Counted from the first letter of the stretch, positions 1 through 64,000 are shown. The stretch: DNA of 64,000 bases from an uncultured Bordetella sp. (GCA_964486865.1 CAZAOZ010000002.1:98352-162351); one strand, 5' to 3'. Translations and numbers: made by a program. The notes: generated from the sequence alone by a model not told the origin.

Positions 1-275
1 AGGATGTCGTCCATGTTGGTGATCAACTGGTGGATCTGGTCGCGATCGATCGGCGTGATGAACGTGCTGTGCAGCACGAGGATCGTGTCATGGGTGATCT
101 TGTCGGCCGCGCGTTCGGCATCGTCGATGCGCCGCGCGTGATGCTCGGATTCCGCGAGATTCGCCATCAGGCCGACCAATTCCTGGCTGCCTTCGACGAT
201 GCGCGCCGCATGCGCGTTGAAAAAATCAAAAAAGCGGCCCTCGCGGGGCATCAGTTTTGAAAACAGGGTAGCCAT
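1..275 (-). CDS. DUF47 (PhoU-like) family protein, C-terminal part outside the window
   Basis: Absent from the ORF track because it runs off the left edge. Reverse translation from ATG (275-273) gives MATLFSKLMPREGRFFDFFNAHAARIVEGSQELVGLMANLAESEHHARRIDDAERAADKITHDTILVLHSTFITPIDRDQIHQLITNMDDI. This is the typical N-terminus of DUF47 proteins, which usually precede a PiT phosphate transporter. Confidence 0.7.
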   Translation of the reverse strand, partial: MATLFSKLMPREGRFFDFFNAHAARIVEGSQELVGLMANLAESEHHARRIDDAERAADKITHDTILVLHSTFITPIDRDQIHQLITNMDDI

Positions 276-289
276 GATGTGCGCCTGTG

Positions 290-331
290 ATATTGGTTAA
301 GTTATTGTTTTTATTAATAATTATTATTTAT
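290..331 (-). promoter_or_regulatory. AT-rich IHF-site-like motif, copy d (core AATAAAAACAA-TAAC-TTA on minus strand)
   Basis: TTGTTTTTATT at 305-315 is the reverse complement of the 11-mer found at 5176, 39117 and 61165. It lies about 30 bp upstream of the DUF47 start, in the divergent promoter region. Confidence 0.35.
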
Positions 332-529
332 CCGGAACTCGGCCACCGCAGCACCTGCTCCCGGCGCACGAAGCTTACCGAATTAAGTCGCGCCCGGCCA
401 TATCTGCCGGTACGGTGCGGCCCCTCCGGATTGCGGCACCAAGGCGCCGGCGAAACGTCTGACCTTGCTCATTGCTGTGTGCCGGCGGTTCCGCTACAGT
501 CCGCGCCGCATCACCACACCCGCCCTGTC

Positions 530-1117
530 ATGGAAGCATTTCTCCTCTCTACCGGTATCGTCGCCCTTGCTGAAATCGGCGACAAGACGCAATTGCTCGC
601 GCTGGTGCTCGCCGCGCGTTTCAAAAAACCGTGGCCGATCATTGCCGGCATCCTGGTTGCGACACTCGCCAATCACGCGCTCGCCGGCAGTCTCGGCGCC
701 TGGGCCAGCGTCCAGTTGGGCCCCCAGGTGATGCGCTGGATACTCGGCGTGTCGTTCCTCGCGATGGCGGCGTGGATGCTGATCCCGGACAAGATTGACG
801 CCGACGCTGCCGGCGCGCAGCGCGCACCTTTCGGCGTATTCGGCGTCACCACCGTCGCGTTTTTCCTCGCCGAAATGGCCGACAAGACACAGATCGCCAC
901 CATTGCCCTCGCCGCCCGCTTCGACGCGCTGAGCGCCGTCATCCTCGGCACCACGCTGGGCATGATGATCGCCAACGTGCCCGCCGTGCTGCTCGGCGAA
1001 ATCGCCACCCGGAAAATCCCGGCAAAAATCGTGCATGCCATCGCCGCGCTGATCTTCGCGGCACTGGGCATTGCGGTGTTGTGGGGGCCGGTGCCGGACT
1101 GGATGATCGGGCACTAG
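530..1117 (+). CDS. TMEM165/GDT1 (UPF0016) family cation transporter
   Basis: Trimmed from ORF 287..1117 to ATG 530 (MEAFLLSTGIVALAEIGDKTQLLAL...). It has two copies of the E-x-G-D-K-T/S motif (EIGDKTQ, EMADKTQ) and is hydrophobic throughout. Confidence 0.85.
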   Translation: MEAFLLSTGIVALAEIGDKTQLLALVLAARFKKPWPIIAGILVATLANHALAGSLGAWASVQLGPQVMRWILGVSFLAMAAWMLIPDKIDADAAGAQRAPFGVFGVTTVAFFLAEMADKTQIATIALAARFDALSAVILGTTLGMMIANVPAVLLGEIATRKIPAKIVHAIAALIFAALGIAVLWGPVPDWMIGH

Positions 1118-1122
1118 CGCGA

Positions 1123-1178
1123 CACCAAAATACAAAAGCCGCCCTGCGCGGGACTTTGGCGTAAATCCGTGGAGGAGG
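1123..1178. repeat. Degenerate direct copy of the tRNA-Ala 3' end / trailer region
   Basis: CACCAAAATACAAAAGCCGCCCTGCG...GTGGAGGAGG compared with CACCAAATACAAAAGCCGCCCTGCG...GTGGAGTGGAGGAGG at 1597-1652. The first 25-26 nt are identical apart from one indel, and the rest has decayed. Confidence 0.6.
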
Positions 1179-1181
1179 TTG

Positions 1182-1211
1182 TGCTGGTATCGCCAGAAGG
1201 CGATACCAGCA
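1182..1211. other. Perfect 13-bp stem hairpin (TGCTGGTATCGCC-AGAA-GGCGATACCAGCA)
   Basis: Read directly from the sequence. It lies 65 nt downstream of the GDT1-family stop and has no U-tract, so it is not a canonical terminator. Confidence 0.5.
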
Positions 1212-1286
1212 TCCCGCGTCGACGTGCGCCGCGGGACCGCCGGCGCGCTTTCGCGCTCCGGCGTCCTGCGCGCAGTCCCCCGGACC

Positions 1287-1555
1287 AGGGCCTGTTAACC
1301 ATCATTTCGTGAGTGCGACGGCGACGATTGGGCCCCAGGGCTAGAAGCGTCGAGCGTGGTTTGCCCTTAGGCAAATAAGCGAAGGCGCGACAACGCCCTG
1401 GGGCCCAATCGTCCCGTCCCTGCGGGTTGTGGCCAAAATCGCCACTGGCTGCGTTGCTCGCCTTGCCCATATTCCCGATATGGGCCGCGGCAAGCGCCTT
1501 GCCACTGACAATTTTGGCCGCAACGCATCTCACGAAATGATGGTTAACAGGCCCT
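1287..1555. repeat. 269-bp nested inverted-repeat element (MITE-like or structured RNA)
   Basis: 27-bp perfect terminal inverted repeats: AGGGCCTGTTAACCATCATTTCGTGAG (1287-1313) and its complement (1529-1555). Inner 18-bp perfect IR: 1324-1341 with 1395-1412. A second inner stem pairs GGCCAAAAT 1431-1439 with ATTTTGGCC 1511-1519 and encloses the hairpin GCCCATAT/ATATGGGC (1465-1485). Confidence 0.6.
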
Positions 1556-1587
1556 AGCTGGTCGAACTCGAGGGAGTGGCTCACCAG

Positions 1588-1635
1588 CCTCCACTCCACC
1601 AAATACAAAAGCCGCCCTGCGGCGGCTTTTGTATT

Positions 1636-1649
<14 letters not shown>
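1588..1649 (-). terminator. 29-bp perfect inverted repeat (4-nt loop) downstream of, and overlapping, the tRNA-Ala 3' end
   Basis: CCTCCACTCCACCAAATACAAAAGCCGCC-ctgc-GGCGGCTTTTGTATTTGGTGGAGTGGAGG. The inner 15 bp plus the U-run form a terminator-like hairpin for the minus-strand tRNA transcript. The outer 14 nt duplicate the tRNA 3' end in inverted orientation. Confidence 0.6.
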
Positions 1650-1711
<62 letters not shown>

Positions 1712-1725
1712 TCAAAGAGCGGCGG

Positions 1726-1754
1726 ATTTTACCCGCTTGCCCCGCCTGCAGCAA
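1726..1754 (-). promoter_or_regulatory. Putative sigma70 promoter of tRNA-Ala
   Basis: On the minus strand TTGCTG is followed by a 17-nt spacer and TAAAAT, ending 14 nt upstream of tRNA position 1. Confidence 0.4.
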
Positions 1755-1817
1755 ATCGGCGGGCGGGTGCGGGCTGCGGACTATAATCTAGCCGCAGAAC
1801 CTCTGGAGGACTCCGCC

Positions 1818-2597
1818 TTGGACATCAAGCCCCCCTACGGCTATCAGGAAATCGTCCCGCTGACGAAGACGCACAGGGTTTTGTTGCCGGAAGAACGCAG
1901 GCTGCCGGTGCTGTTCCGCCACCTGACCGCGCTGCCGCTGTCGTTCACGGAATTCGCGGTTGCTGTGCATGACTATCCGATTGCCTTCATCTCCGGCGAC
2001 AACGGCCGGAGTTTCGTGGCCATGGCCGTACTGGGCCTCGAGCAGCAGCAGAACCTTTTTGTCACCGGCGACGATGCCTGGGATGCGCAGGCCTACGTCC
2101 CCGCCTATGTGCGCCGCTACCCGTTCTGCATGACCCGGGTGACGGTGGACGGGCAGGAGCAGGCTGAACGCATCGCCTGCGTCGAAAAACGCGCGCTGAA
2201 ACCCAGGGGCGAGGCGTTGTATGACGACAAGGGCGAACCGCTGCCGGTCTGGGAAAACCGGCGCAAGCTGCTGTTCGAGTTCGAGGCCGACCTCGCGCGC
2301 ACCGAAGAAATGTGCCGGCGGCTGCACGAACTGCAATTGCTGGACACTTTCACTGCACAGGCGGCGCCGACCGGCGAGGCGCCGATCACGCTGACCGGCA
2401 TGTACCGCATTTCGGAAGAACGCCTGCACGCGCTGCCGGCGGATACGCTGAAGGAACTGGCACAGAGCGGCATCCTGTCGCGGGCGTACATACATCTGTT
2501 GTCGCTGGGCAATTTCCAGCGCCTGCTGGGGCGGCGAGCACAACGCCGCGCGCAGACCACGCCGGCGGGAACCATGGATCCGAAAAAGCTGAACTAG
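1818..2597 (+). CDS. SapC family protein
   Basis: ORF 1737..2597 trimmed to TTG 1818, which has GGAGGA 7 nt upstream; the longer form would overlap the tRNA promoter. The sequence ([16 protein letters not shown]...[11 protein letters not shown]...[11 protein letters not shown]) is typical of SapC. Confidence 0.7.
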
Positions 2598-3397
2598 GTT
2601 TTGTCAGCAGTCGCCGCGGGCGGGCGGGTCAGCGCCCAGGCCAGCATCGCCGCGCCGGCGAGCACCATCGGAGCCGACAGCCACTGCCCCATCGACAGGC
2701 CCAGCGCCAGCAGCCCGAGAAAACCGTCGGGTTCGCGCGTGTACTCCACACCGAAGCGGAATGCCCCGTAACCGATCAGGAACAGCGCCGACGCCGCGCC
2801 GCGCGGACGCGGTTTCTGTGTGAACAGCCACAGGATCACGAACAGCACGACGCCTTCGAGCGCAAATTCATACAGTTGCGAGGGATGCCGCGCCACGCGA
2901 TCGACGTTGGGGAACACCATCGCCCACGGCACATCGGTCGCACGCCCCCACAGTTCGGCATTGATGAAATTGCCCATGCGCCCCGCCGCCAGCCCCAGCG
3001 GCACCAGCGGCGCGATGAAATCGGTGATGCGCAGCCAGTCCTGGCGGCGGCTGCGCGCGAACCAGATCATCGCAATGACCACGCCGAGAAATCCGCCGTG
3101 GAACGACATGCCGCCTTCCCATACGTAGAACACTTTCCACGGCGCCGCCAGGTACTCGCTGAACTTGTAGAACAGCACGTAACCCAGCCGGCCGCCGAGT
3201 ATGGTGCCGAGGATGCCGAAGAACAGCGCGTCGTCGAGGTCGGTGCGCGTCCATACGCCGCCCGGATTGCGGTCGATGCGGTAACGGCCGGCCAGCCAGA
3301 ACAGGCCGAAGCCGAGCAGGTACATCAGCCCGTACCAGCGCAAGGCAAGCGGCCCGATCTGCAAGGCCACGGGGTCGAACTGCGGGTGTATGAACAT
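2594..3397 (-). CDS. lgt: Prolipoprotein diacylglyceryl transferase
   Basis: ORF 2594..3619 trimmed to ATG 3397 ([30 protein letters not shown]...[11 protein letters not shown]...[14 protein letters not shown]). This is the Lgt signature. Confidence 0.9.
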
Positions 3398-3487
3398 GGG
3401 AAGTTTCAGGGGATGCGATAAAATGTGACTCGCATTATACGTGCCCTGCCCCGGCGCACAGCCGCCCGACCCTACTGGAGAATTCAC

Positions 3488-5161
3488 ATGCCGTTGAACA
3501 AACGCAGCCAACTGATCACCGCCGGTGTCGCACGCGCGCCCAACCGCGCCATGCTGCGCGCGGTCGGTTTCGGTGACGGCGACTTCGAGAAACCCATTGT
3601 CGGGGTGGCCAACGGCCACTCGACCATGAATCCGTGCAATGCCGGCATCCAGCCGCTGGTCGATCGCGCCATCGCCGCGCTCAAATCAGCCGGCGCGATG
3701 CCGCAGGTGTTCGGCGTGCCGACCATCACCGACGGCATCGGCATGGGCACCGAGGCGATGAAGTATTCGCTGGTGTCGCGCGAAGTCATCGCCGACTGCA
3801 TCGAAACCGCCGTCAACGGCCAGGCCATGGACGGCGTGCTGGTCTGCGGCGGCTGCGACAAGAACATGCCTGGCGGCATGATCGCGATGCTGCGCATGAA
3901 CGTGCCCGGCATCTACGTCTATGCCGGCACCATCAAGCCCGGCAAATGGAAAGGCCAGGATCTGACGGTGGTCAGCGCCTTCGAGGCCGTCGGCGCCTAC
4001 GCCGCGGGCAAGATGAGCGACGAGGATTTCATCGGCATCGAGAAAAACGCCTGCCCGTCGGTGGGCGCCTGCGGCGGCATGTTCACCGCCAACACCATGT
4101 CGTCGTCGTTCGAGGCACTGGGCATGAGCGCGCTCGGCTCATCGCAAATGGCCTCGCCGGATCCGGAGAAGGCCGACTCGGCCGCCGCATCCGCGCTGCT
4201 GCTGGTCAACGCCATCAAGCAGAACATCAAACCGCGCGACATCGTCACCCGCAAATCCATCGAAAACGCGGTGGCGCTGATCATGGCCACCGGCGGCTCG
4301 ACCAACGCCGTGCTGCATTACCTCGCCATCGCGCACGCCGCGCAAGTGAAATGGACCATCGACGATTTCGAGCGCGTGCGCCGCAAGGTGCCGGTGCTGT
4401 GCGACCTGAAACCGTCGGGGCGCTACGTGGCCGTCGATTTCCACCGCGCCGGCGGCGTGCCGCAGGTGCTGAAAATGCTGCTCAAGCACGGGCTGCTGCA
4501 CGGCGAGTGCATGACCATCAGCGGCCAGACCATGGCGCAGGCGCTGGCGAATGTTCCCGATCATCCACGCGCCGATCAGAATGTGATTCGCCAGTGGGAC
4601 AACCCGATGTACAAAAAAGGCCATCTCGCGATACTCAAAGGCAATCTTTCGCCCGAGGGTTGCGTCGCCAAAATCACTGGCCTCAAATCGCCGAAAATCA
4701 CCGGTCCGGCGCGCGTGTTCGACTCCGAAGTGGCGAGCATGAAAGCGATCATGGCCAAGAAAATCAAGGCGGGCGACATCGTGGTCATCCGCTACGAAGG
4801 CCCCAAAGGCGGACCCGGCATGCAGGAGATGCTCGCCCCCACCGGCGCGTTGATCGGCCAGGGCCTCGGCGAATCCGTGGGTCTGATCACCGACGGACGT
4901 TTTTCCGGCGGCACCTGGGGCATGGTGGTCGGCCATGTCGCACCTGAGGCTTTTGAAGGCGGCCCGATTGCGCTGATCAAGGAAGGCGACTCGATCACCA
5001 TCGACGCCCACAAGCTGCTGATCCAGCTCAACGTCTCCGCGAAAGAACTCGCGGCGCGCAAAAAGAAATGGAAACAGCCGAAACCGCGCTATACCCGCGG
5101 CGCACTTGCCAAGTTTGCGCGCCTGGTTTCGACCGCCAGCAAGGGTGCCGTCACGGATTAG
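3488..5161 (+). CDS. ilvD: Dihydroxy-acid dehydratase
   Basis: ORF 3425..5161 trimmed to ATG 3488, which has GGAGA upstream. Contains [28 protein letters not shown]...CDKNMPG...TDGRFSGGT. Confidence 0.95.
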
Positions 5162-5200
5162 TTTATAAAATAATGAATAAAAACAATTGGTTATATAAAC
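5162..5200 (+). promoter_or_regulatory. AT-rich IHF-site-like motif, copy a
   Basis: TTTATAAAATAATGAATAAAAACAATTGGTTATATAAAC lies immediately after the ilvD stop and ~100 bp upstream of the cytochrome c gene. The core AAACAA-TTGG-TTA resembles WATCAA-N4-TTR and has an A/T tract 5' of it. Confidence 0.35.
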
Positions 5201-5292
5201 TCCCGGGTGGGCCGGCCTCGCCATTCCAGACCTGCCATGTCATCGGCTACAATCGCGGCACTTTTTTTGACTTCACCACTCAGGGAGTAATC

Positions 5293-5601
5293 ATGAAACT
5301 GGTTTTGATCGCCATGGCCGCCGCCGGCACACTCGCCGCGGGCACCGTTGCCGCATCGGAAAAACTCGCGCAGGCGAACGGCTGCATGACCTGTCATGCC
5401 ATCGACAAGAAACTCATCGGGCCTGGCTTCAAGGAAATCGCAGCCAAGTACAAGAGCGACAAGGGCGCCGAGGCCCGGCTGGCGCAGAAAATCAAGGCCG
5501 GCGGCACCGGGGTCTGGGGTACGACGCCCATGCCGCCCAATGCGCATGTCAAGGAAGACGACATCAAAGCCCTCGCGCACTGGGTGATGACGCAGAAGTA
5601 G
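5293..5601 (+). CDS. Class I cytochrome c (c551/c552 type)
   Basis: ORF 5068..5601 trimmed to ATG 5293 (GGGAG upstream). It has a signal peptide MKLVLIAMAAAGTLAAGTVAA, the haem motif CMTCH, and a distal Met in GTTPMPPN. Confidence 0.85.
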   Translation: MKLVLIAMAAAGTLAAGTVAASEKLAQANGCMTCHAIDKKLIGPGFKEIAAKYKSDKGAEARLAQKIKAGGTGVWGTTPMPPNAHVKEDDIKALAHWVMTQK

Positions 5602-5624
5602 GTCGGCACTGTCATCTGTTCCGC

Positions 5625-5651
5625 AAAAAGCCGGCTGCCGCCGACTTTTTT
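5625..5651 (+). terminator. Rho-independent terminator-like hairpin after the cytochrome c gene
   Basis: AAAAAGCCGGC-TGCC-GCCGACTTTTTT: a GC stem with one mismatch, flanked by an A-run and a T-run. Confidence 0.5.
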
Positions 5652-5667
5652 GTGATATCCGCCTAAA

Positions 5668-5696
5668 TTGACATTGTGCCGGGCAACTCTGATAAT
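5668..5696 (+). promoter_or_regulatory. Putative sigma70 promoter of the liv operon
   Basis: TTGACA (5668-5673), an exact 17-nt spacer, then GATAAT (5691-5696). It lies 140 bp upstream of the binding-protein start. Confidence 0.5.
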
Positions 5697-5837
5697 CTAT
5701 AAAATATCTTTCAGTAACAATGACTTAAACAAGAACCCGGCAAGCGACCCGCAGAAATTCGACAAGCACTCACTGCAAAATCCGGCGGCAGCCGCAGCGT
5801 TGCACGCCATACTGAATGAACACACCACGGAGCCTTC

Positions 5838-7097
<1,260 letters not shown>

Positions 7098-7110
7098 CCC
7101 GCAACAACTG

Positions 7111-7145
7111 AGACAACGGCACCCTTAGCGGTGCCGTTGCTGTCT
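7111..7145 (+). other. Intercistronic hairpin between livK and livH
   Basis: AGACAACGGCAC-ccttagcg-GTGCCGTTGcTGTCT, a stem of 9 bp plus 5 bp with a bulge. There is no U-run. It may be a processing or stability element that raises binding-protein expression. Confidence 0.35.
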
Positions 7146-7161
7146 TAGGCGCCCGCTCATC

Positions 7162-8085
7162 ATGGAAATTTTCGCGCAACAACTCGTCAACGGCCTGGTG
7201 CTGGGCAGCATCTACGCGCTGGTCGCGCTCGGCTACACCATGGTCTACGGCATCCTCGGCCTGATCAACTTTGCGCATGGCGACATCACGATGATCGGCG
7301 CGCTGGTGGCGCTGACAGTCGCCCAACTGCTGGCGGCCGCGGGGCTGCCGGTGCCGGCGGTGCTGCTGCTCGCCGGCGCCGCCGCAATGATCGTCTGCGT
7401 ATGCCTCGGCGTCTCCATCGAGCGTGTCGCCTACCGGCCGCTGCGCCGCGCGCCGCGGCTGGCGCCGCTGATCACCGCCATCGGGATATCCATCCTGCTG
7501 CAATATTCCGCCGCGCTGATCTGGGGCAAGCAGTATCTGTCGATGCCGGAACTGGTCACGCCGGTGCGCATCACCATTGCCGGCGCACAACTGACGGGGC
7601 TGCAGGCGACGATTTTCGTGCTGGCATGCGCCATCATGGCGGGCCTGCTGTGGTTCATCAAATCGAGCCGCATGGGCCGCGCCATGCGCGCCACCGAGCA
7701 GAACCCGGATATCGCCGGACTGATGGGCGTCAATATCAATACGGTCATTACCTTCACTTTCATTCTCGGCTCGGCGATTGCCGCCGTCGCCGGGTTGATG
7801 ATCGTGCTGTATTACGGCATCGGCCACTACTTCATGGGTTTCATGCTGGGCCTGAAGGCCTTTACCGCAGCCGTACTCGGCGGCATCGGCAATGTCGCCG
7901 GCGCGGTACTCGGCGGCCTGCTGCTCGGCGTCATCGAGAGCCTCGCTTCCGGCTACATCGGCGACATCACCGGCGGCGTGCTGGGCAGCAACTACCGCGA
8001 TGTGTTTGCATTCCTGGTACTGATCCTGGTGCTGGTGCTGCGCCCGTCGGGGTTGATGGGACAGCACAGCGGGGATCGCGCGTGA
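7162..8085 (+). CDS. livH: Branched-chain amino acid ABC transporter permease
   Basis: MEIFAQQLVNGLVLGSIYALVALGYTMVYGILGLINFAHGD... matches the LivH family over its full length. Confidence 0.9.
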   Translation: MEIFAQQLVNGLVLGSIYALVALGYTMVYGILGLINFAHGDITMIGALVALTVAQLLAAAGLPVPAVLLLAGAAAMIVCVCLGVSIERVAYRPLRRAPRLAPLITAIGISILLQYSAALIWGKQYLSMPELVTPVRITIAGAQLTGLQATIFVLACAIMAGLLWFIKSSRMGRAMRATEQNPDIAGLMGVNINTVITFTFILGSAIAAVAGLMIVLYYGIGHYFMGFMLGLKAFTAAVLGGIGNVAGAVLGGLLLGVIESLASGYIGDITGGVLGSNYRDVFAFLVLILVLVLRPSGLMGQHSGDRA

Positions 8086-9164
8086 ATCATTTCCTGCCCC
8101 TGTTGCCGGCACGCGACGCCCGGCGCTGGATGGCTTGGGCCGGGCTGGCGTTGCTGCTGCTGGCCGCACCTTTCCTGATCGAGGCGCTGCTCGGACGCGC
8201 CTGGGTGCGCATCGCCGACGTGGCGCTGCTGTTCATCATGCTCGCGCTGGGGCTGAACATCGTGGTGGGCTTCGCCGGCCTGCTTGATCTCGGCTACATC
8301 GCATTTTTTGCCGTCGGCGCCTACAGCTACGCCTTGCTGGCATCGCCGCAGTTCGACGTGCATTGGCCGTTCCTGGTGCTGTTGCCGCTGGGCGCCGCGG
8401 TTGCGGGCTTTTTCGGAATCCTGCTCGGCGCGCCGACGCTGCGCCTGCGCGGCGACTATCTGGCCATCGTCACGCTGGGTTTCGGCGAAATCATCCGCGT
8501 GTTCCTGAACAACCTGAACCGGCCGTTCAATATCACCAACGGGCCGCAGGGCATCACGCTGATCGACCCTCTGCAGGCCGGCGGTTTTTCCCTGGCCCAG
8601 ACCCATGTGTTTGCCGGCCTGACCATCGCGCCGGTACACAGCTATTACTTTGTGTTCCTCGGCTGCGCCGTGCTGTCCATCCTCATCTCGCTGCGCCTGG
8701 AGCGTTCGCGCATCGGCCGCGCCTGGGCCGCGATCCGCGACGACGAACTGGCCGCGGCCTCAACGGGCATCAATACCCGCAACCTGAAACTGCTGGCCTT
8801 CGCGATGGGGGCGACGTTTGGCGGTGTTGCGGGCGGGCTTTTCGCATCGTTCCAGGGCTTTGTCAGTCCCGAGAGCTTCCATCTGCTCGACTCGATCATG
8901 GTGTTGTGCATGGTGGTTCTGGGCGGCATGGGCAATGTCGGCGGCGTGGTCCTCGGCGCCGTCCTGCTCACGGTGCTGCCGGAAGCGCTGCGCTATATCG
9001 GCCCGCTGCAGCAAAGCTGGTTCGGTGCGGTGTTTGTCGATCCATCGGATCTGCGCATGCTGCTGTTCGGCCTGGCGCTGGTATTGATGATGCTGTTCCG
9101 GCCGGAAGGCCTCTGGCCGTCGCGACAGCGGCGCGCAGCGGGGAAAGTGCATGCTGCCGGCTGA
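8082..9164 (+). CDS. livM: Branched-chain amino acid ABC transporter permease
   Basis: Taken from the frame of ORF 7401..9164, starting at GTG 8082, which overlaps the livH stop (GTGA). Contains LGLNIVVGFAGLLDLGYIAFFAVGAY...TLRLRGDYLAIVTLGFGEI. Confidence 0.85.
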   Translation: MNHFLPLLPARDARRWMAWAGLALLLLAAPFLIEALLGRAWVRIADVALLFIMLALGLNIVVGFAGLLDLGYIAFFAVGAYSYALLASPQFDVHWPFLVLLPLGAAVAGFFGILLGAPTLRLRGDYLAIVTLGFGEIIRVFLNNLNRPFNITNGPQGITLIDPLQAGGFSLAQTHVFAGLTIAPVHSYYFVFLGCAVLSILISLRLERSRIGRAWAAIRDDELAAASTGINTRNLKLLAFAMGATFGGVAGGLFASFQGFVSPESFHLLDSIMVLCMVVLGGMGNVGGVVLGAVLLTVLPEALRYIGPLQQSWFGAVFVDPSDLRMLLFGLALVLMMLFRPEGLWPSRQRRAAGKVHAAG

Positions 9165-9933
9165 TACCCCCCTGCTCTCCGCCACCGGCATCAGCAAGCA
9201 CTTCGGCGGACTGGCGGCGCTGTCGGATGTGTCCATCACCGTCCGTCGCGGCGAAATCTGCGGATTGATCGGACCGAATGGCGCCGGCAAAACGACGCTG
9301 TTCAACATACTGACGGGCATTTACGCGCCCGATGCCGGTGAGCTGATGTTCGACGGCATGCGGCTGACCGGCATGAAACCACACCGTGTCGCCGCGTGCG
9401 GCATCGCGCGCACCTTCCAGAACATCCGGCTGTTCGGCAGCATGACGGCGCTGGAGAACGTGATGGTCGGCCGGCATGTGCGCACGCGGGCCGGCGTGCT
9501 GGGGGCCGTATTCCGGACCCGGAAAACCGTCACCGAGGAACGCGCCGTCGTCCGCCGCGCCCATGAACTGCTCGACTACTGCGGACTCACGGCGCGCGCG
9601 GACGACCGTGCGCGCGATCTGCCGTACGGCGATCAGCGCCGGCTGGAAATTGCCCGCGCACTGGCGACCGATCCGCGACTGCTCGCACTCGATGAGCCGG
9701 CCGCGGGCATGAACGCCACTGAAACCGGCGTGCTGAAACAATTGCTGGAACAGATCCGCGCCGACGGCGTCACCCTGTTGCTGATCGAGCACGACATGAA
9801 ACTGGTCATGAGCCTTTCGCACAGCGTGACCGTGCTGGATTACGGCGAAAAAATCGCCGAAGGCGAGCCGGCGGTGGTGCGCCGCGATCCCAAGGTGGTC
9901 GAGGCCTATCTCGGCAGCGCCCCGGAGAACTGA
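9151..9933 (+). CDS. livG: Branched-chain amino acid ABC transporter ATP-binding protein
   Basis: Walker A GPNGAGKTT, signature YGDQRRLEIARAL, Walker B LLALDEPAAG. Confidence 0.9.
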   Translation: MLPADTPLLSATGISKHFGGLAALSDVSITVRRGEICGLIGPNGAGKTTLFNILTGIYAPDAGELMFDGMRLTGMKPHRVAACGIARTFQNIRLFGSMTALENVMVGRHVRTRAGVLGAVFRTRKTVTEERAVVRRAHELLDYCGLTARADDRARDLPYGDQRRLEIARALATDPRLLALDEPAAGMNATETGVLKQLLEQIRADGVTLLLIEHDMKLVMSLSHSVTVLDYGEKIAEGEPAVVRRDPKVVEAYLGSAPEN

Positions 9934-9942
9934 GCCGACCAT

Positions 9943-10647
9943 ATGCTCAACGTGCGTGGACTCGAGGTCGCCTATGGCGGCATCAAAGCCGTCAAGGGTA
10001 TCGACCTCACCGTCGGCGCCGGCGAGGTGGTGGCTTTGATCGGCGCCAATGGTGCGGGCAAGACCACCACGCTGCGGGCGCTGGCCGGATTGCTGCAGCC
10101 GAAAGCGGGCCGGATCACCTATGACGGTGCGGATATCACGGGCAAACCGGCGTATGATCTGGTGCGGCGCGGCCTTGCCATGGTGCCGGAGGGGCGCGGG
10201 GTGTTTCCGCGCCTGACCGTGGCGGAAAATCTGGCGATGGGCGCTTATATCCAGAATGACAAAGGCATGATTGAGCGCGATTTGCAGCATGTCTGCCGGC
10301 TGTTTCCGCGGCTCGCCGAACGGCAGGCACAAATGGCCGGCACACTGTCCGGCGGCGAACAGCAGATGCTGGCACTGGCGCGCGCGCTGATGTGCCGCCC
10401 GCGGCTGCTGCTGCTGGACGAACCCAGCATGGGTCTCGCGCCGCTGATGGTGCAGAAGATTTTCGAGACCATGCGCATGATTGCAGCAGAAGGTGTGACC
10501 ATGCTGCTGGTCGAGCAGAACGCCAGGCTGGCGCTGCAAACCTGCAGTCGCGGCTATGTGATGGAAAGCGGCAACATCGTCCTCGCTGACGACGCGAAGG
10601 CGCTGTTGTCCAGCACACAAGTGAGGCATGCGTATCTTGGAGAATAG
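9943..10647 (+). CDS. livF: Branched-chain amino acid ABC transporter ATP-binding protein
   Basis: Walker A GANGAGKTT, signature LSGGEQQMLALARAL, Walker B LLLLDEPSMGL. Confidence 0.9.
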   Translation: MLNVRGLEVAYGGIKAVKGIDLTVGAGEVVALIGANGAGKTTTLRALAGLLQPKAGRITYDGADITGKPAYDLVRRGLAMVPEGRGVFPRLTVAENLAMGAYIQNDKGMIERDLQHVCRLFPRLAERQAQMAGTLSGGEQQMLALARALMCRPRLLLLDEPSMGLAPLMVQKIFETMRMIAAEGVTMLLVEQNARLALQTCSRGYVMESGNIVLADDAKALLSSTQVRHAYLGE

Positions 10648-12505
10648 GTCCGAACAGGCCGCACCCGGTGCGGCACCGCCTGTCCAGTCCGCGTCGCCGG
10701 GAGCAAAGTGGCGGTCGCGTCTGGCGCGCATTCCGCGCCTGCCGCTGATCATTGCGGTTGCCGCCGCCCTGGTTGCGCTGCTCGGCTTCCTTTATGTCAA
10801 GAGCCAGGGCGTCGATTACAAGAGGCAGAGCGACATTCTGGGACACCTGCGCGAACTGAAAGAAATCGACGGGCGCTGGGATCTGGAAGTGCTGCGCGCC
10901 CGCACCGAAGGCACCTCCGGCAAAATCCGGCAGGTCGGCGACCGCGGCGCCCGTGTTCCCGACCTGCTGCGCCGGCTGCGCCAGGATTCCGCGGACATGA
11001 ACAGCGAAATCCTTACCCGCAGCCTGCCCGCCCTGATCACCGCATTTGACCAGAAACTGGAATTGCTGAATCGCTACCGCGCCGCCAGCGGCACCGTCAC
11101 GCAGGCGCTGGGGCGCATGATCGAGTTCGACACGGAAATCGCCGGACTGGTGCGCGGCGCCTGGCAAAGCTTTCCGCAGCGCGAGCGGCTGGTGGCGGTC
11201 GAAAGCACCGCGGCCCTGCTGTTTGCGCACGTGATGCGTTATGCGACGGATCCTTCGGAAGCGCAGCGCAAAAATGTCGAAATGTTTGTGGCCGATCTGC
11301 GCAAAGCCGCCAACGGCCTGCCGGTGGCGCTGCGTGAAGGCGTCGCCCGCGTCGACACCACCGTGCAGCAGGTTCTCGGCGCCAAACCCGTCGAAGAAGA
11401 ACTGTTCCTGAAAATCGTCATCGCCTCGGCGGGGCCCCGCATCGACAGCCTGACCGACGCCTTCACCCAGGAGTCGGCCGACGCGCAATCCGATGGCGAA
11501 CGTTATCGCATCTATCTGATCGCGTACGCCGCGGCATTGCTGATCCTGACCGGCTACCTGCTGTCGCGGCTTGCCGTCAGCTACCGGCTGCTGGAATCGC
11601 GCGTGGAGGAACGCACCCGCGACCTGTCAAACGCGCTGCGCCAGCTGAAGGAGTCGGAGTCACAGTTGATCCAGACCGAGAAGATGTCGTCGCTCGGGCA
11701 AATGGTGGCGGGCATCGCGCATGAAATCAATACGCCGCTGGCGTATGTCAAGAACAGCCTCGGCTCGGTCGTCGGCAAGCTGCCGGACTTCAAGGAGCTG
11801 ATTGTGCAGACCAACAAGCTGCTGCAGGTGCTGGAAGAAGGCGCGCCGGATCCGCGGCGCCTGCAGGAAAAGTTCACTGCCGTGCGCGCACTGGTTCACC
11901 GCTTCGCGGAACAGCAGGCGCTCGCCGAACTCGGGCAGCTGGCGAAAGACGGGCTTTACGGTATCGAGCAGATTTCGGAAATCGTGCTTAATCTGAAAAA
12001 CTTCAGCCGGCTCGATCGCAGCAAAGTGTCGACCTTCAATCTCAACGAAGGACTGGAAAGCACACTGGTGCTGGCCAAACACGAACTGAAACACCTTACG
12101 GTAAAAAAAATGTTCGGCGATATTCCGCCCATCACCTGCTCCCCTTCGCAACTGAACCAGGTTTTCCTCAATCTGATCAATAATGCAGCGCAGGCCATTG
12201 AGACCGGCTCCGGCGAAATCACTCTGACCACCCGCACGGAAGGCGCCGATCACGTCGCTGTCGAGATCGCCGATAACGGCAAGGGCATACCGCCTGATGT
12301 CATGCCGAAGATTTTCGACCCTTTTTTCACCACCAAGGCCGTCGGCAAGGGCACGGGGCTGGGGCTGTCGATTTCCTACAAGATCATCGAGCAGCATGGC
12401 GGCAGGATCAGTGTTGATTCCACGGTGGGACAGGGCACACGCTTCACGATCGTGCTGCCCGTGACGCCGCCGCCAACCATGGCCGGACTGGACGAGCAGA
12501 CATGA
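10628..12505 (+). CDS. Membrane sensor histidine kinase with a large helical periplasmic sensor region
   Basis: Two TM segments ([20 protein letters not shown] and [19 protein letters not shown]) bracket about 250 aa. H-box [15 protein letters not shown]-box [10 protein letters not shown]1 DNGKGI, G2 GKGTGLGLS. The start overlaps the livF 3' end by 20 nt. Confidence 0.85.
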
Positions 12506-14403
12506 CGGCCGGCTTTCCGAAAACCATCGGCAAGTACGAGGTGCAGGGCATACTCGGCCGTGGCGGCATGGGCGTCGTCTACAAGGCATTCGATCCGGCC
12601 ATCCATCGCCAGGTCGCCATCAAGACCATCACCAAATCCGCGATGGATCCCTCGGAGCTGCAGTACGCCATCGCCCGCTTCCGCCATGAAGCGCAGGCGG
12701 TGGGCCGGCTGACCCATCCGCGCATCGCCGCAATTTTTGACTACGGCGAAGACGAGAACATCGCCTACATCGTCATGGAACTGGTCAACGGCAAATCGCT
12801 GTACGAGCACCTGCAAAACAAGGCCAAATTCGATCTGGCCGAGATCGGGGAGATCGTGCGCCAGTTGCTCGACGGTCTCGGCTACGCGCACGCGCAGGGC
12901 GTCGTGCATCGCGACATCAAACCGTCAAACATCCTGATCAACGACGACGGCCGGATCAAAATCAGCGACTTCGGCATTGCGCACCTGGATTCGTCCTCCC
13001 TGACGCAGATCGGCGAGATCATGGGCTCGCCGGGTTACATGTCGCCGGAACAGTTCACCGGCGACGAACCCGACGCGCGATCCGACATCTACTCCGCGGG
13101 CGTCATTGCCTACGAACTGCTCGCCAGCCGCAAGCCGTTCATCGGCAGCAATGTCGAAATCATGCGCCAGGTGATCAGCGAGCGCCCGGTGAATCCGTCG
13201 AAATACAATCCGCAGATCTCGGCGCAACTCGACTGGGCCACCCACAAGGCGCTCGCCAAGAAGCGTGAAGACCGGTTTCAGACGGCCCGCGAATTCGCGC
13301 TGGCGTTCGTGCAGGGCATCAGCGCCAGTTTGCGCGCCAGCAAGAAAACGGCCGCCGAGGAGATGGCGGAGGCGCCGACACAACGTCTCGACTCCAAAAT
13401 TGTTTCGGCGGCCCGCATGCTGGCCGGGCTGCAGGCCGCCAAACCGGCGGCGGAATCCGCTGCCGCCCCGGTCGCACCGGCTTTTGACACCGGCGGCAAA
13501 AAAGCAAAATTGCTGTTCGTGGACGACGAGGAGCGCATTCTCAACGCATTGCGCTCGGTTTTCCGCGCCCAATACAACGTGTTCACAGCCAGCAGCGGCC
13601 CCGAAGCCATGGAGTTTCTGAAGCGCTTCCGCCCGCATGTAGTCATCAGCGACCAGCGCATGCCGGAGATGACCGGCGTCGAATTCCTGCGCCAGATCAA
13701 GGATATCGCGCCGCATACCGTGCGCATCCTGCTGACCGGCTATTCGGACCTCGCATCCATTGTCGGCTCGATCAATGACGGCGAGGTGTTCCGCTTCATC
13801 AGCAAACCCTGGGACAATACCGATATCCAGAAAACCATCAGCGAGGCGGCCGCCATTGCGCTGGAACTCGCCGACACCGCCACCGCGCCGGTGATCGTGC
13901 CGGAGAAAGTCGATTGGGGCATTCTGGTAATTGATCCAGGCCAGAGCGTGTTCCGTGCCGTGAACGAATTGATGGCCGGCGCCTGCCCGGTTTTCCATGC
14001 GCCCGACACTGATCGCGCGCTGACGCTGCTGGCGGAAAAGGAAATCGCCGTCATCATCGCCGAACTGCGCAGCGGCGACCAGAAATCAGTCGCCACCTTC
14101 AAGCTGCTGAAACAGGATCATCCGGAAATCCTCGCCATCGTCACGACAGAAGCATCGGACTCGGAACTGGTCATCGACCTGATCAACCAGGCGCAGGTGT
14201 TCCGCTTCCTGAACAAGCCGCTGAATCTCAAGCTGCTGGTGCAGCATATCCACGCCGCGCTTGCCCGGTATCAGTCTTTCCGCAAGTCACCCAAACTGCT
14301 GAAGCGGCATCGTGTGGCGGCAGCGCGCGCCGGCGACACATCGATACTTGACCAATTGCGCGAACGGATATCTTCCATACGGTCGTGGCTGGGCCGCGGC
14401 TGA
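12502..14403 (+). CDS. Hanks-type Ser/Thr protein kinase fused to a receiver and a pseudo-receiver domain
   Basis: Kinase motifs: GRGGMGVVYKA, VAIK, HRDIKPSNIL, DFGIA, SPGYMSPE. REC1: LLFVDDEE...VVISDQRMPEMTG...ISKPW. REC2: ILVIDPGQ...VIIAELRSGD...LNKPL, which lacks the acceptor Asp. The ATG overlaps the kinase gene stop (ATGA). Confidence 0.85.
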   Translation: MTAGFPKTIGKYEVQGILGRGGMGVVYKAFDPAIHRQVAIKTITKSAMDPSELQYAIARFRHEAQAVGRLTHPRIAAIFDYGEDENIAYIVMELVNGKSLYEHLQNKAKFDLAEIGEIVRQLLDGLGYAHAQGVVHRDIKPSNILINDDGRIKISDFGIAHLDSSSLTQIGEIMGSPGYMSPEQFTGDEPDARSDIYSAGVIAYELLASRKPFIGSNVEIMRQVISERPVNPSKYNPQISAQLDWATHKALAKKREDRFQTAREFALAFVQGISASLRASKKTAAEEMAEAPTQRLDSKIVSAARMLAGLQAAKPAAESAAAPVAPAFDTGGKKAKLLFVDDEERILNALRSVFRAQYNVFTASSGPEAMEFLKRFRPHVVISDQRMPEMTGVEFLRQIKDIAPHTVRILLTGYSDLASIVGSINDGEVFRFISKPWDNTDIQKTISEAAAIALELADTATAPVIVPEKVDWGILVIDPGQSVFRAVNELMAGACPVFHAPDTDRALTLLAEKEIAVIIAELRSGDQKSVATFKLLKQDHPEILAIVTTEASDSELVIDLINQAQVFRFLNKPLNLKLLVQHIHAALARYQSFRKSPKLLKRHRVAAARAGDTSILDQLRERISSIRSWLGRG

Positions 14404-14411
14404 TAGCGCGG

Positions 14412-15308
14412 TCAAAGCCAGTCGCGGGCGACCAGAAAATCCGTGTAAAGCTTCGCTTCCGGCGTGCCGGGCTGCGGCTGCCAGTCGTAGCGCCAGTGCA
14501 CGATGGGCGGCAGCGACATCAGGATCGACTCGGTGCGCCCGCCCGACTGCAGTCCGAACAGCGTGCCGCGGTCATACACCAGATTGAATTCAACGTAGCG
14601 GCCGCGCCGATAGGCCTGGAAATCCCGCTCGCGTTCGCCATAGGGTAACGCACGGCGGCGCTCCACCAGCGGCACATAGGCCGGCAGGAAATGCTCGCCG
14701 ACGCTGCGGGTCAGCGCAAAACAGGTGGCAAAGTCCGGTGCGCTGAGATCGTCGAAAAAAATGCCGCCCACGCCGCGCGGCTCGGCGCGATGCCTGAGAT
14801 GGAAATACCGGTCGCACCACGCCTTGAACCGCGGATGATGGTCGGTGCCGAACGGCGCCAGCGCATCCCGGCAGGTGCGATGGAAATGCGTCGCGTCTTC
14901 CTCGAATCCGTAATACGGCGTCAGATCCATGCCGCCGCCGAACCACCACACCGGCGCAACGCCGGGTTTTTCGGCCACGAAACAGCGCACATTCATGTGC
15001 ACTGTCGGCACGTACGGATTGCGCGGATGCAGCACCAACGACACGCCCAGCGCCTGGAATGAACGTCCGGCGAGTTCCGGCCGCGCAGCGGACGCGGATG
15101 GTGGCAGATTGTCGCCGAACACATGCGAAAACCCGACACCGCCGCGCTCGAACAGCGCACCACCCTCGATCAGGCGGGTGATGCCGCCGCCGCCCTGCGG
15201 ACGCTCCCAGGCATCGCGCAGAAATGATCCGCCGTCGAGCGCGGCCAGGCGGGCGACGATGGTGTCCTGCAAACCGGTCAACCAGGTTTTGACTGCGGTG
15301 ACGTCCAT
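14412..15308 (-). CDS. hemF: Oxygen-dependent coproporphyrinogen III oxidase
   Basis: Full-length match in character to HemF ([25 protein letters not shown]...[13 protein letters not shown]...[22 protein letters not shown]). Confidence 0.9.
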
Positions 15309-15338
15309 CAGGTGCTCCGCTGCGCGCGGCGGCGCATA

Positions 15339-16616
15339 TTATTTGCGCCCTGCAGCGACGGCGCGATGGCCGATGTCGTGACGATACTGCATGCCGTCAA
15401 AGCGGATCTGTTCGGCCACCTCGTACGCCCTGCGCTGCGCCATGCGTGTATTGTGCCCCAGCGCCGTGACGCACAACACGCGACCGCCGCTGGTAATCAC
15501 CTCCTTGCCTGACAGGACAGCGCCGGCATGGAACACGTGATAATCCTCGCCCGGCGCCGGCAGTCCGCGGATGACATCGCCTTTGCGCGGATCGTCCGGA
15601 TAGCCGGCGGCAGCCAGCACGACGCCGAGCGCCACCCGCGGATCCCAGTCGGCCTGCGCCTCGTCCAGCTTGCCGTCGAGCGCCGCCTCCAGCAGCGGCA
15701 CCAGATCGCTTTTCAGCCGCATCATGATGGGCTGCGTTTCCGGATCGCCCATGCGGCAGTTGAATTCCAGCACCTTGAGTTCTCCGTTCGCGCCGATCAT
15801 CAGACCGGCGTAGAGAAACCCGGTGTACGGCAGGCCGTCCGCCGCCATGCCGTTCAACGTCGGCTGGATCACTTCGCGCATCACGCGCGCGTGAATCTCC
15901 GGGGTCACTACCGGCGCCGGTGAATAAGCGCCCATGCCGCCGGTATTGGGACCGCGGTCGCCATCCTGCAGGCGCTTGTGATCCTGGCTGCTGGCGAGCG
16001 CCAGCGCATTGCGACCGTCGGCGAGCACAATGAAGCTTGCTTCCTCGCCCTCGAGAAATTCCTCGATGACCACGCGCGCACCCGCCGCGCCCATTTTGTT
16101 GCCGATGAGCATCATATCGACCGCGGCGTGCGCCTCGGCAGCCGCCATGGCCACCACCACGCCTTTGCCCGCGGCCAGCCCATCGGCCTTGATGACTATG
16201 GGTGCGCCCTGTTTGTCGATGTACGCATGCGCCGCGGCAGCATCGGTGAATGTTGCATGGGCCGCAGTGGGGATGCCGTGCCGCGCCATGAAACTCTTGG
16301 CAAAATCCTTGGAGCTTTCGAGCTGCGCTGCTTTTTGCGTCGGGCCGAAAATGCGCCGGCCGGCAGCCTGCACGGCATCGACCACACCCGCGGCGAGCGG
16401 CGCCTCGGGTCCCACCACCGTCAGGGCGATGTCATTTTTTATAATAAAATCAATTGCTTGCTGATTTCCGTCGAGTACAACGTTCTGCAATCCGTCCTCG
16501 CGCGCGGTGCCGGAATTGCCGGGCGCGACGTATACCTTGGACACCCGCGACGACTGGGCGAGTTTCCAGGCCAGCGCGTGCTCGCGGCCACCGCCGCCGA
16601 TGACGAGGATTTTCAT
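15339..16616 (-). CDS. purD: Phosphoribosylamine--glycine ligase
   Basis: MKILVIGGGGREHALAWKLAQS...VIKADGLAAGKGVVVA...RFGDPETQ-type motif (RMGDPETQ). Confidence 0.95.
   Translation of the reverse strand: MKILVIGGGGREHALAWKLAQSSRVSKVYVAPGNSGTAREDGLQNVVLDGNQQAIDFIIKNDIALTVVGPEAPLAAGVVDAVQAAGRRIFGPTQKAAQLESSKDFAKSFMARHGIPTAAHATFTDAAAAHAYIDKQGAPIVIKADGLAAGKGVVVAMAAAEAHAAVDMMLIGNKMGAAGARVVIEEFLEGEEASFIVLADGRNALALASSQDHKRLQDGDRGPNTGGMGAYSPAPVVTPEIHARVMREVIQPTLNGMAADGLPYTGFLYAGLMIGANGELKVLEFNCRMGDPETQPIMMRLKSDLVPLLEAALDGKLDEAQADWDPRVALGVVLAAAGYPDDPRKGDVIRGLPAPGEDYHVFHAGAVLSGKEVITSGGRVLCVTALGHNTRMAQRRAYEVAEQIRFDGMQYRHDIGHRAVAAGRK
16433..16460 (+). promoter_or_regulatory. AT-rich IHF-site-like motif copy inside purD (antisense to the gene)
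   Basis: CATTTTTTATAATAAAATCAATTGCTTG. AATAAAATCAATTG matches copy a (AATAAAAACAATTG) at 13 of 14 positions, and AATCAA-TTGC-TTG fits WATCAA-N4-TTR exactly. It is encoded with the A/T-ending codons ATT GAT TTT ATT ATA AAA AAT. Confidence 0.3.
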
Positions 16617-16631
16617 TCAGGAATGCGTAAT

Positions 16632-16734
16632 GGGTGATGGGTGATGGGTGATGGGAGGGCCCACCATGTCAAATCGGCCGCCGCGCTTTTTCCCTTCACC
16701 CTTCACTGTTCACCCTTCACTGTTCACCCTTCAC
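16632..16734. repeat. Heptamer-armed palindromic element between purH and purD
   Basis: Left arm (GGGTGAT)x3 at 16632-16652. Right arm is six tandem 7-mers, CCTTCAC/TGTTCAC, at 16693-16734. Read in register, the arms are near-complementary (GGGTGAT against TTCACCC). Confidence 0.7.
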
Positions 16735-16738
16735 GTTT

Positions 16739-18301
16739 CTAGTGGCGGAAATGCCGAAACCCGGTGAACACCATCGCCATGCCGTGTTCATCGGCTGCGG
16801 CAATGACTTCTTCATCGCGCAGGCTGCCGCCGGGCTGGATGATCGATGTCGCGCCTGCCGCGGCAACCACATCGACGCCGTCGCGGAACGGAAAAAATGC
16901 ATCGGAAGCCACCACCGAGCCGGTCAGTTGCAGATTGGCGTTGCCTGCCTTGATCGACGCGATGCGCGCCGAATCGACACGGCTCATCTGGCCGGCGCCG
17001 ACACCGAGGGTCTGCCCGTTGCCGCAGAACACGATGGCGTTGGATTTGACGAACTTGGCGACGCGCCAGGCAAACACCAGGTCTGCCAGTTGCGCATCCG
17101 TCGGTTTGCGCCGGGTGACCACTTTGAGCTGTGCGGCGACTACATTCATGACGTCCGGCGTCTGCACCAGCATGCCGCCGCCGACGCGCTTGACATCGAA
17201 GACGTTGGCGCCCGGGGCAAGCGGCACTTCCAGCACGCGGATATTGCCCTTCGCGGCAAATACCGCCAGCGCTTCCGGTGCGACCTGCGGTGCAATCACC
17301 ACTTCGACAAACTGCCCGGCAATGGCCCGCGCCGCATGGGCGTCGAGCGCACGGTTGACGGCGATGATCCCGCCAAACGCGGAAGTCGGATCAGTGGCGA
17401 AGGCCTTGGCATAAGCCGCCGCCGGATCCGCGCCCACCGCGACGCTGCAGGGATTGGCGTGTTTGACGATCACGCAGGCCGGCACCTCGAATGTCTTGAC
17501 GCATTCCCACGCCGCATCGGCATCGGCGATGTTGTTGTACGACAGCTCCTTGCCCTGCAATTGCCGGTAGCCGGCGAGAGCGCCGGGCGCCGGCGCGGGA
17601 TCGCGGTAGAACGCCGCCGACTGGTGCGGATTTTCGCCGTAACGCAACGTCTGCACGCGGTCGAGTTGCAGATTGAGCCGCGCCGGAAAAACATCGCGCT
17701 TGCCGTCGGGCTGCAGCGCTGTCAGGTAATTGCTGATGGCGCCATCGTATGCCGCCGTATGCGAAAACGCCTTGCAGGCGAGACGGAAACGCGTCTCCGC
17801 CCCCACGGCTCCGCTCGCCGCGCCCATCTCCCGCAGCACGGCGGCGTAATCGGCCGGATCGGTGATGACCGCCACATGGTCATGATTTTTCGCCGCGCTG
17901 CGCACCATCGCCGGACCGCCGATATCGATATTCTCAATAGCCTCTTCGAGCGTGCAATCCGGGCGGGCGACCGTCTGCGCAAACGGGTAGAGATTCACCA
18001 CGAGGAGATCGATGCCGGGTATGCGTGCGGTGCGCATCGCCTCGGCGTGCGCGGGCAAGTCGCGCCGCCCGAGCAATCCGGCATGGATGCGCGGGTGCAG
18101 CGTTTTCACGCGCCCGTCGAGCATTTCCGGAAATCCGGTGTAATCCGCGACCTCGGTGACCGGCAGGCCGGCGTCACGCAGCAGTTTCGCGGTGCCGCCC
18201 GTCGATAACAGATTCACGCCGAATCCGGCGAGTCCGCGCGCAAACTCGACCACACCCGTCTTGTCGGAAACGCTGATCAGCGCTTGCTTGATGATGGCCA
18301 T
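16739..18301 (-). CDS. purH: Bifunctional AICAR transformylase / IMP cyclohydrolase
   Basis: [24 protein letters not shown]...GGTAKLL...[12 protein letters not shown]... is full-length PurH. Confidence 0.95.
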
Positions 18302-18335
18302 GAAAACGGGGCGCGGAGCAGAGGAGTCGGGCGCT

Positions 18336-18575
18336 CTAGAATTTGATGTTGTAACTCTTGATCTTTTTGCGCAGGGTATTGCGGTTGATGCCCAGCATGG
18401 CTGCGGCGTGCGACTGGTTGCCGCTCACCTTGTGCAGAACGGATTCCAGCAGCGGTTTTTCCACGCTGCCGATGACCATATCATAGACGCCGCTGGCCTT
18501 CTCCCCGTCCAGATCACGGAAGTAGCCGTCGATTGCCCGGCGCACGACGCGGGCCATTTCGGTTTCATTCATCAT
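18336..18575 (-). CDS. fis: Fis family DNA-binding protein
   Basis: ORF 18336..18887 trimmed to ATG 18575 (79 aa). The C-terminal HTH is [24 protein letters not shown]. The start overlaps the dusB stop (ATGA), the classical dusB-fis arrangement. Confidence 0.9.
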
Positions 18576-19579
18576 GCCGCAAGTTCCTCCACATAGGTCA
18601 GGCGTTCGCCCAGCCCCGATAGCGCAACAAAAAATTGATTGACGGCCGCCAACTGCCCGGCACAAGTCTGCAACTGGTTCATCGCGTGACGAAACGCCGC
18701 GGATCCCGCCAGCCCCCTGGTGTACCAGGAGATATGCTTGCGCGCGACACGCACGCCGGTGTGTTCGCCATAAAACCCGTGCAGGTCGTGCAGATGCGCA
18801 ACCAGCACGCGGTGGATTTCCTCGACCGCCGGCGGCGGCAGATGCGCACCGGTCGCCAGAAAATAACTGATCTCGCGGAACATCCACGGCCGCCCCTGCG
18901 CGGCGCGGCCGATCATCACCGCATCGGCCTTGGTGTATTCCAGCACGTGCTTGACGCGCTCGGGCGTGGTGATGTCGCCGTTGGCAATCACCGGAATGCG
19001 GATCTCGGCCTTGACCGCGGCAATCGTGTCGTACTCGGCTTCACCGGTGTAGGCGCAGGCGCGGGTGCGGCCGTGGATCGCCAGCGCCTGGATGCCCGCG
19101 CTCTCGGCGATACGCGCGACGGTGCGGGCGTTGCGATGGTCGCGATCCCAGCCGGTGCGTATTTTCAGCGTGACGGGCACATGGACCGCCCCCACCACGG
19201 CGTCGAGTATGCGGCCGACCAGCGACTCGTCTTTCAGCAGCGCCGATCCGGCCATCACGTTGCACACCTTCTTGGCCGGACAGCCCATGTTGATGTCTAT
19301 GATCTGCGCGCCCTGATCGACGTTGTATCGCGCCGCGTCGGCAAGCATCTGCGGATCGGCGCCGGCGATCTGCACCGAGATCGGATCGACTTCGCCCTCA
19401 TGGTTGGCGCGGCGCAGTGTTTTTGCCGAACCCCACAGCAGCGAATTGCTCGATACCATCTCCGACACGGCCATGCCCGCACCCATCATCTTGCACAACT
19501 GGCGGAACGGACGATCGGTCACGCCCGCCATCGGTGCGACGATGAGGTTGTTCTTGAGTTGATAGGGGCCGATGCGCAT
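18572..19579 (-). CDS. dusB: tRNA-dihydrouridine synthase B
   Basis: Trimmed to ATG 19579 (MRIGPYQLKNNLIVAPMAGVTDRPFRQLC...), which aligns with the known DusB N-terminus. The upstream ATG 19645 remains an alternative. Confidence 0.9.
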   Translation of the reverse strand: MRIGPYQLKNNLIVAPMAGVTDRPFRQLCKMMGAGMAVSEMVSSNSLLWGSAKTLRRANHEGEVDPISVQIAGADPQMLADAARYNVDQGAQIIDINMGCPAKKVCNVMAGSALLKDESLVGRILDAVVGAVHVPVTLKIRTGWDRDHRNARTVARIAESAGIQALAIHGRTRACAYTGEAEYDTIAAVKAEIRIPVIANGDITTPERVKHVLEYTKADAVMIGRAAQGRPWMFREISYFLATGAHLPPPAVEEIHRVLVAHLHDLHGFYGEHTGVRVARKHISWYTRGLAGSAAFRHAMNQLQTCAGQLAAVNQFFVALSGLGERLTYVEELAA

Positions 19580-19840
19580 CGGACTTGTTGCCGGTTTTTT
19601 GGTTTTGTGTGTGAGCAGGAAGGGCGCCATTGTAATCACACTCACTCCCGGTGCAAAGGGAAATGTGCCCGTTTTTTAATCAGCCGTCGCAGCCGCGCAA
19701 CGACGCGCGCGGCCGGATTGATTCAATAATCGTAAAAGAGCTGTGGATCAACAGGTTTACTGCGCATTGCTCGAACGCAACGTGCAGATTCCGCGACAAC
19801 CTGCGGCGCAGCAACGATTCGCCGGAAGATCCGCAGGAAT

Positions 19841-20986
19841 TCAGCCGCGTGCGCCGAAAGTCATCCGCCGCACCACAAAATTTTTCAGCGGCGGAATGCA
19901 GCCCAGCAAAGCAAGTCCCGTGCCGCGCGCCAGACGCAAGGGCAGCACGTCATTGGAAAACAATTGCACCAGCGAGTGCGTGAAGGCAACGCCGCCGCCG
20001 CGATCCACGCGGCGGCGTGCGCGATAAGCCGCCAGCGCCTCTGCCGTGCCGATGGTTGCGCGGTCCGCAATCGCCAACTGCTCACCCAGCTCCCAGGCGT
20101 CCCGCAAGCCGAGATTGAAGCCCTGCCCGGCAACGGGATGCAGCGACTGCGCGGCATTGCCGATGCGCGCCACATGATCCTGCACCGGCCGGCGCGTACG
20201 CCGCAGCCGCAGCGGATAACGCGCCCGCGCGGTCACTGCCGTAAATGCGCCGGCCCGCGAACCGAATTCGGCGCGCAAGGCATCCAGAAACTGCGCGGGC
20301 TCCGCGCTGCACAGTGCATCGGCGCGCGCCGGGGTGGTCGTCCAGACCAGCGCCCAGTCCTTGCCGTCCGGCAACAGCGCCAGCGGGCCATGCTGCGTAA
20401 AACGCTCATAGGCCACATTATTATGCGGGCGCTCACTCACCACGCGCGCCGTGACTGCGCACTGGTCGTAATCCAGCTGCTGCGCATCACCGTCGTCCGC
20501 CGCACCACCGTCAGCAACCACCACCAGTTGTGCGGTCATCGTGTGCGACGCGCCGTCAATGACATATTCGACGCGCGCCGGAGCGCCGGCCTGCCATGCC
20601 GTCACCCGCGCACCGCTGCGGCATTGCACGGCAGTCGCCGCCGCCGCGGTCGCCAGCGCCCGGGCCAGACGGCCGTAATCAATGACATAGCCGAGATCGG
20701 CCATGCCGGCTTCGTCGGCATCCAGTTCCGCCCGCCCGAATCCTCCGCGCTGCGACACATGGATGCGCCGGATCGGCGTGACCAACCCGGCAAGTTCCGG
20801 CCACAGACCGAGACGTTCGAGGATCAGACGACTACCGTACGACAGCGCCAGCGGACGCGCATCGCCGGCCGCCGCCGGGCGCGCTTCCAGCAGCACCATC
20901 TGCAATCCGCTGTCGCGCAAGGCCAGCGCCAGGGCGCTGCCGACCGGGCCGCCGCCGATGACCACCACGTCAGCATGCTCAGTCAC
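19841..20986 (-). CDS. ubiH: FAD-dependent ubiquinone-biosynthesis hydroxylase (UbiH/UbiF/VisC/COQ6 family)
   Basis: VVVIGGGPVGSALALAL dinucleotide fold and the GNAAQSLHPVAGQGFNLGLRD motif. It sits directly downstream of pepP and overlaps it, as in the pepP-ubiH operon. Confidence 0.8.
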   Translation of the reverse strand: MTEHADVVVIGGGPVGSALALALRDSGLQMVLLEARPAAAGDARPLALSYGSRLILERLGLWPELAGLVTPIRRIHVSQRGGFGRAELDADEAGMADLGYVIDYGRLARALATAAAATAVQCRSGARVTAWQAGAPARVEYVIDGASHTMTAQLVVVADGGAADDGDAQQLDYDQCAVTARVVSERPHNNVAYERFTQHGPLALLPDGKDWALVWTTTPARADALCSAEPAQFLDALRAEFGSRAGAFTAVTARARYPLRLRRTRRPVQDHVARIGNAAQSLHPVAGQGFNLGLRDAWELGEQLAIADRATIGTAEALAAYRARRRVDRGGGVAFTHSLVQLFSNDVLPLRLARGTGLALLGCIPPLKNFVVRRMTFGARG

Positions 20987-22304
20987 GGGATGCCTGCATC
21001 AGGTTCTCGATGTCGGCCACGCTTTTCGGCGCCGCCGCGCTCAGCAGTTCGCATCCCTGCGCGGTGACCAGCGCATCGTCCTCGATGCGCACGCCGATGT
21101 GCGCCAGCGCGTCAGGCACGCCGGGGCCCGGACGGATATAGCAGCCCGGTTCGACCGTCAGCACCATGCCCGGCTGCAGCTCGCGCCATTCGCCGTTTTG
21201 CTTGTAATCCCCGGCGTCATGCACATCGAGACCCAGCCAATGTCCGGTGCGGTGCATGTAGAACTGTTTGTAGGTTTCCTGTTCGATCACGTCATCCAGC
21301 GTCCCGGAGAGCAGCCTGAGGTCGAGGAATCCCCGGGCGAGCACGCGCACCGCGGCCTCATGCGGCGCGTTCCAGCGCGCGCCGGGCCTGATCTCCGCAA
21401 CCGCCGCCGCCTGCGCCGCCAGCACCAGTTGATAGACATCCCGCTGCGCCGCACTGAAACGGCCGTTCACCGGAAACGTGCGCGTGATGTCGGCGGCATA
21501 GCCGTCGAGTTCGCACCCGGCGTCAATCAGCAACAGGTCGCCGTCGGCCAGCATGCCGCTGTTTTCGACGTAATGCAGCACGCAACTGTTCACGCCCCCG
21601 GCGACGATCGGCGTGTAGGCAGGCGCCTGCGCGCCGCTGCGGCGAAACTCGTGCAGCAGCACCGCTTCGATTTCGTACTCGGCAACGCCGGGGCGCGCGG
21701 CCCGCATCGCCCGGCGATGCGCTGCGGCGGAAATCGCCCCGGCGCGCCGCATCAGCCCGAGTTCCTCCGCGTCCTTGACCAGGCGCATGTCGTCGAGCAG
21801 CGCATGCACGTCATGAATGTCGCGCGGGGCCGCCACGCCGCTGCGCGCACGGCCGCGCACGGCATTGATCCAGCCCAGCACCCGCCCGTCCCAGCCTGCA
21901 TCGCCCCCCAGATGGACATGCACTGCGGGCCGGTTGCCCATCAAATCAGGCAGGCGTGCGTCGAGCTCTTCCACCGGATACGCGGCATCAAAGCCGAAGC
22001 TGGCGCACGCCGCCTCCGGGCCATGGCGGTGACCGTCCCAGATCTCCCGCTCGGGGTTTTTCGCGCGGCAGAACAGGATGCTTTGCGGCTGCTCGCCACC
22101 GAGCAGCACCAGCACGGCTTCGGGTTCGCGAAAACCCGTCAGGTAATAGAAATAACTGTCGTAGCGATAGGGATAATGCGCGTCGCGATTGCGTATGCGT
22201 TCCGGCGCCGTCGGCACGATGGCGATCCCCGCGCCGACCCCCTGCGCCAGCCGCGCCCGGCGACGCACGAAAACCGCGGGATCAAAATCAATCTGGGCGC
22301 TCAT
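20979..22304 (-). CDS. pepP: Xaa-Pro aminopeptidase (aminopeptidase P)
   Basis: N-terminal creatinase-like domain plus an M24 pita-bread domain (DGYAADITRTFPVNG...HGTGHWLGLDVHD...VLTVEPGCY). Confidence 0.9.
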   Translation of the reverse strand: MSAQIDFDPAVFVRRRARLAQGVGAGIAIVPTAPERIRNRDAHYPYRYDSYFYYLTGFREPEAVLVLLGGEQPQSILFCRAKNPEREIWDGHRHGPEAACASFGFDAAYPVEELDARLPDLMGNRPAVHVHLGGDAGWDGRVLGWINAVRGRARSGVAAPRDIHDVHALLDDMRLVKDAEELGLMRRAGAISAAAHRRAMRAARPGVAEYEIEAVLLHEFRRSGAQAPAYTPIVAGGVNSCVLHYVENSGMLADGDLLLIDAGCELDGYAADITRTFPVNGRFSAAQRDVYQLVLAAQAAAVAEIRPGARWNAPHEAAVRVLARGFLDLRLLSGTLDDVIEQETYKQFYMHRTGHWLGLDVHDAGDYKQNGEWRELQPGMVLTVEPGCYIRPGPGVPDALAHIGVRIEDDALVTAQGCELLSAAAPKSVADIENLMQASRD

Positions 22305-22336
22305 GGTTTATCGATTATAGCCGCCGCATCCGCAAC

Positions 22337-23023
22337 TCACCGGGCAGCGCGCAAGGCCTGATCCAGCGCAGCCAACCGCTCCGGGGTACCCACGTCCCGC
22401 CACACGCCGCGGTAGAGCTCCCCCGTGACCTGCCGCTGCGCCATGGCCGCAAGCAGCCGGTCGGCCAGTCGCGCGCGCGCGCCGCGGGCTATGCCGTCAA
22501 ACAACGCCGGGTGATAGGCGCCCATGCCGCTGAAGGTATGCCGTACCGCGGCATCCGCCAGCACCTGCCCCCCGGCCAGACCGAAATCCCCCTGCGGGTG
22601 CTGCGGCGGATTATCGACCAGCACCAGGTGCGCCAGCGGCCCCTGCGCCGACAGCGTGCGCGCCGCGGCAACCAGCCCGGAAAAATCATAATCGCTGTAA
22701 ACATCGGCATTGACGACGATGAACGGTGCGGCGCCGAGCAGCGGCAGCGCATAGGCAATGCCGCCCGCGGTTTCGAGCGCCTCGGCTTCGCGCGAATATT
22801 CGATATGCACGCCATGTGCGGCCCCATCACCCAGCGCGGCGACGATTTGTTCGCCAAGATGGGCCAGATTGATGACCAGTTCGCGGATGCCCGCGCGGGC
22901 CAGCGCTGCGATGAGGATTGCGATCAGCGGCGTGTCGTTCACCCGCAGCAGGGCCTTGGGCGTGAGATCGGTCAGCGGGCGCATGCGCTCGCCACGGCCG
23001 GCGGAGAGGATCATCGCTTTCAC
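22337..23023 (-). CDS. murU: N-acetylmuramate alpha-1-phosphate uridylyltransferase-like nucleotidyltransferase
   Basis: MKAMILSAGRGERMRPLTDLTPKALL is a sugar-phosphate nucleotidyltransferase signature. The gene is paired with an AmgK-like kinase upstream. Confidence 0.75.
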   Translation of the reverse strand: MKAMILSAGRGERMRPLTDLTPKALLRVNDTPLIAILIAALARAGIRELVINLAHLGEQIVAALGDGAAHGVHIEYSREAEALETAGGIAYALPLLGAAPFIVVNADVYSDYDFSGLVAAARTLSAQGPLAHLVLVDNPPQHPQGDFGLAGGQVLADAAVRHTFSGMGAYHPALFDGIARGARARLADRLLAAMAQRQVTGELYRGVWRDVGTPERLAALDQALRAAR

Positions 23024-23031
23024 TGCGCGCC

Positions 23032-24051
23032 TCAGAACGTGTAGCCGGTTTGCGGCGGACGCTGTTCCAGCTCATCGAGCAGGTGCGCCAGCGGGGCGAG
23101 CTGCGCATAACGCCCGCACACCGCGTGCGCGTACGCCAGAAAACGCGGCGCGTCTTCGAGATAGTCCGGCTTGCCGTCGCGATAGCGTATGCGCGCGAAT
23201 ATGCCGAGCACCTTCAGGTGGCGCTGCAGCCCCATCCACTCAAAGGCCCGGTAGAACGCGCCGAAATCGGCATCGACCGGCAATTGTGCGCGCCTCGCCC
23301 GCTCCCAATAGCGCACCGTCCAGTCGAGAACGCGCTCCTCGGGCCAGCTGATGAACGCATCCCTGAACAGCGAAGCCACGTCATAGGTAATCGGGCCGTA
23401 CACCGCATCCTGGAAGTCCAGCACGCCGGGATTCGGCTCGGACAGCATCAGGTTGCGCGGCATGTAATCGCGATGCACATACACTGCCGGCTGGGCGAGC
23501 GCGCTGTCGGCCAGCAGTCCGGTAACGCCGGCCAGTGTTTCACGCTGCGTGTCGGACAGCGTCAGCGCAAGATGACGTTTCACGTACCACTCCGGAAACA
23601 GGTCCATTTCCCGCTGCAGCAGCGCGCGGTCATAGGGCGGCAGCACGCCGGGCCGGCCCGCGCACTGCCACGCAATCAGGGCGCCGGTTGCATCCGCAAA
23701 CAACGCATCGGCGTTGGTGTCGGTCAGCGCGCGCAAATACGTGGTATCGCCAAGATCCGTGAGCAGCAGAAACCCCTGGGCCACATCGCCGGCAATCACT
23801 TCGGGCACGTGCAGGCCGGCCTCGCGCATCAGCTGCGCAACCTGCACGAAGGGCCGGCAATCTTCCCGTTCCGGCGGCGCATCCATGGCGATGCGCGTGC
23901 CGCCAGCGAACGTCACCCGGAAATAGCGGCGAAAACTGGCGTCCGCCGAGGCGGGTGCGAGCGTGAACGACGCGCCTGCCAACGCTGTGGTCAGCCATGC
24001 GCGCAGCGCTGCGAGGCGCGCGTCGTGTCCGGCGGCGGGAGACGGATTCAA
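23032..24051 (-). CDS. amgK: Aminoglycoside-phosphotransferase-fold anomeric MurNAc/GlcNAc kinase
   Basis: SFRRYFRV...VHRDYMPRNLM...LDFQDAV motifs of the APH/choline-kinase fold. Conserved pairing with murU and divergence from lptD. Confidence 0.75.
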   Translation of the reverse strand: MNPSPAAGHDARLAALRAWLTTALAGASFTLAPASADASFRRYFRVTFAGGTRIAMDAPPEREDCRPFVQVAQLMREAGLHVPEVIAGDVAQGFLLLTDLGDTTYLRALTDTNADALFADATGALIAWQCAGRPGVLPPYDRALLQREMDLFPEWYVKRHLALTLSDTQRETLAGVTGLLADSALAQPAVYVHRDYMPRNLMLSEPNPGVLDFQDAVYGPITYDVASLFRDAFISWPEERVLDWTVRYWERARRAQLPVDADFGAFYRAFEWMGLQRHLKVLGIFARIRYRDGKPDYLEDAPRFLAYAHAVCGRYAQLAPLAHLLDELEQRPPQTGYTF

Positions 24052-24108
24052 GCGTTGCTTAAGCCCATGAATTGTGAGATTTTAGCACCTCGCCTGACCC
24101 CACCCCTG

Positions 24109-26412
24109 ATGCCCCACACCAGAAAAACCCGGATCGCCATCGCAGTGTTATGCGCGCTGCCGCTGCTCGCCGGAGCAGAACAGGGGCTCAGTCTCAAGCG
24201 ACAACCCTTCCTGCTGCCATTGCCGCCGGAAATTGACGATCCGGTACCGCTGTTCATCGAGGCCGATCGCCTGCAGGGTACGCAGGACCGCGAAACCGAT
24301 GCGGAGGGCAACGCCCGCCTGCGCAAGCGCGGTCAGGCATTTCATGCCGACCGTTTGCGCCACGACAAGCCGACGAATGTGCTGACCGCTGAAGGCAACG
24401 TACACCTTGAACAAGGCAGCGATGTCATCGATGGCGACTCGCTGTATTACGAGCTCACGACGGACCGCGGCCACATGAACCGGCCGCGCTACATGCTGAT
24501 GAGCGTACCGCCGTCCGGCCCGCCGGGATCCGCCACGGCGCGCTTCGGCCAGACCGACGCCCGCGGCACGGCGGAACGCATGCTGTTCGAGGGGCCGGGC
24601 CAGTACCGCATCGAGAAAGCCAGCTACACGACCTGCGAGCCGGGCAACGATTCGTGGTTCCTGCGCGCCAGACAGATCGACATCGATCGTTCGCGCGATG
24701 TCGGCGTCGCCCGTGACGCCAGCATCGTGTTTTTCGATCAGACCATTTTTTACACGCCATATTTGTCGTTTTCGCTCCATCAGCAGCGCAAGTCGGGATT
24801 CCTGACGCCCAGTTACCGCAGCTCGAACACCACCGGCTTTGAACTCACGGTACCGTATTACTGGAATATTGCGCCGGCAATGGATGCCACCCTGTATCCG
24901 CGCTACATGACCAAACGCGGGATACAGCTCGGCAGCGAGTTTCGCTATCTCGACCGCCGCTGGAAGGGCGACGCGCGCGTCGAAATCCTGCCCGGCGACC
25001 AGCAGATCAGCCGCGACCGCTGGGGAGTTTTCACCAAGCATCAGCAGACTTTCGCCAATGGCTGGAACGGCACGGTCAATCTGAACCGCGTCTCCGACGG
25101 CAAGTACTTCACCGACCTGTCCACGCTGGTCGCGACGACATCACAGGTGCATTTGTCAAACGACGCAACGCTGTCGCGCGGCGGCACCTGGGGCGACGCC
25201 GGAACCTATGGTTTCTCGGTGCACACCCAGCGCTTCCAGACGCTGCAATCCGACCCGCTGGCGCCGCTGGTGCCGCCGTACCATCGACAGCCGCAACTGA
25301 CACTGACCGCGCAGCGCCTCGGCGGCGCCTGGGGCGACTTCGATCTGCTCGGAAATTTTGTTGCGTTCGATCACCCCACCATGGTCAACGGCCGCCGGCT
25401 GGTGGCCTATCCCGCGGTCTCCCTGCCATTGCAGACGCCCTATGCATTCGTCGTACCGAAAATCGGCATGCACATGACGCAGTATTCAATCAACAGCAAC
25501 AATACCGCAGGTCTGCAGAACAGCTCGCGGGTGCTGCCGATTTTCAGCGCCGAGAGCGGCGTGGTATTCGAACGGCAGACGCACGCCGGCGGCCAGAATC
25601 TGATCCAGACCCTGGAGCCGAAAGCGTATTACGTTTACATCCCCTACAAGGATCAAAGCCGCCTGCCGAATTTCGAGAGCGGCCTGCAGGACATCAATTT
25701 TGCGACCATCTTCACCGAGAACCAGTTCAGCGGCCAGGATCGCATCAATGACGCCAGCCAGGTCACGGTGGGCGTCACCTCGCGGTTCATCGGCGCCGAC
25801 AGCGGGATCGAGCGTCTGCGCGCCGGGCTGGCGCAGCGCTACTATTTCCAGTCACAGCGCGTCACCGTGCCCGGGGTCGCGCCGCGCGCCAGCGACAGCA
25901 ACTCCTCCGACCTGCTGGCGACGCTGGGCGGCAATATCGCCCGGCACTGGACTGCCGATGCCGGCTGGCAATACAACACCGATCTGAAACAGACCCAGAA
26001 ATTCAACATCGCCGGCCGCTACCAGCCGCAACAGGGCAAGGTGATCAATCTGGCCTACCGCGACACGGTCAATACGCTGCGCCAGGCCGACATCTCCACG
26101 CAATGGCCGATCGACGGCCGCTGGTCCGCGGTCGGCCGCTGGAACTTTTCCATACGCGACCACCGGACGCTGGAAGGTCTGGCTGGTTTCGAGTACAACG
26201 ACCGCTGCTGGGCCCTGCGCATCGTGGCTCACCGCTTCGCAACCACCACCAACAGCGCCAGCACCTCCATTTTCGTGCAGCTCGAACTGAACGGCGTATC
26301 ACGGATCGGCACCAATCCGCTGGAGGTGCTGAAGCGGAACATCAGCGGTTACAAGCCGTTCGATCCCCGCACGGCCACCCCGGTCGAATACAATGTACCG
26401 GGATTGTTCTAG
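24109..26412 (+). CDS. lptD: LPS-assembly outer membrane protein LptD
   Basis: From the frame of ORF 23050..26412, started at ATG 24109 (signal peptide MPHTRKTRIAIAVLCALPLLAGA); ATG 24067 is an alternative. It has an OstA-like N-domain and a long beta-barrel, and is followed by surA-pdxA-rsmA. Confidence 0.9.
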   Translation: MPHTRKTRIAIAVLCALPLLAGAEQGLSLKRQPFLLPLPPEIDDPVPLFIEADRLQGTQDRETDAEGNARLRKRGQAFHADRLRHDKPTNVLTAEGNVHLEQGSDVIDGDSLYYELTTDRGHMNRPRYMLMSVPPSGPPGSATARFGQTDARGTAERMLFEGPGQYRIEKASYTTCEPGNDSWFLRARQIDIDRSRDVGVARDASIVFFDQTIFYTPYLSFSLHQQRKSGFLTPSYRSSNTTGFELTVPYYWNIAPAMDATLYPRYMTKRGIQLGSEFRYLDRRWKGDARVEILPGDQQISRDRWGVFTKHQQTFANGWNGTVNLNRVSDGKYFTDLSTLVATTSQVHLSNDATLSRGGTWGDAGTYGFSVHTQRFQTLQSDPLAPLVPPYHRQPQLTLTAQRLGGAWGDFDLLGNFVAFDHPTMVNGRRLVAYPAVSLPLQTPYAFVVPKIGMHMTQYSINSNNTAGLQNSSRVLPIFSAESGVVFERQTHAGGQNLIQTLEPKAYYVYIPYKDQSRLPNFESGLQDINFATIFTENQFSGQDRINDASQVTVGVTSRFIGADSGIERLRAGLAQRYYFQSQRVTVPGVAPRASDSNSSDLLATLGGNIARHWTADAGWQYNTDLKQTQKFNIAGRYQPQQGKVINLAYRDTVNTLRQADISTQWPIDGRWSAVGRWNFSIRDHRTLEGLAGFEYNDRCWALRIVAHRFATTTNSASTSIFVQLELNGVSRIGTNPLEVLKRNISGYKPFDPRTATPVEYNVPGLF

Positions 26413-26472
26413 GTTACGGGTTGCCGCCCGGCCGGAACGAGCATTGCAACCATTTTTCAAGAATCCGGATTC

Positions 26473-27804
26473 ATGATGCCTTTGCCGAAACTGGTGTGCC
26501 GTCTCGCCCTGTCCGTTCTGGTGCTGTTGCCGGCCGGGTTGCCGGGAATTGCGTGGGCGCAGGCCGCCAAGCCGCGGGTGGTCACCGTTGACCGCATCGT
26601 GGCCGTAGTCAACGATGAAGTCATCACGCAGCAGGAACTCCGGGCGCGTGTGGAATTTGCCTTTGGCCAATTGCGCCGGCAGGGCACGCCGCTGCCGCCC
26701 CGCGCCGATATCGAACGCCAGGTCATCGACCGCCTGATCAATGACAAAGTGCAGATTCAGCACGCGCGCGACATCGGCATGCGCGTGGACGATGCCGAGC
26801 TCGACCGGGCGGTGGCGCGCATTGCCGACGAGAACAAGCTGTCGCTGACCCAGATGCGGGCGACACTGGAAAAAGACGGGGTGCCGTTCGACAAGTTCCG
26901 CGAGGACATTCGCAACGAAATCACCATGTCCCGCCTGCGCGATCGCGAGGTGGCCCAGAAAATCGTTGTCACCGAAACCGAGATCGACCACTTCATACAG
27001 GCCCAGCAGGCGCAGAAGGGCCGGAACGACGAATTCGACGTGTCGCATATCCTGGTTGCCGTACCGGAAAATGCCGCGCCGGAACAACTGCAGGCGCGCC
27101 GCGCCCGCGCGGAGCAGGCGCTGGCGCAGATCAGGAGCGGCGCCGACTTCCGCCAGGTTGCCGCTGCGTTCTCCGACGCACCCGAAGCACTGCAGGGCGG
27201 CGCGCTCGGCTGGCGGCCGGCGGACCGGCTGCCGGGGCTGTTTGTGGACGCACTGCAACCGCTGAAGGCCGGCGAGCTGACCGAACTGCTGCGCAGCCCC
27301 AATGGTTTCCATATTCTCCGGCTGAACGAGCGTCGCGGCGGGCAGCCGCCCATCATGGTGCAGCAGACCCGGGCGCGGCACATACTCATCAAGACCAACG
27401 AACTGGTTTCGGAGGCCGAGGCGCGCAACCGCCTGCTGGCGCTCAAGGAGCGCCTGGACAACAAGGCGGATTTCGCGGAACTGGCGCGGGCACGCTCCGA
27501 GGACACCAGTGCGACCCGCGGCGGCGACCTCGGCTGGATCTCCCCGGGCGACACCGTGCCCGAATTCGAACAGGCGATGAACGCGCTGAAAATCAATGAA
27601 ATCAGCCCCCCGGTGCGCAGCCCGTTTGGCTGGCATTTGATCGAGGTGCTCGAACGCCGCACGCAGGACATGACCCGCGAAGGCCTGCGCTTCAATGCGC
27701 GCCAGGTGCTGCGCGAGCGCAAAACCGACGAGGCTTATCAGGAGTGGGTGCGCCAGTTGCGCGACCGCGCCTACGTCGAACGGCGCCTCGAAGACCGGAC
27801 CTGA
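26473..27804 (+). CDS. surA: Periplasmic chaperone / peptidyl-prolyl isomerase SurA
   Basis: Signal peptide, then VDRIVAVVNDEVITQQEL, then two parvulin domains (HILV...GGDLGW, HILI...GGDLGWISPG). Confidence 0.9.
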   Translation: MMPLPKLVCRLALSVLVLLPAGLPGIAWAQAAKPRVVTVDRIVAVVNDEVITQQELRARVEFAFGQLRRQGTPLPPRADIERQVIDRLINDKVQIQHARDIGMRVDDAELDRAVARIADENKLSLTQMRATLEKDGVPFDKFREDIRNEITMSRLRDREVAQKIVVTETEIDHFIQAQQAQKGRNDEFDVSHILVAVPENAAPEQLQARRARAEQALAQIRSGADFRQVAAAFSDAPEALQGGALGWRPADRLPGLFVDALQPLKAGELTELLRSPNGFHILRLNERRGGQPPIMVQQTRARHILIKTNELVSEAEARNRLLALKERLDNKADFAELARARSEDTSATRGGDLGWISPGDTVPEFEQAMNALKINEISPPVRSPFGWHLIEVLERRTQDMTREGLRFNARQVLRERKTDEAYQEWVRQLRDRAYVERRLEDRT

Positions 27805-27836
27805 GTCCGCTGCCCCGATACGCTCCGGCGACGTCC

Positions 27837-28835
27837 GTGCCTGCCCCATCGTCACTGCCGCTGGTCGCCGTCACCGCCGGGGAACCCGCGGGCATCGGCC
27901 CGGATCTGTGCGTCATGCTGGCCGCACGCACCCTGCCCGCGCGGGTGGTGGTCATTGCTGACGCCGAACTGCTGCGCGCGCGGGCGCGCATGCTGGGCCG
28001 CACTTTCCCTGCCGATGCATTCAGCTCCCGGGACGCCGCACCGCCATTTTCAGTACTGCACGTGCCGCTGGTCAGCCCGGCGCAGCCGGGAAAACCTGAT
28101 CCGGCCAACAGCCCTTACGTGCTGCGCACGCTGGCGCTTGCTGCCGACGGCTGCCGCGACGGCCTGTTCGACGCCATGACCACCGCGCCGGTACACAAGG
28201 GCGTCATCAACGACGCCGGCATCGCCTTCACCGGCCATACCGAGTTTCTCGCGGAGCGGCTGCACTCGGCCCAGGTCGTCATGATGCTCGTCGGCGGCGG
28301 CATGCGCGTCGCACTGGCCACCACGCACCTGCCGGTGCATGCCGTTGCCGCGGCCATTACCGCGGATGGGCTGGAGCGGACGCTGCGCGTGCTGCACGCC
28401 GACCTGGTGGCGCGATTCGCCATCCCGCGGCCGCGCATACTCGTCGCCGGTCTCAATCCGCATGCCGGGGAATCCGGGCATCTCGGCCGCGAGGAAATCG
28501 ATGTCATCGTGCCGGTGCTCGACCGGCTGCGCGGTGCAGGCATGGACCTCACCGGCCCGCTGCCCGCCGACACGCTGTTCCAGCCCGAGCGGCTGCGGCA
28601 ATGCGACTGCGTGCTGGCGATGTACCACGATCAGGGCCTGCCGGTGCTCAAGTTCGCGAGTTTCGGCGGCGGCGTCAACGTCACGCTCGGGCTGCCGATC
28701 ATCCGCACCTCGGTCGATCACGGCACGGCGCTGGACCTTGCCGGCACCGGGGAAGCCGGCGACGGCAGCCTGGTCGCCGCCATTGAACTGGCGGCCGAAC
28801 TCGTCGTGCGCAGCCGGGATCGCGCCGCGGCATGA
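27837..28835 (+). CDS. pdxA: 4-hydroxythreonine-4-phosphate dehydrogenase
   Basis: Frame of ORF 27744..28835. LPLVAVTAGEPAGIGPDL...GHTEFLA...GLNPHAGE...TSVDHGTALD. The start is uncertain; I chose GTG 27837 because the longer forms overlap surA. Confidence 0.85.
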   Translation: MPAPSSLPLVAVTAGEPAGIGPDLCVMLAARTLPARVVVIADAELLRARARMLGRTFPADAFSSRDAAPPFSVLHVPLVSPAQPGKPDPANSPYVLRTLALAADGCRDGLFDAMTTAPVHKGVINDAGIAFTGHTEFLAERLHSAQVVMMLVGGGMRVALATTHLPVHAVAAAITADGLERTLRVLHADLVARFAIPRPRILVAGLNPHAGESGHLGREEIDVIVPVLDRLRGAGMDLTGPLPADTLFQPERLRQCDCVLAMYHDQGLPVLKFASFGGGVNVTLGLPIIRTSVDHGTALDLAGTGEAGDGSLVAAIELAAELVVRSRDRAAA

Positions 28836-29623
28836 CTGCGCGTCCTTCGGCAAAACACATTCCGCGCAAGCGTTTCGGCCAGAATTTCCTGGTCGATGAG
28901 TCCGTGGTTGCCGATATCGTCGCCGCCATCAACCCGGCGCGCAGCGACAATGTCGTCGAAGTCGGGCCGGGCCTGGGCGCGCTGACCACGCCGCTGCTCA
29001 AACGGCTGGACCGCCTGCATGTGGTTGAAATCGACCGCGATCTGATCGCGCGGCTGCGCGAACGTTATGCCCGGGACAATCTGGTCATCCACGAAGGCGA
29101 CGTGCTCCGCTTCGATTTCGCCGCGCTGGGCAGCGATCTGCGCGTCGCCGGCAATCTGCCTTACAACATTTCGACGCCCCTGCTGTTCCGTTTTGCCGAA
29201 TTTGCCGCAAACATCCGCGACATCCATGTGATGCTGCAGCGGGAAGTGGTTGAGCGCATGGTCGCCGCACCCGGCGATTCGGAGTTCAGCCGGCTGTCGG
29301 TGATGCTGCAATACCGGTTCGACATGGAAAAACTGCTGGATGTGCCGGCCGCATCGTTTGACCCCGCACCCAGGGTGGAGTCAGCCGTGGTGCGACTGAT
29401 GCCGCTGTCGCCGCTGCCCTGGCCGGCGCGCGATGAGGCCGTATTCAGCAGCGTCGTCGCCCGCGCCTTCGGTCAGCGCCGCAAGACGCTGCGCAACACG
29501 CTGAAAGGCGTGGTCGCCGCCGACGAGTTCGCGCGGCTCGGTATCAACCCCGGCGCGCGGGCGCAGGAACTTTCAGTAGCGGATTTTGTGCGTATCGCCG
29601 ACGCGGTGGCGGCCCGCGCCTGA
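28832..29623 (+). CDS. rsmA: 16S rRNA (adenine1518/1519-N6)-dimethyltransferase
   Basis: KRFGQNFLVDESVV...VVEVGPGLGALT...GNLPYNISTP. The start overlaps the pdxA stop (ATGA). Confidence 0.9.
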   Translation: MTARPSAKHIPRKRFGQNFLVDESVVADIVAAINPARSDNVVEVGPGLGALTTPLLKRLDRLHVVEIDRDLIARLRERYARDNLVIHEGDVLRFDFAALGSDLRVAGNLPYNISTPLLFRFAEFAANIRDIHVMLQREVVERMVAAPGDSEFSRLSVMLQYRFDMEKLLDVPAASFDPAPRVESAVVRLMPLSPLPWPARDEAVFSSVVARAFGQRRKTLRNTLKGVVAADEFARLGINPGARAQELSVADFVRIADAVAARA

Positions 29624-29639
29624 AAGCACGGACAGCGAC

Positions 29640-30032
29640 TCAGGCCGCGGCTTTGCGCTGGACGAATTCTATTTTATAGCCGTCGGGATCTTCGACAAAG
29701 GCAATCACCGTGGTGCCATGCTTCATCGGCCCCGGCTCGCGCGTCACCTTGCCGCCGCGCTTCCTGACCTCGTCGCAGGCCTTGTACGCGTCCTCGACTT
29801 CCACGGCGACATGGCCGTAGCCGCTGCCCATGTCATAGGACTTGGTATCCCAGTTGTGGGTCAGTTCCAGCACCGCGGTGCGCGACTCATCGTCGTAACC
29901 GACAAAGGCATTGGTGAAACGCCCGCTCGGATAATCGGCCCTGCGCAGCAGGCGCATGCCCAGCACCTGCGTATAGAAATCAATCGAGCGCTGCAGGTCG
30001 CCGACGCGAATCATCGTGTGCAGCAGTCTCAT
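29640..30032 (-). CDS. gloA: Lactoylglutathione lyase (glyoxalase I)
   Basis: [26 protein letters not shown]...LELTHNWD...GYGHVAVEV...[11 protein letters not shown]. Confidence 0.9.
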
Positions 30033-30048
30033 GCGCGCATCGTCCCCG

Positions 30049-30234
30049 TCAAATCTGCACCATTTCGAAATCTTCCTTGCGCGCGCCGCACTCGGGGCAG
30101 GTCCAGTTCATCGGCACATCTTCCCATTTCGTGCCCGGCGCGATGCCTTCGTCAGGCACTCCCGCGGCTTCGTCGTAGATGTGGCCGCAGATCAAGCACA
30201 TGTATTTTTTGAATTGTCCGGCGTCAGTCATCAT
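30049..30234 (-). CDS. Rubredoxin
   Basis: ORF 30049..30303 trimmed to ATG 30234 (61 aa). It has the two metal-binding pairs CLICG and CPECG together with the WEDVPMNW motif. Confidence 0.85.
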
Positions 30235-30321
30235 CAAGGTCTTCTGAGTCAAATAAGTTACAATTCCCTGCGTTATTCTAGCCGATCCCGCTCCTCTTCC
30301 CAATCAGCACCTTCCGATCCG

Positions 30322-31179
30322 ATGACCGACGCACCACCCATCGTCCTGGTGTTTGCCGCCACCGACCCGACCGGCGGCGCGGGACTGCAGGCGGACATCC
30401 TGACGCTCGCCAGCATGGGCTGTCATCCGGTGTCGGTGGTCACCGCCATCACCATTCAGGACACCATGGGCGTCGATGAAGTACAGCCCATCGACGGCGA
30501 ATGGGTCGCCGATCAGGCGCGCTGCATCCTTGAAGACATGCCGGTCGCGGCCTTCAAGATCGGCGTGCTGGGCAGCCTCGAGGCCGTCGCCGCAGTGGCC
30601 GAGGTCGTATCCGATTATCCGGAAATCCCGCTGATCCTCGACCCCGTGCTGGCCTCGGGCCGCGGCGACGAACTGGCGTCCGAGGAAATGCTCGCTGCGA
30701 TCCGCGAACTGCTGATCCCGCAGACCACCATCGTCACGCCGAACAGCATCGAAGCGCGGCGCCTCGCTGCCGACGACAGCGACGACGATAATGACAGCCC
30801 CGACCTCGCGGAATGCGCCCGGCGCATCCTCGCTTCGGGATGTGAATATGTGCTGATCACCGGAACGCACGAGAACACCGAAGAAGTCACCAACACGCTG
30901 TACAACAACGAGGGCGTTGTGCGCAGCGATTCGTGGCCGCGGCTGCCCGGCAGCTATCACGGCTCCGGCTGCACGCTGGCTTCCGCGCTGGCGGCCACCA
31001 TCGCCAACGGCGTCGATATGCAGGAAGCCGTCCGCGACGCGCAGGAATACACCTGGCAATCGCTGAAGCTCGCGTTCCGGCCGGGCATGGGCCAGTACAT
31101 TCCGGACCGGCTGTTCTGGGCCCGCGACGAGGATGCCGCGCCCGGCGCGACCGAAGGCGACGGCGAACCACAGCCGTGA
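30322..31179 (+). CDS. thiD: Hydroxymethylpyrimidine / phosphomethylpyrimidine kinase
   Basis: Frame of ORF 30016..31179, starting at ATG 30322. VLVFAATDPTGGAGLQADILT...KIGVLGS...TPNSIEARRL...GTHENT...GSGCTLASALAA. Confidence 0.85.
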   Translation: MTDAPPIVLVFAATDPTGGAGLQADILTLASMGCHPVSVVTAITIQDTMGVDEVQPIDGEWVADQARCILEDMPVAAFKIGVLGSLEAVAAVAEVVSDYPEIPLILDPVLASGRGDELASEEMLAAIRELLIPQTTIVTPNSIEARRLAADDSDDDNDSPDLAECARRILASGCEYVLITGTHENTEEVTNTLYNNEGVVRSDSWPRLPGSYHGSGCTLASALAATIANGVDMQEAVRDAQEYTWQSLKLAFRPGMGQYIPDRLFWARDEDAAPGATEGDGEPQP

Positions 31180-31805
31180 AAGCGCGGATCGCCGGTCTTT
31201 ACGCGATCACCCCCGATCTCGCCGACAGCGCCGATTTGCGGCGGCGGGTGCAGGCCGCATTGCGCGGCGGCGCGCAGGTCATCCAGTATCGCAACAAGAC
31301 CGCAGCGCCGGCATTGCGCGCGGAGCAGGCACGCATGCTGCAAATCCTCTGCGCCGAATTCAACGTGCCGCTGATCATCAATGACCATGCGGCGCTGGCC
31401 GCGGAGACCGGCGCCGCCGGCCTGCACCTGGGCGGGGACGACGGCGACATCGCCGCGGCGCGGGCACAACTCGATCCGGACAAATTGCTGGGCGCTTCCT
31501 GTTACGACCGCATCGAACTGGCGCAAGCGGCGATTGCCGCGGGCGCCGACCACATCGCCTTCGGCAGCTTTTTCCCGTCCACCGTCAAACCGGGGGCGGT
31601 GCGCCCGCCGCTCGATCTGCTGACCCGCGCCAAGGCCCGCTACGGGGTGCCGGTGGTCGCCATCGGCGGCATCACCCTGGACAACGCGCCGCAACTGATC
31701 GCCGCCGGCGCCGATGCCATCGCCGTCATTTCCGCGGTATTCTCGGCACCCGATGTGGAAAAAGCGGCGCGCGCCTTTCAATCGTTGTTCAAAAAGTCCT
31801 CATGA
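31176..31805 (+). CDS. thiE: Thiamine-phosphate synthase
   Basis: Frame of ORF 30933..31805, starting at GTG 31176, which overlaps the thiD stop (GTGA). LYAITPD...IQYRNK...INDHAALA...GLHLG...VVAIGGIT...[12 protein letters not shown]. Confidence 0.85.
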
Positions 31806-33079
31806 AAAAAAGCCAGAAACTGTTCAGCCACGCCCAGCTGGTCATCCCCGGCGGCGTCAACTCCCCCGTACGCGCATTCAAATCCGTAGGCGGCACGCCG
31901 CTGTTTTTCCAGCGCGGCAAGGGCGCGCTGGTGTGGGATGCCGACGGCAACAGCTATATTGATTACGTCGGCTCGTGGGGTCCGCTGATCTGCGGCCACG
32001 CGCATCCCGACGTCATCAAGGCCGTGCAGCAGGCCGCGGAACGCGGCCTGTCCTTCGGCGCGCCGACCGAGGCCGAAGTCGAAATGGCCGATGTGTTGCG
32101 CAAGCTGGTGCCGTCGCTGGAACAGGTGCGGCTGGTCAGTTCCGGCACCGAAGCGACGATGAGCGCAATCCGGCTCGCCCGCGGTTTCACCGGGCGCAGC
32201 AAAATCATCAAGTTTGAAGGCTGCTACCACGGCCATGCCGACGCGCTGCTGGTCAAGGCCGGCTCCGGCGCGCTGACCTTCGGCCAGCCGTCTTCCGCCG
32301 GCGTGCCGCCGGAAACGGCGGCGCATACGCTGGTACTCGACTACAACAGCGAGGCGGCGCTGGAAACAACTTTTGCCCGCGAAGGCGCCGGAATTGCCGC
32401 GGTCATCGTCGAGCCCGTCGCCGGCAACATGAACCTGGTCGCGCCGCGGCCGGGTTTCCTGGAATTGCTGCGCAAGCTGTGCACGCAGCATGGCGCCGTG
32501 CTGATTTTCGACGAAGTGATGACCGGCTTCCGCGTCGCGCTGGGCGGCGCGCAGGCGCTGTACGGCATCAAGCCCGACCTGACGACGCTGGGCAAAGTCA
32601 TCGGCGGCGGCATGCCGGTGGGCGCCTTCGGCGGCCGCCGCGACATCATGCAATGCCTGGCGCCGGTGGGTCCGGTGTATCAGGCCGGCACGCTGTCGGG
32701 CAACCCGGTGGCCGTAGCCGCCGGACTGGCCACGCTGAAACTGATCCAGGCGCCGGGGTTCTATGACAAGCTCGGCGCGGCGGCACATCAGCTCTGCAGC
32801 GGACTGGCCGCCGCCGCGCAGGCGCACCGCATCCCGTTTTCGGCGCGCAGCATCGGCGGCATGTTCGGCATTTATTTCCGCGACGCGCCGCCGCTGTCCT
32901 ACGCCGAAGTCATGCAATGCGACAAGGAGGCATTCAACCGCTTTTTTCACGCCATGCTCGCCGAAGGTGTGTATCTGGCGCCGTCGGCCTACGAGGCGGG
33001 CTTTGTTTCGTCAGCCCACGGCCCGGCCGAAATCGACAAAACCATCAAAGCCGCAGCCAGAATATTTGCTGCGTTTTGA
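31802..33079 (+). CDS. hemL: Glutamate-1-semialdehyde 2,1-aminomutase
   Basis: [10 protein letters not shown]...[12 protein letters not shown]...FDEVMTGFR...[17 protein letters not shown]. The start overlaps the thiE stop (ATGA). Confidence 0.95.
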
Positions 33080-33085
33080 GGGGCG

Positions 33086-33127
33086 TCATAACAAAACATG
33101 AATTAAAACAACGGCTTATATAATTTC
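33086..33127 (+). promoter_or_regulatory. AT-rich IHF-site-like motif, copy e
   Basis: TCATAACAAAACATGAATTAAAACAACGGCTTATATAATTTC aligns along its length with copy a (ATGAAT-AAAACAA-N4-TTATATAA). It lies between the hemL stop and the pseudouridine synthase start. Confidence 0.35.
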
Positions 33128-33140
33128 ACTTTGCTGCACA

Positions 33141-33908
33141 ATGTCATCCGCGCCCCCTCCACCTGATCCCGCCACGGCGGGGAAAATCCGCCTGTCCAAG
33201 CTGATGTCGGAGCAGGGTTTGTGCTCGAGGCGCGAAGCCGATGTCTATATTGAACGCGGCTGGGTGCTGGTCGATGATGTGCCGGTCACCGAACTCGGCA
33301 CCCGCATCTGGCCGACGCAGAAAATCACGCTGACCGCCGCCGCGAAAAAACAGCAGCAGGCGCGGGTCACCATTCTGATCCACAAACCGATCGGCTTTGT
33401 ATCGGGCCAGGCTGAAGACAACCACCGCCCGGCCGTCACGCTGGTCACCGCCCAGACCCAGTACCGCAGCGAGCGCGATGCGCCGCGCTTCGATCCGCGC
33501 CACTTGATCGGCCTGGCGCCCGCCGGACGGCTCGACATCGATTCCACCGGCCTGCTGGTGCTGACCCAGGACGGCCGTATCGCCAAACAATTGATCGGCG
33601 AAAACTCGCGGGTGGAAAAAGAATATCTGGTGCGCGTCACCGGCACGCTGTCGAAAGAAAATCTCGCGTTGCTCAATCACGGCCTCTCGCTGGACGGTGA
33701 AGCCCTGCGGCCCGCCGAGGTGTCATGGCAGAACGAGGACCAACTGCGCTTTGTGCTGCGGCAGGGCAAAAAGCGCCAGATCCGCCGCATGTGCGAACTG
33801 GTCGGGCTGACCGTCACCGGTCTGAAACGCGTGCGCATCGGCAATGTCATGCTCGGCAACCTGCCCGTCGGGCTGTGGCGCTACCTGCGCGAGGACGAGC
33901 AGTTCTGA
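33141..33908 (+). CDS. rRNA pseudouridine synthase (RsuA/RluB/E/F family) with S4 domain
   Basis: S4 domain IRLSKLMSEQGLCSRREADVYIERGWVLVD, then the catalytic region GRLDIDSTGLLVLTQDG and KEYLVRV...GKKRQIRRM. Confidence 0.85.
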   Translation: MSSAPPPPDPATAGKIRLSKLMSEQGLCSRREADVYIERGWVLVDDVPVTELGTRIWPTQKITLTAAAKKQQQARVTILIHKPIGFVSGQAEDNHRPAVTLVTAQTQYRSERDAPRFDPRHLIGLAPAGRLDIDSTGLLVLTQDGRIAKQLIGENSRVEKEYLVRVTGTLSKENLALLNHGLSLDGEALRPAEVSWQNEDQLRFVLRQGKKRQIRRMCELVGLTVTGLKRVRIGNVMLGNLPVGLWRYLREDEQF

Positions 33909-33922
33909 ACAAAAAGCTATTA

Positions 33923-34062
33923 GCCACAGAGAACACAGAGTTCACAGAGAAAAAGCAAGAACATGGGGCATTTCCACATCCCACCAATCTGGTGAGGGTA
34001 GCGTGAGGATTCGACTCCTTGAATCTCTCGGTGTTCTCTGTGACCTCTGTGACCTCTGTGGC
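33923..34062. repeat. CACAGAG-nonamer palindromic element, copy 1
   Basis: Left arm GCCACAGAG AACACAGAG TTCACAGAG (33923-33949). Right arm CTCTGTGAC CTCTGTGAC CTCTGTGGC (34036-34062). 86-bp unique core. The flanks AAAAAGC..TTA / ..CGTTTTAAG are also weakly complementary. Confidence 0.85.
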
Positions 34063-34099
34063 CGAATTGCCGTTTTAAGGCTGAAACCGCCGCCCTGGA

Positions 34100-34945
34100 T
34101 CAACCGGGGCGCGCGGCGGGCCGGGTGCCCGGTTTTGCCGGCGTACGCGCAGTGCCGCCGCGTTTGACGGCGGATGCCGCCACTGCGGTCGGGCGATCAT
34201 CAGTGACCAGCGCGCTGACGCGAGCCAGTTCCTCGCGCAACGCCGCGGGACCGCCCAGCAGGTCGATGCGCCGCTGGCGTGCTGCGGGATCGCGCAGCGC
34301 ATGCAGGCCGGTCAGATACAGCAGCAAATCGTCCGTGGAGTGGTTTTCCTCGTCGCCGACACGCGGGAAATCCCGCGGGAAATCGGCATACATCCGCGTC
34401 TTGCCCGGATACAGCACCTGCGCCACAAAACCAAAACAACTGACGCAGACCTCGGCCGTCACGCCGTTCAACGGACAATAAGGCGTGGCATTGTCGATCC
34501 ACGGCTTGATGCGCCGCTGCAGACCGCCTTGCAGACGGCTGACCGCGGTGGCAGTGCGATACGGCCGCAACCCGTATTGATGTTCGACGATAAAGTGCCG
34601 GCCGTTGGCGTCGTACACGCCTTCCTTGATAAACGGCGCGACCGTGACGCCCACGCCGGGAAACGACCAGGCAATGCGCCGGTCGGCCAGTTCAATGCCG
34701 ACCTGGATTTCCTGTTCGCCATCCGGCGCGGTGATGATCCAGAAATGCACATAACCGGCCTGCCCCGCGCCGGTTGATGTCACCACCGCCGGTGCGGTCC
34801 GGGCAATGGTTTTTGCCGCCGGCGGCGCCGCGCGGGTGGCCGTGGCAAGCCCGCCGGGGCTGTACGCCTGCGCATTGCCGGCCAGCGCCAGCGCGACGCA
34901 CAGGCTCACGAAAGGGATCACAGCATGGATGATTGGTCGGGACAT
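34100..34945 (-). CDS. Exported hypothetical protein (possible permuted NlpC/P60-like Cys hydrolase motif)
   Basis: ORF 34100..35005 trimmed to ATG 34945. Signal peptide MSRPIIHAVIPFVSLCVALALAGNAQA. I recognise no family. VCVSCFGFVAQVLY resembles the D-C-S-G-F-V catalytic-Cys motif and a His-containing strand (YVHFWII) precedes it; this assignment is tentative. Confidence 0.5.
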   Translation of the reverse strand: MSRPIIHAVIPFVSLCVALALAGNAQAYSPGGLATATRAAPPAAKTIARTAPAVVTSTGAGQAGYVHFWIITAPDGEQEIQVGIELADRRIAWSFPGVGVTVAPFIKEGVYDANGRHFIVEHQYGLRPYRTATAVSRLQGGLQRRIKPWIDNATPYCPLNGVTAEVCVSCFGFVAQVLYPGKTRMYADFPRDFPRVGDEENHSTDDLLLYLTGLHALRDPAARQRRIDLLGGPAALREELARVSALVTDDRPTAVAASAVKRGGTARTPAKPGTRPAARPG

Positions 34946-35029
34946 GTCGGGTTGGGCCGCCGCCGGCGCCAGAAGTTCAGGCCGCCGCACGAATGCCGGC
35001 AGCATGTTGCCACAAAAACCCGTCGCTTA

Positions 35030-35707
35030 TCAGCGACGCCTGACCAGCGCCGGCAATGCCGCCACGCTGTCCAGCAGATGGGTGTGCGGCAGCGGCTGCA
35101 TCTGGTCGCGGCCGTGGGCGCCGGACAACACGCCGATGTTCAGCGCGACGCCGGCGTTGTGCCCCGCCTGCAGGTCGAGCACGGTGTCCCCGGCATTGGC
35201 CACGCGACGCACATCGACGACGCCGGTCGCCTCCATGCAGCGGAAAATCATGTACGGCGCCGGCCGCCCCTGCGCCACCTCGTCGCCGCAGACCACCGCA
35301 TCCACCACGCCATCGCGCCAGCGCAATGCGTCGAGCAGCAGGCTGGTCGTGTCGCGGTCGAAGCCGGTATTCAGCGCGACACGGATGCCCGCGCCGCGCA
35401 GTTCATCGATCGCCGCGCGCGCGCCGGAAATAGGCTCGACGGTGCCGTCGAATGCGCGCGCCAGGTGTTCAACGAAAGTCGCATACACCTGTCCGGCACG
35501 CGCCGCACGGTCCGCGGATTCAGGCAGCAGATTCAGAATCGCCAGACGTTTGGACGCGCCGCGCAGGCTGTTGATCGCCTGCGGCGTCACCGCCACGCCG
35601 TGCGCCGCCAGCGCCGAAGTGAATGCCTGCGGCACCTGACCGGCATCGCGCACCGTGGTGCCGGCCATGTCGAGCACGACCAGCGCGATGGGTTCCACTT
35701 GATTCAT
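35030..35707 (-). CDS. HAD-superfamily hydrolase, phosphonatase (PhnX)-like
   Basis: ORF 35030..35875 trimmed to ATG 35707. Motif I is LDMAGTTV (DxAGT as in PhnX). Motifs III/IV are NTGF and AGDTVLDLQAGHNAG. Confidence 0.7.
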   Translation of the reverse strand: MNQVEPIALVVLDMAGTTVRDAGQVPQAFTSALAAHGVAVTPQAINSLRGASKRLAILNLLPESADRAARAGQVYATFVEHLARAFDGTVEPISGARAAIDELRGAGIRVALNTGFDRDTTSLLLDALRWRDGVVDAVVCGDEVAQGRPAPYMIFRCMEATGVVDVRRVANAGDTVLDLQAGHNAGVALNIGVLSGAHGRDQMQPLPHTHLLDSVAALPALVRRR

Positions 35708-36108
35708 TTCACGTACTCCGCCACTTCCACCAGGTTCCCGTCGGGATCGCGGAAATAAACCGACCGCAGCGCCCCCAGCGCGCCGCGCCGCTCGACCGGG
35801 CCGGTTTCGATCGCGATTTTTTCCGCGCGCAGATGCGTTACCACGTCGTCCAGCGGCGCCGCGACGATCAGGCAAAAATCGCCGGCGCCGAATGTCGGCG
35901 CGGCGGCCTTGGTCGGCGTCTCCGTGGCGCGATCCTGCAGGTTGATTTTTTGATTGCCGAACAGCAGCGCGTAGCGCGGCTGGCCTTCCGGCCCGCGGAA
36001 AAACTCACGCTCCATGCCGAGCGCGCGTTCGTAAAACCGCGTCGTCGCTTCGATGTCGCGCACCGTCAGCACCAGGTGGTCGATGCGGTCTATCAGTTTG
36101 GGAGACAT
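35704..36108 (-). CDS. VOC (glyoxalase/bleomycin-resistance/dioxygenase fold) family protein
   Basis: IDHLVLTVRDIEATTRFYERALGM...FRDPDGNLVEV. I preferred ATG 36108 to the TTG at 36126. The stop overlaps the HAD gene start (ATGA). Confidence 0.75.
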   Translation of the reverse strand: MSPKLIDRIDHLVLTVRDIEATTRFYERALGMEREFFRGPEGQPRYALLFGNQKINLQDRATETPTKAAAPTFGAGDFCLIVAAPLDDVVTHLRAEKIAIETGPVERRGALGALRSVYFRDPDGNLVEVAEYVK

Positions 36109-36126
36109 GGCGGGTGATTCACGCAA

Positions 36127-36477
36127 TCAAAGAAGGTCAATGCCGAACCGCCGCAGCGCAAAGGCAAACAGCCCGAAGCACACCACCGTCAATAGTACGC
36201 ACGCCGCCAGGGTCGGCCAGAAACCGATCCGCGGCAGCAGCGCCGGAAACACCAGGAACATCGGCAGCGTCGGGATCACGTACCAGAAGGTGTACCAGGC
36301 GTGATTGGCAATCTTGTCCTGCGGCTGATTCTCGACATACAGCCAGATCAGCGCCAGCACCGTCACCATCGGCAGCGCGGCGACAAAACCGCCGAGCTTG
36401 TCGCTGCGCTTGGCCAGCTCCGAGACCAGCACGACCACCCCTGCGGTCAGCAAATACTTGGTAATGATCCAGACCAT
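36127..36477 (-). CDS. DUF3147 family small membrane protein
   Basis: ORF trimmed to ATG 36477. MVWIITKYLLTAGVVVLVSELAKRSDKLGGFVAALPMVTVLALIW... has four hydrophobic segments. Confidence 0.65.
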   Translation of the reverse strand: MVWIITKYLLTAGVVVLVSELAKRSDKLGGFVAALPMVTVLALIWLYVENQPQDKIANHAWYTFWYVIPTLPMFLVFPALLPRIGFWPTLAACVLLTVVCFGLFAFALRRFGIDLL

Positions 36478-36512
36478 GCAACCTCCGCTCGCGCCGGATG
36501 CGGCGCATCCCA

Positions 36513-37811
36513 TCAGCCGATTTTACAGGCAGCCGCCGCACACGCGATCAGTTCCTCCGCCGCGCATGCCGCGCCATCGACCGGCTGCAAAGTTTCTGCA
36601 ACGGCACGTGCGGCATCGGCGTAACCCGTCCCCGCAAACAACGCAGTGAGTTCCGCGGCCAGCCGCTGTGCATTTACTTTACGGAACGGCAGCACCCGCG
36701 CCAGGCCCAGCGCCTGTGCGCGGCGCGCATTGTCCGGCTGGTCGAACGCCACCGGCACGATCAACTGCGGACGGCCCGCGCGCAGCGCCTGCGCCAGCGT
36801 GCCGATACCCCCCTGATGGACGACGGCCGCGGCACGCGGGAACACCTGCGAGTACGGCACATAGGGAAAGGCGCGCACGCCCTCCGGCAAATCCCGCGGC
36901 AATTCCGGCCCGGTGACCAGCAGCGCACGCCGGCCGAGTTGTTGCGCGGCAGCCGCCGCGTGGCTCCAGAAATCCCCCGCAATCCATACCGCCGACGAGC
37001 CCAGCGCAAACACGATGGGCGGCTCCCCCGCGTCAAGAAAACGCGCCACAGCCTCGGGCATGCAGGCCTCCGGCGCGGCGCCGTCGAAAACCGGACTGCC
37101 GCACACCCGCGTGTTGGGCGGCCAGTCCGGCTGCGGTTGCGCCAGCGGCGCGTCGAACAACGCGAGGTTGAGCAATGGCGAAAACTGGCCTTCGAACATC
37201 GCCAGGCGGTCGTCTGGCGGCAGGCCAAGTTCAGCGCGAAATGTCCGCAGCGGCGCCTCCCAATGCCGCACGCTGCGCTTGATCAGTCCGAACAGCGCCC
37301 CGTAGGCACCGGGGCCGAGCAGGCGCAGATGCCGCAGCCACGGCGCGCCGTCAATCACCGGTGGATCATGAGCGGACATCAGGCTCAGCGGCGCCAACAC
37401 CGTCGATACCCATGGCAGGTTCCGGCGCTGCGCCAGCAACGGCAGCGTCACCGTCAGCGGATGCGAGACCAGCATATCGGCGCCCGCTGCCGCGCGCTCC
37501 AGCCCGTCATAGGCTGAACGCAAATGCGGCATCACCAACTCGCGCATCAGGAATTCCGGGCCGCGGTGGCCGTCGAACAATCTGACCATCAACGCCCGGT
37601 AATCGCCGAAGCTCGCCATGGTCGGGCCGACCGCCGCAAACTCCACGCCGGCGCTCTCAACGAGAGCTCGATAATCCTCCGCACTGGCGATCACCGCCTG
37701 CTGGCCGCGCGCGACCAGCGCCCGCGCCACGGCGATGTACGGATGCAGATCGCCCAGTGAACCCGTGGTTGCGAACAGAAACCGGAATTGCCTGGCGCGA
37801 TCAGCGGTCAT
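36513..37811 (-). CDS. Family 1 glycosyltransferase (UDP-glycosyltransferase/MGT, RhlB-like)
   Basis: FLFATTGSLGDLHPYIAVARAL at the N-terminus. The C-terminal nucleotide-sugar motif is VVHQGGIGTLAQALRAGRPQLIVPVAFDQPDNA. Confidence 0.8.
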   Translation of the reverse strand: MTADRARQFRFLFATTGSLGDLHPYIAVARALVARGQQAVIASAEDYRALVESAGVEFAAVGPTMASFGDYRALMVRLFDGHRGPEFLMRELVMPHLRSAYDGLERAAAGADMLVSHPLTVTLPLLAQRRNLPWVSTVLAPLSLMSAHDPPVIDGAPWLRHLRLLGPGAYGALFGLIKRSVRHWEAPLRTFRAELGLPPDDRLAMFEGQFSPLLNLALFDAPLAQPQPDWPPNTRVCGSPVFDGAAPEACMPEAVARFLDAGEPPIVFALGSSAVWIAGDFWSHAAAAAQQLGRRALLVTGPELPRDLPEGVRAFPYVPYSQVFPRAAAVVHQGGIGTLAQALRAGRPQLIVPVAFDQPDNARRAQALGLARVLPFRKVNAQRLAAELTALFAGTGYADAARAVAETLQPVDGAACAAEELIACAAAACKIG

Positions 37812-38102
37812 GCGTCGTCAGGCATGGTGCAGCAGGGCTACTTCCCGCGCCGCAGCGAAGATTTCAGCAACGCTTCCAGCTCCTGTTTCCAGAACACCGC
37901 CCGCCCCGTGGTGCCGTGCCCGACTCTTTGATCGCTGCCCAGAATCAGCAGCACACTACGGATAAGCACGTTGGGTCGCATCACATCGCCTCCGGGGTGA
38001 ACTGCGTTATTTGGATGAGTCTGCCTGAATTGTTGGCGAACACCCATGAAAATAATGGTGGCTCCGGCTTTGATGCTGTTGCGTCGCGCCAGATCGCCCT
38101 GC

Positions 38103-39083
38103 TCAGTCCAACTCCTCGCCCGACCCCGCCGCCGCCCGGTTCAACCGATCCCGAATCGCATACCACTCAGCCATCTCCGGCGGCTGCTCGACTAGAATCG
38201 CGTCGCAGCCGGCATGGTCGAGTTCGCGCAGGTTGGCGTAGAGATCATGCGCATAACCTGTGGCATCCGCGGGCGCGGCAAGCCACACCAGTCCATCGAT
38301 CACCGGCCGCAGCGTAGTGCGCGCCAGCACCGCGACGCGTTTGCCCTGGCGCGTCAGGCTGTGCGCGAGTTCATTGGTGAGATCGCCTTCCATCAGCAGC
38401 AGCGGCGTTTGCGGCGCGTAGTGTTTGTCCAGCGAGCCCGACACGCGCGGGGCGCCGGCATCGGGCGCGGCGAGCGGCGCGCCGAGTGCGGCCTCCAGTT
38501 GTTGCGGCGTGATCCAGCCGGGGCGCAGCAGCGTGGGCGCTGCACGCGAGCAATCGACGATGGTGGATTCGATGCCGACATCGGACGCGCCGCCGTCGAG
38601 CACGCAGGCCACGCTGTCGCCGAATTCTTCGCGCACGTGGGCTGCGGTGGTCGCCGATACGCGGCCGAAACGATTCGCCGAGGGCGCGGCGACGCCGCCG
38701 CCGAATTCGCGCAACAACGCCTGCGCCACCGGATGCGCCGGCACGCGGATGGCGACGGTGTCCTGCCCGCCGGTCACTTCATTGGGAACGCGCGAGTGGC
38801 GTTTCAATACCAGCGTCAGCGGGCCGGGCCAGAATTGCTTTGCGAGTTTATGCGCCGCCGGCGGAATCTCGCGCGCCCAGTTGGCCAGCTGCACCGCGTC
38901 GGCGACATGCACGATCAGCGGATGATCGGCGGGCCGGCCCTTGGCCGCGAAGATTTTGCGCACGGCAGCGGCGTTTGATGCGTCGGCGCCGAGGCCATAG
39001 ACGGTCTCGGTGGGAAAGGCGACGAGTTCGCCGGCTTTGAGGACGGCTACGGCGCGGGTGATATCGGCGGCGGAAACAGTCAT
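38103..39083 (-). CDS. tsaC: L-threonylcarbamoyladenylate synthase, long (YrdC + Sua5 domain) form
   Basis: VAFPTETVYGLGADA...KGRPADHPLIVHV...PGPLTLVL...VAIRVPAHP...PSANRFG, plus a ~120-aa Sua5 C-terminal domain. Confidence 0.9.
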   Translation of the reverse strand: MTVSAADITRAVAVLKAGELVAFPTETVYGLGADASNAAAVRKIFAAKGRPADHPLIVHVADAVQLANWAREIPPAAHKLAKQFWPGPLTLVLKRHSRVPNEVTGGQDTVAIRVPAHPVAQALLREFGGGVAAPSANRFGRVSATTAAHVREEFGDSVACVLDGGASDVGIESTIVDCSRAAPTLLRPGWITPQQLEAALGAPLAAPDAGAPRVSGSLDKHYAPQTPLLLMEGDLTNELAHSLTRQGKRVAVLARTTLRPVIDGLVWLAAPADATGYAHDLYANLRELDHAGCDAILVEQPPEMAEWYAIRDRLNRAAAGSGEELD

Positions 39084-39103
39084 GTTGCAAGTCTGCCGCA
39101 GAG

Positions 39104-39146
39104 CAACAAATAAATCAATAAAAACAATGAGTTATTGATTTTACTC
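39104..39146 (+). promoter_or_regulatory. AT-rich IHF-site-like motif, copy b
   Basis: CAACAAATAAATCAATAAAAACAATGAGTTATTGATTTTACTC. The 11-mer AATAAAAACAA is at 39117-39127. It lies 20-60 bp upstream of the tsaC start codon (on the opposite strand). Confidence 0.35.
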
Positions 39147-39186
39147 TGGTGGCCAGGCATGAAAAAGCAAAAGCGAAAGGCTTTTA

Positions 39187-39298
39187 GCCACAGAGTTCAC
39201 AGAGAGCACAGAGAACTGCAAACCCGGAATCACCCCGGACACTTACGCGTGCGCAACAACGATTGCGGGGGCTTGTTTTTCTCTGTGGCCTCTGTGGC
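39187..39298. repeat. CACAGAG-nonamer palindromic element, copy 2
   Basis: Left arm GCCACAGAG TTCACAGAG AGCACAGAG (39187-39213). Right arm CTCTGTGGC CTCTGTGGC (39281-39298), preceded by a degenerate unit. The outer flanks AAAGCGAAAGGCTTTTA / TAAGGGGTTTCCGCTTT are complementary. Confidence 0.85.
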
Positions 39299-39313
39299 TA
39301 AGGGGTTTCCGCT

Positions 39314-40492
39314 TTAAATCGCCGCCAAAGGCTTGAATTGCTTGCCCAGCTTCAGCCCCTGCGACTGGTAGTTCGAGCCGATGTGCACGCCGTAGATTTT
39401 TTCCGGCTCGCCGAGCAGGCGTTCGTAGAGCAGGCGGCCGACGTCCTGGCCGTGTTCGATCAGGAACGGCACGTCGTGCGAGCGCACTTCGAGCACCGCG
39501 CGCGCGCCGTTGACGTCGTTGGCGCCGTAACCGAAACCGGGATCGAAAAAACCGGCGTAGTGAATGCGGAATTCGCCGACCGACGGGTCGTAGGGCACCA
39601 TCGACGCCGCGAAATCCGACGGGATGCGGATGCGCTCGCGCGACACCAGGATGTAGAAGTCGTCCGGGTTCAGCACCAGGCTGCGGTCGGGCGTGCGCGC
39701 GATCGGCTCCCAGAATTCCAGCGGATCGTAATGATTGATCTGCGACAAATCGATCAACGGCGCGTGGCGTTTGGCGCGGTAACCGATGACGCCGTGGCTG
39801 GTGTCGCCCTCGAGGTCCACCGAAATCCACAAACCATTCTTGATCATGGCCGGCAACGGGCCTTCGGTGTCTGAATAGACCAGCCGCAGGGTCTGGTCGA
39901 GTTCGTCGAGCTTGGTGTCGGAAGGCGGCGGTTTGCCGCGGACAAAACGAATCTGGTTCAGCCGCGTGCCCTGCTGCGCCAGCACGCTGAAAGTGTGCGG
40001 CATGATTTCCACATACAGCTTGCCCTTGTAACCCGCGGCCACGCCTTCGAATTCGGCGCCGGCATCGGTGATCAGCCGCGTGAATATGTCCAGCCGCCCG
40101 GTGGAGCTTTTCGGATTGGCGCGGCCCGAGATGTCGGCGGGCAGCTTCAGTTCTTCCATCAGTTCGGCGATATAGACGCAGCCCTTCTCCAGCACCACGG
40201 GCCTGGTCAGGTCGATCTGGTGCATTTTCATGCGGTCGATTTTCGCCTGCACCGTCGAGGTCTTGCCGGGCAGGAAACTCGCGCGCACGCGCCACGCGGT
40301 CGCACCCAGCCGCAGATCAAGGCTCGCCGGCTGGATCTGCGATTCATCCACGCCGCCCGCGGCGCTGATGCGGCCGCCGGCGATCAGCTTGGCGATGTCC
40401 TGATAGGGCAGGATGCCGGTGGTCACGCCGGCAGCCTTGCGATCCTTCTCCAGCTCCGGGAACAGCTTGCCTGCGTCGCGTTTCATGCTCAT
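39314..40492 (-). CDS. 2'-deoxycytidine 5'-triphosphate deaminase, long DCD-family form
   Basis: ORF 39314..40639 trimmed to ATG 40492 (MSMKRDAGKLFPELEK...GILPYQDI...QPASLDLRLG...NPKSSTGRLDIFTR...). This is a duplicated dUTPase-like fold. Confidence 0.7.
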   Translation of the reverse strand: MSMKRDAGKLFPELEKDRKAAGVTTGILPYQDIAKLIAGGRISAAGGVDESQIQPASLDLRLGATAWRVRASFLPGKTSTVQAKIDRMKMHQIDLTRPVVLEKGCVYIAELMEELKLPADISGRANPKSSTGRLDIFTRLITDAGAEFEGVAAGYKGKLYVEIMPHTFSVLAQQGTRLNQIRFVRGKPPPSDTKLDELDQTLRLVYSDTEGPLPAMIKNGLWISVDLEGDTSHGVIGYRAKRHAPLIDLSQINHYDPLEFWEPIARTPDRSLVLNPDDFYILVSRERIRIPSDFAASMVPYDPSVGEFRIHYAGFFDPGFGYGANDVNGARAVLEVRSHDVPFLIEHGQDVGRLLYERLLGEPEKIYGVHIGSNYQSQGLKLGKQFKPLAAI

Positions 40493-40499
40493 GTTTCCT

Positions 40500-41393
40500 T
40501 CAGGTGCCCAGCAGCATGCGCTGCGCTTCGCGGTATTTGGCGGCGGTTTTTGCCAGCACCTCGGCGGGCAGCCGCGGCGCCGGCGGTTTTTTGTTCCACG
40601 GCTGGGTTTCCAGCCAGTCGCGCACAAACTGCTTGTCAAAACTCGGCGGGCTGATGCCAGTGCGGTATTCGGCGGCGGGCCAGAAACGCGATGAATCGGG
40701 GGTCAGCGCCTCGTCGATCAGCACGATGTTGCCCGCGCCATCCTCGCCGAATTCAAACTTGGTGTCGGCGATGATGATGCCACGCGTGGCGGCAAAAGCC
40801 GCTGCTTCCTGATAAAGCCGGATGGATATGTCGCGCACCTTGGCGGCATGCGCGGCGCCGACGGTGGCCACCACATCGTCATAGGTAATGTTCTCGTCGT
40901 GCTGTCCCGCGGGCGCTTTGGAAGCCGGCGTAAAAATCGGCTCGGCAAGTTTCTCCGCCTGTTTCATGCCGGCGGGCAGTTTAATGCCGCAAATCGCGCC
41001 GGTGTTCCGGTAATCGTTCCAGCCCGAGCCGATGAGATAACCGCGCACCACGGCCTCGACCATCAGCGGTTTGTATTTATGGACCACCATCGCGCGGCCC
41101 TCAATCTGCGCACGTTCCTCCGGCGCCACCACCGTTGCGGGATCGATCCCGGTCAGATGATTCGGTACGATGTGCTTCAGCTTGTCGAACCAGAACTGCG
41201 ACAACTCGGTCAGCACGCGGCCCTTGCCGGGAATCGGATCATCGAGAATCACGTCGAAGGCGGACAGCCGGTCGCTTTGCACCACCAGCAGCTTGTCGTC
41301 GCCGACGGCGTAGAGGTCGCGCACCTTGCCGCGGTGCAGGAAGGGCAGGCTTTTGAGGCTGGATTGGTACAGCGGCGTGTCGGCGTTGCTCAT
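40500..41393 (-). CDS. purC: Phosphoribosylaminoimidazole-succinocarboxamide synthase
   Basis: [29 protein letters not shown]...IADTKFEFG...[14 protein letters not shown]. Confidence 0.95.
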
Positions 41394-41409
41394 TGCGGAT
41401 CCGGTTTGT

Positions 41410-42546
41410 TCAGTCTTTCCAGTCGGGATACAGAGCGCCGCGCACGATCAGCGCCTTTTGCAGCGCGGCATCGGGCGTTGCGCCGAGTACCGTGTAATGA
41501 CCCATTTTGCGGCCGGTGCGCGCTTCGTGTTTGGCATAGAGATGCAGTTTGGCTTCCGGCACGTTGAACACCCGCTCCCACCGCGGCTGGCCATGCTGCC
41601 AGGCCTCGCCCAGCAGGTTGACCATCACCACCGGCGACAACAGGCGCGGGTCGCCCAGCGGCAAACCGCACAGCGTGCGCACCTGCTGCTCGAACTGCGA
41701 AGTCGCGCAGGCGTCGATGGTGTAGTGGCCGCTGTTGTGCGGGCGCGGCGCCATTTCATTGGCGAGCAGCGCGCCGGATTCGGTGACAAAGAACTCCACC
41801 GCGAGCACGCCGCAGTAGTCGAGTTTCGCCGCGACGGTCAACGCCCACTGTTCCGTGCGCTGCGCGAGTTCCGGCGCGACACGGGCGGGCGCGATGCTGA
41901 TATCCAGGATGCCGTTGCGGTGCCGGTTCTCCGCCACCGGAAACGCGCGCCCTGCGCCGTCGGCGCCGCGGGCAACCACCGCGGAAATCTCGCATCTGAG
42001 CGCGATGCGCTGTTCGAGCACGCAGGATTCGGCGCCCATGTCGATGAAAGCGCGGCGCGCTTCCGCGGCATCGGCAACACGTGCCTGGCCCTTGCCGTCG
42101 TAGCCGAAACGCGCGCGCTTGAGGATGCCGGGAAACAGTGTTGCGTCGGCCTGCGCAAGATCGGCTTCGCGTTCGATCACCGCATACGGCGCGACGTCCA
42201 GCCCGCAGGAACGGAAAAACGCTTTTTCGCGGATACGATCCTGCGCCACGGCCACCGCATCCCCCGCGGGCCGCACCGCGCAATGGCTGGCCAGCCAGCG
42301 CAGACTGTCGGCGGGCACGTTCTCGAATTCGGTGGTGACGGCAGCACAGGTGTCGGCGAGCTGCTGCAGCGCCTCGCGATCCTGGTACGCGGCCTTCAGA
42401 TGCACGTCGGCGATGGCGCCGGCGGGACTCAGCGGATCGGGATCGAGCACGGTGACGCGATAACCCATGCTGTGCGCGGCCAGCGTGAACATGCGGCCCA
42501 GTTGCCCGCCGCCCAGCATGCCGAGCATGGCGTCCGGAAAGATCAT
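41410..42546 (-). CDS. purK: N5-carboxyaminoimidazole ribonucleotide synthase
   Basis: [13 protein letters not shown] followed by an ATP-grasp body (GYDGKGQ...VLAVEFF...[12 protein letters not shown]). Confidence 0.9.
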
Positions 42547-42564
42547 GATGAAAAAGCCAAATCA

Positions 42565-42695
42565 GCCACAGAGGCCACAGAGTTCACAGAGGGTTCGCCG
42601 GTGGTTTGACGGTATCTGCACTGAGTTACCGCCTGCCGATAATTCGAGAACAAAGCAGATCGGGTTTTCTCTGCGTCCTCTGCGCCCTCTGTGGC
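42565..42695. repeat. CACAGAG-nonamer palindromic element, copy 3 (between purE and purK)
   Basis: Left arm GCCACAGAG GCCACAGAG TTCACAGAG (42565-42591). Right arm CTCTGCGTC CTCTGCGCC CTCTGTGGC (42669-42695). It fills essentially the whole purE-purK spacer. Confidence 0.85.
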
Positions 42696-42713
42696 AAAAA
42701 AGGTTTTCGCTTT

Positions 42714-43211
42714 TCATTTTTTCTTTTGCGGCAATTTCATCGCGCGAACCTTCGCCGTCTGCTTTTTGCGGAAGACGGTGAGTTTTTTCGCGAGCTTCGC
42801 GTCTTCGCACGCCAGCATCGCCACGGCAAACAAGCCGGCGTTGGCCGCGCCCGCCTCGCCGACGGCAAAGGTCGCCACCGGTATGCCCTTGGGCATCTGC
42901 ACGATGGACAGCAATGAATCGAGGCCCCGCATGCTACTCGAGGTGACGGGCACGCCGAGCACCGGCACGATGGTCTTGGCAGCGAGCATGCCCGGCAGAT
43001 GCGCCGAGCCGCCGGCACCGGCGATGATGCATTTGAGGCCGCGCGCGGCTGCCTGTTCGGCGTAGCGGTAGAGCAGATCCGGGGTGCGGTGCGCGGACAC
43101 CACCTGCGCTTCGCAGGGCACACCGAACTGCCCGATCATATCGACGGCATGCTGCATCACGTTCCAGTCGCTCTGACTGCCCATGACGATGCCGATCAGC
43201 GGTTTTTTCAC
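42714..43211 (-). CDS. purE: N5-carboxyaminoimidazole ribonucleotide mutase
   Basis: [17 protein letters not shown]...SAHRTPD...[14 protein letters not shown]...PVLGVPV. Confidence 0.95.
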
Positions 43212-43501
43212 TTTCCGTCCCTTGCTTTCGCGGCCGCCTTAAAACGATATTTTACAGTACGGACATGCAACCACGGGCGCATAAAAGGACTGCTAGAATC
43301 GCCCGGCCCGCCGAGAACGTCCGTCCGTTCCGCATCGGCCGGAGCGTCGACCTCTGCCGCGCCGGCCCCACCCGAGGAGAGCGTCCCGATGATCAAGCAC
43401 CCGCATTGCGCACGCGTCGTTGCGTTGCGCCGCCCGGTTTTGGTGTCAGCGCCGGGAACGGCGCACTGGCGCCGCATTGTTGTTTTTAAAGGAATAAATT
43501 A

Positions 43502-44278
43502 ATGACTCCTGCAGCAGGCATGCGGCCCGGCGATGAACTCGCCGGCAAGGTCGCGCTGGTCACCGGCGGCGCGCGCAATATCGGTCGCGCAATATCGCTG
43601 TCGCTGGCGGCCGGCGGCGCCACGGTGATGGTCAATGCGAATACCTCGCGCGCAGCCGGCGAGGAAACGGTGTCGATGATCATCAAAGCCGGCGGCAAGG
43701 CAGCGCTGCACATCGCCGATGTCACCGACCCGAAAGCAGTCGCGCAACTGGTGGCGGAAACTGTCAGACAGTTCGGGCGCATCGACATGGTGATCAACAA
43801 CGCCGCGATCCGCGCCGAAACGCCGTTTGAAAAAATTACGTTCGAAGAATGGAAACGTGTCATTGCCATTGGGCTTGATGGTACGTTTCTGGTCACGCAG
43901 GCCTGTTTGCCCCATCTCATCAAGTCCGGCAGCGGCGCCGTGGTCAACATCGGCGGACTGACCGGCCACAAAGGCGCGCTGCACCGCTCGCACGTCGTCG
44001 CCGCCAAAGGCGGGCTCGCGGCCATGACCAAGGCGGTAGCGCTCGATCTCGCGCAATACAACATTACCGTCAACTGCGTGGTGCCCGGCACCGTCGAAAC
44101 CATACGCGGGCTGCCCGGCGCCCCGCCGCGCCCCGATACCCGGCTGTCACTGCCGCCTGCGGGACGGCGCGGCGCGCCTGAAGAAATCGCGGCCATGGTG
44201 CGCGTGCTGTGTGGCCCCGACTCGCGCTACATCACCGGACAATCCATACACGTCAACGGCGGAGGACTGATGCCATGA
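43502..44278 (+). CDS. SDR family oxidoreductase (FabG-like)
   Basis: TGGARNIGRAI, NNAA, and an SDR catalytic region (a Y-x-x-x-K equivalent in HVVAAKGG). Typical ~258 aa length. Confidence 0.8.
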   Translation: MTPAAGMRPGDELAGKVALVTGGARNIGRAISLSLAAGGATVMVNANTSRAAGEETVSMIIKAGGKAALHIADVTDPKAVAQLVAETVRQFGRIDMVINNAAIRAETPFEKITFEEWKRVIAIGLDGTFLVTQACLPHLIKSGSGAVVNIGGLTGHKGALHRSHVVAAKGGLAAMTKAVALDLAQYNITVNCVVPGTVETIRGLPGAPPRPDTRLSLPPAGRRGAPEEIAAMVRVLCGPDSRYITGQSIHVNGGGLMP

Positions 44279-45678
44279 GCAAAGCCGCAAAACCGGCGGG
44301 ATCGGCCATATCGCCATTGATGCGCACGCTGGCCGCCTATATGGCCGCGGCGGCAAAAAAACCGCTGCCGAAAGCGGTGGCCGAAAAAACCAAACATCAC
44401 GTGCTCGACACGATGGCGGCCATGGTCTCCGGCTCGCGCCTGCTCCCCGGGCGCAAGGCGATCAATTATGTAAAAACGCTGGGCGGCAAACCCGAGGCCC
44501 TGGTCATCGGTTCAAAGATCGTCACCACCGCGGAACATGCGGCGCTGGCCAACGGCATGCTGGCGCACGCCGACGAAACCGACGACTCGCACGCGCCCTC
44601 GCTGTCGCATCCCGGCTGCGCCGTAGTGCCGGCGGCGCTGGCCATGGCCGAACGCGAAAAACTGGGCGGCACGCAACTGCTGCGCGCGGTGGCGCTGGGC
44701 TACGACATCGGCTCGCGGGTCAACATGGCGCTGCATCCGTACGACTTCCGCACCGTCGGACACTCCACCCACAGCTTCGGCCCGGGATTCGGCGCTGCCG
44801 CCGCCGCGTCCATGCTCGCCGGCCTCAACGCCGACGGCATGCGGCATGCGCTGTCGTACGCCGCGCAGCAATGTTCGGGCATCTCCTGCTGGATGCGCGA
44901 CGAGGAACACATCGAGAAGGCTTTCGATTTCGGCGGCATGCCGGCGCGCAACGGCATCGCTTCCGCGGCCATGGTGGCATCGGGCTTCAGCGCGGTGGAG
45001 GACGTGTTCTCCGGCGAACGCAATTTTTTCATCGCCTATGACGAGACGCGGCGCATCGGCAAGGCGCCGCAACCGGAACGGCTGATTCAGGATCTGGGCC
45101 GCGTGTACGAGATCATGAACACCAACATCAAGCGCTGGTCCGTGGGCTCGCCGATCCAGGCGCCGCTGGATGCGCTGCTGGAACTGATTCGCGCGCACCA
45201 GCTGAAAGCGGACACGGTCGATGCCGTCACCGTGCGCGTCGCCCACCAGGGTGCGAACACCACCGACAACCGCAACATGCCCGACATCTGCATGCAGCAC
45301 CTGTGCGCGGTGATGCTGATTGACGGCATTGTCACCTTCGAGTCCTCGCACGACGAGAAGCGGATGCAAAACAAAAAGGTACTCGACCTGCGCCGCCGCA
45401 TCACCTTGTCCGGTGACGACGCGCTGACCGCGGCCATGCCGTCGCGCCAGGGCATTATCGAGATCAAGCTGCGCGACGGCCGCCTGCTGCGCAACCACGT
45501 CAAGGCGGTGCGCGGCACTTCGGACAATCCGATGACCCGCGCCGAAGTGGACGAGAAGTGTTATCACCTGATGGCGCCCATTCTCGGCAAGGCGCGCGCG
45601 CGCAAGCTGTGCGATGCGGTGTGGGACATCGAGAAAATCAGCAATGTCACCAGGCTGCGTGCGTTGCTCAAAGCCTGA
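44275..45678 (+). CDS. MmgE/PrpD family protein (copy 1)
   Basis: Frame of ORF 44209..45678, starting at ATG 44275, which overlaps the SDR stop (ATGA). KHHVLDTMAAMVSGS...LANGMLAHADETDDSH...HPG is a PrpD-type N-domain. Confidence 0.8.
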   Translation: MSKAAKPAGSAISPLMRTLAAYMAAAAKKPLPKAVAEKTKHHVLDTMAAMVSGSRLLPGRKAINYVKTLGGKPEALVIGSKIVTTAEHAALANGMLAHADETDDSHAPSLSHPGCAVVPAALAMAEREKLGGTQLLRAVALGYDIGSRVNMALHPYDFRTVGHSTHSFGPGFGAAAAASMLAGLNADGMRHALSYAAQQCSGISCWMRDEEHIEKAFDFGGMPARNGIASAAMVASGFSAVEDVFSGERNFFIAYDETRRIGKAPQPERLIQDLGRVYEIMNTNIKRWSVGSPIQAPLDALLELIRAHQLKADTVDAVTVRVAHQGANTTDNRNMPDICMQHLCAVMLIDGIVTFESSHDEKRMQNKKVLDLRRRITLSGDDALTAAMPSRQGIIEIKLRDGRLLRNHVKAVRGTSDNPMTRAEVDEKCYHLMAPILGKARARKLCDAVWDIEKISNVTRLRALLKA

Positions 45679-45708
45679 TCGGCACCATCAATCACAGGGG
45701 TCATAGTC

Positions 45709-46611
45709 ATGTCGTGGAAATTCGAACTGCTGAAAAAACCCGTCGGCATCCCGATCACCGAAGGCCCGGTGTGGGACGGGGAATTCATTTATTTCACCCA
45801 CATCCACGCCAGCACCATCTTCCGCTACGACCTGAAGACCAACGCCATTACGCCGTGGCGCACCGGACTCGACCGCACCAACGGCCTCGCCTACGACGCA
45901 CAGGGCCGGCTGTTTGGTTGCTGCCAAGGCGGGCGGCGCATGATGCGCTTCGACCCGGACGGCAAAAATGTGGTGATCGCCGACAAGGTGGACGGCAAGC
46001 GGCTCAACACGCCGAACGATCTCGCCATCGACCGCAAGGGCCGCATCTGGTTCACCAATCCGTGGAACGAAGGCAACGTGGACAAGACTGAAACGCAGGA
46101 ACTCGACCATCGTTCGGTGTACCGGCTCGATCCGCAGCAGGACGGCAGCTACTCGATCACTCAGGTGCTGTCCGACACCACGCAGCCCAACGGCATACTC
46201 GTCTCGCAGGACCAGCGCACGCTGTACGTGGCTGAAAGCAGTTTCACCCGCGGCATCCCGCGCGAGTTACGCGCCTACCCGATCAGGGATGACGGCAGCC
46301 TCGGCCCGCACAACGTGCTGTTTACCTGGGGCGAGGATCCTCGCGGCGTGCATCGCGGCATTGACGGCATGTGCCTGGATGCCGACGGCAACATCGTCGC
46401 CACCGCCGGCTGGGAAGTCGCCGGCGCCGGGCCGATGATCTACGTGTTTTCGCCGACCGGGCGCGTGCTGGAAACGCATCCGGTGGCCGCCAACCGCCCC
46501 ACCAACTGCTGCTTCGGCGGCCCGGACATGACCACGCTGTTTGTCACCAGCACCGATGGTCATTTTTTCAAAGCGCAGACCGATCGCGTCGGCTGGGCGA
46601 TGTTCCCCTGA
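45709..46611 (+). CDS. SMP-30/gluconolactonase/LRE family protein
   Basis: TEGPVWDGEFIYFT...NGLAYDAQGRL...NTPNDLAIDRKGRIWFTNP...PNGILVSQD...DGMCLDADGNI are beta-propeller lactonase motifs. Confidence 0.8.
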   Translation: MSWKFELLKKPVGIPITEGPVWDGEFIYFTHIHASTIFRYDLKTNAITPWRTGLDRTNGLAYDAQGRLFGCCQGGRRMMRFDPDGKNVVIADKVDGKRLNTPNDLAIDRKGRIWFTNPWNEGNVDKTETQELDHRSVYRLDPQQDGSYSITQVLSDTTQPNGILVSQDQRTLYVAESSFTRGIPRELRAYPIRDDGSLGPHNVLFTWGEDPRGVHRGIDGMCLDADGNIVATAGWEVAGAGPMIYVFSPTGRVLETHPVAANRPTNCCFGGPDMTTLFVTSTDGHFFKAQTDRVGWAMFP

Positions 46612-46615
46612 TCGC

Positions 46616-47575
46616 ATGCGCCGCCTTTCGCTGCCGCTGCTGTTGTTGTGGCTGTTTGCCGGCGCTGCCGGTGCGCAGGTTTTTCCCGCGAAACCCGTCA
46701 CCATGGTGGTGCCGTTTTCCGCCGGCGGTTCGGCGGATCTCATTGCGCGCGCCCTCGCCGAACACATGGCCGCGGCGTGGAAACAGAACGTACTGGTGAG
46801 CAATCGCCCCGGCGCCAGCGGCAATATCGGCATCGAAACCGTGGCGCGCTCGACGCCTGACGGCTATACGCTGCTCTACGGAACCACCACCCTGTCCAGC
46901 GGCCCGTCGGTGTATGCCAAACTCGGTTACAACGTTTTGACTGATCTCGCGCCGGTCAGCCTTGTCGTCAAGCAGGCGAACGTGCTGGTCGCGCACCCTT
47001 CGCTGCCGGCAAGAACCGTGAAAGCGCTGATTGCGCTGGACAAGGCGCATCCGCACACGCTGAACTCGGCATCGGCCGGGGTCGGCAGTTCGAACCACCT
47101 GGCGCTGGTGCTGTTCAACATGCTGTCGGGCGCGAACATCGGCCATGTGCCATACAAAGGCGCGGCGCCGGCGGTGACTGAAACCATGGGCGGCCACGTA
47201 CATATGACGTTCGCGCCGGTCGCTGCGGCAGTGCCGCCGGTACAGGCCGGCAGGCTGCGCGCGCTGGGCATCAGCTCGCTCACCCGCTCGCCGGCGCTGC
47301 CGGATGTGCCGACCATCGACGCGGCCGGCGTGCCGGGCTATGAAGCCGGCGGCTGGAATGCCCTGCTGGTGTCGGCGGGAACACCGCGCGACATCATCAT
47401 GAAAATCAATCAGGCGATACACGCCGCGCTCAATTCCCCCGGCATCCAGCAACTGGCTGCCAAGTCCGGCGCGGAACCGGCGGCGGGCACGCCTGAAGAC
47501 TTCGGGGTATTCCTCAGGGCAGAAGTTGAAAAATGGGGCAAGGTGGTCAAAGCAGCGGGCATCAAACCGCAATAG
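46616..47575 (+). CDS. Bug-family tripartite tricarboxylate transporter substrate-binding protein (TctC), copy 1
   Basis: Frame of ORF 46541..47575, starting at ATG 46616. Signal peptide, then FPAKPVTMVVPFSAGGSADLIAR...NRPGASGNIG...PDGYTLL...HVPYKGAAPA. Confidence 0.85.
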   Translation: MRRLSLPLLLLWLFAGAAGAQVFPAKPVTMVVPFSAGGSADLIARALAEHMAAAWKQNVLVSNRPGASGNIGIETVARSTPDGYTLLYGTTTLSSGPSVYAKLGYNVLTDLAPVSLVVKQANVLVAHPSLPARTVKALIALDKAHPHTLNSASAGVGSSNHLALVLFNMLSGANIGHVPYKGAAPAVTETMGGHVHMTFAPVAAAVPPVQAGRLRALGISSLTRSPALPDVPTIDAAGVPGYEAGGWNALLVSAGTPRDIIMKINQAIHAALNSPGIQQLAAKSGAEPAAGTPEDFGVFLRAEVEKWGKVVKAAGIKPQ

Positions 47576-47708
47576 GCCAGGAATCTTCGCCGCAGCCGGA
47601 ATCGCAGAAAGCCCAATATGCGGATATCGTAAAAGGTACTGATACACCACGCAGCGTTGCGTAAATAGGCAGTAAAATGCAGGCTCTCCCAACCCATTGT
47701 TTCATATC

Positions 47709-48863
47709 ATGGATTTCCGTTTAAGCCCCGAGCAGGAACAGTTCCGCGACGCCGTGCGCGGCTTTGCCGAGCGCCATTTGCGCGACGGCGCGCTCGCCCG
47801 CGCGCATCAGGAAGAACATCCCTGGGATGTCGCCAGGCTGATGGCCGAACAGGGCCTGATGGGCATCACCATGAAAGAAGAAGACGGCGGCCAGGGCGGC
47901 TCGCTGATGGACGCCATCATCGCCATCGAGACCATCGCCTCCGTGTGCCCGCGCAGCGCCGACGTGATCCAGGCCGGAAATTTCGGCCCGGTGCGCGTGC
48001 TCGCCGAATACGGCACGCCGGATCAGAAGGCGCGCTACCTGACCAAAATCCTCAAGGGTGAATCGGTGATCACCGTCGGCATGACCGAACCCGAAGCCGG
48101 CTCCGCCGTCACCGACCTGAAGACCGCCGCCACACCCGACGGCGACGGTTATCGCATCAACGGCGTGAAAGTATTCCAGACTCACGCCTCTTACGCCGAA
48201 GTCATGCTGACCTATGTACGCTTCGGCCCCGGCGTCGGCGGCATCGGCTCGGTGCTGATTCCGCGCGACGCGCCGGGCTTCAAGCAGGGCGCGCCGTCGA
48301 AATTTCTCAACGGCGAGGACTGGGTGCAGACCTATCTCGACAACGTGTACGTCGGCCCCGAGAACGTGATGCTCAAGGAAGGCGGCTTCAAGAAGCAGAT
48401 CGCCGGCTTCAACGTCGAAAGAATCGGCAACACCGCGCGCTCGCTGGCCTTCGGCCGCTATGCCTACAACCTCGCCCGCGAGTGGGCGATGCAGCGCAAG
48501 CAGTTCGGCCGCCTGCTGTGCGAATTCCAGGGCATCCAGTGGAAGTTCGCCGACATGAAAATGAAACTCGACGCCGGCCAGTTGCTGCTCTACAAGGCGG
48601 CTGTTAACGCCGACAACGGCATCCCTTCGGCCGACGATACCGCGGTGGCCAAGGCGTTCTGCAACCAGGCCGGCTTCGACATCTGCAACGAGGCGATGCA
48701 GATCATGGGCGGCATGGGCTACACCGACGAGACGCTGGTGGAATACTGTTTCCGCAAATGCCGCGGCTGGATGATCGCCGGCGGCTCGATCGAAATCCTC
48801 AAGAACCGCATTGCCGAAGGCATTTTCGAGCGCAGCTTCTCGCAGCGACCGCCTAAAACCTGA
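47709..48863 (+). CDS. Acyl-CoA dehydrogenase
   Basis: MDFRLSPEQEQFRDAVRGFAE...GMTEPEAGSA...QIMGGMGYT...GGSIEILKNRIA. This is the first ATG; the ORF track starts at TTG 47697. Confidence 0.85.
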   Translation: MDFRLSPEQEQFRDAVRGFAERHLRDGALARAHQEEHPWDVARLMAEQGLMGITMKEEDGGQGGSLMDAIIAIETIASVCPRSADVIQAGNFGPVRVLAEYGTPDQKARYLTKILKGESVITVGMTEPEAGSAVTDLKTAATPDGDGYRINGVKVFQTHASYAEVMLTYVRFGPGVGGIGSVLIPRDAPGFKQGAPSKFLNGEDWVQTYLDNVYVGPENVMLKEGGFKKQIAGFNVERIGNTARSLAFGRYAYNLAREWAMQRKQFGRLLCEFQGIQWKFADMKMKLDAGQLLLYKAAVNADNGIPSADDTAVAKAFCNQAGFDICNEAMQIMGGMGYTDETLVEYCFRKCRGWMIAGGSIEILKNRIAEGIFERSFSQRPPKT

Positions 48864-48873
48864 AAACCTTTTA

Positions 48874-48976
48874 GCCACAGAGGTCACAGAGAGCACAGAG
48901 AACTTCAAAAACTGAAAATCAGGAACAGCGTTCGGGCTTTCCGGGTTTTCTCTGTGAACTCTGTGTCCTCTGTGGC
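48874..48976. repeat. CACAGAG-nonamer palindromic element, copy 4
   Basis: Left arm GCCACAGAG GTCACAGAG AGCACAGAG (48874-48900). Right arm CTCTGTGAA CTCTGTGTC CTCTGTGGC (48950-48976). It lies between the acyl-CoA dehydrogenase stop and the acyl-CoA synthetase start. Confidence 0.85.
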
Positions 48977-48999
48977 CAGCGCCTTTGACTTTGACTTTC

Positions 49000-51075
49000 A
49001 TGTCTACCAACAAACTCTATCAAGCCGTCTTTGACCCCCGCGCCATCGCGCTGATCGGCGCGTCGGGCGACGAGCGCAAGAACACTTCGCGCCCCCAGCG
49101 CTATCTGCGTCGGCACGGTTACACCGGGAAAATCGTGCCGGTGAATCCGGGGCGCGACGAGATTTTCGGCGAGCAGGCGTATCCCGATGTCGCCGCCGTG
49201 CCGGACGCCATCGATCACGCCTTCATCATGGTGCCGGCGGGCGCGGTGCCGGCGGCGCTGGCACAGTGCGTCGCCAAAAAAATCCCGGTGGTCACGGTTT
49301 ACAGCGACGGCTTTGCCGAAACCGGCGCCGAAGGCCGCATCAAACAGCAAAAACTGAATGACATCATCCGCGGCAGCAACACACGGCTGATCGGCCCCAA
49401 CTGCATCGGACTGATGAGCACGCAGACCCATCTCGCGCTGTCGGTGAACGCGGTGCTGGAAAAACTCGACATCACCCCCGGCGGGCTGGCGCTGGTGTCG
49501 CAGTCGGGCAGCATGATGGGCGGCCTGATGTCGCGCGGCCTCGGCCGCGGCGTCGGTTTCTCCAAACTGATTTCCGTCGGCAATGAGGCCGACCTCGGTG
49601 TCGGCGAACTCGCCGGGCTGCTGGTCGATGACCCGCACACCGACACCATCCTGCTGTTCATGGAAACCATCCGCGATGCGCCGCACCTCGCCGACGCCGC
49701 GCGCCGCGCCTGTGACGCCGGCAAACCGGTCATCGTTTACAAGCTGGGCCGTTCCGAGGTCGGCCAGGACCTCGCCGCTTCGCATACCGGCGCCATGGCC
49801 GGCACCGACGAAGCCGTCGATGCCTTCTTCAAGGCGCACGCCATGCTGCGCGTGGATACGCTGGAAGCGCTGTTTGAACTGCCGGCGCTGGTGAAGGGGC
49901 GCAAACCGGGTAAACGCCATCGCGTCGCGGCAATGACCACCACCGGCGGCGGCGCGGCCTGCGTGGTCGATCGCATCGGCACTTATGGCGTCGATGTCGT
50001 CGGCCCGACCGACGCGCTGGTCGCCGCGCTGGCGCAGAAAAACATCAGCATCAATAAATCCCGGATTACCGACCTGACGCTGGCCGGCGCAAAAAAGGAA
50101 ATCTACGGCGGCGTGCTCGATGCATTGCTCGCTTCCGACCATTGCGACCTGGTGCTGGCCGTCGCCGGCAGCTCGGCGCAGTTCCAGCCGCAGATCGCCG
50201 TCGAGCCGCTGCTCGAAGCCGACCGCCGGGACAAATTTCTCGCCGTGTTCCTCGCGCCGCACGCCGAAGCGTCGCTGAAACTGCTGGCGCAGGCGGACAT
50301 CGCCGGGTTTCGCACACCGGAATCCTGCGCCGACGCCATCCGCGCCTGGCGCGACTGGACCGCGCCGGCGACCATGCCCGCACCGGACACAAAACGCACG
50401 GCTGCTGCCGGCGCCTTGCTCAGGGCCGCGCCCGGCAAACAACTCAATGAACAGCAGGCCTGTGCGGTATTCGGCGCGCTGGGCGTGCCGCAGGCGCAGA
50501 CCGCGGTGATGGCGGATGCCGAAGCGAAAGTGGATATCGGTTATCCGGTTGTCGCCAAGATCCTGTCGCCGGACATCGCGCACAAGACCGATGCCGGCGG
50601 CGTGATGCTGAATATCAATGATGCCGCGCAACTGAAACAGGCGGCGCAGGACATCCTGGCCCGCGTGCGCGCGAAACATCCGGCAGCCGGACTCAACGGC
50701 ATCCTGGTGCAGCGCATGGAACGCGGGCTGGCCGAAGTGATCGTCGGCTACAAGCGCGATCCGCAGGTGGGGCCTCTGGTGGTGATCGGCGTCGGCGGCG
50801 TGCTGGCCGAGATTTATCACGACTTCGCGATGCGCCTCGCACCGGTGACGCCGGAAGCGGCACTGCAGATGATCGGGGAAGTCAAAGGGCTGGCGGTCAT
50901 TCGCGGTTATCGCGGCATGCCGCAAGGCGACTGCGCCGCGCTGGCGCAGGCCGTGGCGGCGTTCTCGCAACTGGCCGCGTTTGACGACATTGCCGAAGCA
51001 GAAATCAACCCGCTGATCGTGCGCAAGGAAAGCGAAGGCGTGGTCGCGGTCGATGGCCTGATCGTCAGGCAATAA
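49000..51075 (+). CDS. Acetate--CoA ligase family protein (NDP-forming acyl-CoA synthetase: CoA-binding + ATP-grasp)
   Basis: Started at ATG 49000 (MSTNKLYQAVFDPRAIALIGAS...). GPNCIGL...SQSGSM... is a succinyl-CoA-synthetase-like alpha region, followed by a C-terminal ATP-grasp (YPVVAKILSPDIAHKTDAGGV). Confidence 0.8.
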   Translation: MSTNKLYQAVFDPRAIALIGASGDERKNTSRPQRYLRRHGYTGKIVPVNPGRDEIFGEQAYPDVAAVPDAIDHAFIMVPAGAVPAALAQCVAKKIPVVTVYSDGFAETGAEGRIKQQKLNDIIRGSNTRLIGPNCIGLMSTQTHLALSVNAVLEKLDITPGGLALVSQSGSMMGGLMSRGLGRGVGFSKLISVGNEADLGVGELAGLLVDDPHTDTILLFMETIRDAPHLADAARRACDAGKPVIVYKLGRSEVGQDLAASHTGAMAGTDEAVDAFFKAHAMLRVDTLEALFELPALVKGRKPGKRHRVAAMTTTGGGAACVVDRIGTYGVDVVGPTDALVAALAQKNISINKSRITDLTLAGAKKEIYGGVLDALLASDHCDLVLAVAGSSAQFQPQIAVEPLLEADRRDKFLAVFLAPHAEASLKLLAQADIAGFRTPESCADAIRAWRDWTAPATMPAPDTKRTAAAGALLRAAPGKQLNEQQACAVFGALGVPQAQTAVMADAEAKVDIGYPVVAKILSPDIAHKTDAGGVMLNINDAAQLKQAAQDILARVRAKHPAAGLNGILVQRMERGLAEVIVGYKRDPQVGPLVVIGVGGVLAEIYHDFAMRLAPVTPEAALQMIGEVKGLAVIRGYRGMPQGDCAALAQAVAAFSQLAAFDDIAEAEINPLIVRKESEGVVAVDGLIVRQ

Positions 51076-51113
51076 CAGGTCGGGCCGTACGCGGTCCGCC
51101 GGAGGAGCACGAT

Positions 51114-51632
51114 ATGGCACAAAGCCTGGGCAACAAGCTGGACAGCGGTGACGCGTTTCCGGATTTTGAGCTGCGTCTGGTCAGCGGCGGCACACAGAAG
51201 ATTTCGCAACTGGCCGGCGGCCAGTGGAGCGTGGTGCTGCTGTACCGCGGCGACTGGTGAAGGTACTGCCGTCAGCAGTTGGCTGACTATCAGACATGGC
51301 TGCTGGAGTTCAGGCAGTTGAATATCGGGATCGTCGCCGCTTCGGTGGATCCGCTGGCGGAAGCGCAGAAAACGGTGGCGAACCAGGCGTTGACCTATCC
51401 GGTCGGCTACGGACTCGACTACCAGGACATCAGTCGCAGGACTGGCGCATTCATCGAACACGAGCGCAAAATCCTCCATGCGACCGGATTCCTGCTGAAA
51501 CCGGACTTGAAGATACAGGTAGCCGCATACTCGACCGGGCCCATCGGCAGACTCACGCCCAACGACGTGACTTCTCTGGTGCGGCTGGTTGCCCCGAAAA
51601 CACCGGGACCACAAGGAGCCTTGCCATGCTGA
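51114..51632 (+). CDS. Redoxin / peroxiredoxin-like (AhpC-TSA family) protein with in-frame UGA at codon 49: candidate selenoprotein (U-R-Y-C)
   Basis: ATG 51114 with GGAGGAG 6 nt upstream. Translation is MAQSLGNKLDSGDAFPDFELRLVSGGTQKISQLAGGQWSVVLLYRGDW-[TGA 51258-51260]-RYCRQQLADYQTWLLEF...GIVAASVD...TGFLLKPD...GPIGRL, in one frame to the stop at 51632. The ORF track shows only the C-terminal part (51279..51632). The TGA sits at the first Cys of the family W-C-P-Y-C motif. Confidence 0.6.
51266..51293 (+). promoter_or_regulatory. SECIS-like stem-loop downstream of the UGA
   Basis: CUG-cc-GUCAGC-AGUUG-GCUGAC-uau-CAG. The upper stem starts 10 nt after the UGA, and the apical-loop G/U residues lie about 21-24 nt from the U of UGA. 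This is comparable to the bacterial SECIS model derived from fdhF. Confidence 0.5.
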
Positions 51633-53038
51633 TGCAACAACTCGCCGATTACGCGATACGCGAACAGACCGCCGCGCTGCCGCCTGAAGTCATCCACCAC
51701 GCCAAGCGCGCGGTCATCGACTGGTATGCGGCATTGCTGCCGGGCAGCATCGTCAATCCGGCCGTATTGATGGAAGAAGCCTTTGCCGAGGATCTCGACC
51801 GCGGCCGCGCACGGTTAGCGACCGGCCGCCGCGCCACGCTGCGTGCCGCCGCGCTGATCAACGGCGCGGCTTCGCATTCGGTGGAGTTCGACGACATCTA
51901 CCGCGACGCCGGCTATCACCCGGGCAGCCCGGTGATTTCCGCGGCGCTGGCCACGGCGCAGGCCAGCGGCGCGTCGGGCGAAAAATTCCTGCGCGGCGTC
52001 ATCGTCGGTTATGAAATCTCCACACGGATCGGCGAGGCCGTCATGCCGTCGCACTACAAGTACTGGCACACCACCGGTACCGTCGGCGCTTTCGGCGCGG
52101 CAGCCGCGGCGGCCACCATACTCAGCGCCAATCGCGATCAATTCATGCATGCGCTGGCCACCGTCGGCAGTTTCGCCTCGGGGCTGCAGCAGGCGTTCCG
52201 CTCGCAGGCGATGACCAAGCCGCTGCACGGCGGCCACGCCGCCGACGCCGGCTGCTGGGCGGCGATGGCGGCAGTGAAGGGCGTTACCGGCGCGCTGGAC
52301 ATCATCGAAGGCGAGTTCGGCTTCGGCAATGCGATGAGCGTGAATCCCGACTGGAGCAAGGCCACCCGCGGCCTGGGCAAGGACTACCACATCATCCACG
52401 TCACCTTCAAAAACCACGGTTGCTGCGGCCACACCTTCCCGGCGATCGACGGCGTGCTGCATTTGCAGAAAGAACACCGGTTCACGCACAAAGACGTCAA
52501 ACACATCAAGCTCGCCACCTACAAGGCGGGGCTGGATATCATTGACAATGCCAACCCGGAAGGCGATTACCAGGCCAAGTTCAGCATCCAGTACACCGTG
52601 GCGCATGCGCTGGTGCATGGCAGCGTACGGCTCAATGCCTTCCTGCCCGAGCGGCTGAATGATGCCGACGTGCGGACGCTGATCAAAAAAATAGAGCCTG
52701 TGGCCGACCCGGTGCTGTCGAAGGGTTATCCGGGCCAGCGCGCGGCGCAGGTGGAAATCGAATTGAACGACGGCCGCAAGTTCGGACATTTCCAGCCCTA
52801 CCGCAAGGGGGATCCGGAACTGCCGCTGAGCGACGAAGAACTGAACGACAAGTTCACCGAGCTTGCCGCGCCGGTCATCGGCAAGGCCGCAGCAAGCGCA
52901 CTGCTGAAACAACTGTGGAATACCGAGCAACTCGTCAATGTCGATTACGACACCGGCGCCGGCGTCCAACGCGCCCCGGAGGAAGTCCTCTTGGGGGGCG
53001 CCCCGAAGGAAGTCCTCCTGGAGGGAGCGGCGGGTTGA
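51626..53038 (+). CDS. MmgE/PrpD family protein (copy 2)
   Basis: Frame of ORF 51296..53038, starting at ATG 51626, which overlaps the redoxin stop. MLMQQLADYAIREQTAALPPEVIHHAKRAVIDWYAALL...NGAASHSVEFDDIY...HPGS. Confidence 0.8.
   Translation: MLMQQLADYAIREQTAALPPEVIHHAKRAVIDWYAALLPGSIVNPAVLMEEAFAEDLDRGRARLATGRRATLRAAALINGAASHSVEFDDIYRDAGYHPGSPVISAALATAQASGASGEKFLRGVIVGYEISTRIGEAVMPSHYKYWHTTGTVGAFGAAAAAATILSANRDQFMHALATVGSFASGLQQAFRSQAMTKPLHGGHAADAGCWAAMAAVKGVTGALDIIEGEFGFGNAMSVNPDWSKATRGLGKDYHIIHVTFKNHGCCGHTFPAIDGVLHLQKEHRFTHKDVKHIKLATYKAGLDIIDNANPEGDYQAKFSIQYTVAHALVHGSVRLNAFLPERLNDADVRTLIKKIEPVADPVLSKGYPGQRAAQVEIELNDGRKFGHFQPYRKGDPELPLSDEELNDKFTELAAPVIGKAAASALLKQLWNTEQLVNVDYDTGAGVQRAPEEVLLGGAPKEVLLEGAAG
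52971..53024 (+). repeat. 27-bp tandem duplication at the 3' end of the second PrpD-family gene
   Basis: GCGCCCCGGAGGAAGTCCTCTTGGGGG / GCGCCCCGAAGGAAGTCCTCCTGGAGG, 24 of 27 identical. It encodes APEEVLLGG/APKEVLLEG. Confidence 0.8.
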
Positions 53039-53075
53039 ACCGCGCCGCCGCCGCATCCCGACTCAAGGAAAACGC

Positions 53076-54038
53076 ATGAACAAAATCCTGGTAGCGCTTG
53101 CTCTTGCCGCAATGGCCGCACCTGCGTTCGCTGCAGAGACATTCCCCACGCGGCCGATCCGCTTCATCGTGCCCTACGCGCCCGGCGGCAACGTCGATAT
53201 CTCCGCGCGCATCGTCGCCCCGCCGCTGGGCGAAATACTCGGGCAGACCGTGGTCGTCGATAACCGGCCCGGCGCCGGCGGCAATCTCGGCGCCTCGCTG
53301 GTAGCCAAAGCCACGCCCGACGGTTACACGCTGCTGGTCGGATCGAGCGGCCCGCTGTCGGTGAACCCGGTGATTTTCAAAAACCTGCCTTACGATACGC
53401 TGAAGGACTTCGCGCCGATCTCCACGGTGCAGGCCGTGCCGCTGGTCGTGCTGGCCGGCCCGAAAGCCGGCATCAACTCGATGGCCGATCTGGTCAATGC
53501 CGCGAAAGCACGGCCCGGCAAACTGACCATGGCCTCCGCCGGCGCGGGCACCACCAACCATTTCGCCATCGAACTGTTTGCCAGCATGGCCAACGTCAAG
53601 GTGCTGCATGTGCCGTACAAAGGCAGCGGCCCGGCGCTGTCCGAACTGCTGGGCGGACAGGTCGAAACCATGGTGGATCAGCTCGCCGCGTCGATCGGTT
53701 ACGTCAAGGACGGCCGCTTGAAAGTATTGGCCGTGACCACGGCGCAGCGCGCCGCGGCGCTGCCCAATGTGCCGACGCTGGATGAACTGGGCTACAAGGG
53801 TTATCAGGCCTCGACACTGCTCGGCCTGCTCGCCCCCGCGGGCACGCCCAGGCCGGTGATCGCCAGACTCAACGCCGCCGTGCGCAAGACCATGGACAAC
53901 ACCACCGTCGCCGAACGCTTTCGCGGACTGGGCGCCACACCGGGCGCGAGTTCGCCGGAAGAATTCAGCATGCGCATCCGCGACGAATTGCAGCAATGGC
54001 GGGTACTGGTCAAAAAACTCGATCTCAAATTCGAATAA
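53076..54038 (+). CDS. Bug-family tripartite tricarboxylate transporter substrate-binding protein (TctC), copy 2
   Basis: Frame of ORF 52938..54038, starting at ATG 53076. Signal peptide MNKILVALALAAMAAPAFA, then FPTRPIRFIVPYAPGGNVDISAR...NRPGAGGNLG...PDGYTLL...HVPYKGSGPA. Confidence 0.85.
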   Translation: MNKILVALALAAMAAPAFAAETFPTRPIRFIVPYAPGGNVDISARIVAPPLGEILGQTVVVDNRPGAGGNLGASLVAKATPDGYTLLVGSSGPLSVNPVIFKNLPYDTLKDFAPISTVQAVPLVVLAGPKAGINSMADLVNAAKARPGKLTMASAGAGTTNHFAIELFASMANVKVLHVPYKGSGPALSELLGGQVETMVDQLAASIGYVKDGRLKVLAVTTAQRAAALPNVPTLDELGYKGYQASTLLGLLAPAGTPRPVIARLNAAVRKTMDNTTVAERFRGLGATPGASSPEEFSMRIRDELQQWRVLVKKLDLKFE

Positions 54039-54050
54039 CAGGAGCAGGAC

Positions 54051-54956
54051 ATGGGCTCAGGATCAGACCGCGTCACGGCGCGCATGCGCGCGCTGCTGGC
54101 GCGCCCCGGCTGCGTGGTCGCGCCGGGCGTCGCCGACGCCTTTGCCGCGCGACTGGTCAAGCTCGAAGGTTTCGAGGCGGTGTACATGACCGGCTTCGGC
54201 ACCAGCCTGACCCGGCTGGGCATGCCCGATGTCGGCCTGCTGACCGCCAGCGAAATGATCGACAACGCCGGCCGCATTGCCGACGCCTCGGAATTGCCGG
54301 TGATTGCCGATGCCGACACCGGCTACGGCAATCCGATCAACACCCGGCGCACCATCCGCGATTATGAAAAGGCCGGTGTCGCCGGCGTGCATCTCGAGGA
54401 TCAGGCCTGGCCCAAGCGCTGCGGGCACCTCGCCGGCAAACGCGTGATCCCGACGGCGGAAATGGTCGCCAAGATCAAGGCGGCCTGCGATGCGCGCCGC
54501 GACGATGATTTCGTCATCATCACCCGCACCGATGCCATCGCCATCGAAGGCATGGAGGCCGCGCTGGAGCGCGGCGAGCGTTATCGCGAGGCCGGCGCCG
54601 ACGTCTTGTTCATCGAAGCGCCGGTGGGCCGCGAGCAGGTCGAGGTCGTATCCAAACGCTTCAAAGGCGTGCCGCTGCTCTACAACATGGCGGCCAGCGG
54701 CAAAACGCCGGATCTGCCCGCCGATGAACTCGGCAGACTCGGTTTCAATCTGGCGATTTATCCAAACTGGCTGCTGCTCGCCGCAATCCCGGCGATGCAG
54801 AATCTGCTGCGCGAGCTGAAACGCACCGGCTCCATTGCGCATCTGCGCGACCAGGTGGCCAACTTCAAGCAATTCACCGACATTGCCGGGTTGCCCGAAG
54901 TGCAGGAACTGGAAAACCGCTACGGCTTGCCTGAAGACCAGCGCGCGGGTCTTTAA
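54051..54956 (+). CDS. Isocitrate lyase / PEP mutase family protein (methylisocitrate-, dimethylmalate- or oxaloacetate-lyase-like)
   Basis: PGVADAFAARLVKLEGFEAVYMTG...VIADADTGYGN...GVAGVHLEDQAWPKRCGHLAGK...ITRTDA...ADVLFIEA. Confidence 0.8.
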   Translation: MGSGSDRVTARMRALLARPGCVVAPGVADAFAARLVKLEGFEAVYMTGFGTSLTRLGMPDVGLLTASEMIDNAGRIADASELPVIADADTGYGNPINTRRTIRDYEKAGVAGVHLEDQAWPKRCGHLAGKRVIPTAEMVAKIKAACDARRDDDFVIITRTDAIAIEGMEAALERGERYREAGADVLFIEAPVGREQVEVVSKRFKGVPLLYNMAASGKTPDLPADELGRLGFNLAIYPNWLLLAAIPAMQNLLRELKRTGSIAHLRDQVANFKQFTDIAGLPEVQELENRYGLPEDQRAGL

Positions 54957-54971
54957 ATCAACGTTTCAACC

Positions 54972-56729
54972 ATGAGCGCCGGCATGTTCCATCCAGGCAG
55001 GGTCTGTGTCATTGCCGCACTGTGGCTGGCGGTGTGCCTGCCGCTGCAGGCGCAGGTCGATCGTCCGGCGCAGCCCGAGTCGTCCAGCGGCAGGATCGAG
55101 AAGCCGCTCGCGCACGCAAAACGCCACATGGTTGCCGCTGCGCATCCGCTCGCGGTGGAGGCCGGGCTGGAGATACTCGATGCCGGCGGCAGCGCCGCCG
55201 ATGCCGCCATCGCCGTGCAACTGGTGCTGAATCTGGTCGAACCGCACGCGTCGGGACTCGGCGGCGGCGCCTATCTGCTGCACTACGATGCGCGGCAGCG
55301 TGCGATGCTGGCTTACGACGGCCGCGAAACAGCCCCCGCCGCCGCGACACCTGAACTGTTTTTGCGTGAAGGCAAACCGCTGTCTTTCCGTGCCGCCGTA
55401 ATCGGCGGGCGCGCCGTGGGCGTGCCGGGCGTGCCCCGCCTGCTGGAAATCGCGCACCGGCAACACGGCAAACTGCCCTGGGCGCGGCTTTTTCAACCCG
55501 CCATCCGGCTTGCGGAAAACGGTTTTCCGCTCTCCTCGCGCGTCCACATGCTGCTGCAAAGAGATCACGGCATTGCTGAAGGCACTGCTGCCCGGGAATA
55601 TTTTTTCACGGGCGACGGCAAACCCAGGCCTGCGGGCACCATCCTGCGCAATCCGGAATTCGCACGCACCCTGCGCGCTTTGGCGGCGGGCGGCGCCGAT
55701 GCGTTCTACACCGGAGACCTCGCCCGGGATGTGGTGGCCGCGGTGCGCAACCATCCGGCCAACGCCGGCTCGTTGACCGAAGCCGATCTGGCGAGCTACC
55801 GGGTGATTGAAGTGTCTGCGCTGTGCGGCCCCTACCGCGCCTATCGCGTCTGCGGCATGCCGCCCTCCTCCTCCGGCGGCATTGCCGTGCTGCAAATACT
55901 CGGCCTGCTGTCGCACCACGACATGCCGAAGGTGGCGCCGGACTCGACACAGGCCGTGCATCTACTCGCGGAAGCCGGCCGCCTCGCCTTTGCCGACCGC
56001 AATCGCTATGTCGCGGATGATCGTTTCGTAAACGTGCCGGTACAGGGTCTGCTGAACCCGGCCTACCTTGCGGAGCGCGCCAAACTGATCAGGCCCGACC
56101 GCAGCATGGGTCAAGCCGAAGCCGGCGTTCCGCCCGGCGCCAACGTGGCTTGGGCCGATGATCCGGTGGATGAGGTGGCGGGCACCAGCCATATCGCCAT
56201 CGTCGATGCCGCGGGCAATGCCGTCTCGATGACCACGACCATTGAAAGCATTTTCGGCAGCCGCGTCTTCGTCCGGGGATTTTTGCTCAACAACCAATTG
56301 ACCGATTTCAATTTCAACCCCGTCGAGAACGGACGCCCGGTCGCCAACGCCGTCGCTCCCGGCAAGCGGCCGCGCAGTTCGATGGCGCCCACGCTGGTGT
56401 TTGATGCCCAGGGCAATCTGCACATGGTTCTCGGCGCACCCGGCGGCAGCCGGATCATCGGCTATGTCGCCAAAACCCTGATCGCCACGCTCGACTGGAA
56501 CATGGATATGCAGGCGGCTATTGCGCTACCCCATTTCGGCAGTCGCAACGGTCCGACTGAAATCGAGCAGGGTACGGCTTACGAAAATCTGACCGGCGCG
56601 CTGCAAGCGATGGGCCACAACGTTGAAATCACCGACATGACCAGCGGCATACACGGCATCATGCGCGACAGGAACGGCTGGCAGGGCGGCGCGGATCCGC
56701 GGCGCGAGGGCATCGCAAAGGGGCGTTGA
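54972..56729 (+). CDS. ggt: Gamma-glutamyltransferase
   Basis: Signal peptide, then AAAHPLAVEAGLEILDAGGSAADAAIA...GLGGGAYLL. Autoprocessing site AGTSHIAIVD. Also MAPTLVF and LGAPGGSRII. Confidence 0.9.
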   Translation: MSAGMFHPGRVCVIAALWLAVCLPLQAQVDRPAQPESSSGRIEKPLAHAKRHMVAAAHPLAVEAGLEILDAGGSAADAAIAVQLVLNLVEPHASGLGGGAYLLHYDARQRAMLAYDGRETAPAAATPELFLREGKPLSFRAAVIGGRAVGVPGVPRLLEIAHRQHGKLPWARLFQPAIRLAENGFPLSSRVHMLLQRDHGIAEGTAAREYFFTGDGKPRPAGTILRNPEFARTLRALAAGGADAFYTGDLARDVVAAVRNHPANAGSLTEADLASYRVIEVSALCGPYRAYRVCGMPPSSSGGIAVLQILGLLSHHDMPKVAPDSTQAVHLLAEAGRLAFADRNRYVADDRFVNVPVQGLLNPAYLAERAKLIRPDRSMGQAEAGVPPGANVAWADDPVDEVAGTSHIAIVDAAGNAVSMTTTIESIFGSRVFVRGFLLNNQLTDFNFNPVENGRPVANAVAPGKRPRSSMAPTLVFDAQGNLHMVLGAPGGSRIIGYVAKTLIATLDWNMDMQAAIALPHFGSRNGPTEIEQGTAYENLTGALQAMGHNVEITDMTSGIHGIMRDRNGWQGGADPRREGIAKGR

Positions 56730-56730
56730 G

Positions 56731-58134
56731 ATGGCTGCGACATTATTTGAAAAAATCTGGAATGCCCATGTCATCATGGAGCGCCCCGGCGGCGATGCGC
56801 TGCTGCACATCGACCGCAATCTGGTCCATGAAGGTTCATTTCACGCCTTCGGCGCGCTGGCCAAGGACGGCCGCACCGTGCGCAAGCCGCGGCAGACTTT
56901 TGCCGTCGCCGACCATTACGTGCCGACCGTCGGCCGCGAGCGCGGCGTGGCCGCCGCCGAGGATGCCGACGCGCGCCACATGATCGCATTGCTTGAGGAA
57001 AATTCGCGCCTCAACGGCATCGCGCACTTCGGCATCGCCGACGACCGCCAGGGCATCGTGCATGTCATCGGGCCCGAACTGGGCATCACCCAGCCGGGCC
57101 TGACCATCACCTGCGGTGATTCGCACACCTCCACTCACGGCGCGCTGGGCGCCTACGCCTTCGGCACCGGCGCCTCACAACTGAAACAGATCCTCGCCAC
57201 GCAGTGCCTGTGGCTGAAGCGGCCGAAAACCCTGCGCATCACCGTCGATGGCGCGCTGGCGCCGGGCGTCACCGGCAAGGACGTGGTGCTGGCGATCATC
57301 GCCAAGATCGGCACGGCCGGCGCCACCGGCCATGTCATCGAATTCGCAGGCAGTGCAATCCGCGGCCTGACCGTCGAAGGCCGGTTGACGGTGTGCAACA
57401 TGGCGATCGAAGCCGGCGCGCGCGCCGGCATGATTGCGCCGGATGATGCGGTATATCAATTCCTGCACGGTCGCGAGTACGCCCCCAGGGGCGCCGACTG
57501 GGACGCCGCGCTGGCGCGGTGGCGAATGCTGCCCACGGATGAGGGCGCGCGCTTCGACCGCGAAGTCGCGCTCAATGGCGCGCAGCTCGAACCCATGGTG
57601 ACCTGGGGCACCAGTCCCGAGGAAGCGCTGCCGGTATCGGGTCGCGTGCCGGACCCGGCAACCTTGCCCGAAGCCGATCAGCGCGCCCACGCCAAACTGG
57701 CGCTCGCCTACATGGATCTGCAGCCCGGCATGGCACTGACCGACATCCGCATCGACCGCGCCTTCATCGGCAGTTGCACCAACGGCCGCATCGAGGATCT
57801 GCGCGCGGCAGCGACCGTGCTCAAAGGCCGCAAGTCGGTGATCCCGGCCTGGGTGTCGCCGGGCTCGACCACGCTGAAGCGGCAGGCCGAGGCCGAAGGG
57901 CTGGACCGCATTTTTACGGAGGCCGGCGTCGAATGGCGCGCGTCCGGTTGTTCAAGCTGCGCCGCAATGAACGGCGACACGGTGCCCGCGGGCCAGCGCT
58001 GCGCTTCGACCTCCAACCGCAATTTCGAGGGCCGCCAGGGCAAGGGCGCGCGCACCCACCTGATGAGTCCGGCGATGGCGGCCGCGGCCATGGTTACCGG
58101 CCGCATCACCGACGTACGGAAGCTGACGGCGTAA
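56731..58134 (+). CDS. leuC: 3-isopropylmalate dehydratase large subunit (LeuC-type aconitase-family hydro-lyase; may be a catabolic paralogue)
   Basis: LFEKIWNAHVI...LHIDRNLVHE...CGDSHTSTHGALGA...GSCTNGRIEDL...GCSSCAAMN...STSNRNFEGRQG. There is no leuB nearby and the gene sits in the catabolic cluster. Confidence 0.75.
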   Translation: MAATLFEKIWNAHVIMERPGGDALLHIDRNLVHEGSFHAFGALAKDGRTVRKPRQTFAVADHYVPTVGRERGVAAAEDADARHMIALLEENSRLNGIAHFGIADDRQGIVHVIGPELGITQPGLTITCGDSHTSTHGALGAYAFGTGASQLKQILATQCLWLKRPKTLRITVDGALAPGVTGKDVVLAIIAKIGTAGATGHVIEFAGSAIRGLTVEGRLTVCNMAIEAGARAGMIAPDDAVYQFLHGREYAPRGADWDAALARWRMLPTDEGARFDREVALNGAQLEPMVTWGTSPEEALPVSGRVPDPATLPEADQRAHAKLALAYMDLQPGMALTDIRIDRAFIGSCTNGRIEDLRAAATVLKGRKSVIPAWVSPGSTTLKRQAEAEGLDRIFTEAGVEWRASGCSSCAAMNGDTVPAGQRCASTSNRNFEGRQGKGARTHLMSPAMAAAAMVTGRITDVRKLTA

Positions 58135-58149
58135 CCCTTAAAACCTTTA

Positions 58150-58252
58150 GCCACAGAGGCCACAGAGAACACAGAGAACCCCGAAGACAAGAACACAAAA
58201 AGTTGCTGGTTTGCTTTTCGCTTTTCTCTGTGTTCTCTGTGCTCTCTGTGGC
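58150..58252. repeat. CACAGAG-nonamer palindromic element, copy 5 (between leuC and leuD)
   Basis: Left arm GCCACAGAG GCCACAGAG AACACAGAG (58150-58176). Right arm CTCTGTGTT CTCTGTGCT CTCTGTGGC (58226-58252). The arms pair over 27 bp with two mismatches. Confidence 0.85.
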
Positions 58253-58283
58253 CAAGCTTCTGCTTTTGAACCAATACTCGACT

Positions 58284-58898
58284 ATGAAACCCTTCACCAC
58301 ACTGACCGCAGTCGCCGCGCCAATCGACATGGCGAATATCGACACCGACCGCATCATCCCGGTGCGTTTTTTGCGCAAGCTGCGCACCACGCAGGCGGGC
58401 TACGACCCCTACCTGTTCCACGACATGCGCTTCGATAACGCCGGGCAGGAAAAGCCGGATTTTGTGCTGAACCAGGCACCTTACCGCCGCGCCGGCATAC
58501 TCGTCGCCGGCGCCAATTTCGGCTGCGGTTCGTCGCGCGAGGGCGCGGTCTATGCCCTGCTCGACTCCGGCATCCGTGCGATTATCGCGCCCTCGTTCGG
58601 CGACATTCATTACGCCAATGAACTGCAAAACGGCATGCTGCCGGTGACACTGCCCGAGGAAATCTGCCGCGGCCTGCGCGAACAGTTGCTGGCGAAACCC
58701 GGCGCCACACTGACCATCGACCTGCCGGCACAAACCGTCACCGATACGCTCGGCGACACGCATCCGTTCATGATCGACCCGATGTACAAGGAGCGCCTGC
58801 TGAAGGGACTGGACGACATCGGGCTGGTGCTGGAACAGTTACCGGCCATCGAAGCCTTCGAGCGCAAATACCACGCCGACCAGCCCTGGCTGGCGTAG
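58284..58898 (+). CDS. leuD: 3-isopropylmalate dehydratase small subunit (LeuD-type)
   Basis: Frame of ORF 57774..58898, starting at ATG 58284. MKPFTTLTAVAAPIDMANIDTDRIIPVRFL...GANFGCGSSREGA. Confidence 0.75.
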   Translation: MKPFTTLTAVAAPIDMANIDTDRIIPVRFLRKLRTTQAGYDPYLFHDMRFDNAGQEKPDFVLNQAPYRRAGILVAGANFGCGSSREGAVYALLDSGIRAIIAPSFGDIHYANELQNGMLPVTLPEEICRGLREQLLAKPGATLTIDLPAQTVTDTLGDTHPFMIDPMYKERLLKGLDDIGLVLEQLPAIEAFERKYHADQPWLA

Positions 58899-58968
58899 CC
58901 GATTCCTTGCCGGGCGGGTCAATTCCGCGCGCGCCTGCGCTATCATGCGCGCAGAGGGGAGTTCTACC

Positions 58969-59934
58969 ATGCTGGTCAACAGTGTTGCCTACCGGGACGG
59001 CAAAAAAATCGCGGATGTCGCGCGCGAGGAAATTCATTCGTACCTGCAGCGCAACGACTGTATCGTCTGGGTCGCGGTACGCGACCCGGAGCCGCACGAG
59101 CTCGAGCAACTCGAGAATCAATTCGACCTGCATCCGCTGGCCATCGAGGACGCGCGCCACGGCCACCAGCGCCCCAAGTTCGAGGAATACGGCGACGAAC
59201 TGTTTTTCGTGCTGCACATGATCGAACCTGACGGCGACGAACTGCGCGTGGGCGAAGTCGATATTTTTGTCGCGCGCAATTACGTGCTGTCGGTGCGCAA
59301 TGACAGCGAACGCGGGTTCGCCGACGTGCGCGAGCGCTGCGAGCGTGAACCCGAACTGATGCAGCACGGCACCGGCTACATCCTCTATGCCTTGATGGAC
59401 GCCGTGGTCGATCGTTATTTCCCGATTCTCGACAACATCGAGACCCAGCTCGAAAACATCGAGGACCGGATTTTCGCCGGCACCTCACCGCGCGCCAACA
59501 TCGAGGCCCTGTATGGCATCAAACGGGATCTGATGACCTTGAAGCATGCGACAGCGCCGCTGCTCGAGGCTGTCGGCAAGCTGCACGGCGGCCGCGTGCC
59601 GCAACTGTGCGCCGGACTGGGCGAATACTTCCGCGACGTGTCGGACCATCTGGTGCGCATCAATCAGAGCATCGACGCCGCGCGCGACATGGTCACCACC
59701 GCGATCTCGGTCAATCTGTCGCTGATCACGCTGCAGGAAAGTGAAGTCACCAAGCGGCTGGCCGGCTATGCCGCGCTGGTGGCCGTGCCGACGATGATTG
59801 CCGGCATTTACGGCATGAACTTCGAGTTCATGCCGGAACTGAAGTGGGCCTGGGGCTACCCGCTGTCGCTCGCTTCCATGGTCGCCATCGACGGCTATCT
59901 GTTCTACCGCTTCCGCAAAGCCAAGTGGCTGTAG
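58969..59934 (+). CDS. corA: Magnesium/cobalt transporter CorA
   Basis: Started at ATG 58969 (GGGGAG upstream). HPLAIEDARHGHQRPKFE...GIYGMNFEFMPEL (GMN motif), with two C-terminal TM helices. Confidence 0.9.
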   Translation: MLVNSVAYRDGKKIADVAREEIHSYLQRNDCIVWVAVRDPEPHELEQLENQFDLHPLAIEDARHGHQRPKFEEYGDELFFVLHMIEPDGDELRVGEVDIFVARNYVLSVRNDSERGFADVRERCEREPELMQHGTGYILYALMDAVVDRYFPILDNIETQLENIEDRIFAGTSPRANIEALYGIKRDLMTLKHATAPLLEAVGKLHGGRVPQLCAGLGEYFRDVSDHLVRINQSIDAARDMVTTAISVNLSLITLQESEVTKRLAGYAALVAVPTMIAGIYGMNFEFMPELKWAWGYPLSLASMVAIDGYLFYRFRKAKWL

Positions 59935-61169
59935 TCGCCCGTGCGGCGGTGATCGGCGGCGGTCCCGCCGGCCTGATGGCCGCCGAAATGCTGGTCAACG
60001 GCGGCGCGCGCGTCGATGTCTATGACGCCATGCCATCGGTGGGTCGCAAATTCCTGCTTGCCGGCAAGGGCGGGCTGAACCTGACCCACGCCGAACGCAT
60101 GGACAAATTCATTGCGCGTTACGGCGCACGCGCCGCCGACGTGGCGCCGTGGCTGGCTGCATTCGGCCCGCAGCAACTCCGCGACTGGGCGCAGGATCTC
60201 GGCGTCGAAACCTTTGTCGGCACCTCGCAACGCGTATTCCCGAAGGAGATGAAGGCCGCACCGCTGCTGCGCGCGTGGCTGCATCGCCTGCGCGCGGCCG
60301 GCGTGCGGTTTCACGTCCGGCATCGCTGGACCGGATGGGCGGATGACGGTGCGCTGCGCTTTGCCACGCCGCAGGGCGAGCGCACGGTGGATGCGGATTG
60401 CACGGTGCTGGCGCTGGGCGGCGGCAGCTGGGCGCGGCTGGGTTCCGACGGCGCGTGGGTGCCGCTGCTCGCCGCGCGCGGCATCACCGTCGCGCCGCTG
60501 CAGCCGGCCAACTGCGGTTTTGATGCCGCGTGGAGCGCGCATTTCCGCGGGCGTCATGCCGGACAGCCGGTGAAAACCGTCATTGCGTCATTTACGGACG
60601 CCGGCGGCGTTGCGCACCAGCGGGCGGGCGAATTCATGATCACGGATTACGGCGTTGAAGGCAGTTTGATCTATGCGCTGTCGGCGGCACTCCGCGACAC
60701 CATCGCCGTACAAGGCAGCGTGACTCTGCAACTCGATCTGGCGCCGGACAAGGACGCCGCGCGGGTAGCCGCAGAAGTCGCGCATCCGCGCGGCTCGCGC
60801 TCGTGGTCCAGCCACCTGCAGAGCAAGGCCGGCATCACCGGCGTCAAGGCGGGGTTGCTGCGCGAATACCTCGGCCCCGAGCACTACACCGATCCCGCGC
60901 GCGTGGCCGCGGCGATCAAGTCATTGCCGCTGCGCCTGACGGCGCCGCGGCCGCTGGACGAAGCCATCAGCAGCGCCGGCGGCGTGCCGTTTGACGCGCT
61001 GGACGAACACCTGATGCTCAAGGCGCTGCCCGGCGTGTTCTGCGCCGGCGAAATGCTCGACTGGGAAGCGCCGACCGGCGGTTACCTGCTGACCGCGTGT
61101 TTTGCCGGCGGGCGGGCGGCGGGCGCCGGCGCGCTGCAGTGGCTGGCGCAGTATAAAATAAACGAATAA
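59925..61169 (+). CDS. NAD(P)/FAD-dependent oxidoreductase, BaiN/HI0933-like flavoprotein
   Basis: AAVIGGGPAGLMAAE...GRKFLLAGKGGLNLTH...CAGEMLDWEAPTGGYLL. The start is uncertain: GTG 59925 (overlapping the corA end) or GTG 59949. Confidence 0.75.
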   Translation: MAVVARAAVIGGGPAGLMAAEMLVNGGARVDVYDAMPSVGRKFLLAGKGGLNLTHAERMDKFIARYGARAADVAPWLAAFGPQQLRDWAQDLGVETFVGTSQRVFPKEMKAAPLLRAWLHRLRAAGVRFHVRHRWTGWADDGALRFATPQGERTVDADCTVLALGGGSWARLGSDGAWVPLLAARGITVAPLQPANCGFDAAWSAHFRGRHAGQPVKTVIASFTDAGGVAHQRAGEFMITDYGVEGSLIYALSAALRDTIAVQGSVTLQLDLAPDKDAARVAAEVAHPRGSRSWSSHLQSKAGITGVKAGLLREYLGPEHYTDPARVAAAIKSLPLRLTAPRPLDEAISSAGGVPFDALDEHLMLKALPGVFCAGEMLDWEAPTGGYLLTACFAGGRAAGAGALQWLAQYKINE

Positions 61170-61195
61170 AAACAAATGCCTATGAATAAATATAT
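61151..61195 (+). promoter_or_regulatory. AT-rich IHF-site-like motif, copy c, overlapping the flavoprotein stop and the higBA promoter region
   Basis: GTATAAAATAAACGAATAAAAACAAATGCCTATGAATAAATATAT shares ATAAAATAA-N-GAATAAAAACAA with copy a. Confidence 0.35.
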
Positions 61196-61214
61196 TGTTC
61201 CCATTATGGGAACA
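61196..61214 (+). promoter_or_regulatory. Palindromic operator candidate of higBA
   Basis: TGTTCCC-ATTAT-GGGAACA is a perfect 7-bp-arm palindrome 44 bp upstream of higB. An extra GGAACA half-site lies at 61236-61241. Confidence 0.5.
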
Positions 61215-61257
61215 TTGTAGTATTATTGGCTCATAGGAACAATAAGAAAAGCTGCTT

Positions 61258-61542
61258 ATGCGACTCGTCGGGCGCGACAAGCTCGATGAGTTCATCCGCG
61301 CCCACGCTGACGCCAGGGCATGGACTGAGAACTGGATCGCCGACACCGAGGCCGCACAATGGCGCACGCCGCAGGACATCAGGAACAGCTACGCATCAGC
61401 CAGCTTTCTGGCCAACAGAATTGTAATTTTCAATGTGAAGGGCAACCACTATCGACTGGAAGTACAAGTGGCTTACAACACCGGCATAGTCATCGTGAAC
61501 TGGGCCGGAACTCACGCGGACTACACTAGGCGCATTAACTAA
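61258..61542 (+). CDS. higB: Type II toxin-antitoxin system toxin, HigB family (mRNA interferase)
   Basis: 94 aa. MRLVGRDKLDEFIRAHADARAWTENWIADTEAAQWRTPQDIRNSY...VIFNVKGNHYRLEVQVAYNTGIVIVNWAGTHADY is the characteristic HigB pattern. It is followed by an HTH antitoxin. Confidence 0.8.
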   Translation: MRLVGRDKLDEFIRAHADARAWTENWIADTEAAQWRTPQDIRNSYASASFLANRIVIFNVKGNHYRLEVQVAYNTGIVIVNWAGTHADYTRRIN

Positions 61543-61547
61543 AACCT

Positions 61548-61985
61548 GTGATGCTTGAACCGAAAATCATCAAAACCGAAAATGAATACCGGGCTTGTCT
61601 TGCCGAGATCAATCGACTCGCAACCGATGATCCTGCTCCCGGAACCGCGGACGGCGACCGTCTTGAGCTTTTCGCGAAGCTCGTTGAGGACTATGAAAAA
61701 GCGCGCTTCCAGTTCAAACGCCCGGATCCTGTCGCGGCCATCCGGTTTCGCATGGAAGAACAGGGGTTGCGGCAAATAGATCTCGCGCCGCTTCTGGGAG
61801 GCAGGAACCGCGTGTCCGAGGTTCTTGCCGGAAAGCGCCCGCTTACCGTGGCCTCCATCAGGGCGTTGAGTGACGCGCTGCATATTCCGGCCGACCTGCT
61901 CGTCCGCGAACCGCAGGCGACTTACCGCGTCAAATCTGAGCGTGGCGCCCGGCGAGCCACCAGCGCAAAGCGTAAGCAACAATGA
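61548..61985 (+). CDS. higA: HigA-family antitoxin (XRE-type HTH)
   Basis: IKTENEYRACLAEINRL...FAKLVEDYE...MEEQGLRQIDLAPLLGGRNRVSEVLAGKRPLTVASIRALSDAL. Toxin-first gene order, as in higBA. Confidence 0.8.
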   Translation: MMLEPKIIKTENEYRACLAEINRLATDDPAPGTADGDRLELFAKLVEDYEKARFQFKRPDPVAAIRFRMEEQGLRQIDLAPLLGGRNRVSEVLAGKRPLTVASIRALSDALHIPADLLVREPQATYRVKSERGARRATSAKRKQQ

Positions 61986-62155
61986 ACATCTACACCATCG
62001 GTTACGAAGGAATCTGCATTGGCCGCTTTTTGTCATTGCTGTAAAAGCATGACATCGAAACCGTGGTCAATATCCGCGAGTTGCCGATTTTCAGAAAACT
62101 GGAATTCCCGAAGAAAACTCACTCGGATACGCGAGGCAAGTCGAGCCCTTGCTGA
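61982..62155 (+). pseudogene. DUF488 family gene remnant (in-frame TAA and truncation)
   Basis: The ATG overlaps the higA stop (ATGA). MNIYTIGYEGICIGRFLSLL-TAA(62042)-KHDIETVVNIRELPIFRKLEFPKK matches the DUF488 N-terminus (MxIYTIGHs...F...L..h.I..lvDVR..P.SR), then diverges and stops at 62155. Confidence 0.55.
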
Positions 62156-62161
62156 AATCGG

Positions 62162-63565
62162 CTAACGCCGTAGTTGCTCAATCCCGAGTTCGCGCCACAG
62201 CCAGCGCGCATCGTAGCTGGCCCCGGTGTCTATGGCGCGCCGTGCCTCGCGGTTTTCCAGTTCCTTCAGGAGCGCGACCAGTTGCTCGCGTCCTTCGAAG
62301 TCTCGTGCCGCCTCGCGCGGTGACTTGCCGTCAAGCGCGGGTATTTTGTCATCCAGCCAATTGCGGTAATGCTTATCCAGAAAGCGCTGTGTAACCTCGT
62401 GCTTCACCCGCTTGGACACCGAACGCCGGGGTAGGCCTGGCGTGTCCCGCTTCTCCGCCATGACGTCTTGCACGGACTTGATTGCGACTTCAGGCTCTCC
62501 AATCAATCCGGCGATCAGTGGCTCGATGAACGCGCGCGCTCTTTCGATGCGGCGGCGCGAATTACCCGACAATTCAAGCTGTCCCCCGGAAAGCGTCACG
62601 CTTGCAAGCACTGTCAGCCCCGCATCACCATCGGGATGGCTGTCGAGCGCGAGGCCTTCTCCGGCCGACTTCACTCCTGAAGGATGTTCCGAAACTTGTC
62701 CCACCCAATCCCACGTTGCCGGACGAGTGCCCGTGCGCCGCAAGGCGGGCTCGGCATCAAGGCGGGCGATAACATTCTTTCTTCCGCCGGACGTGAGCGG
62801 ATAGCGGACTTCCGCGAACTCTATCGGATCGCCATCCCGGTTCACGAGCTTCGGCAAGGTGCGGTGCAGGCTCTCCAGTACGCGGGCGATGTGCAGGCCG
62901 CCGATCCGCGGCGCGGCGGCACGCATCACCTTGGCAGCCTCATCGCGGAACGCCTGCGCCGTCATGCCGGTATTTCCCGCCAGCCCGTGCAGCATGGCCT
63001 TCAACTCGGAAATCAGCGTCTCTCCGTGTTTGGTGGTGAGTGGAGACAGCGATCCGGTAAATACGCGTTTTCCACCGTGCTCGACGACGCGGGCCGCAAG
63101 CTTGTCCCATTGCACGATCTGCCGCGAACCGCTGACTTCGATCACATCGACCGGATCTCCATCGATCAGCAGGTCGCGAATGGTGACGCCGTGCCCGGGC
63201 CGCACCGCTACGGCTTCGTATATCCCGGGCACCGAGTCGCGCATCGCTTCGAGGTAATTTTTCGCGAGCGGAGGCACCCGGAAACCGCGCTTTTTCAGGA
63301 AATCGGCAATGAGGTTCTGCGGCGAACCTTCATACCAGCGGGTGCACAAGTCCTCAAGCGCGGCGCCGTATGCGGGGCCCGTGAATTCGCCGAGTGCTTC
63401 CCATGCTTCTTCCGGCGCCAAGCCAGCCTGCTCTGCGGCTGGCAGAAGATGTTCCTCCAGAACATCGCGCAAGCGCTCGGACCACAGCCCGTTCCCGCCG
63501 ATCCAGGTGGTCAGCTCCCGGATCGCGAGGGTGCTGAATTCGGCGAAAGGCGGTCGGGTCATCAT
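62162..63565 (-). CDS. Hypothetical protein, 467 aa, with a C-terminal helical module resembling antitoxin-type (MbcA/ParS/Xre-like) toxin-binding domains
   Basis: ORF 62162..63796 trimmed to ATG 63565 (GGAGA 8 nt upstream). I recognise no catalytic motif. The C-terminus is NWLDDKIPALDGKSPREAARDFEGREQLVALLKELENRE...YDARWLWRELGI. Confidence 0.5.
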   Translation of the reverse strand: MMTRPPFAEFSTLAIRELTTWIGGNGLWSERLRDVLEEHLLPAAEQAGLAPEEAWEALGEFTGPAYGAALEDLCTRWYEGSPQNLIADFLKKRGFRVPPLAKNYLEAMRDSVPGIYEAVAVRPGHGVTIRDLLIDGDPVDVIEVSGSRQIVQWDKLAARVVEHGGKRVFTGSLSPLTTKHGETLISELKAMLHGLAGNTGMTAQAFRDEAAKVMRAAAPRIGGLHIARVLESLHRTLPKLVNRDGDPIEFAEVRYPLTSGGRKNVIARLDAEPALRRTGTRPATWDWVGQVSEHPSGVKSAGEGLALDSHPDGDAGLTVLASVTLSGGQLELSGNSRRRIERARAFIEPLIAGLIGEPEVAIKSVQDVMAEKRDTPGLPRRSVSKRVKHEVTQRFLDKHYRNWLDDKIPALDGKSPREAARDFEGREQLVALLKELENREARRAIDTGASYDARWLWRELGIEQLRR

Positions 63566-63799
63566 GCAATATTCTCCACTGCTTCGATTGTAAATCTGGT
63601 TGAATAATTTCCGGAAACTTTCGTGTTTTTGCCTCCGTAAATTGGATATGAGTGCTGATGATAAAAACATCGGCGTCAATGCCGGATTGCTGCGGGAAGT
63701 TCTCGGCGCCGCGCACGACACTGATGCCGTGCGCGTTGCGGGGACTTTTTTTCCGCAAAACCCCGGTGTATATTGCCCGCGCTGGAGGGGAATCACACC

Positions 63800-64000
63800 A
63801 TGTATCTGCCATGCACCGGATCACCCCGATTCGCCGAGCGCGCCAAACCACTGGCGCCTTCTCTGTCGCTTATCGCATCATTGTCCGCCGCCATTTTTCT
63901 CTCTGCGGGATGCGCCACAACCGTGACACCGGTGGATGCATCGGTTGTCATGCAGAAATTCGGCATGCTGCGAAACGGTGAAACAACCAAGCAGGAAATT
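63800..64000 (+). CDS. Lipoprotein, N-terminal part only (possibly SmpA/OmlA-BamE-like)
   Basis: Absent from the ORF track because it runs off the right edge. ATG 63800 has GGAGGGG 9 nt upstream. MYLPCTGSPRFAERAKPLAPSLSLIASLSAAIFLSAGCATT... contains the lipobox LSAGC. The later ...FGMLRNGETTKQEI resembles the BamE-domain start. Confidence 0.5.
   Translation, partial: MYLPCTGSPRFAERAKPLAPSLSLIASLSAAIFLSAGCATTVTPVDASVVMQKFGMLRNGETTKQEI

Follow-up and report, generated by a model that had tools for sequence, protein, structure and literature searches.

What are the five palindromic elements that stand between ordinary housekeeping genes in a stretch of Burkholderiales DNA, and how did they come to lie there? 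Few parts of bacterial genomes are as poorly understood as their small intergenic repeats (REP, MITE, STRR). The stretch analysed here, called the window throughout, is 64,000 nucleotides long with 64% G+C and belongs to a 190-kb contig of a Burkholderiales MAG. Pfam places the genes around the elements, as well as 30 further proteins of the window, among ordinary housekeeping functions. All five palindromes were found again where a first-pass annotation had placed them, through reading of the regions and an inverted-repeat scan, which gave the following limits and parts.

Element 1, 33909-34080, unstranded: between two convergent genes, one rluA-like (stop 33908) and one of 301 aa (stop 34100) to which Pfam assigned no function; outer flank 33909-33922, left arm 33923-33949, core 33950-34026, right arm 34027-34062 with four units (three at 34036-34062 and an additional, innermost and degenerate unit, CTCGGTG, at 34027), outer flank 34063-34080.
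Element 2, 39169-39313, unstranded: flanked by a dCTP-deaminase-like gene on the minus strand that stops at 39314-39316 and by tsaC/sua5, also on the minus strand, which starts at 39083; left arm 39187-39213, core 39214-39280, right arm 39281-39298 with two units only; outer flanks AAAGCGAAAGGCTTTTA and TAAGGGGTTTCCGCTTT; computed RNA fold -62.2 kcal/mol, z -5.4.
Element 3, 42547-42713, unstranded: 167 nt inserted between two minus-strand genes, purE (stop 42714) and purK (start 42546), with ATGA on both sides; arms 42565-42591 and 42669-42695, two units of the second reading CTCTGCG; RNA fold -67.2 kcal/mol, z -4.9.
Element 4, 48864-48989, unstranded: between an acyl-CoA dehydrogenase gene (stop 48863) and an ADP-forming acetyl-CoA-synthetase-like gene (ATG 49000); arms 48874-48900 and 48950-48976, with a 49-nt core that holds a small hairpin and a T-run; RNA fold -57.8 kcal/mol, z -5.8.
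Element 5, 58135-58270, unstranded: between leuC (stop 58134) and leuD (ATG 58284); arms 58150-58176 and 58226-58252, core 49 nt; RNA fold -62 kcal/mol, z -7.9.

The arms of all five elements consist of about three NNCACAGAG units with GCC outermost. The left arm follows the plan GCCACAGAG-NNCACAGAG-NNCACAGAG, and the inverted right arm ends in CTCTGTGGC. The first-pass annotation had described three tandem nonamers in each arm, which is true of every left arm but not of the two-unit right arm of element 2, nor strictly of the right arm of element 3 with its two CTCTGCG units. Its description of the cores as 49-86 bp long with little or no mutual similarity stands: they measure 86, 67, 77, 49 and 49 nt, and nothing significant was found among the five or against about 100 other cores. 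The outer flanks, noted earlier as mutually complementary, have a symmetric profile of an A-rich tract, C, TTTTA and then GCC, both in the window and in 72 elements of other genomes, and when they are counted the inverted ends extend to about 45 nt. The heptamer CACAGAG occurs 28 times in the window against an expected 4.7 +/- 1.9, with 27 of the 28 copies inside the five elements, and the double nonamer gives 19 matches where 0.01 are expected. The arm's GCC begins 10-18 nt past a stop codon in 5/5 elements, which bears out the earlier remark on placement right after stop codons. An assembly artefact had also been considered, but element 3 is base-for-base the same in three independent assemblies (the window contig, ENA ERZ27247817 and Logan ERR3094294), and the elements are therefore not artefacts of this kind.

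The window also holds repeats of other kinds. Positions 1287-1555 comprise about 270 nt of nested inverted repeats, with perfect pairs of 27 nt (1287-1313/1529-1555) and 19 nt (1323-1341/1395-1413) and a 24-nt pair at 83% (1426-1449/1501-1524), and have no Rfam match. A perfect 29-nt hairpin with a 4-nt loop follows at 1588-1649; one of its arms overlaps a tRNA gene (1639-1711, minus strand) at the 3′ acceptor end and CCA, so that the tRNA 3′ end is repeated in inverted form around a terminator-like GCCGCC/GGCGGC-TTTT core. At 7061-7086, eight to nine CAG triplets lie at the 3′ end of a periplasmic-binding-protein ORF (5820-7097).

Comparison with relatives shows that the elements are insertions, polymorphic at the strain level. 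In six relatives (L225-L230; purK 74-78% identity), purE and purK either overlap or are separated by at most 10 nt, whereas in the window 167 nt separate them, flanks included; the outer flanks of roughly 13-18 nt belong to the inserted DNA. Element 1 is missing in four scaffolds (L316-L319) with a 99% identical RluA. At its site these scaffolds have GTTCTGAAGTTCTGAA, an 8-bp tandem duplication in which GTTCTGAA is followed directly by a second GTTCTGAA, and the window has GTTCTGAA, the element and then GCTGAA; in wider context, the scaffolds read ...CAGTTCTGAAGTTCTGAAACCGCC... and the window ...CAGTTCTGAA, 172 nt and GCTGAAACCGCC.... A direct repeat, CTGAA, is found at 33904-33908 and 34082-34086. 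The 8-bp duplication is a single case, and its right-hand copy is imperfect in the window; it resembles a target duplication, or else the footprint of an excision that retained both copies, and insertion between pre-existing duplicates is the alternative. Under either reading, element 1 is strain-polymorphic and lies between direct repeats at least 5 bp long. Empty sites, which the first-pass annotation had suggested seeking in related strains, exist for element 1. The search for target-site duplications, suggested there as well, had a divided outcome: the repeats at element 1 are as just described, but across elements no consistent duplication adjoins GCC (k>=3 in 2/72 elements). TA stood on both sides of 11/72, not above the prediction from flank composition, and this 72-element flank test was negative for an IS630-like TA or other duplication next to GCC, although the true ends of the copies other than element 1 are uncertain.

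The same sites differ further among relatives. GCA_975043665.1 (L313; RluA 94% identical) has no arms in 42 kb, and its element 1 site is a 22-nt spacer with one octamer copy and no element; altogether, the motif is missing from 42 kb and a further 27 kb of syntenic DNA in close relatives. The arm-free relatives also include the BUSI22-1 scaffolds. At the sites of elements 2 and 5, GCA_975043665.1 holds a different repeat (GGGTTAGGGTGAGGG / CCCTCTCCC...GGGAGAGGG), absent from the window. In L312, L320 and L321 the element 5 site is likewise occupied by a repeat other than the window's (CCCTCTCCC...GGGTGAGGG); scaffolds with a 96% identical LeuD show this replacement. This other intergenic repeat of the close relatives was located at L312:11405-11542, L313:13614-13795 and L320:673-707 (leuC/leuD and dcd/tsaC sites), and the core of element 1 holds a sequence similar to it, GGTGAGGGTAGCGTGAGG. 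GCA_975043665.1 has purC straight after purE, without an intervening purK (L313:14994-16425, set against window 40500-43211); the order purE-purK-purC is that of the window and of more distant relatives. A syntenic metagenome contig (L230) carries elements of the same plan built from CGCAGAG units at the acd/acs site and upstream of tsaC, as well as a third element between purK and purC, where the window has just 16 nt. One more locus has a CACGAAG(GA) version.

The family extends well beyond this window, to many phyla and to phages. An exact scan for GCCACAGAGNNCACAGAGNNCACAGAG over one genome per species (596 Gb) gave at least 118 genome loci, where a calculation for the 23 specified bases predicts ~0.02 matches by chance. 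By the record titles among the matches listed, the same architecture occurs in at least eight phyla. The matches listed include Betaproteobacteria (Gallionella, Sideroxydans, Sulfuricella, Nitrosomonadales, Methylophilus and Burkholderiales), Gammaproteobacteria, many Planctomycetota, Acidobacteriota (Pyrinomonadaceae and Aminicenantes), Chloroflexota, Calditrichota, Nitrospirota, Abditibacteriota, Verrucomicrobiota, Bacteroidota and Bacillota. Several of those listed lie on contigs or chromosomes of 0.5-5 Mb, some of them above 1 Mb. Two carriers are cultured, namely Methylophilus luteus CCUG 58412, found by the scan, and Gemmatirosa kalamazoonensis KBS708, which provided the one BLAST match in the plasmid collection. 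The latter match is on NZ_CP007129.1, a 1.1-Mb replicon in which BLAST reported six places. Matches in Streptomyces SM11 (L013) and Vicinamibacterales (L025) are tandem 9-mers in G+C-rich, probably coding sequence and were set aside as probably unrelated. A Methanosarcinaceae match lies on a 3.9-kb MAG contig that may be mis-binned. Among IMG/VR viral contigs, 104 stretches match the same pattern; the arm-bearing contigs have portal, terminase and capsid genes in common, and one 44-kb phage has at least 12 arms. The arm-rich phages include IMGVR_UViG_3300031565_000084. BLAST of the cultured phage collection gave no match to the arm pattern.

Across this sample, the plan seen in the window recurs in about 80 loci, with cores from 4 to ~230 nt. 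Partner arms mostly have three units within a range of 2-8, and in two elements an arm of eight faces one of three. Polarity is strict: 73 of 92 adjacent arm pairs in the genome loci among the matches listed are a CACAGAG run followed within 250 nt by a CTCTGTG run, with GCC outward, and only two have the opposite order at short range. The outermost NN is GC in 46/47 left arms and 43/47 right arms, and internal NN are purine-first in 83% (GA, AT, AA, AG, GG and GT, read in the CACAGAG sense in both arms). The flanks of the 72 elements are A-rich at -12 to -7, followed by C, a T-rich stretch and A at -1, on both sides. Most of 105 cores compared are unrelated, even within one genome; a few within-genome paralogue pairs (L209, L057) share arms and core, and their similarity stops at TTAGCC...GGCTAA. 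Elements can also be nested, since in Gemmatirosa the core of a CCGCAGAGGG-type element with a 10-nt period contains a CACAGAG/CACGGAG element (L315:1450-1625, plasmid NZ_CP007129.1 at ~193.4 kb; inner arms ACCACAGAG/GACACGGAG).

In Planctomycetota and phages, arms are frequently solo or in direct order and stand beside other 8-9-mer tandem motifs. These extra motifs, often located between arm and start codon, include CACGGATTA, CACAGATT, CACTGATT, CGCAGATGA, AAATCGNA, AGTCAATAG and GATTTGAAATTT (Planctomycetota and viral loci L069, L074, L075, L049, L038, L171, L128, L154 and L184), which suggests a wider class of tandem-oligomer intergenic modules. Phage contigs also have whole small genes of unrelated kinds flanked by inverted arms. 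Four such genes fill the space between arms (L128:9554-10102, L187:1695-2503, L195:10837-11393 and L192:2692-3026; 151, 172, 168 and 96 aa, mutually unrelated), each with its ATG 1-9 nt from the inner end of an arm, in a cassette-like arrangement. The many ...CACAGAGaaATG cases suggested that phage arms might be 5′ leader or Shine-Dalgarno-like modules. However, start codons within 25 nt were found at the outer (CTCTGTGGC) end of 55 arms against 32, and the orientation of arms between co-directional phage genes was 48 against 26. The translation-leader reading was rejected because starts at the outer end are at least as common and the sense bias is just 48 to 26.

Whether the arms are kept as sequence or as partners in a stem can be judged from their variation. 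After complementing, NN agree between arms in 23% of comparisons against 13% in shuffles, and a similar small excess appears at shifted registers; this agreement is far below what is expected for a selected stem, in keeping with the first-pass statement that NN do not co-vary. Within one arm, 23% of adjacent NN match, where 12.7% would be expected; this points to slippage within arms, a process that had been proposed for them. Where the heptamers of two arms disagree, the mismatch is uncompensated; counted on the sense strand of co-directional genes, 8 are G-U, 12 A-C and 21 other. Both the NN covariation test and the sense-strand comparison of G-U with A-C were thus negative for RNA-level selection. 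Given the lack of NN co-variation, the uncompensated mismatches and a copy number of 2-8, the arm is constrained as sequence and not as a pairing partner. The earlier proposal that it is the heptamer itself which is conserved rather than complementarity is accordingly upheld, also by the eight-unit arm that faces three. Such a mirror-oriented sequence constraint fits DNA recognition better than an RNA stem, and from it we infer binding by a protein. At an apparently orthologous site in two genera (L047 and L114), the heptamers are perfectly kept while NN and core are scrambled, which suggests upkeep beyond simple selfish decay, unless one hot spot was hit twice.

The reading that best accommodates these data, and which is held with slightly more belief than doubt, is that the five elements belong to a non-autonomous mobile family of foldback- or MITE-like type, moved by a putative nonamer-reading protein. 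It is supported by the filled and empty sites, strict polarity, unit copying, nesting, sequence constraint and distribution. Against it stand the lack of a cognate gene among the proteins and loci searched, the lack of a consistent target-site duplication, cores unlike those of ordinary MITE bursts, and the perfectly kept heptamers at the site shared by L047 and L114. The family itself is real and, so far as found, undescribed. At gathering scores, Rfam reported only a tRNA in the whole window, and at E<=10 it gave nothing meaningful around element 1. Full-text literature searches with the nonamer strings and related descriptions returned no paper with the double nonamer. Other short motifs do not fit in spacing, orientation or conserved positions: this applies to the DnaA box (TTATCCACA against TTAGCCACA), sigma-54 -24/-12 and T7/SP6/K11-type promoters, the RSS heptamer CACAGTG, CIRCE and omega-repressor heptads.

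A partner gene was sought in the window and in the fetched loci. The first-pass annotation had seen no transposase or RAYT-like gene in the window, and Pfam and tblastn likewise find no transposase or Y1 gene, no integrase and no integron context among the 40 window proteins scanned. All-against-all ORF clustering of the listed genome loci gave no enriched neighbour family (at most 8/118 loci), and clustering of the viral loci returned phage structural genes and a small zinc-ribbon family in only 14/88 contigs. ORFs of the window had no match among the viral ORFs of arm-rich phages. The cognate RAYT/TnpA-REP or other gene that the annotation had proposed to look for was thus found neither in the window nor in the listed genome loci or viral stretches. 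One Y1_Tnp gene lies exactly between inverted arms, in an Abditibacterium MAG (L094), and was considered as a RAYT. It was rejected as such, since it is part of an IS200-type IS whose ends are conserved and its own, and which occupies four other sites without arms, one of them a second copy in the same genome. Its homologues are 74-94% identical, with the same IS ends and without arms. This IS is ~650 bp long (L094:640-1290, ends TTTATTCTTCTGTGGGTCAATACCCCGCCGCTTGCGGCG ... CCCCGCTGCTCGCGGCGGGGATTCTTTATT; also L305, L306, L308 and L309) and is found once in a CACAGAG core and elsewhere beside other hairpins.

The elements fit none of the known REP/BIME, Correia or attC systems, as had been suspected; Rfam gave no match and the defining features of each are lacking. 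Bacterial MITEs (Correia/NEMIS, ERIC, RUP) share internal sequence and have a recognisable IS origin (summarised in PMC3733652). The present elements resemble them in being 70-300 bp long, non-coding, gene-adjacent and co-transcribed, with terminal inverted repeats and strong hairpins (PMC3733652). Unlike them, they have mostly unrelated cores, down to 4 nt, no regular TA or other duplication adjoining the repeat, and no parent IS seen in the listed 118 genome loci or 104 viral stretches. The annotation had named an ordinary MITE family with a shared core and target-site duplications as an outcome that would refute its reading; the cores do not fit this, and the duplications are as described above. 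Correia/NEMIS (26-bp inverted repeats, TA duplication, IHF site, Neisseria) in particular differs in sequence and hosts. Like attC sites, the elements are imperfect palindromes with conserved ends and a variable centre, located after genes, and phage genes are flanked by arms as cassettes are by attC; unlike here, attC keeps structure and not sequence, has no tandem units and forms arrays beside intI, whereas the elements of the window are flanked by housekeeping genes. As to termination, an intrinsic terminator has a G+C-rich stem with a U-tract immediately behind it. The profile of A-tract, hairpin and T-tract is present, but 5-6 nt separate the T-run from the GGC base of the stem, and a terminator scan flagged only small hairpins inside cores. 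The position of elements 3 and 5 inside purEK and leuCD, operons whose genes are nearly always transcribed together, argues against efficient termination.

Multi-unit ends are known from larger systems. The Drosophila Foldback (FB) element has inverted ends of short repeated units around a variable middle. In Mu, Tn7 and Tn402 ends and in hAT subterminal repeats, each end has several transposase-binding sites, and excision can leave both target copies. These systems are alike in their multi-unit ends, but are themselves eukaryotic or far larger autonomous elements with repeats of ~20 bp, and have no sequence relationship to the present family.

The stable folds invite an explanation at the RNA level, in which the element would be a host-selected cis-acting RNA element of the REP/ERIC/Correia type whose hairpin blocks 3′ exonucleases, offers an RNase III site or uncouples translation, with mobility accounting for its arrival only. 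Position just past a stop codon in 5/5 cases, with elements 3 and 5 inside purEK and leuCD, is what such a role would predict, as are computed folds of -58 to -67 kcal/mol (z -4.9 to -7.9). Relatives hold other hairpin-forming repeats at the same sites, as if a hairpin were tolerated or wanted, and the heptamers are conserved at the site common to L047 and L114. Nevertheless, this explanation is unlikely when set against the absence of NN co-variation, uncompensated heptamer mismatches with no G-U bias on the sense strand, and arms as unequal as eight units against three. Very close strains also live without element 1, a crude ORF call puts about 1/5 of elements between divergent genes, and pairing needs do not explain one heptamer across phyla. 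A double-stranded sequence constraint with dyad symmetry, typically three units per arm and 9-bp spacing is equally what would be seen in chromosomal iteron arrays for a resident nucleoid-associated, partition-like or regulatory protein, in which case they would be host features and not mobile DNA. Conservation of the motif across phyla has parallels in parS and DnaA boxes. That the arrays are such host features is improbable, however, as they are present or absent at the strain level, insert into operons, have a patchy phylogeny, occur on phages, are placed without relation to gene function and are wholly missing over the 42 kb and 27 kb of syntenic DNA in close relatives.

The other two candidates are mobile or repetitive systems already described, each of which shares part of the plan. 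REP units are imperfect palindromes with a GTAG or CGTC tag, and REPINs are inverted doublets of them (PMC3116915; PMC3733652); REPIN-RAYT systems are described as mainly vertically inherited (bioRxiv 10.1101/2021.07.10.451892). A REPIN- or TIRtron-like element moved by a Y1 (HUH) transposase (RAYT/TIRYT) acting on the single-stranded hairpin would account for short intergenic hairpin doublets mostly just 3′ of genes and inside operons, as in REP/BIME/REPIN. REPs and REPINs also have genome-specific variants, an expected hundreds of dispersed copies and single copies that decay (PMC3116915; PMC3733652). Adjacent arms here likewise form inverted doublets (the 73 of 92 listed pairs within 250 nt, with the folds given above), and one Y1_Tnp gene lies exactly between arms in L094. 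That gene is the IS200-type IS with its own ends and four arm-free sites, and neither a further Y1 gene nor a RAYT flanked by arms was found in the window or the fetched loci. The arms are direct tandem nonamer arrays with a GCC terminus instead of self-complementary palindromes of 20-40 nt, their ends read ...TTTA followed by GCCACAGAG with no GTAG/CGTC in the 72-element flank profile, and the same sequence occurs across phyla and on phages, so that this origin is given little credence. Dispersed intergenic heptamer arrays, some in inverted pairs and with no known function, have been documented as (GGGAATC)n in Xanthomonas and as STRR in cyanobacteria, including Nostoc (PMC4692102). These are the nearest precedent for the tandem-unit aspect, with short units of conserved and variable positions set head to tail in variable number (2-8 here). 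The arms might likewise be simple-sequence arrays that arose in place by slippage and inverted duplication with no dedicated protein. The tendency of neighbouring units to share NN would agree with this, as would the other 8-9-mer tandem motifs beside arms in Planctomycetota and phage loci. Yet the present arrays have a 9-nt period, usually three units and an obligatory inverted partner, and the same heptamer, terminal GCC unit and flank profile recur in unrelated phyla with strict polarity. Whole elements including flanks also appear as insertions, and formation in place is accordingly given the least credence of the explanations considered.

If the elements are indeed copies of a mobile family, each end would be a long terminal inverted repeat of four parts: a lineage-specific outer part (here approximately AAAGCGAAAACC-TTTTA), the invariant terminal unit GCCACAGAG, usually two more RNCACAGAG units, and a short A-run. 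The nonamer array would be the DNA recognition site for a putative sequence-specific transposase or recombinase encoded elsewhere, whose chemistry would insert and remove the element as one unit. Replication slippage would cause the number of units to drift, and NN and core, being free of constraint, would drift or be replaced. The heptamer variants CGCAGAG and CACGAAG would mark genome-specific sub-families, and arm-carrying phages could spread the family between lineages. An element inserted just past a stop codon, often in an operon, would be co-transcribed as a hairpin of ~-60 kcal/mol, with a likely effect on mRNA processing as a by-product. A bolder version of this proposal, which is plausible but falls somewhat short of even chances, is that the elements represent an undescribed cross-phylum and phage foldback class with iteron ends (TTAGCCACAGAG plus RNCACAGAG) and a mobiliser that co-evolves with the heptamer in its variants CACAGAG, CGCAGAG, CACGAAG and possibly CACGGAT. 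Since arms on phages flank whole genes, the system may also be shuffling gene cassettes.

Most known small-repeat families do not extend beyond a single genus or family. The present one is marked by a 7-base word, repeated in 9-base steps, that is found in at least eight phyla and in tailed phages, sits inside essential operons and varies among strains that are nearly identical. Short-read assemblies break at the elements, which also put hairpins of ~-60 kcal/mol into mRNAs. With two cultured carriers available, Gemmatirosa kalamazoonensis KBS708 and Methylophilus luteus CCUG 58412, the question is testable. If a dedicated protein recognises the word, it would represent a new system of mobilisation or DNA recognition whose modular target is unusually simple; if there is no such protein, the family poses the sharp question of how so short a word stays intact amid changing surroundings.
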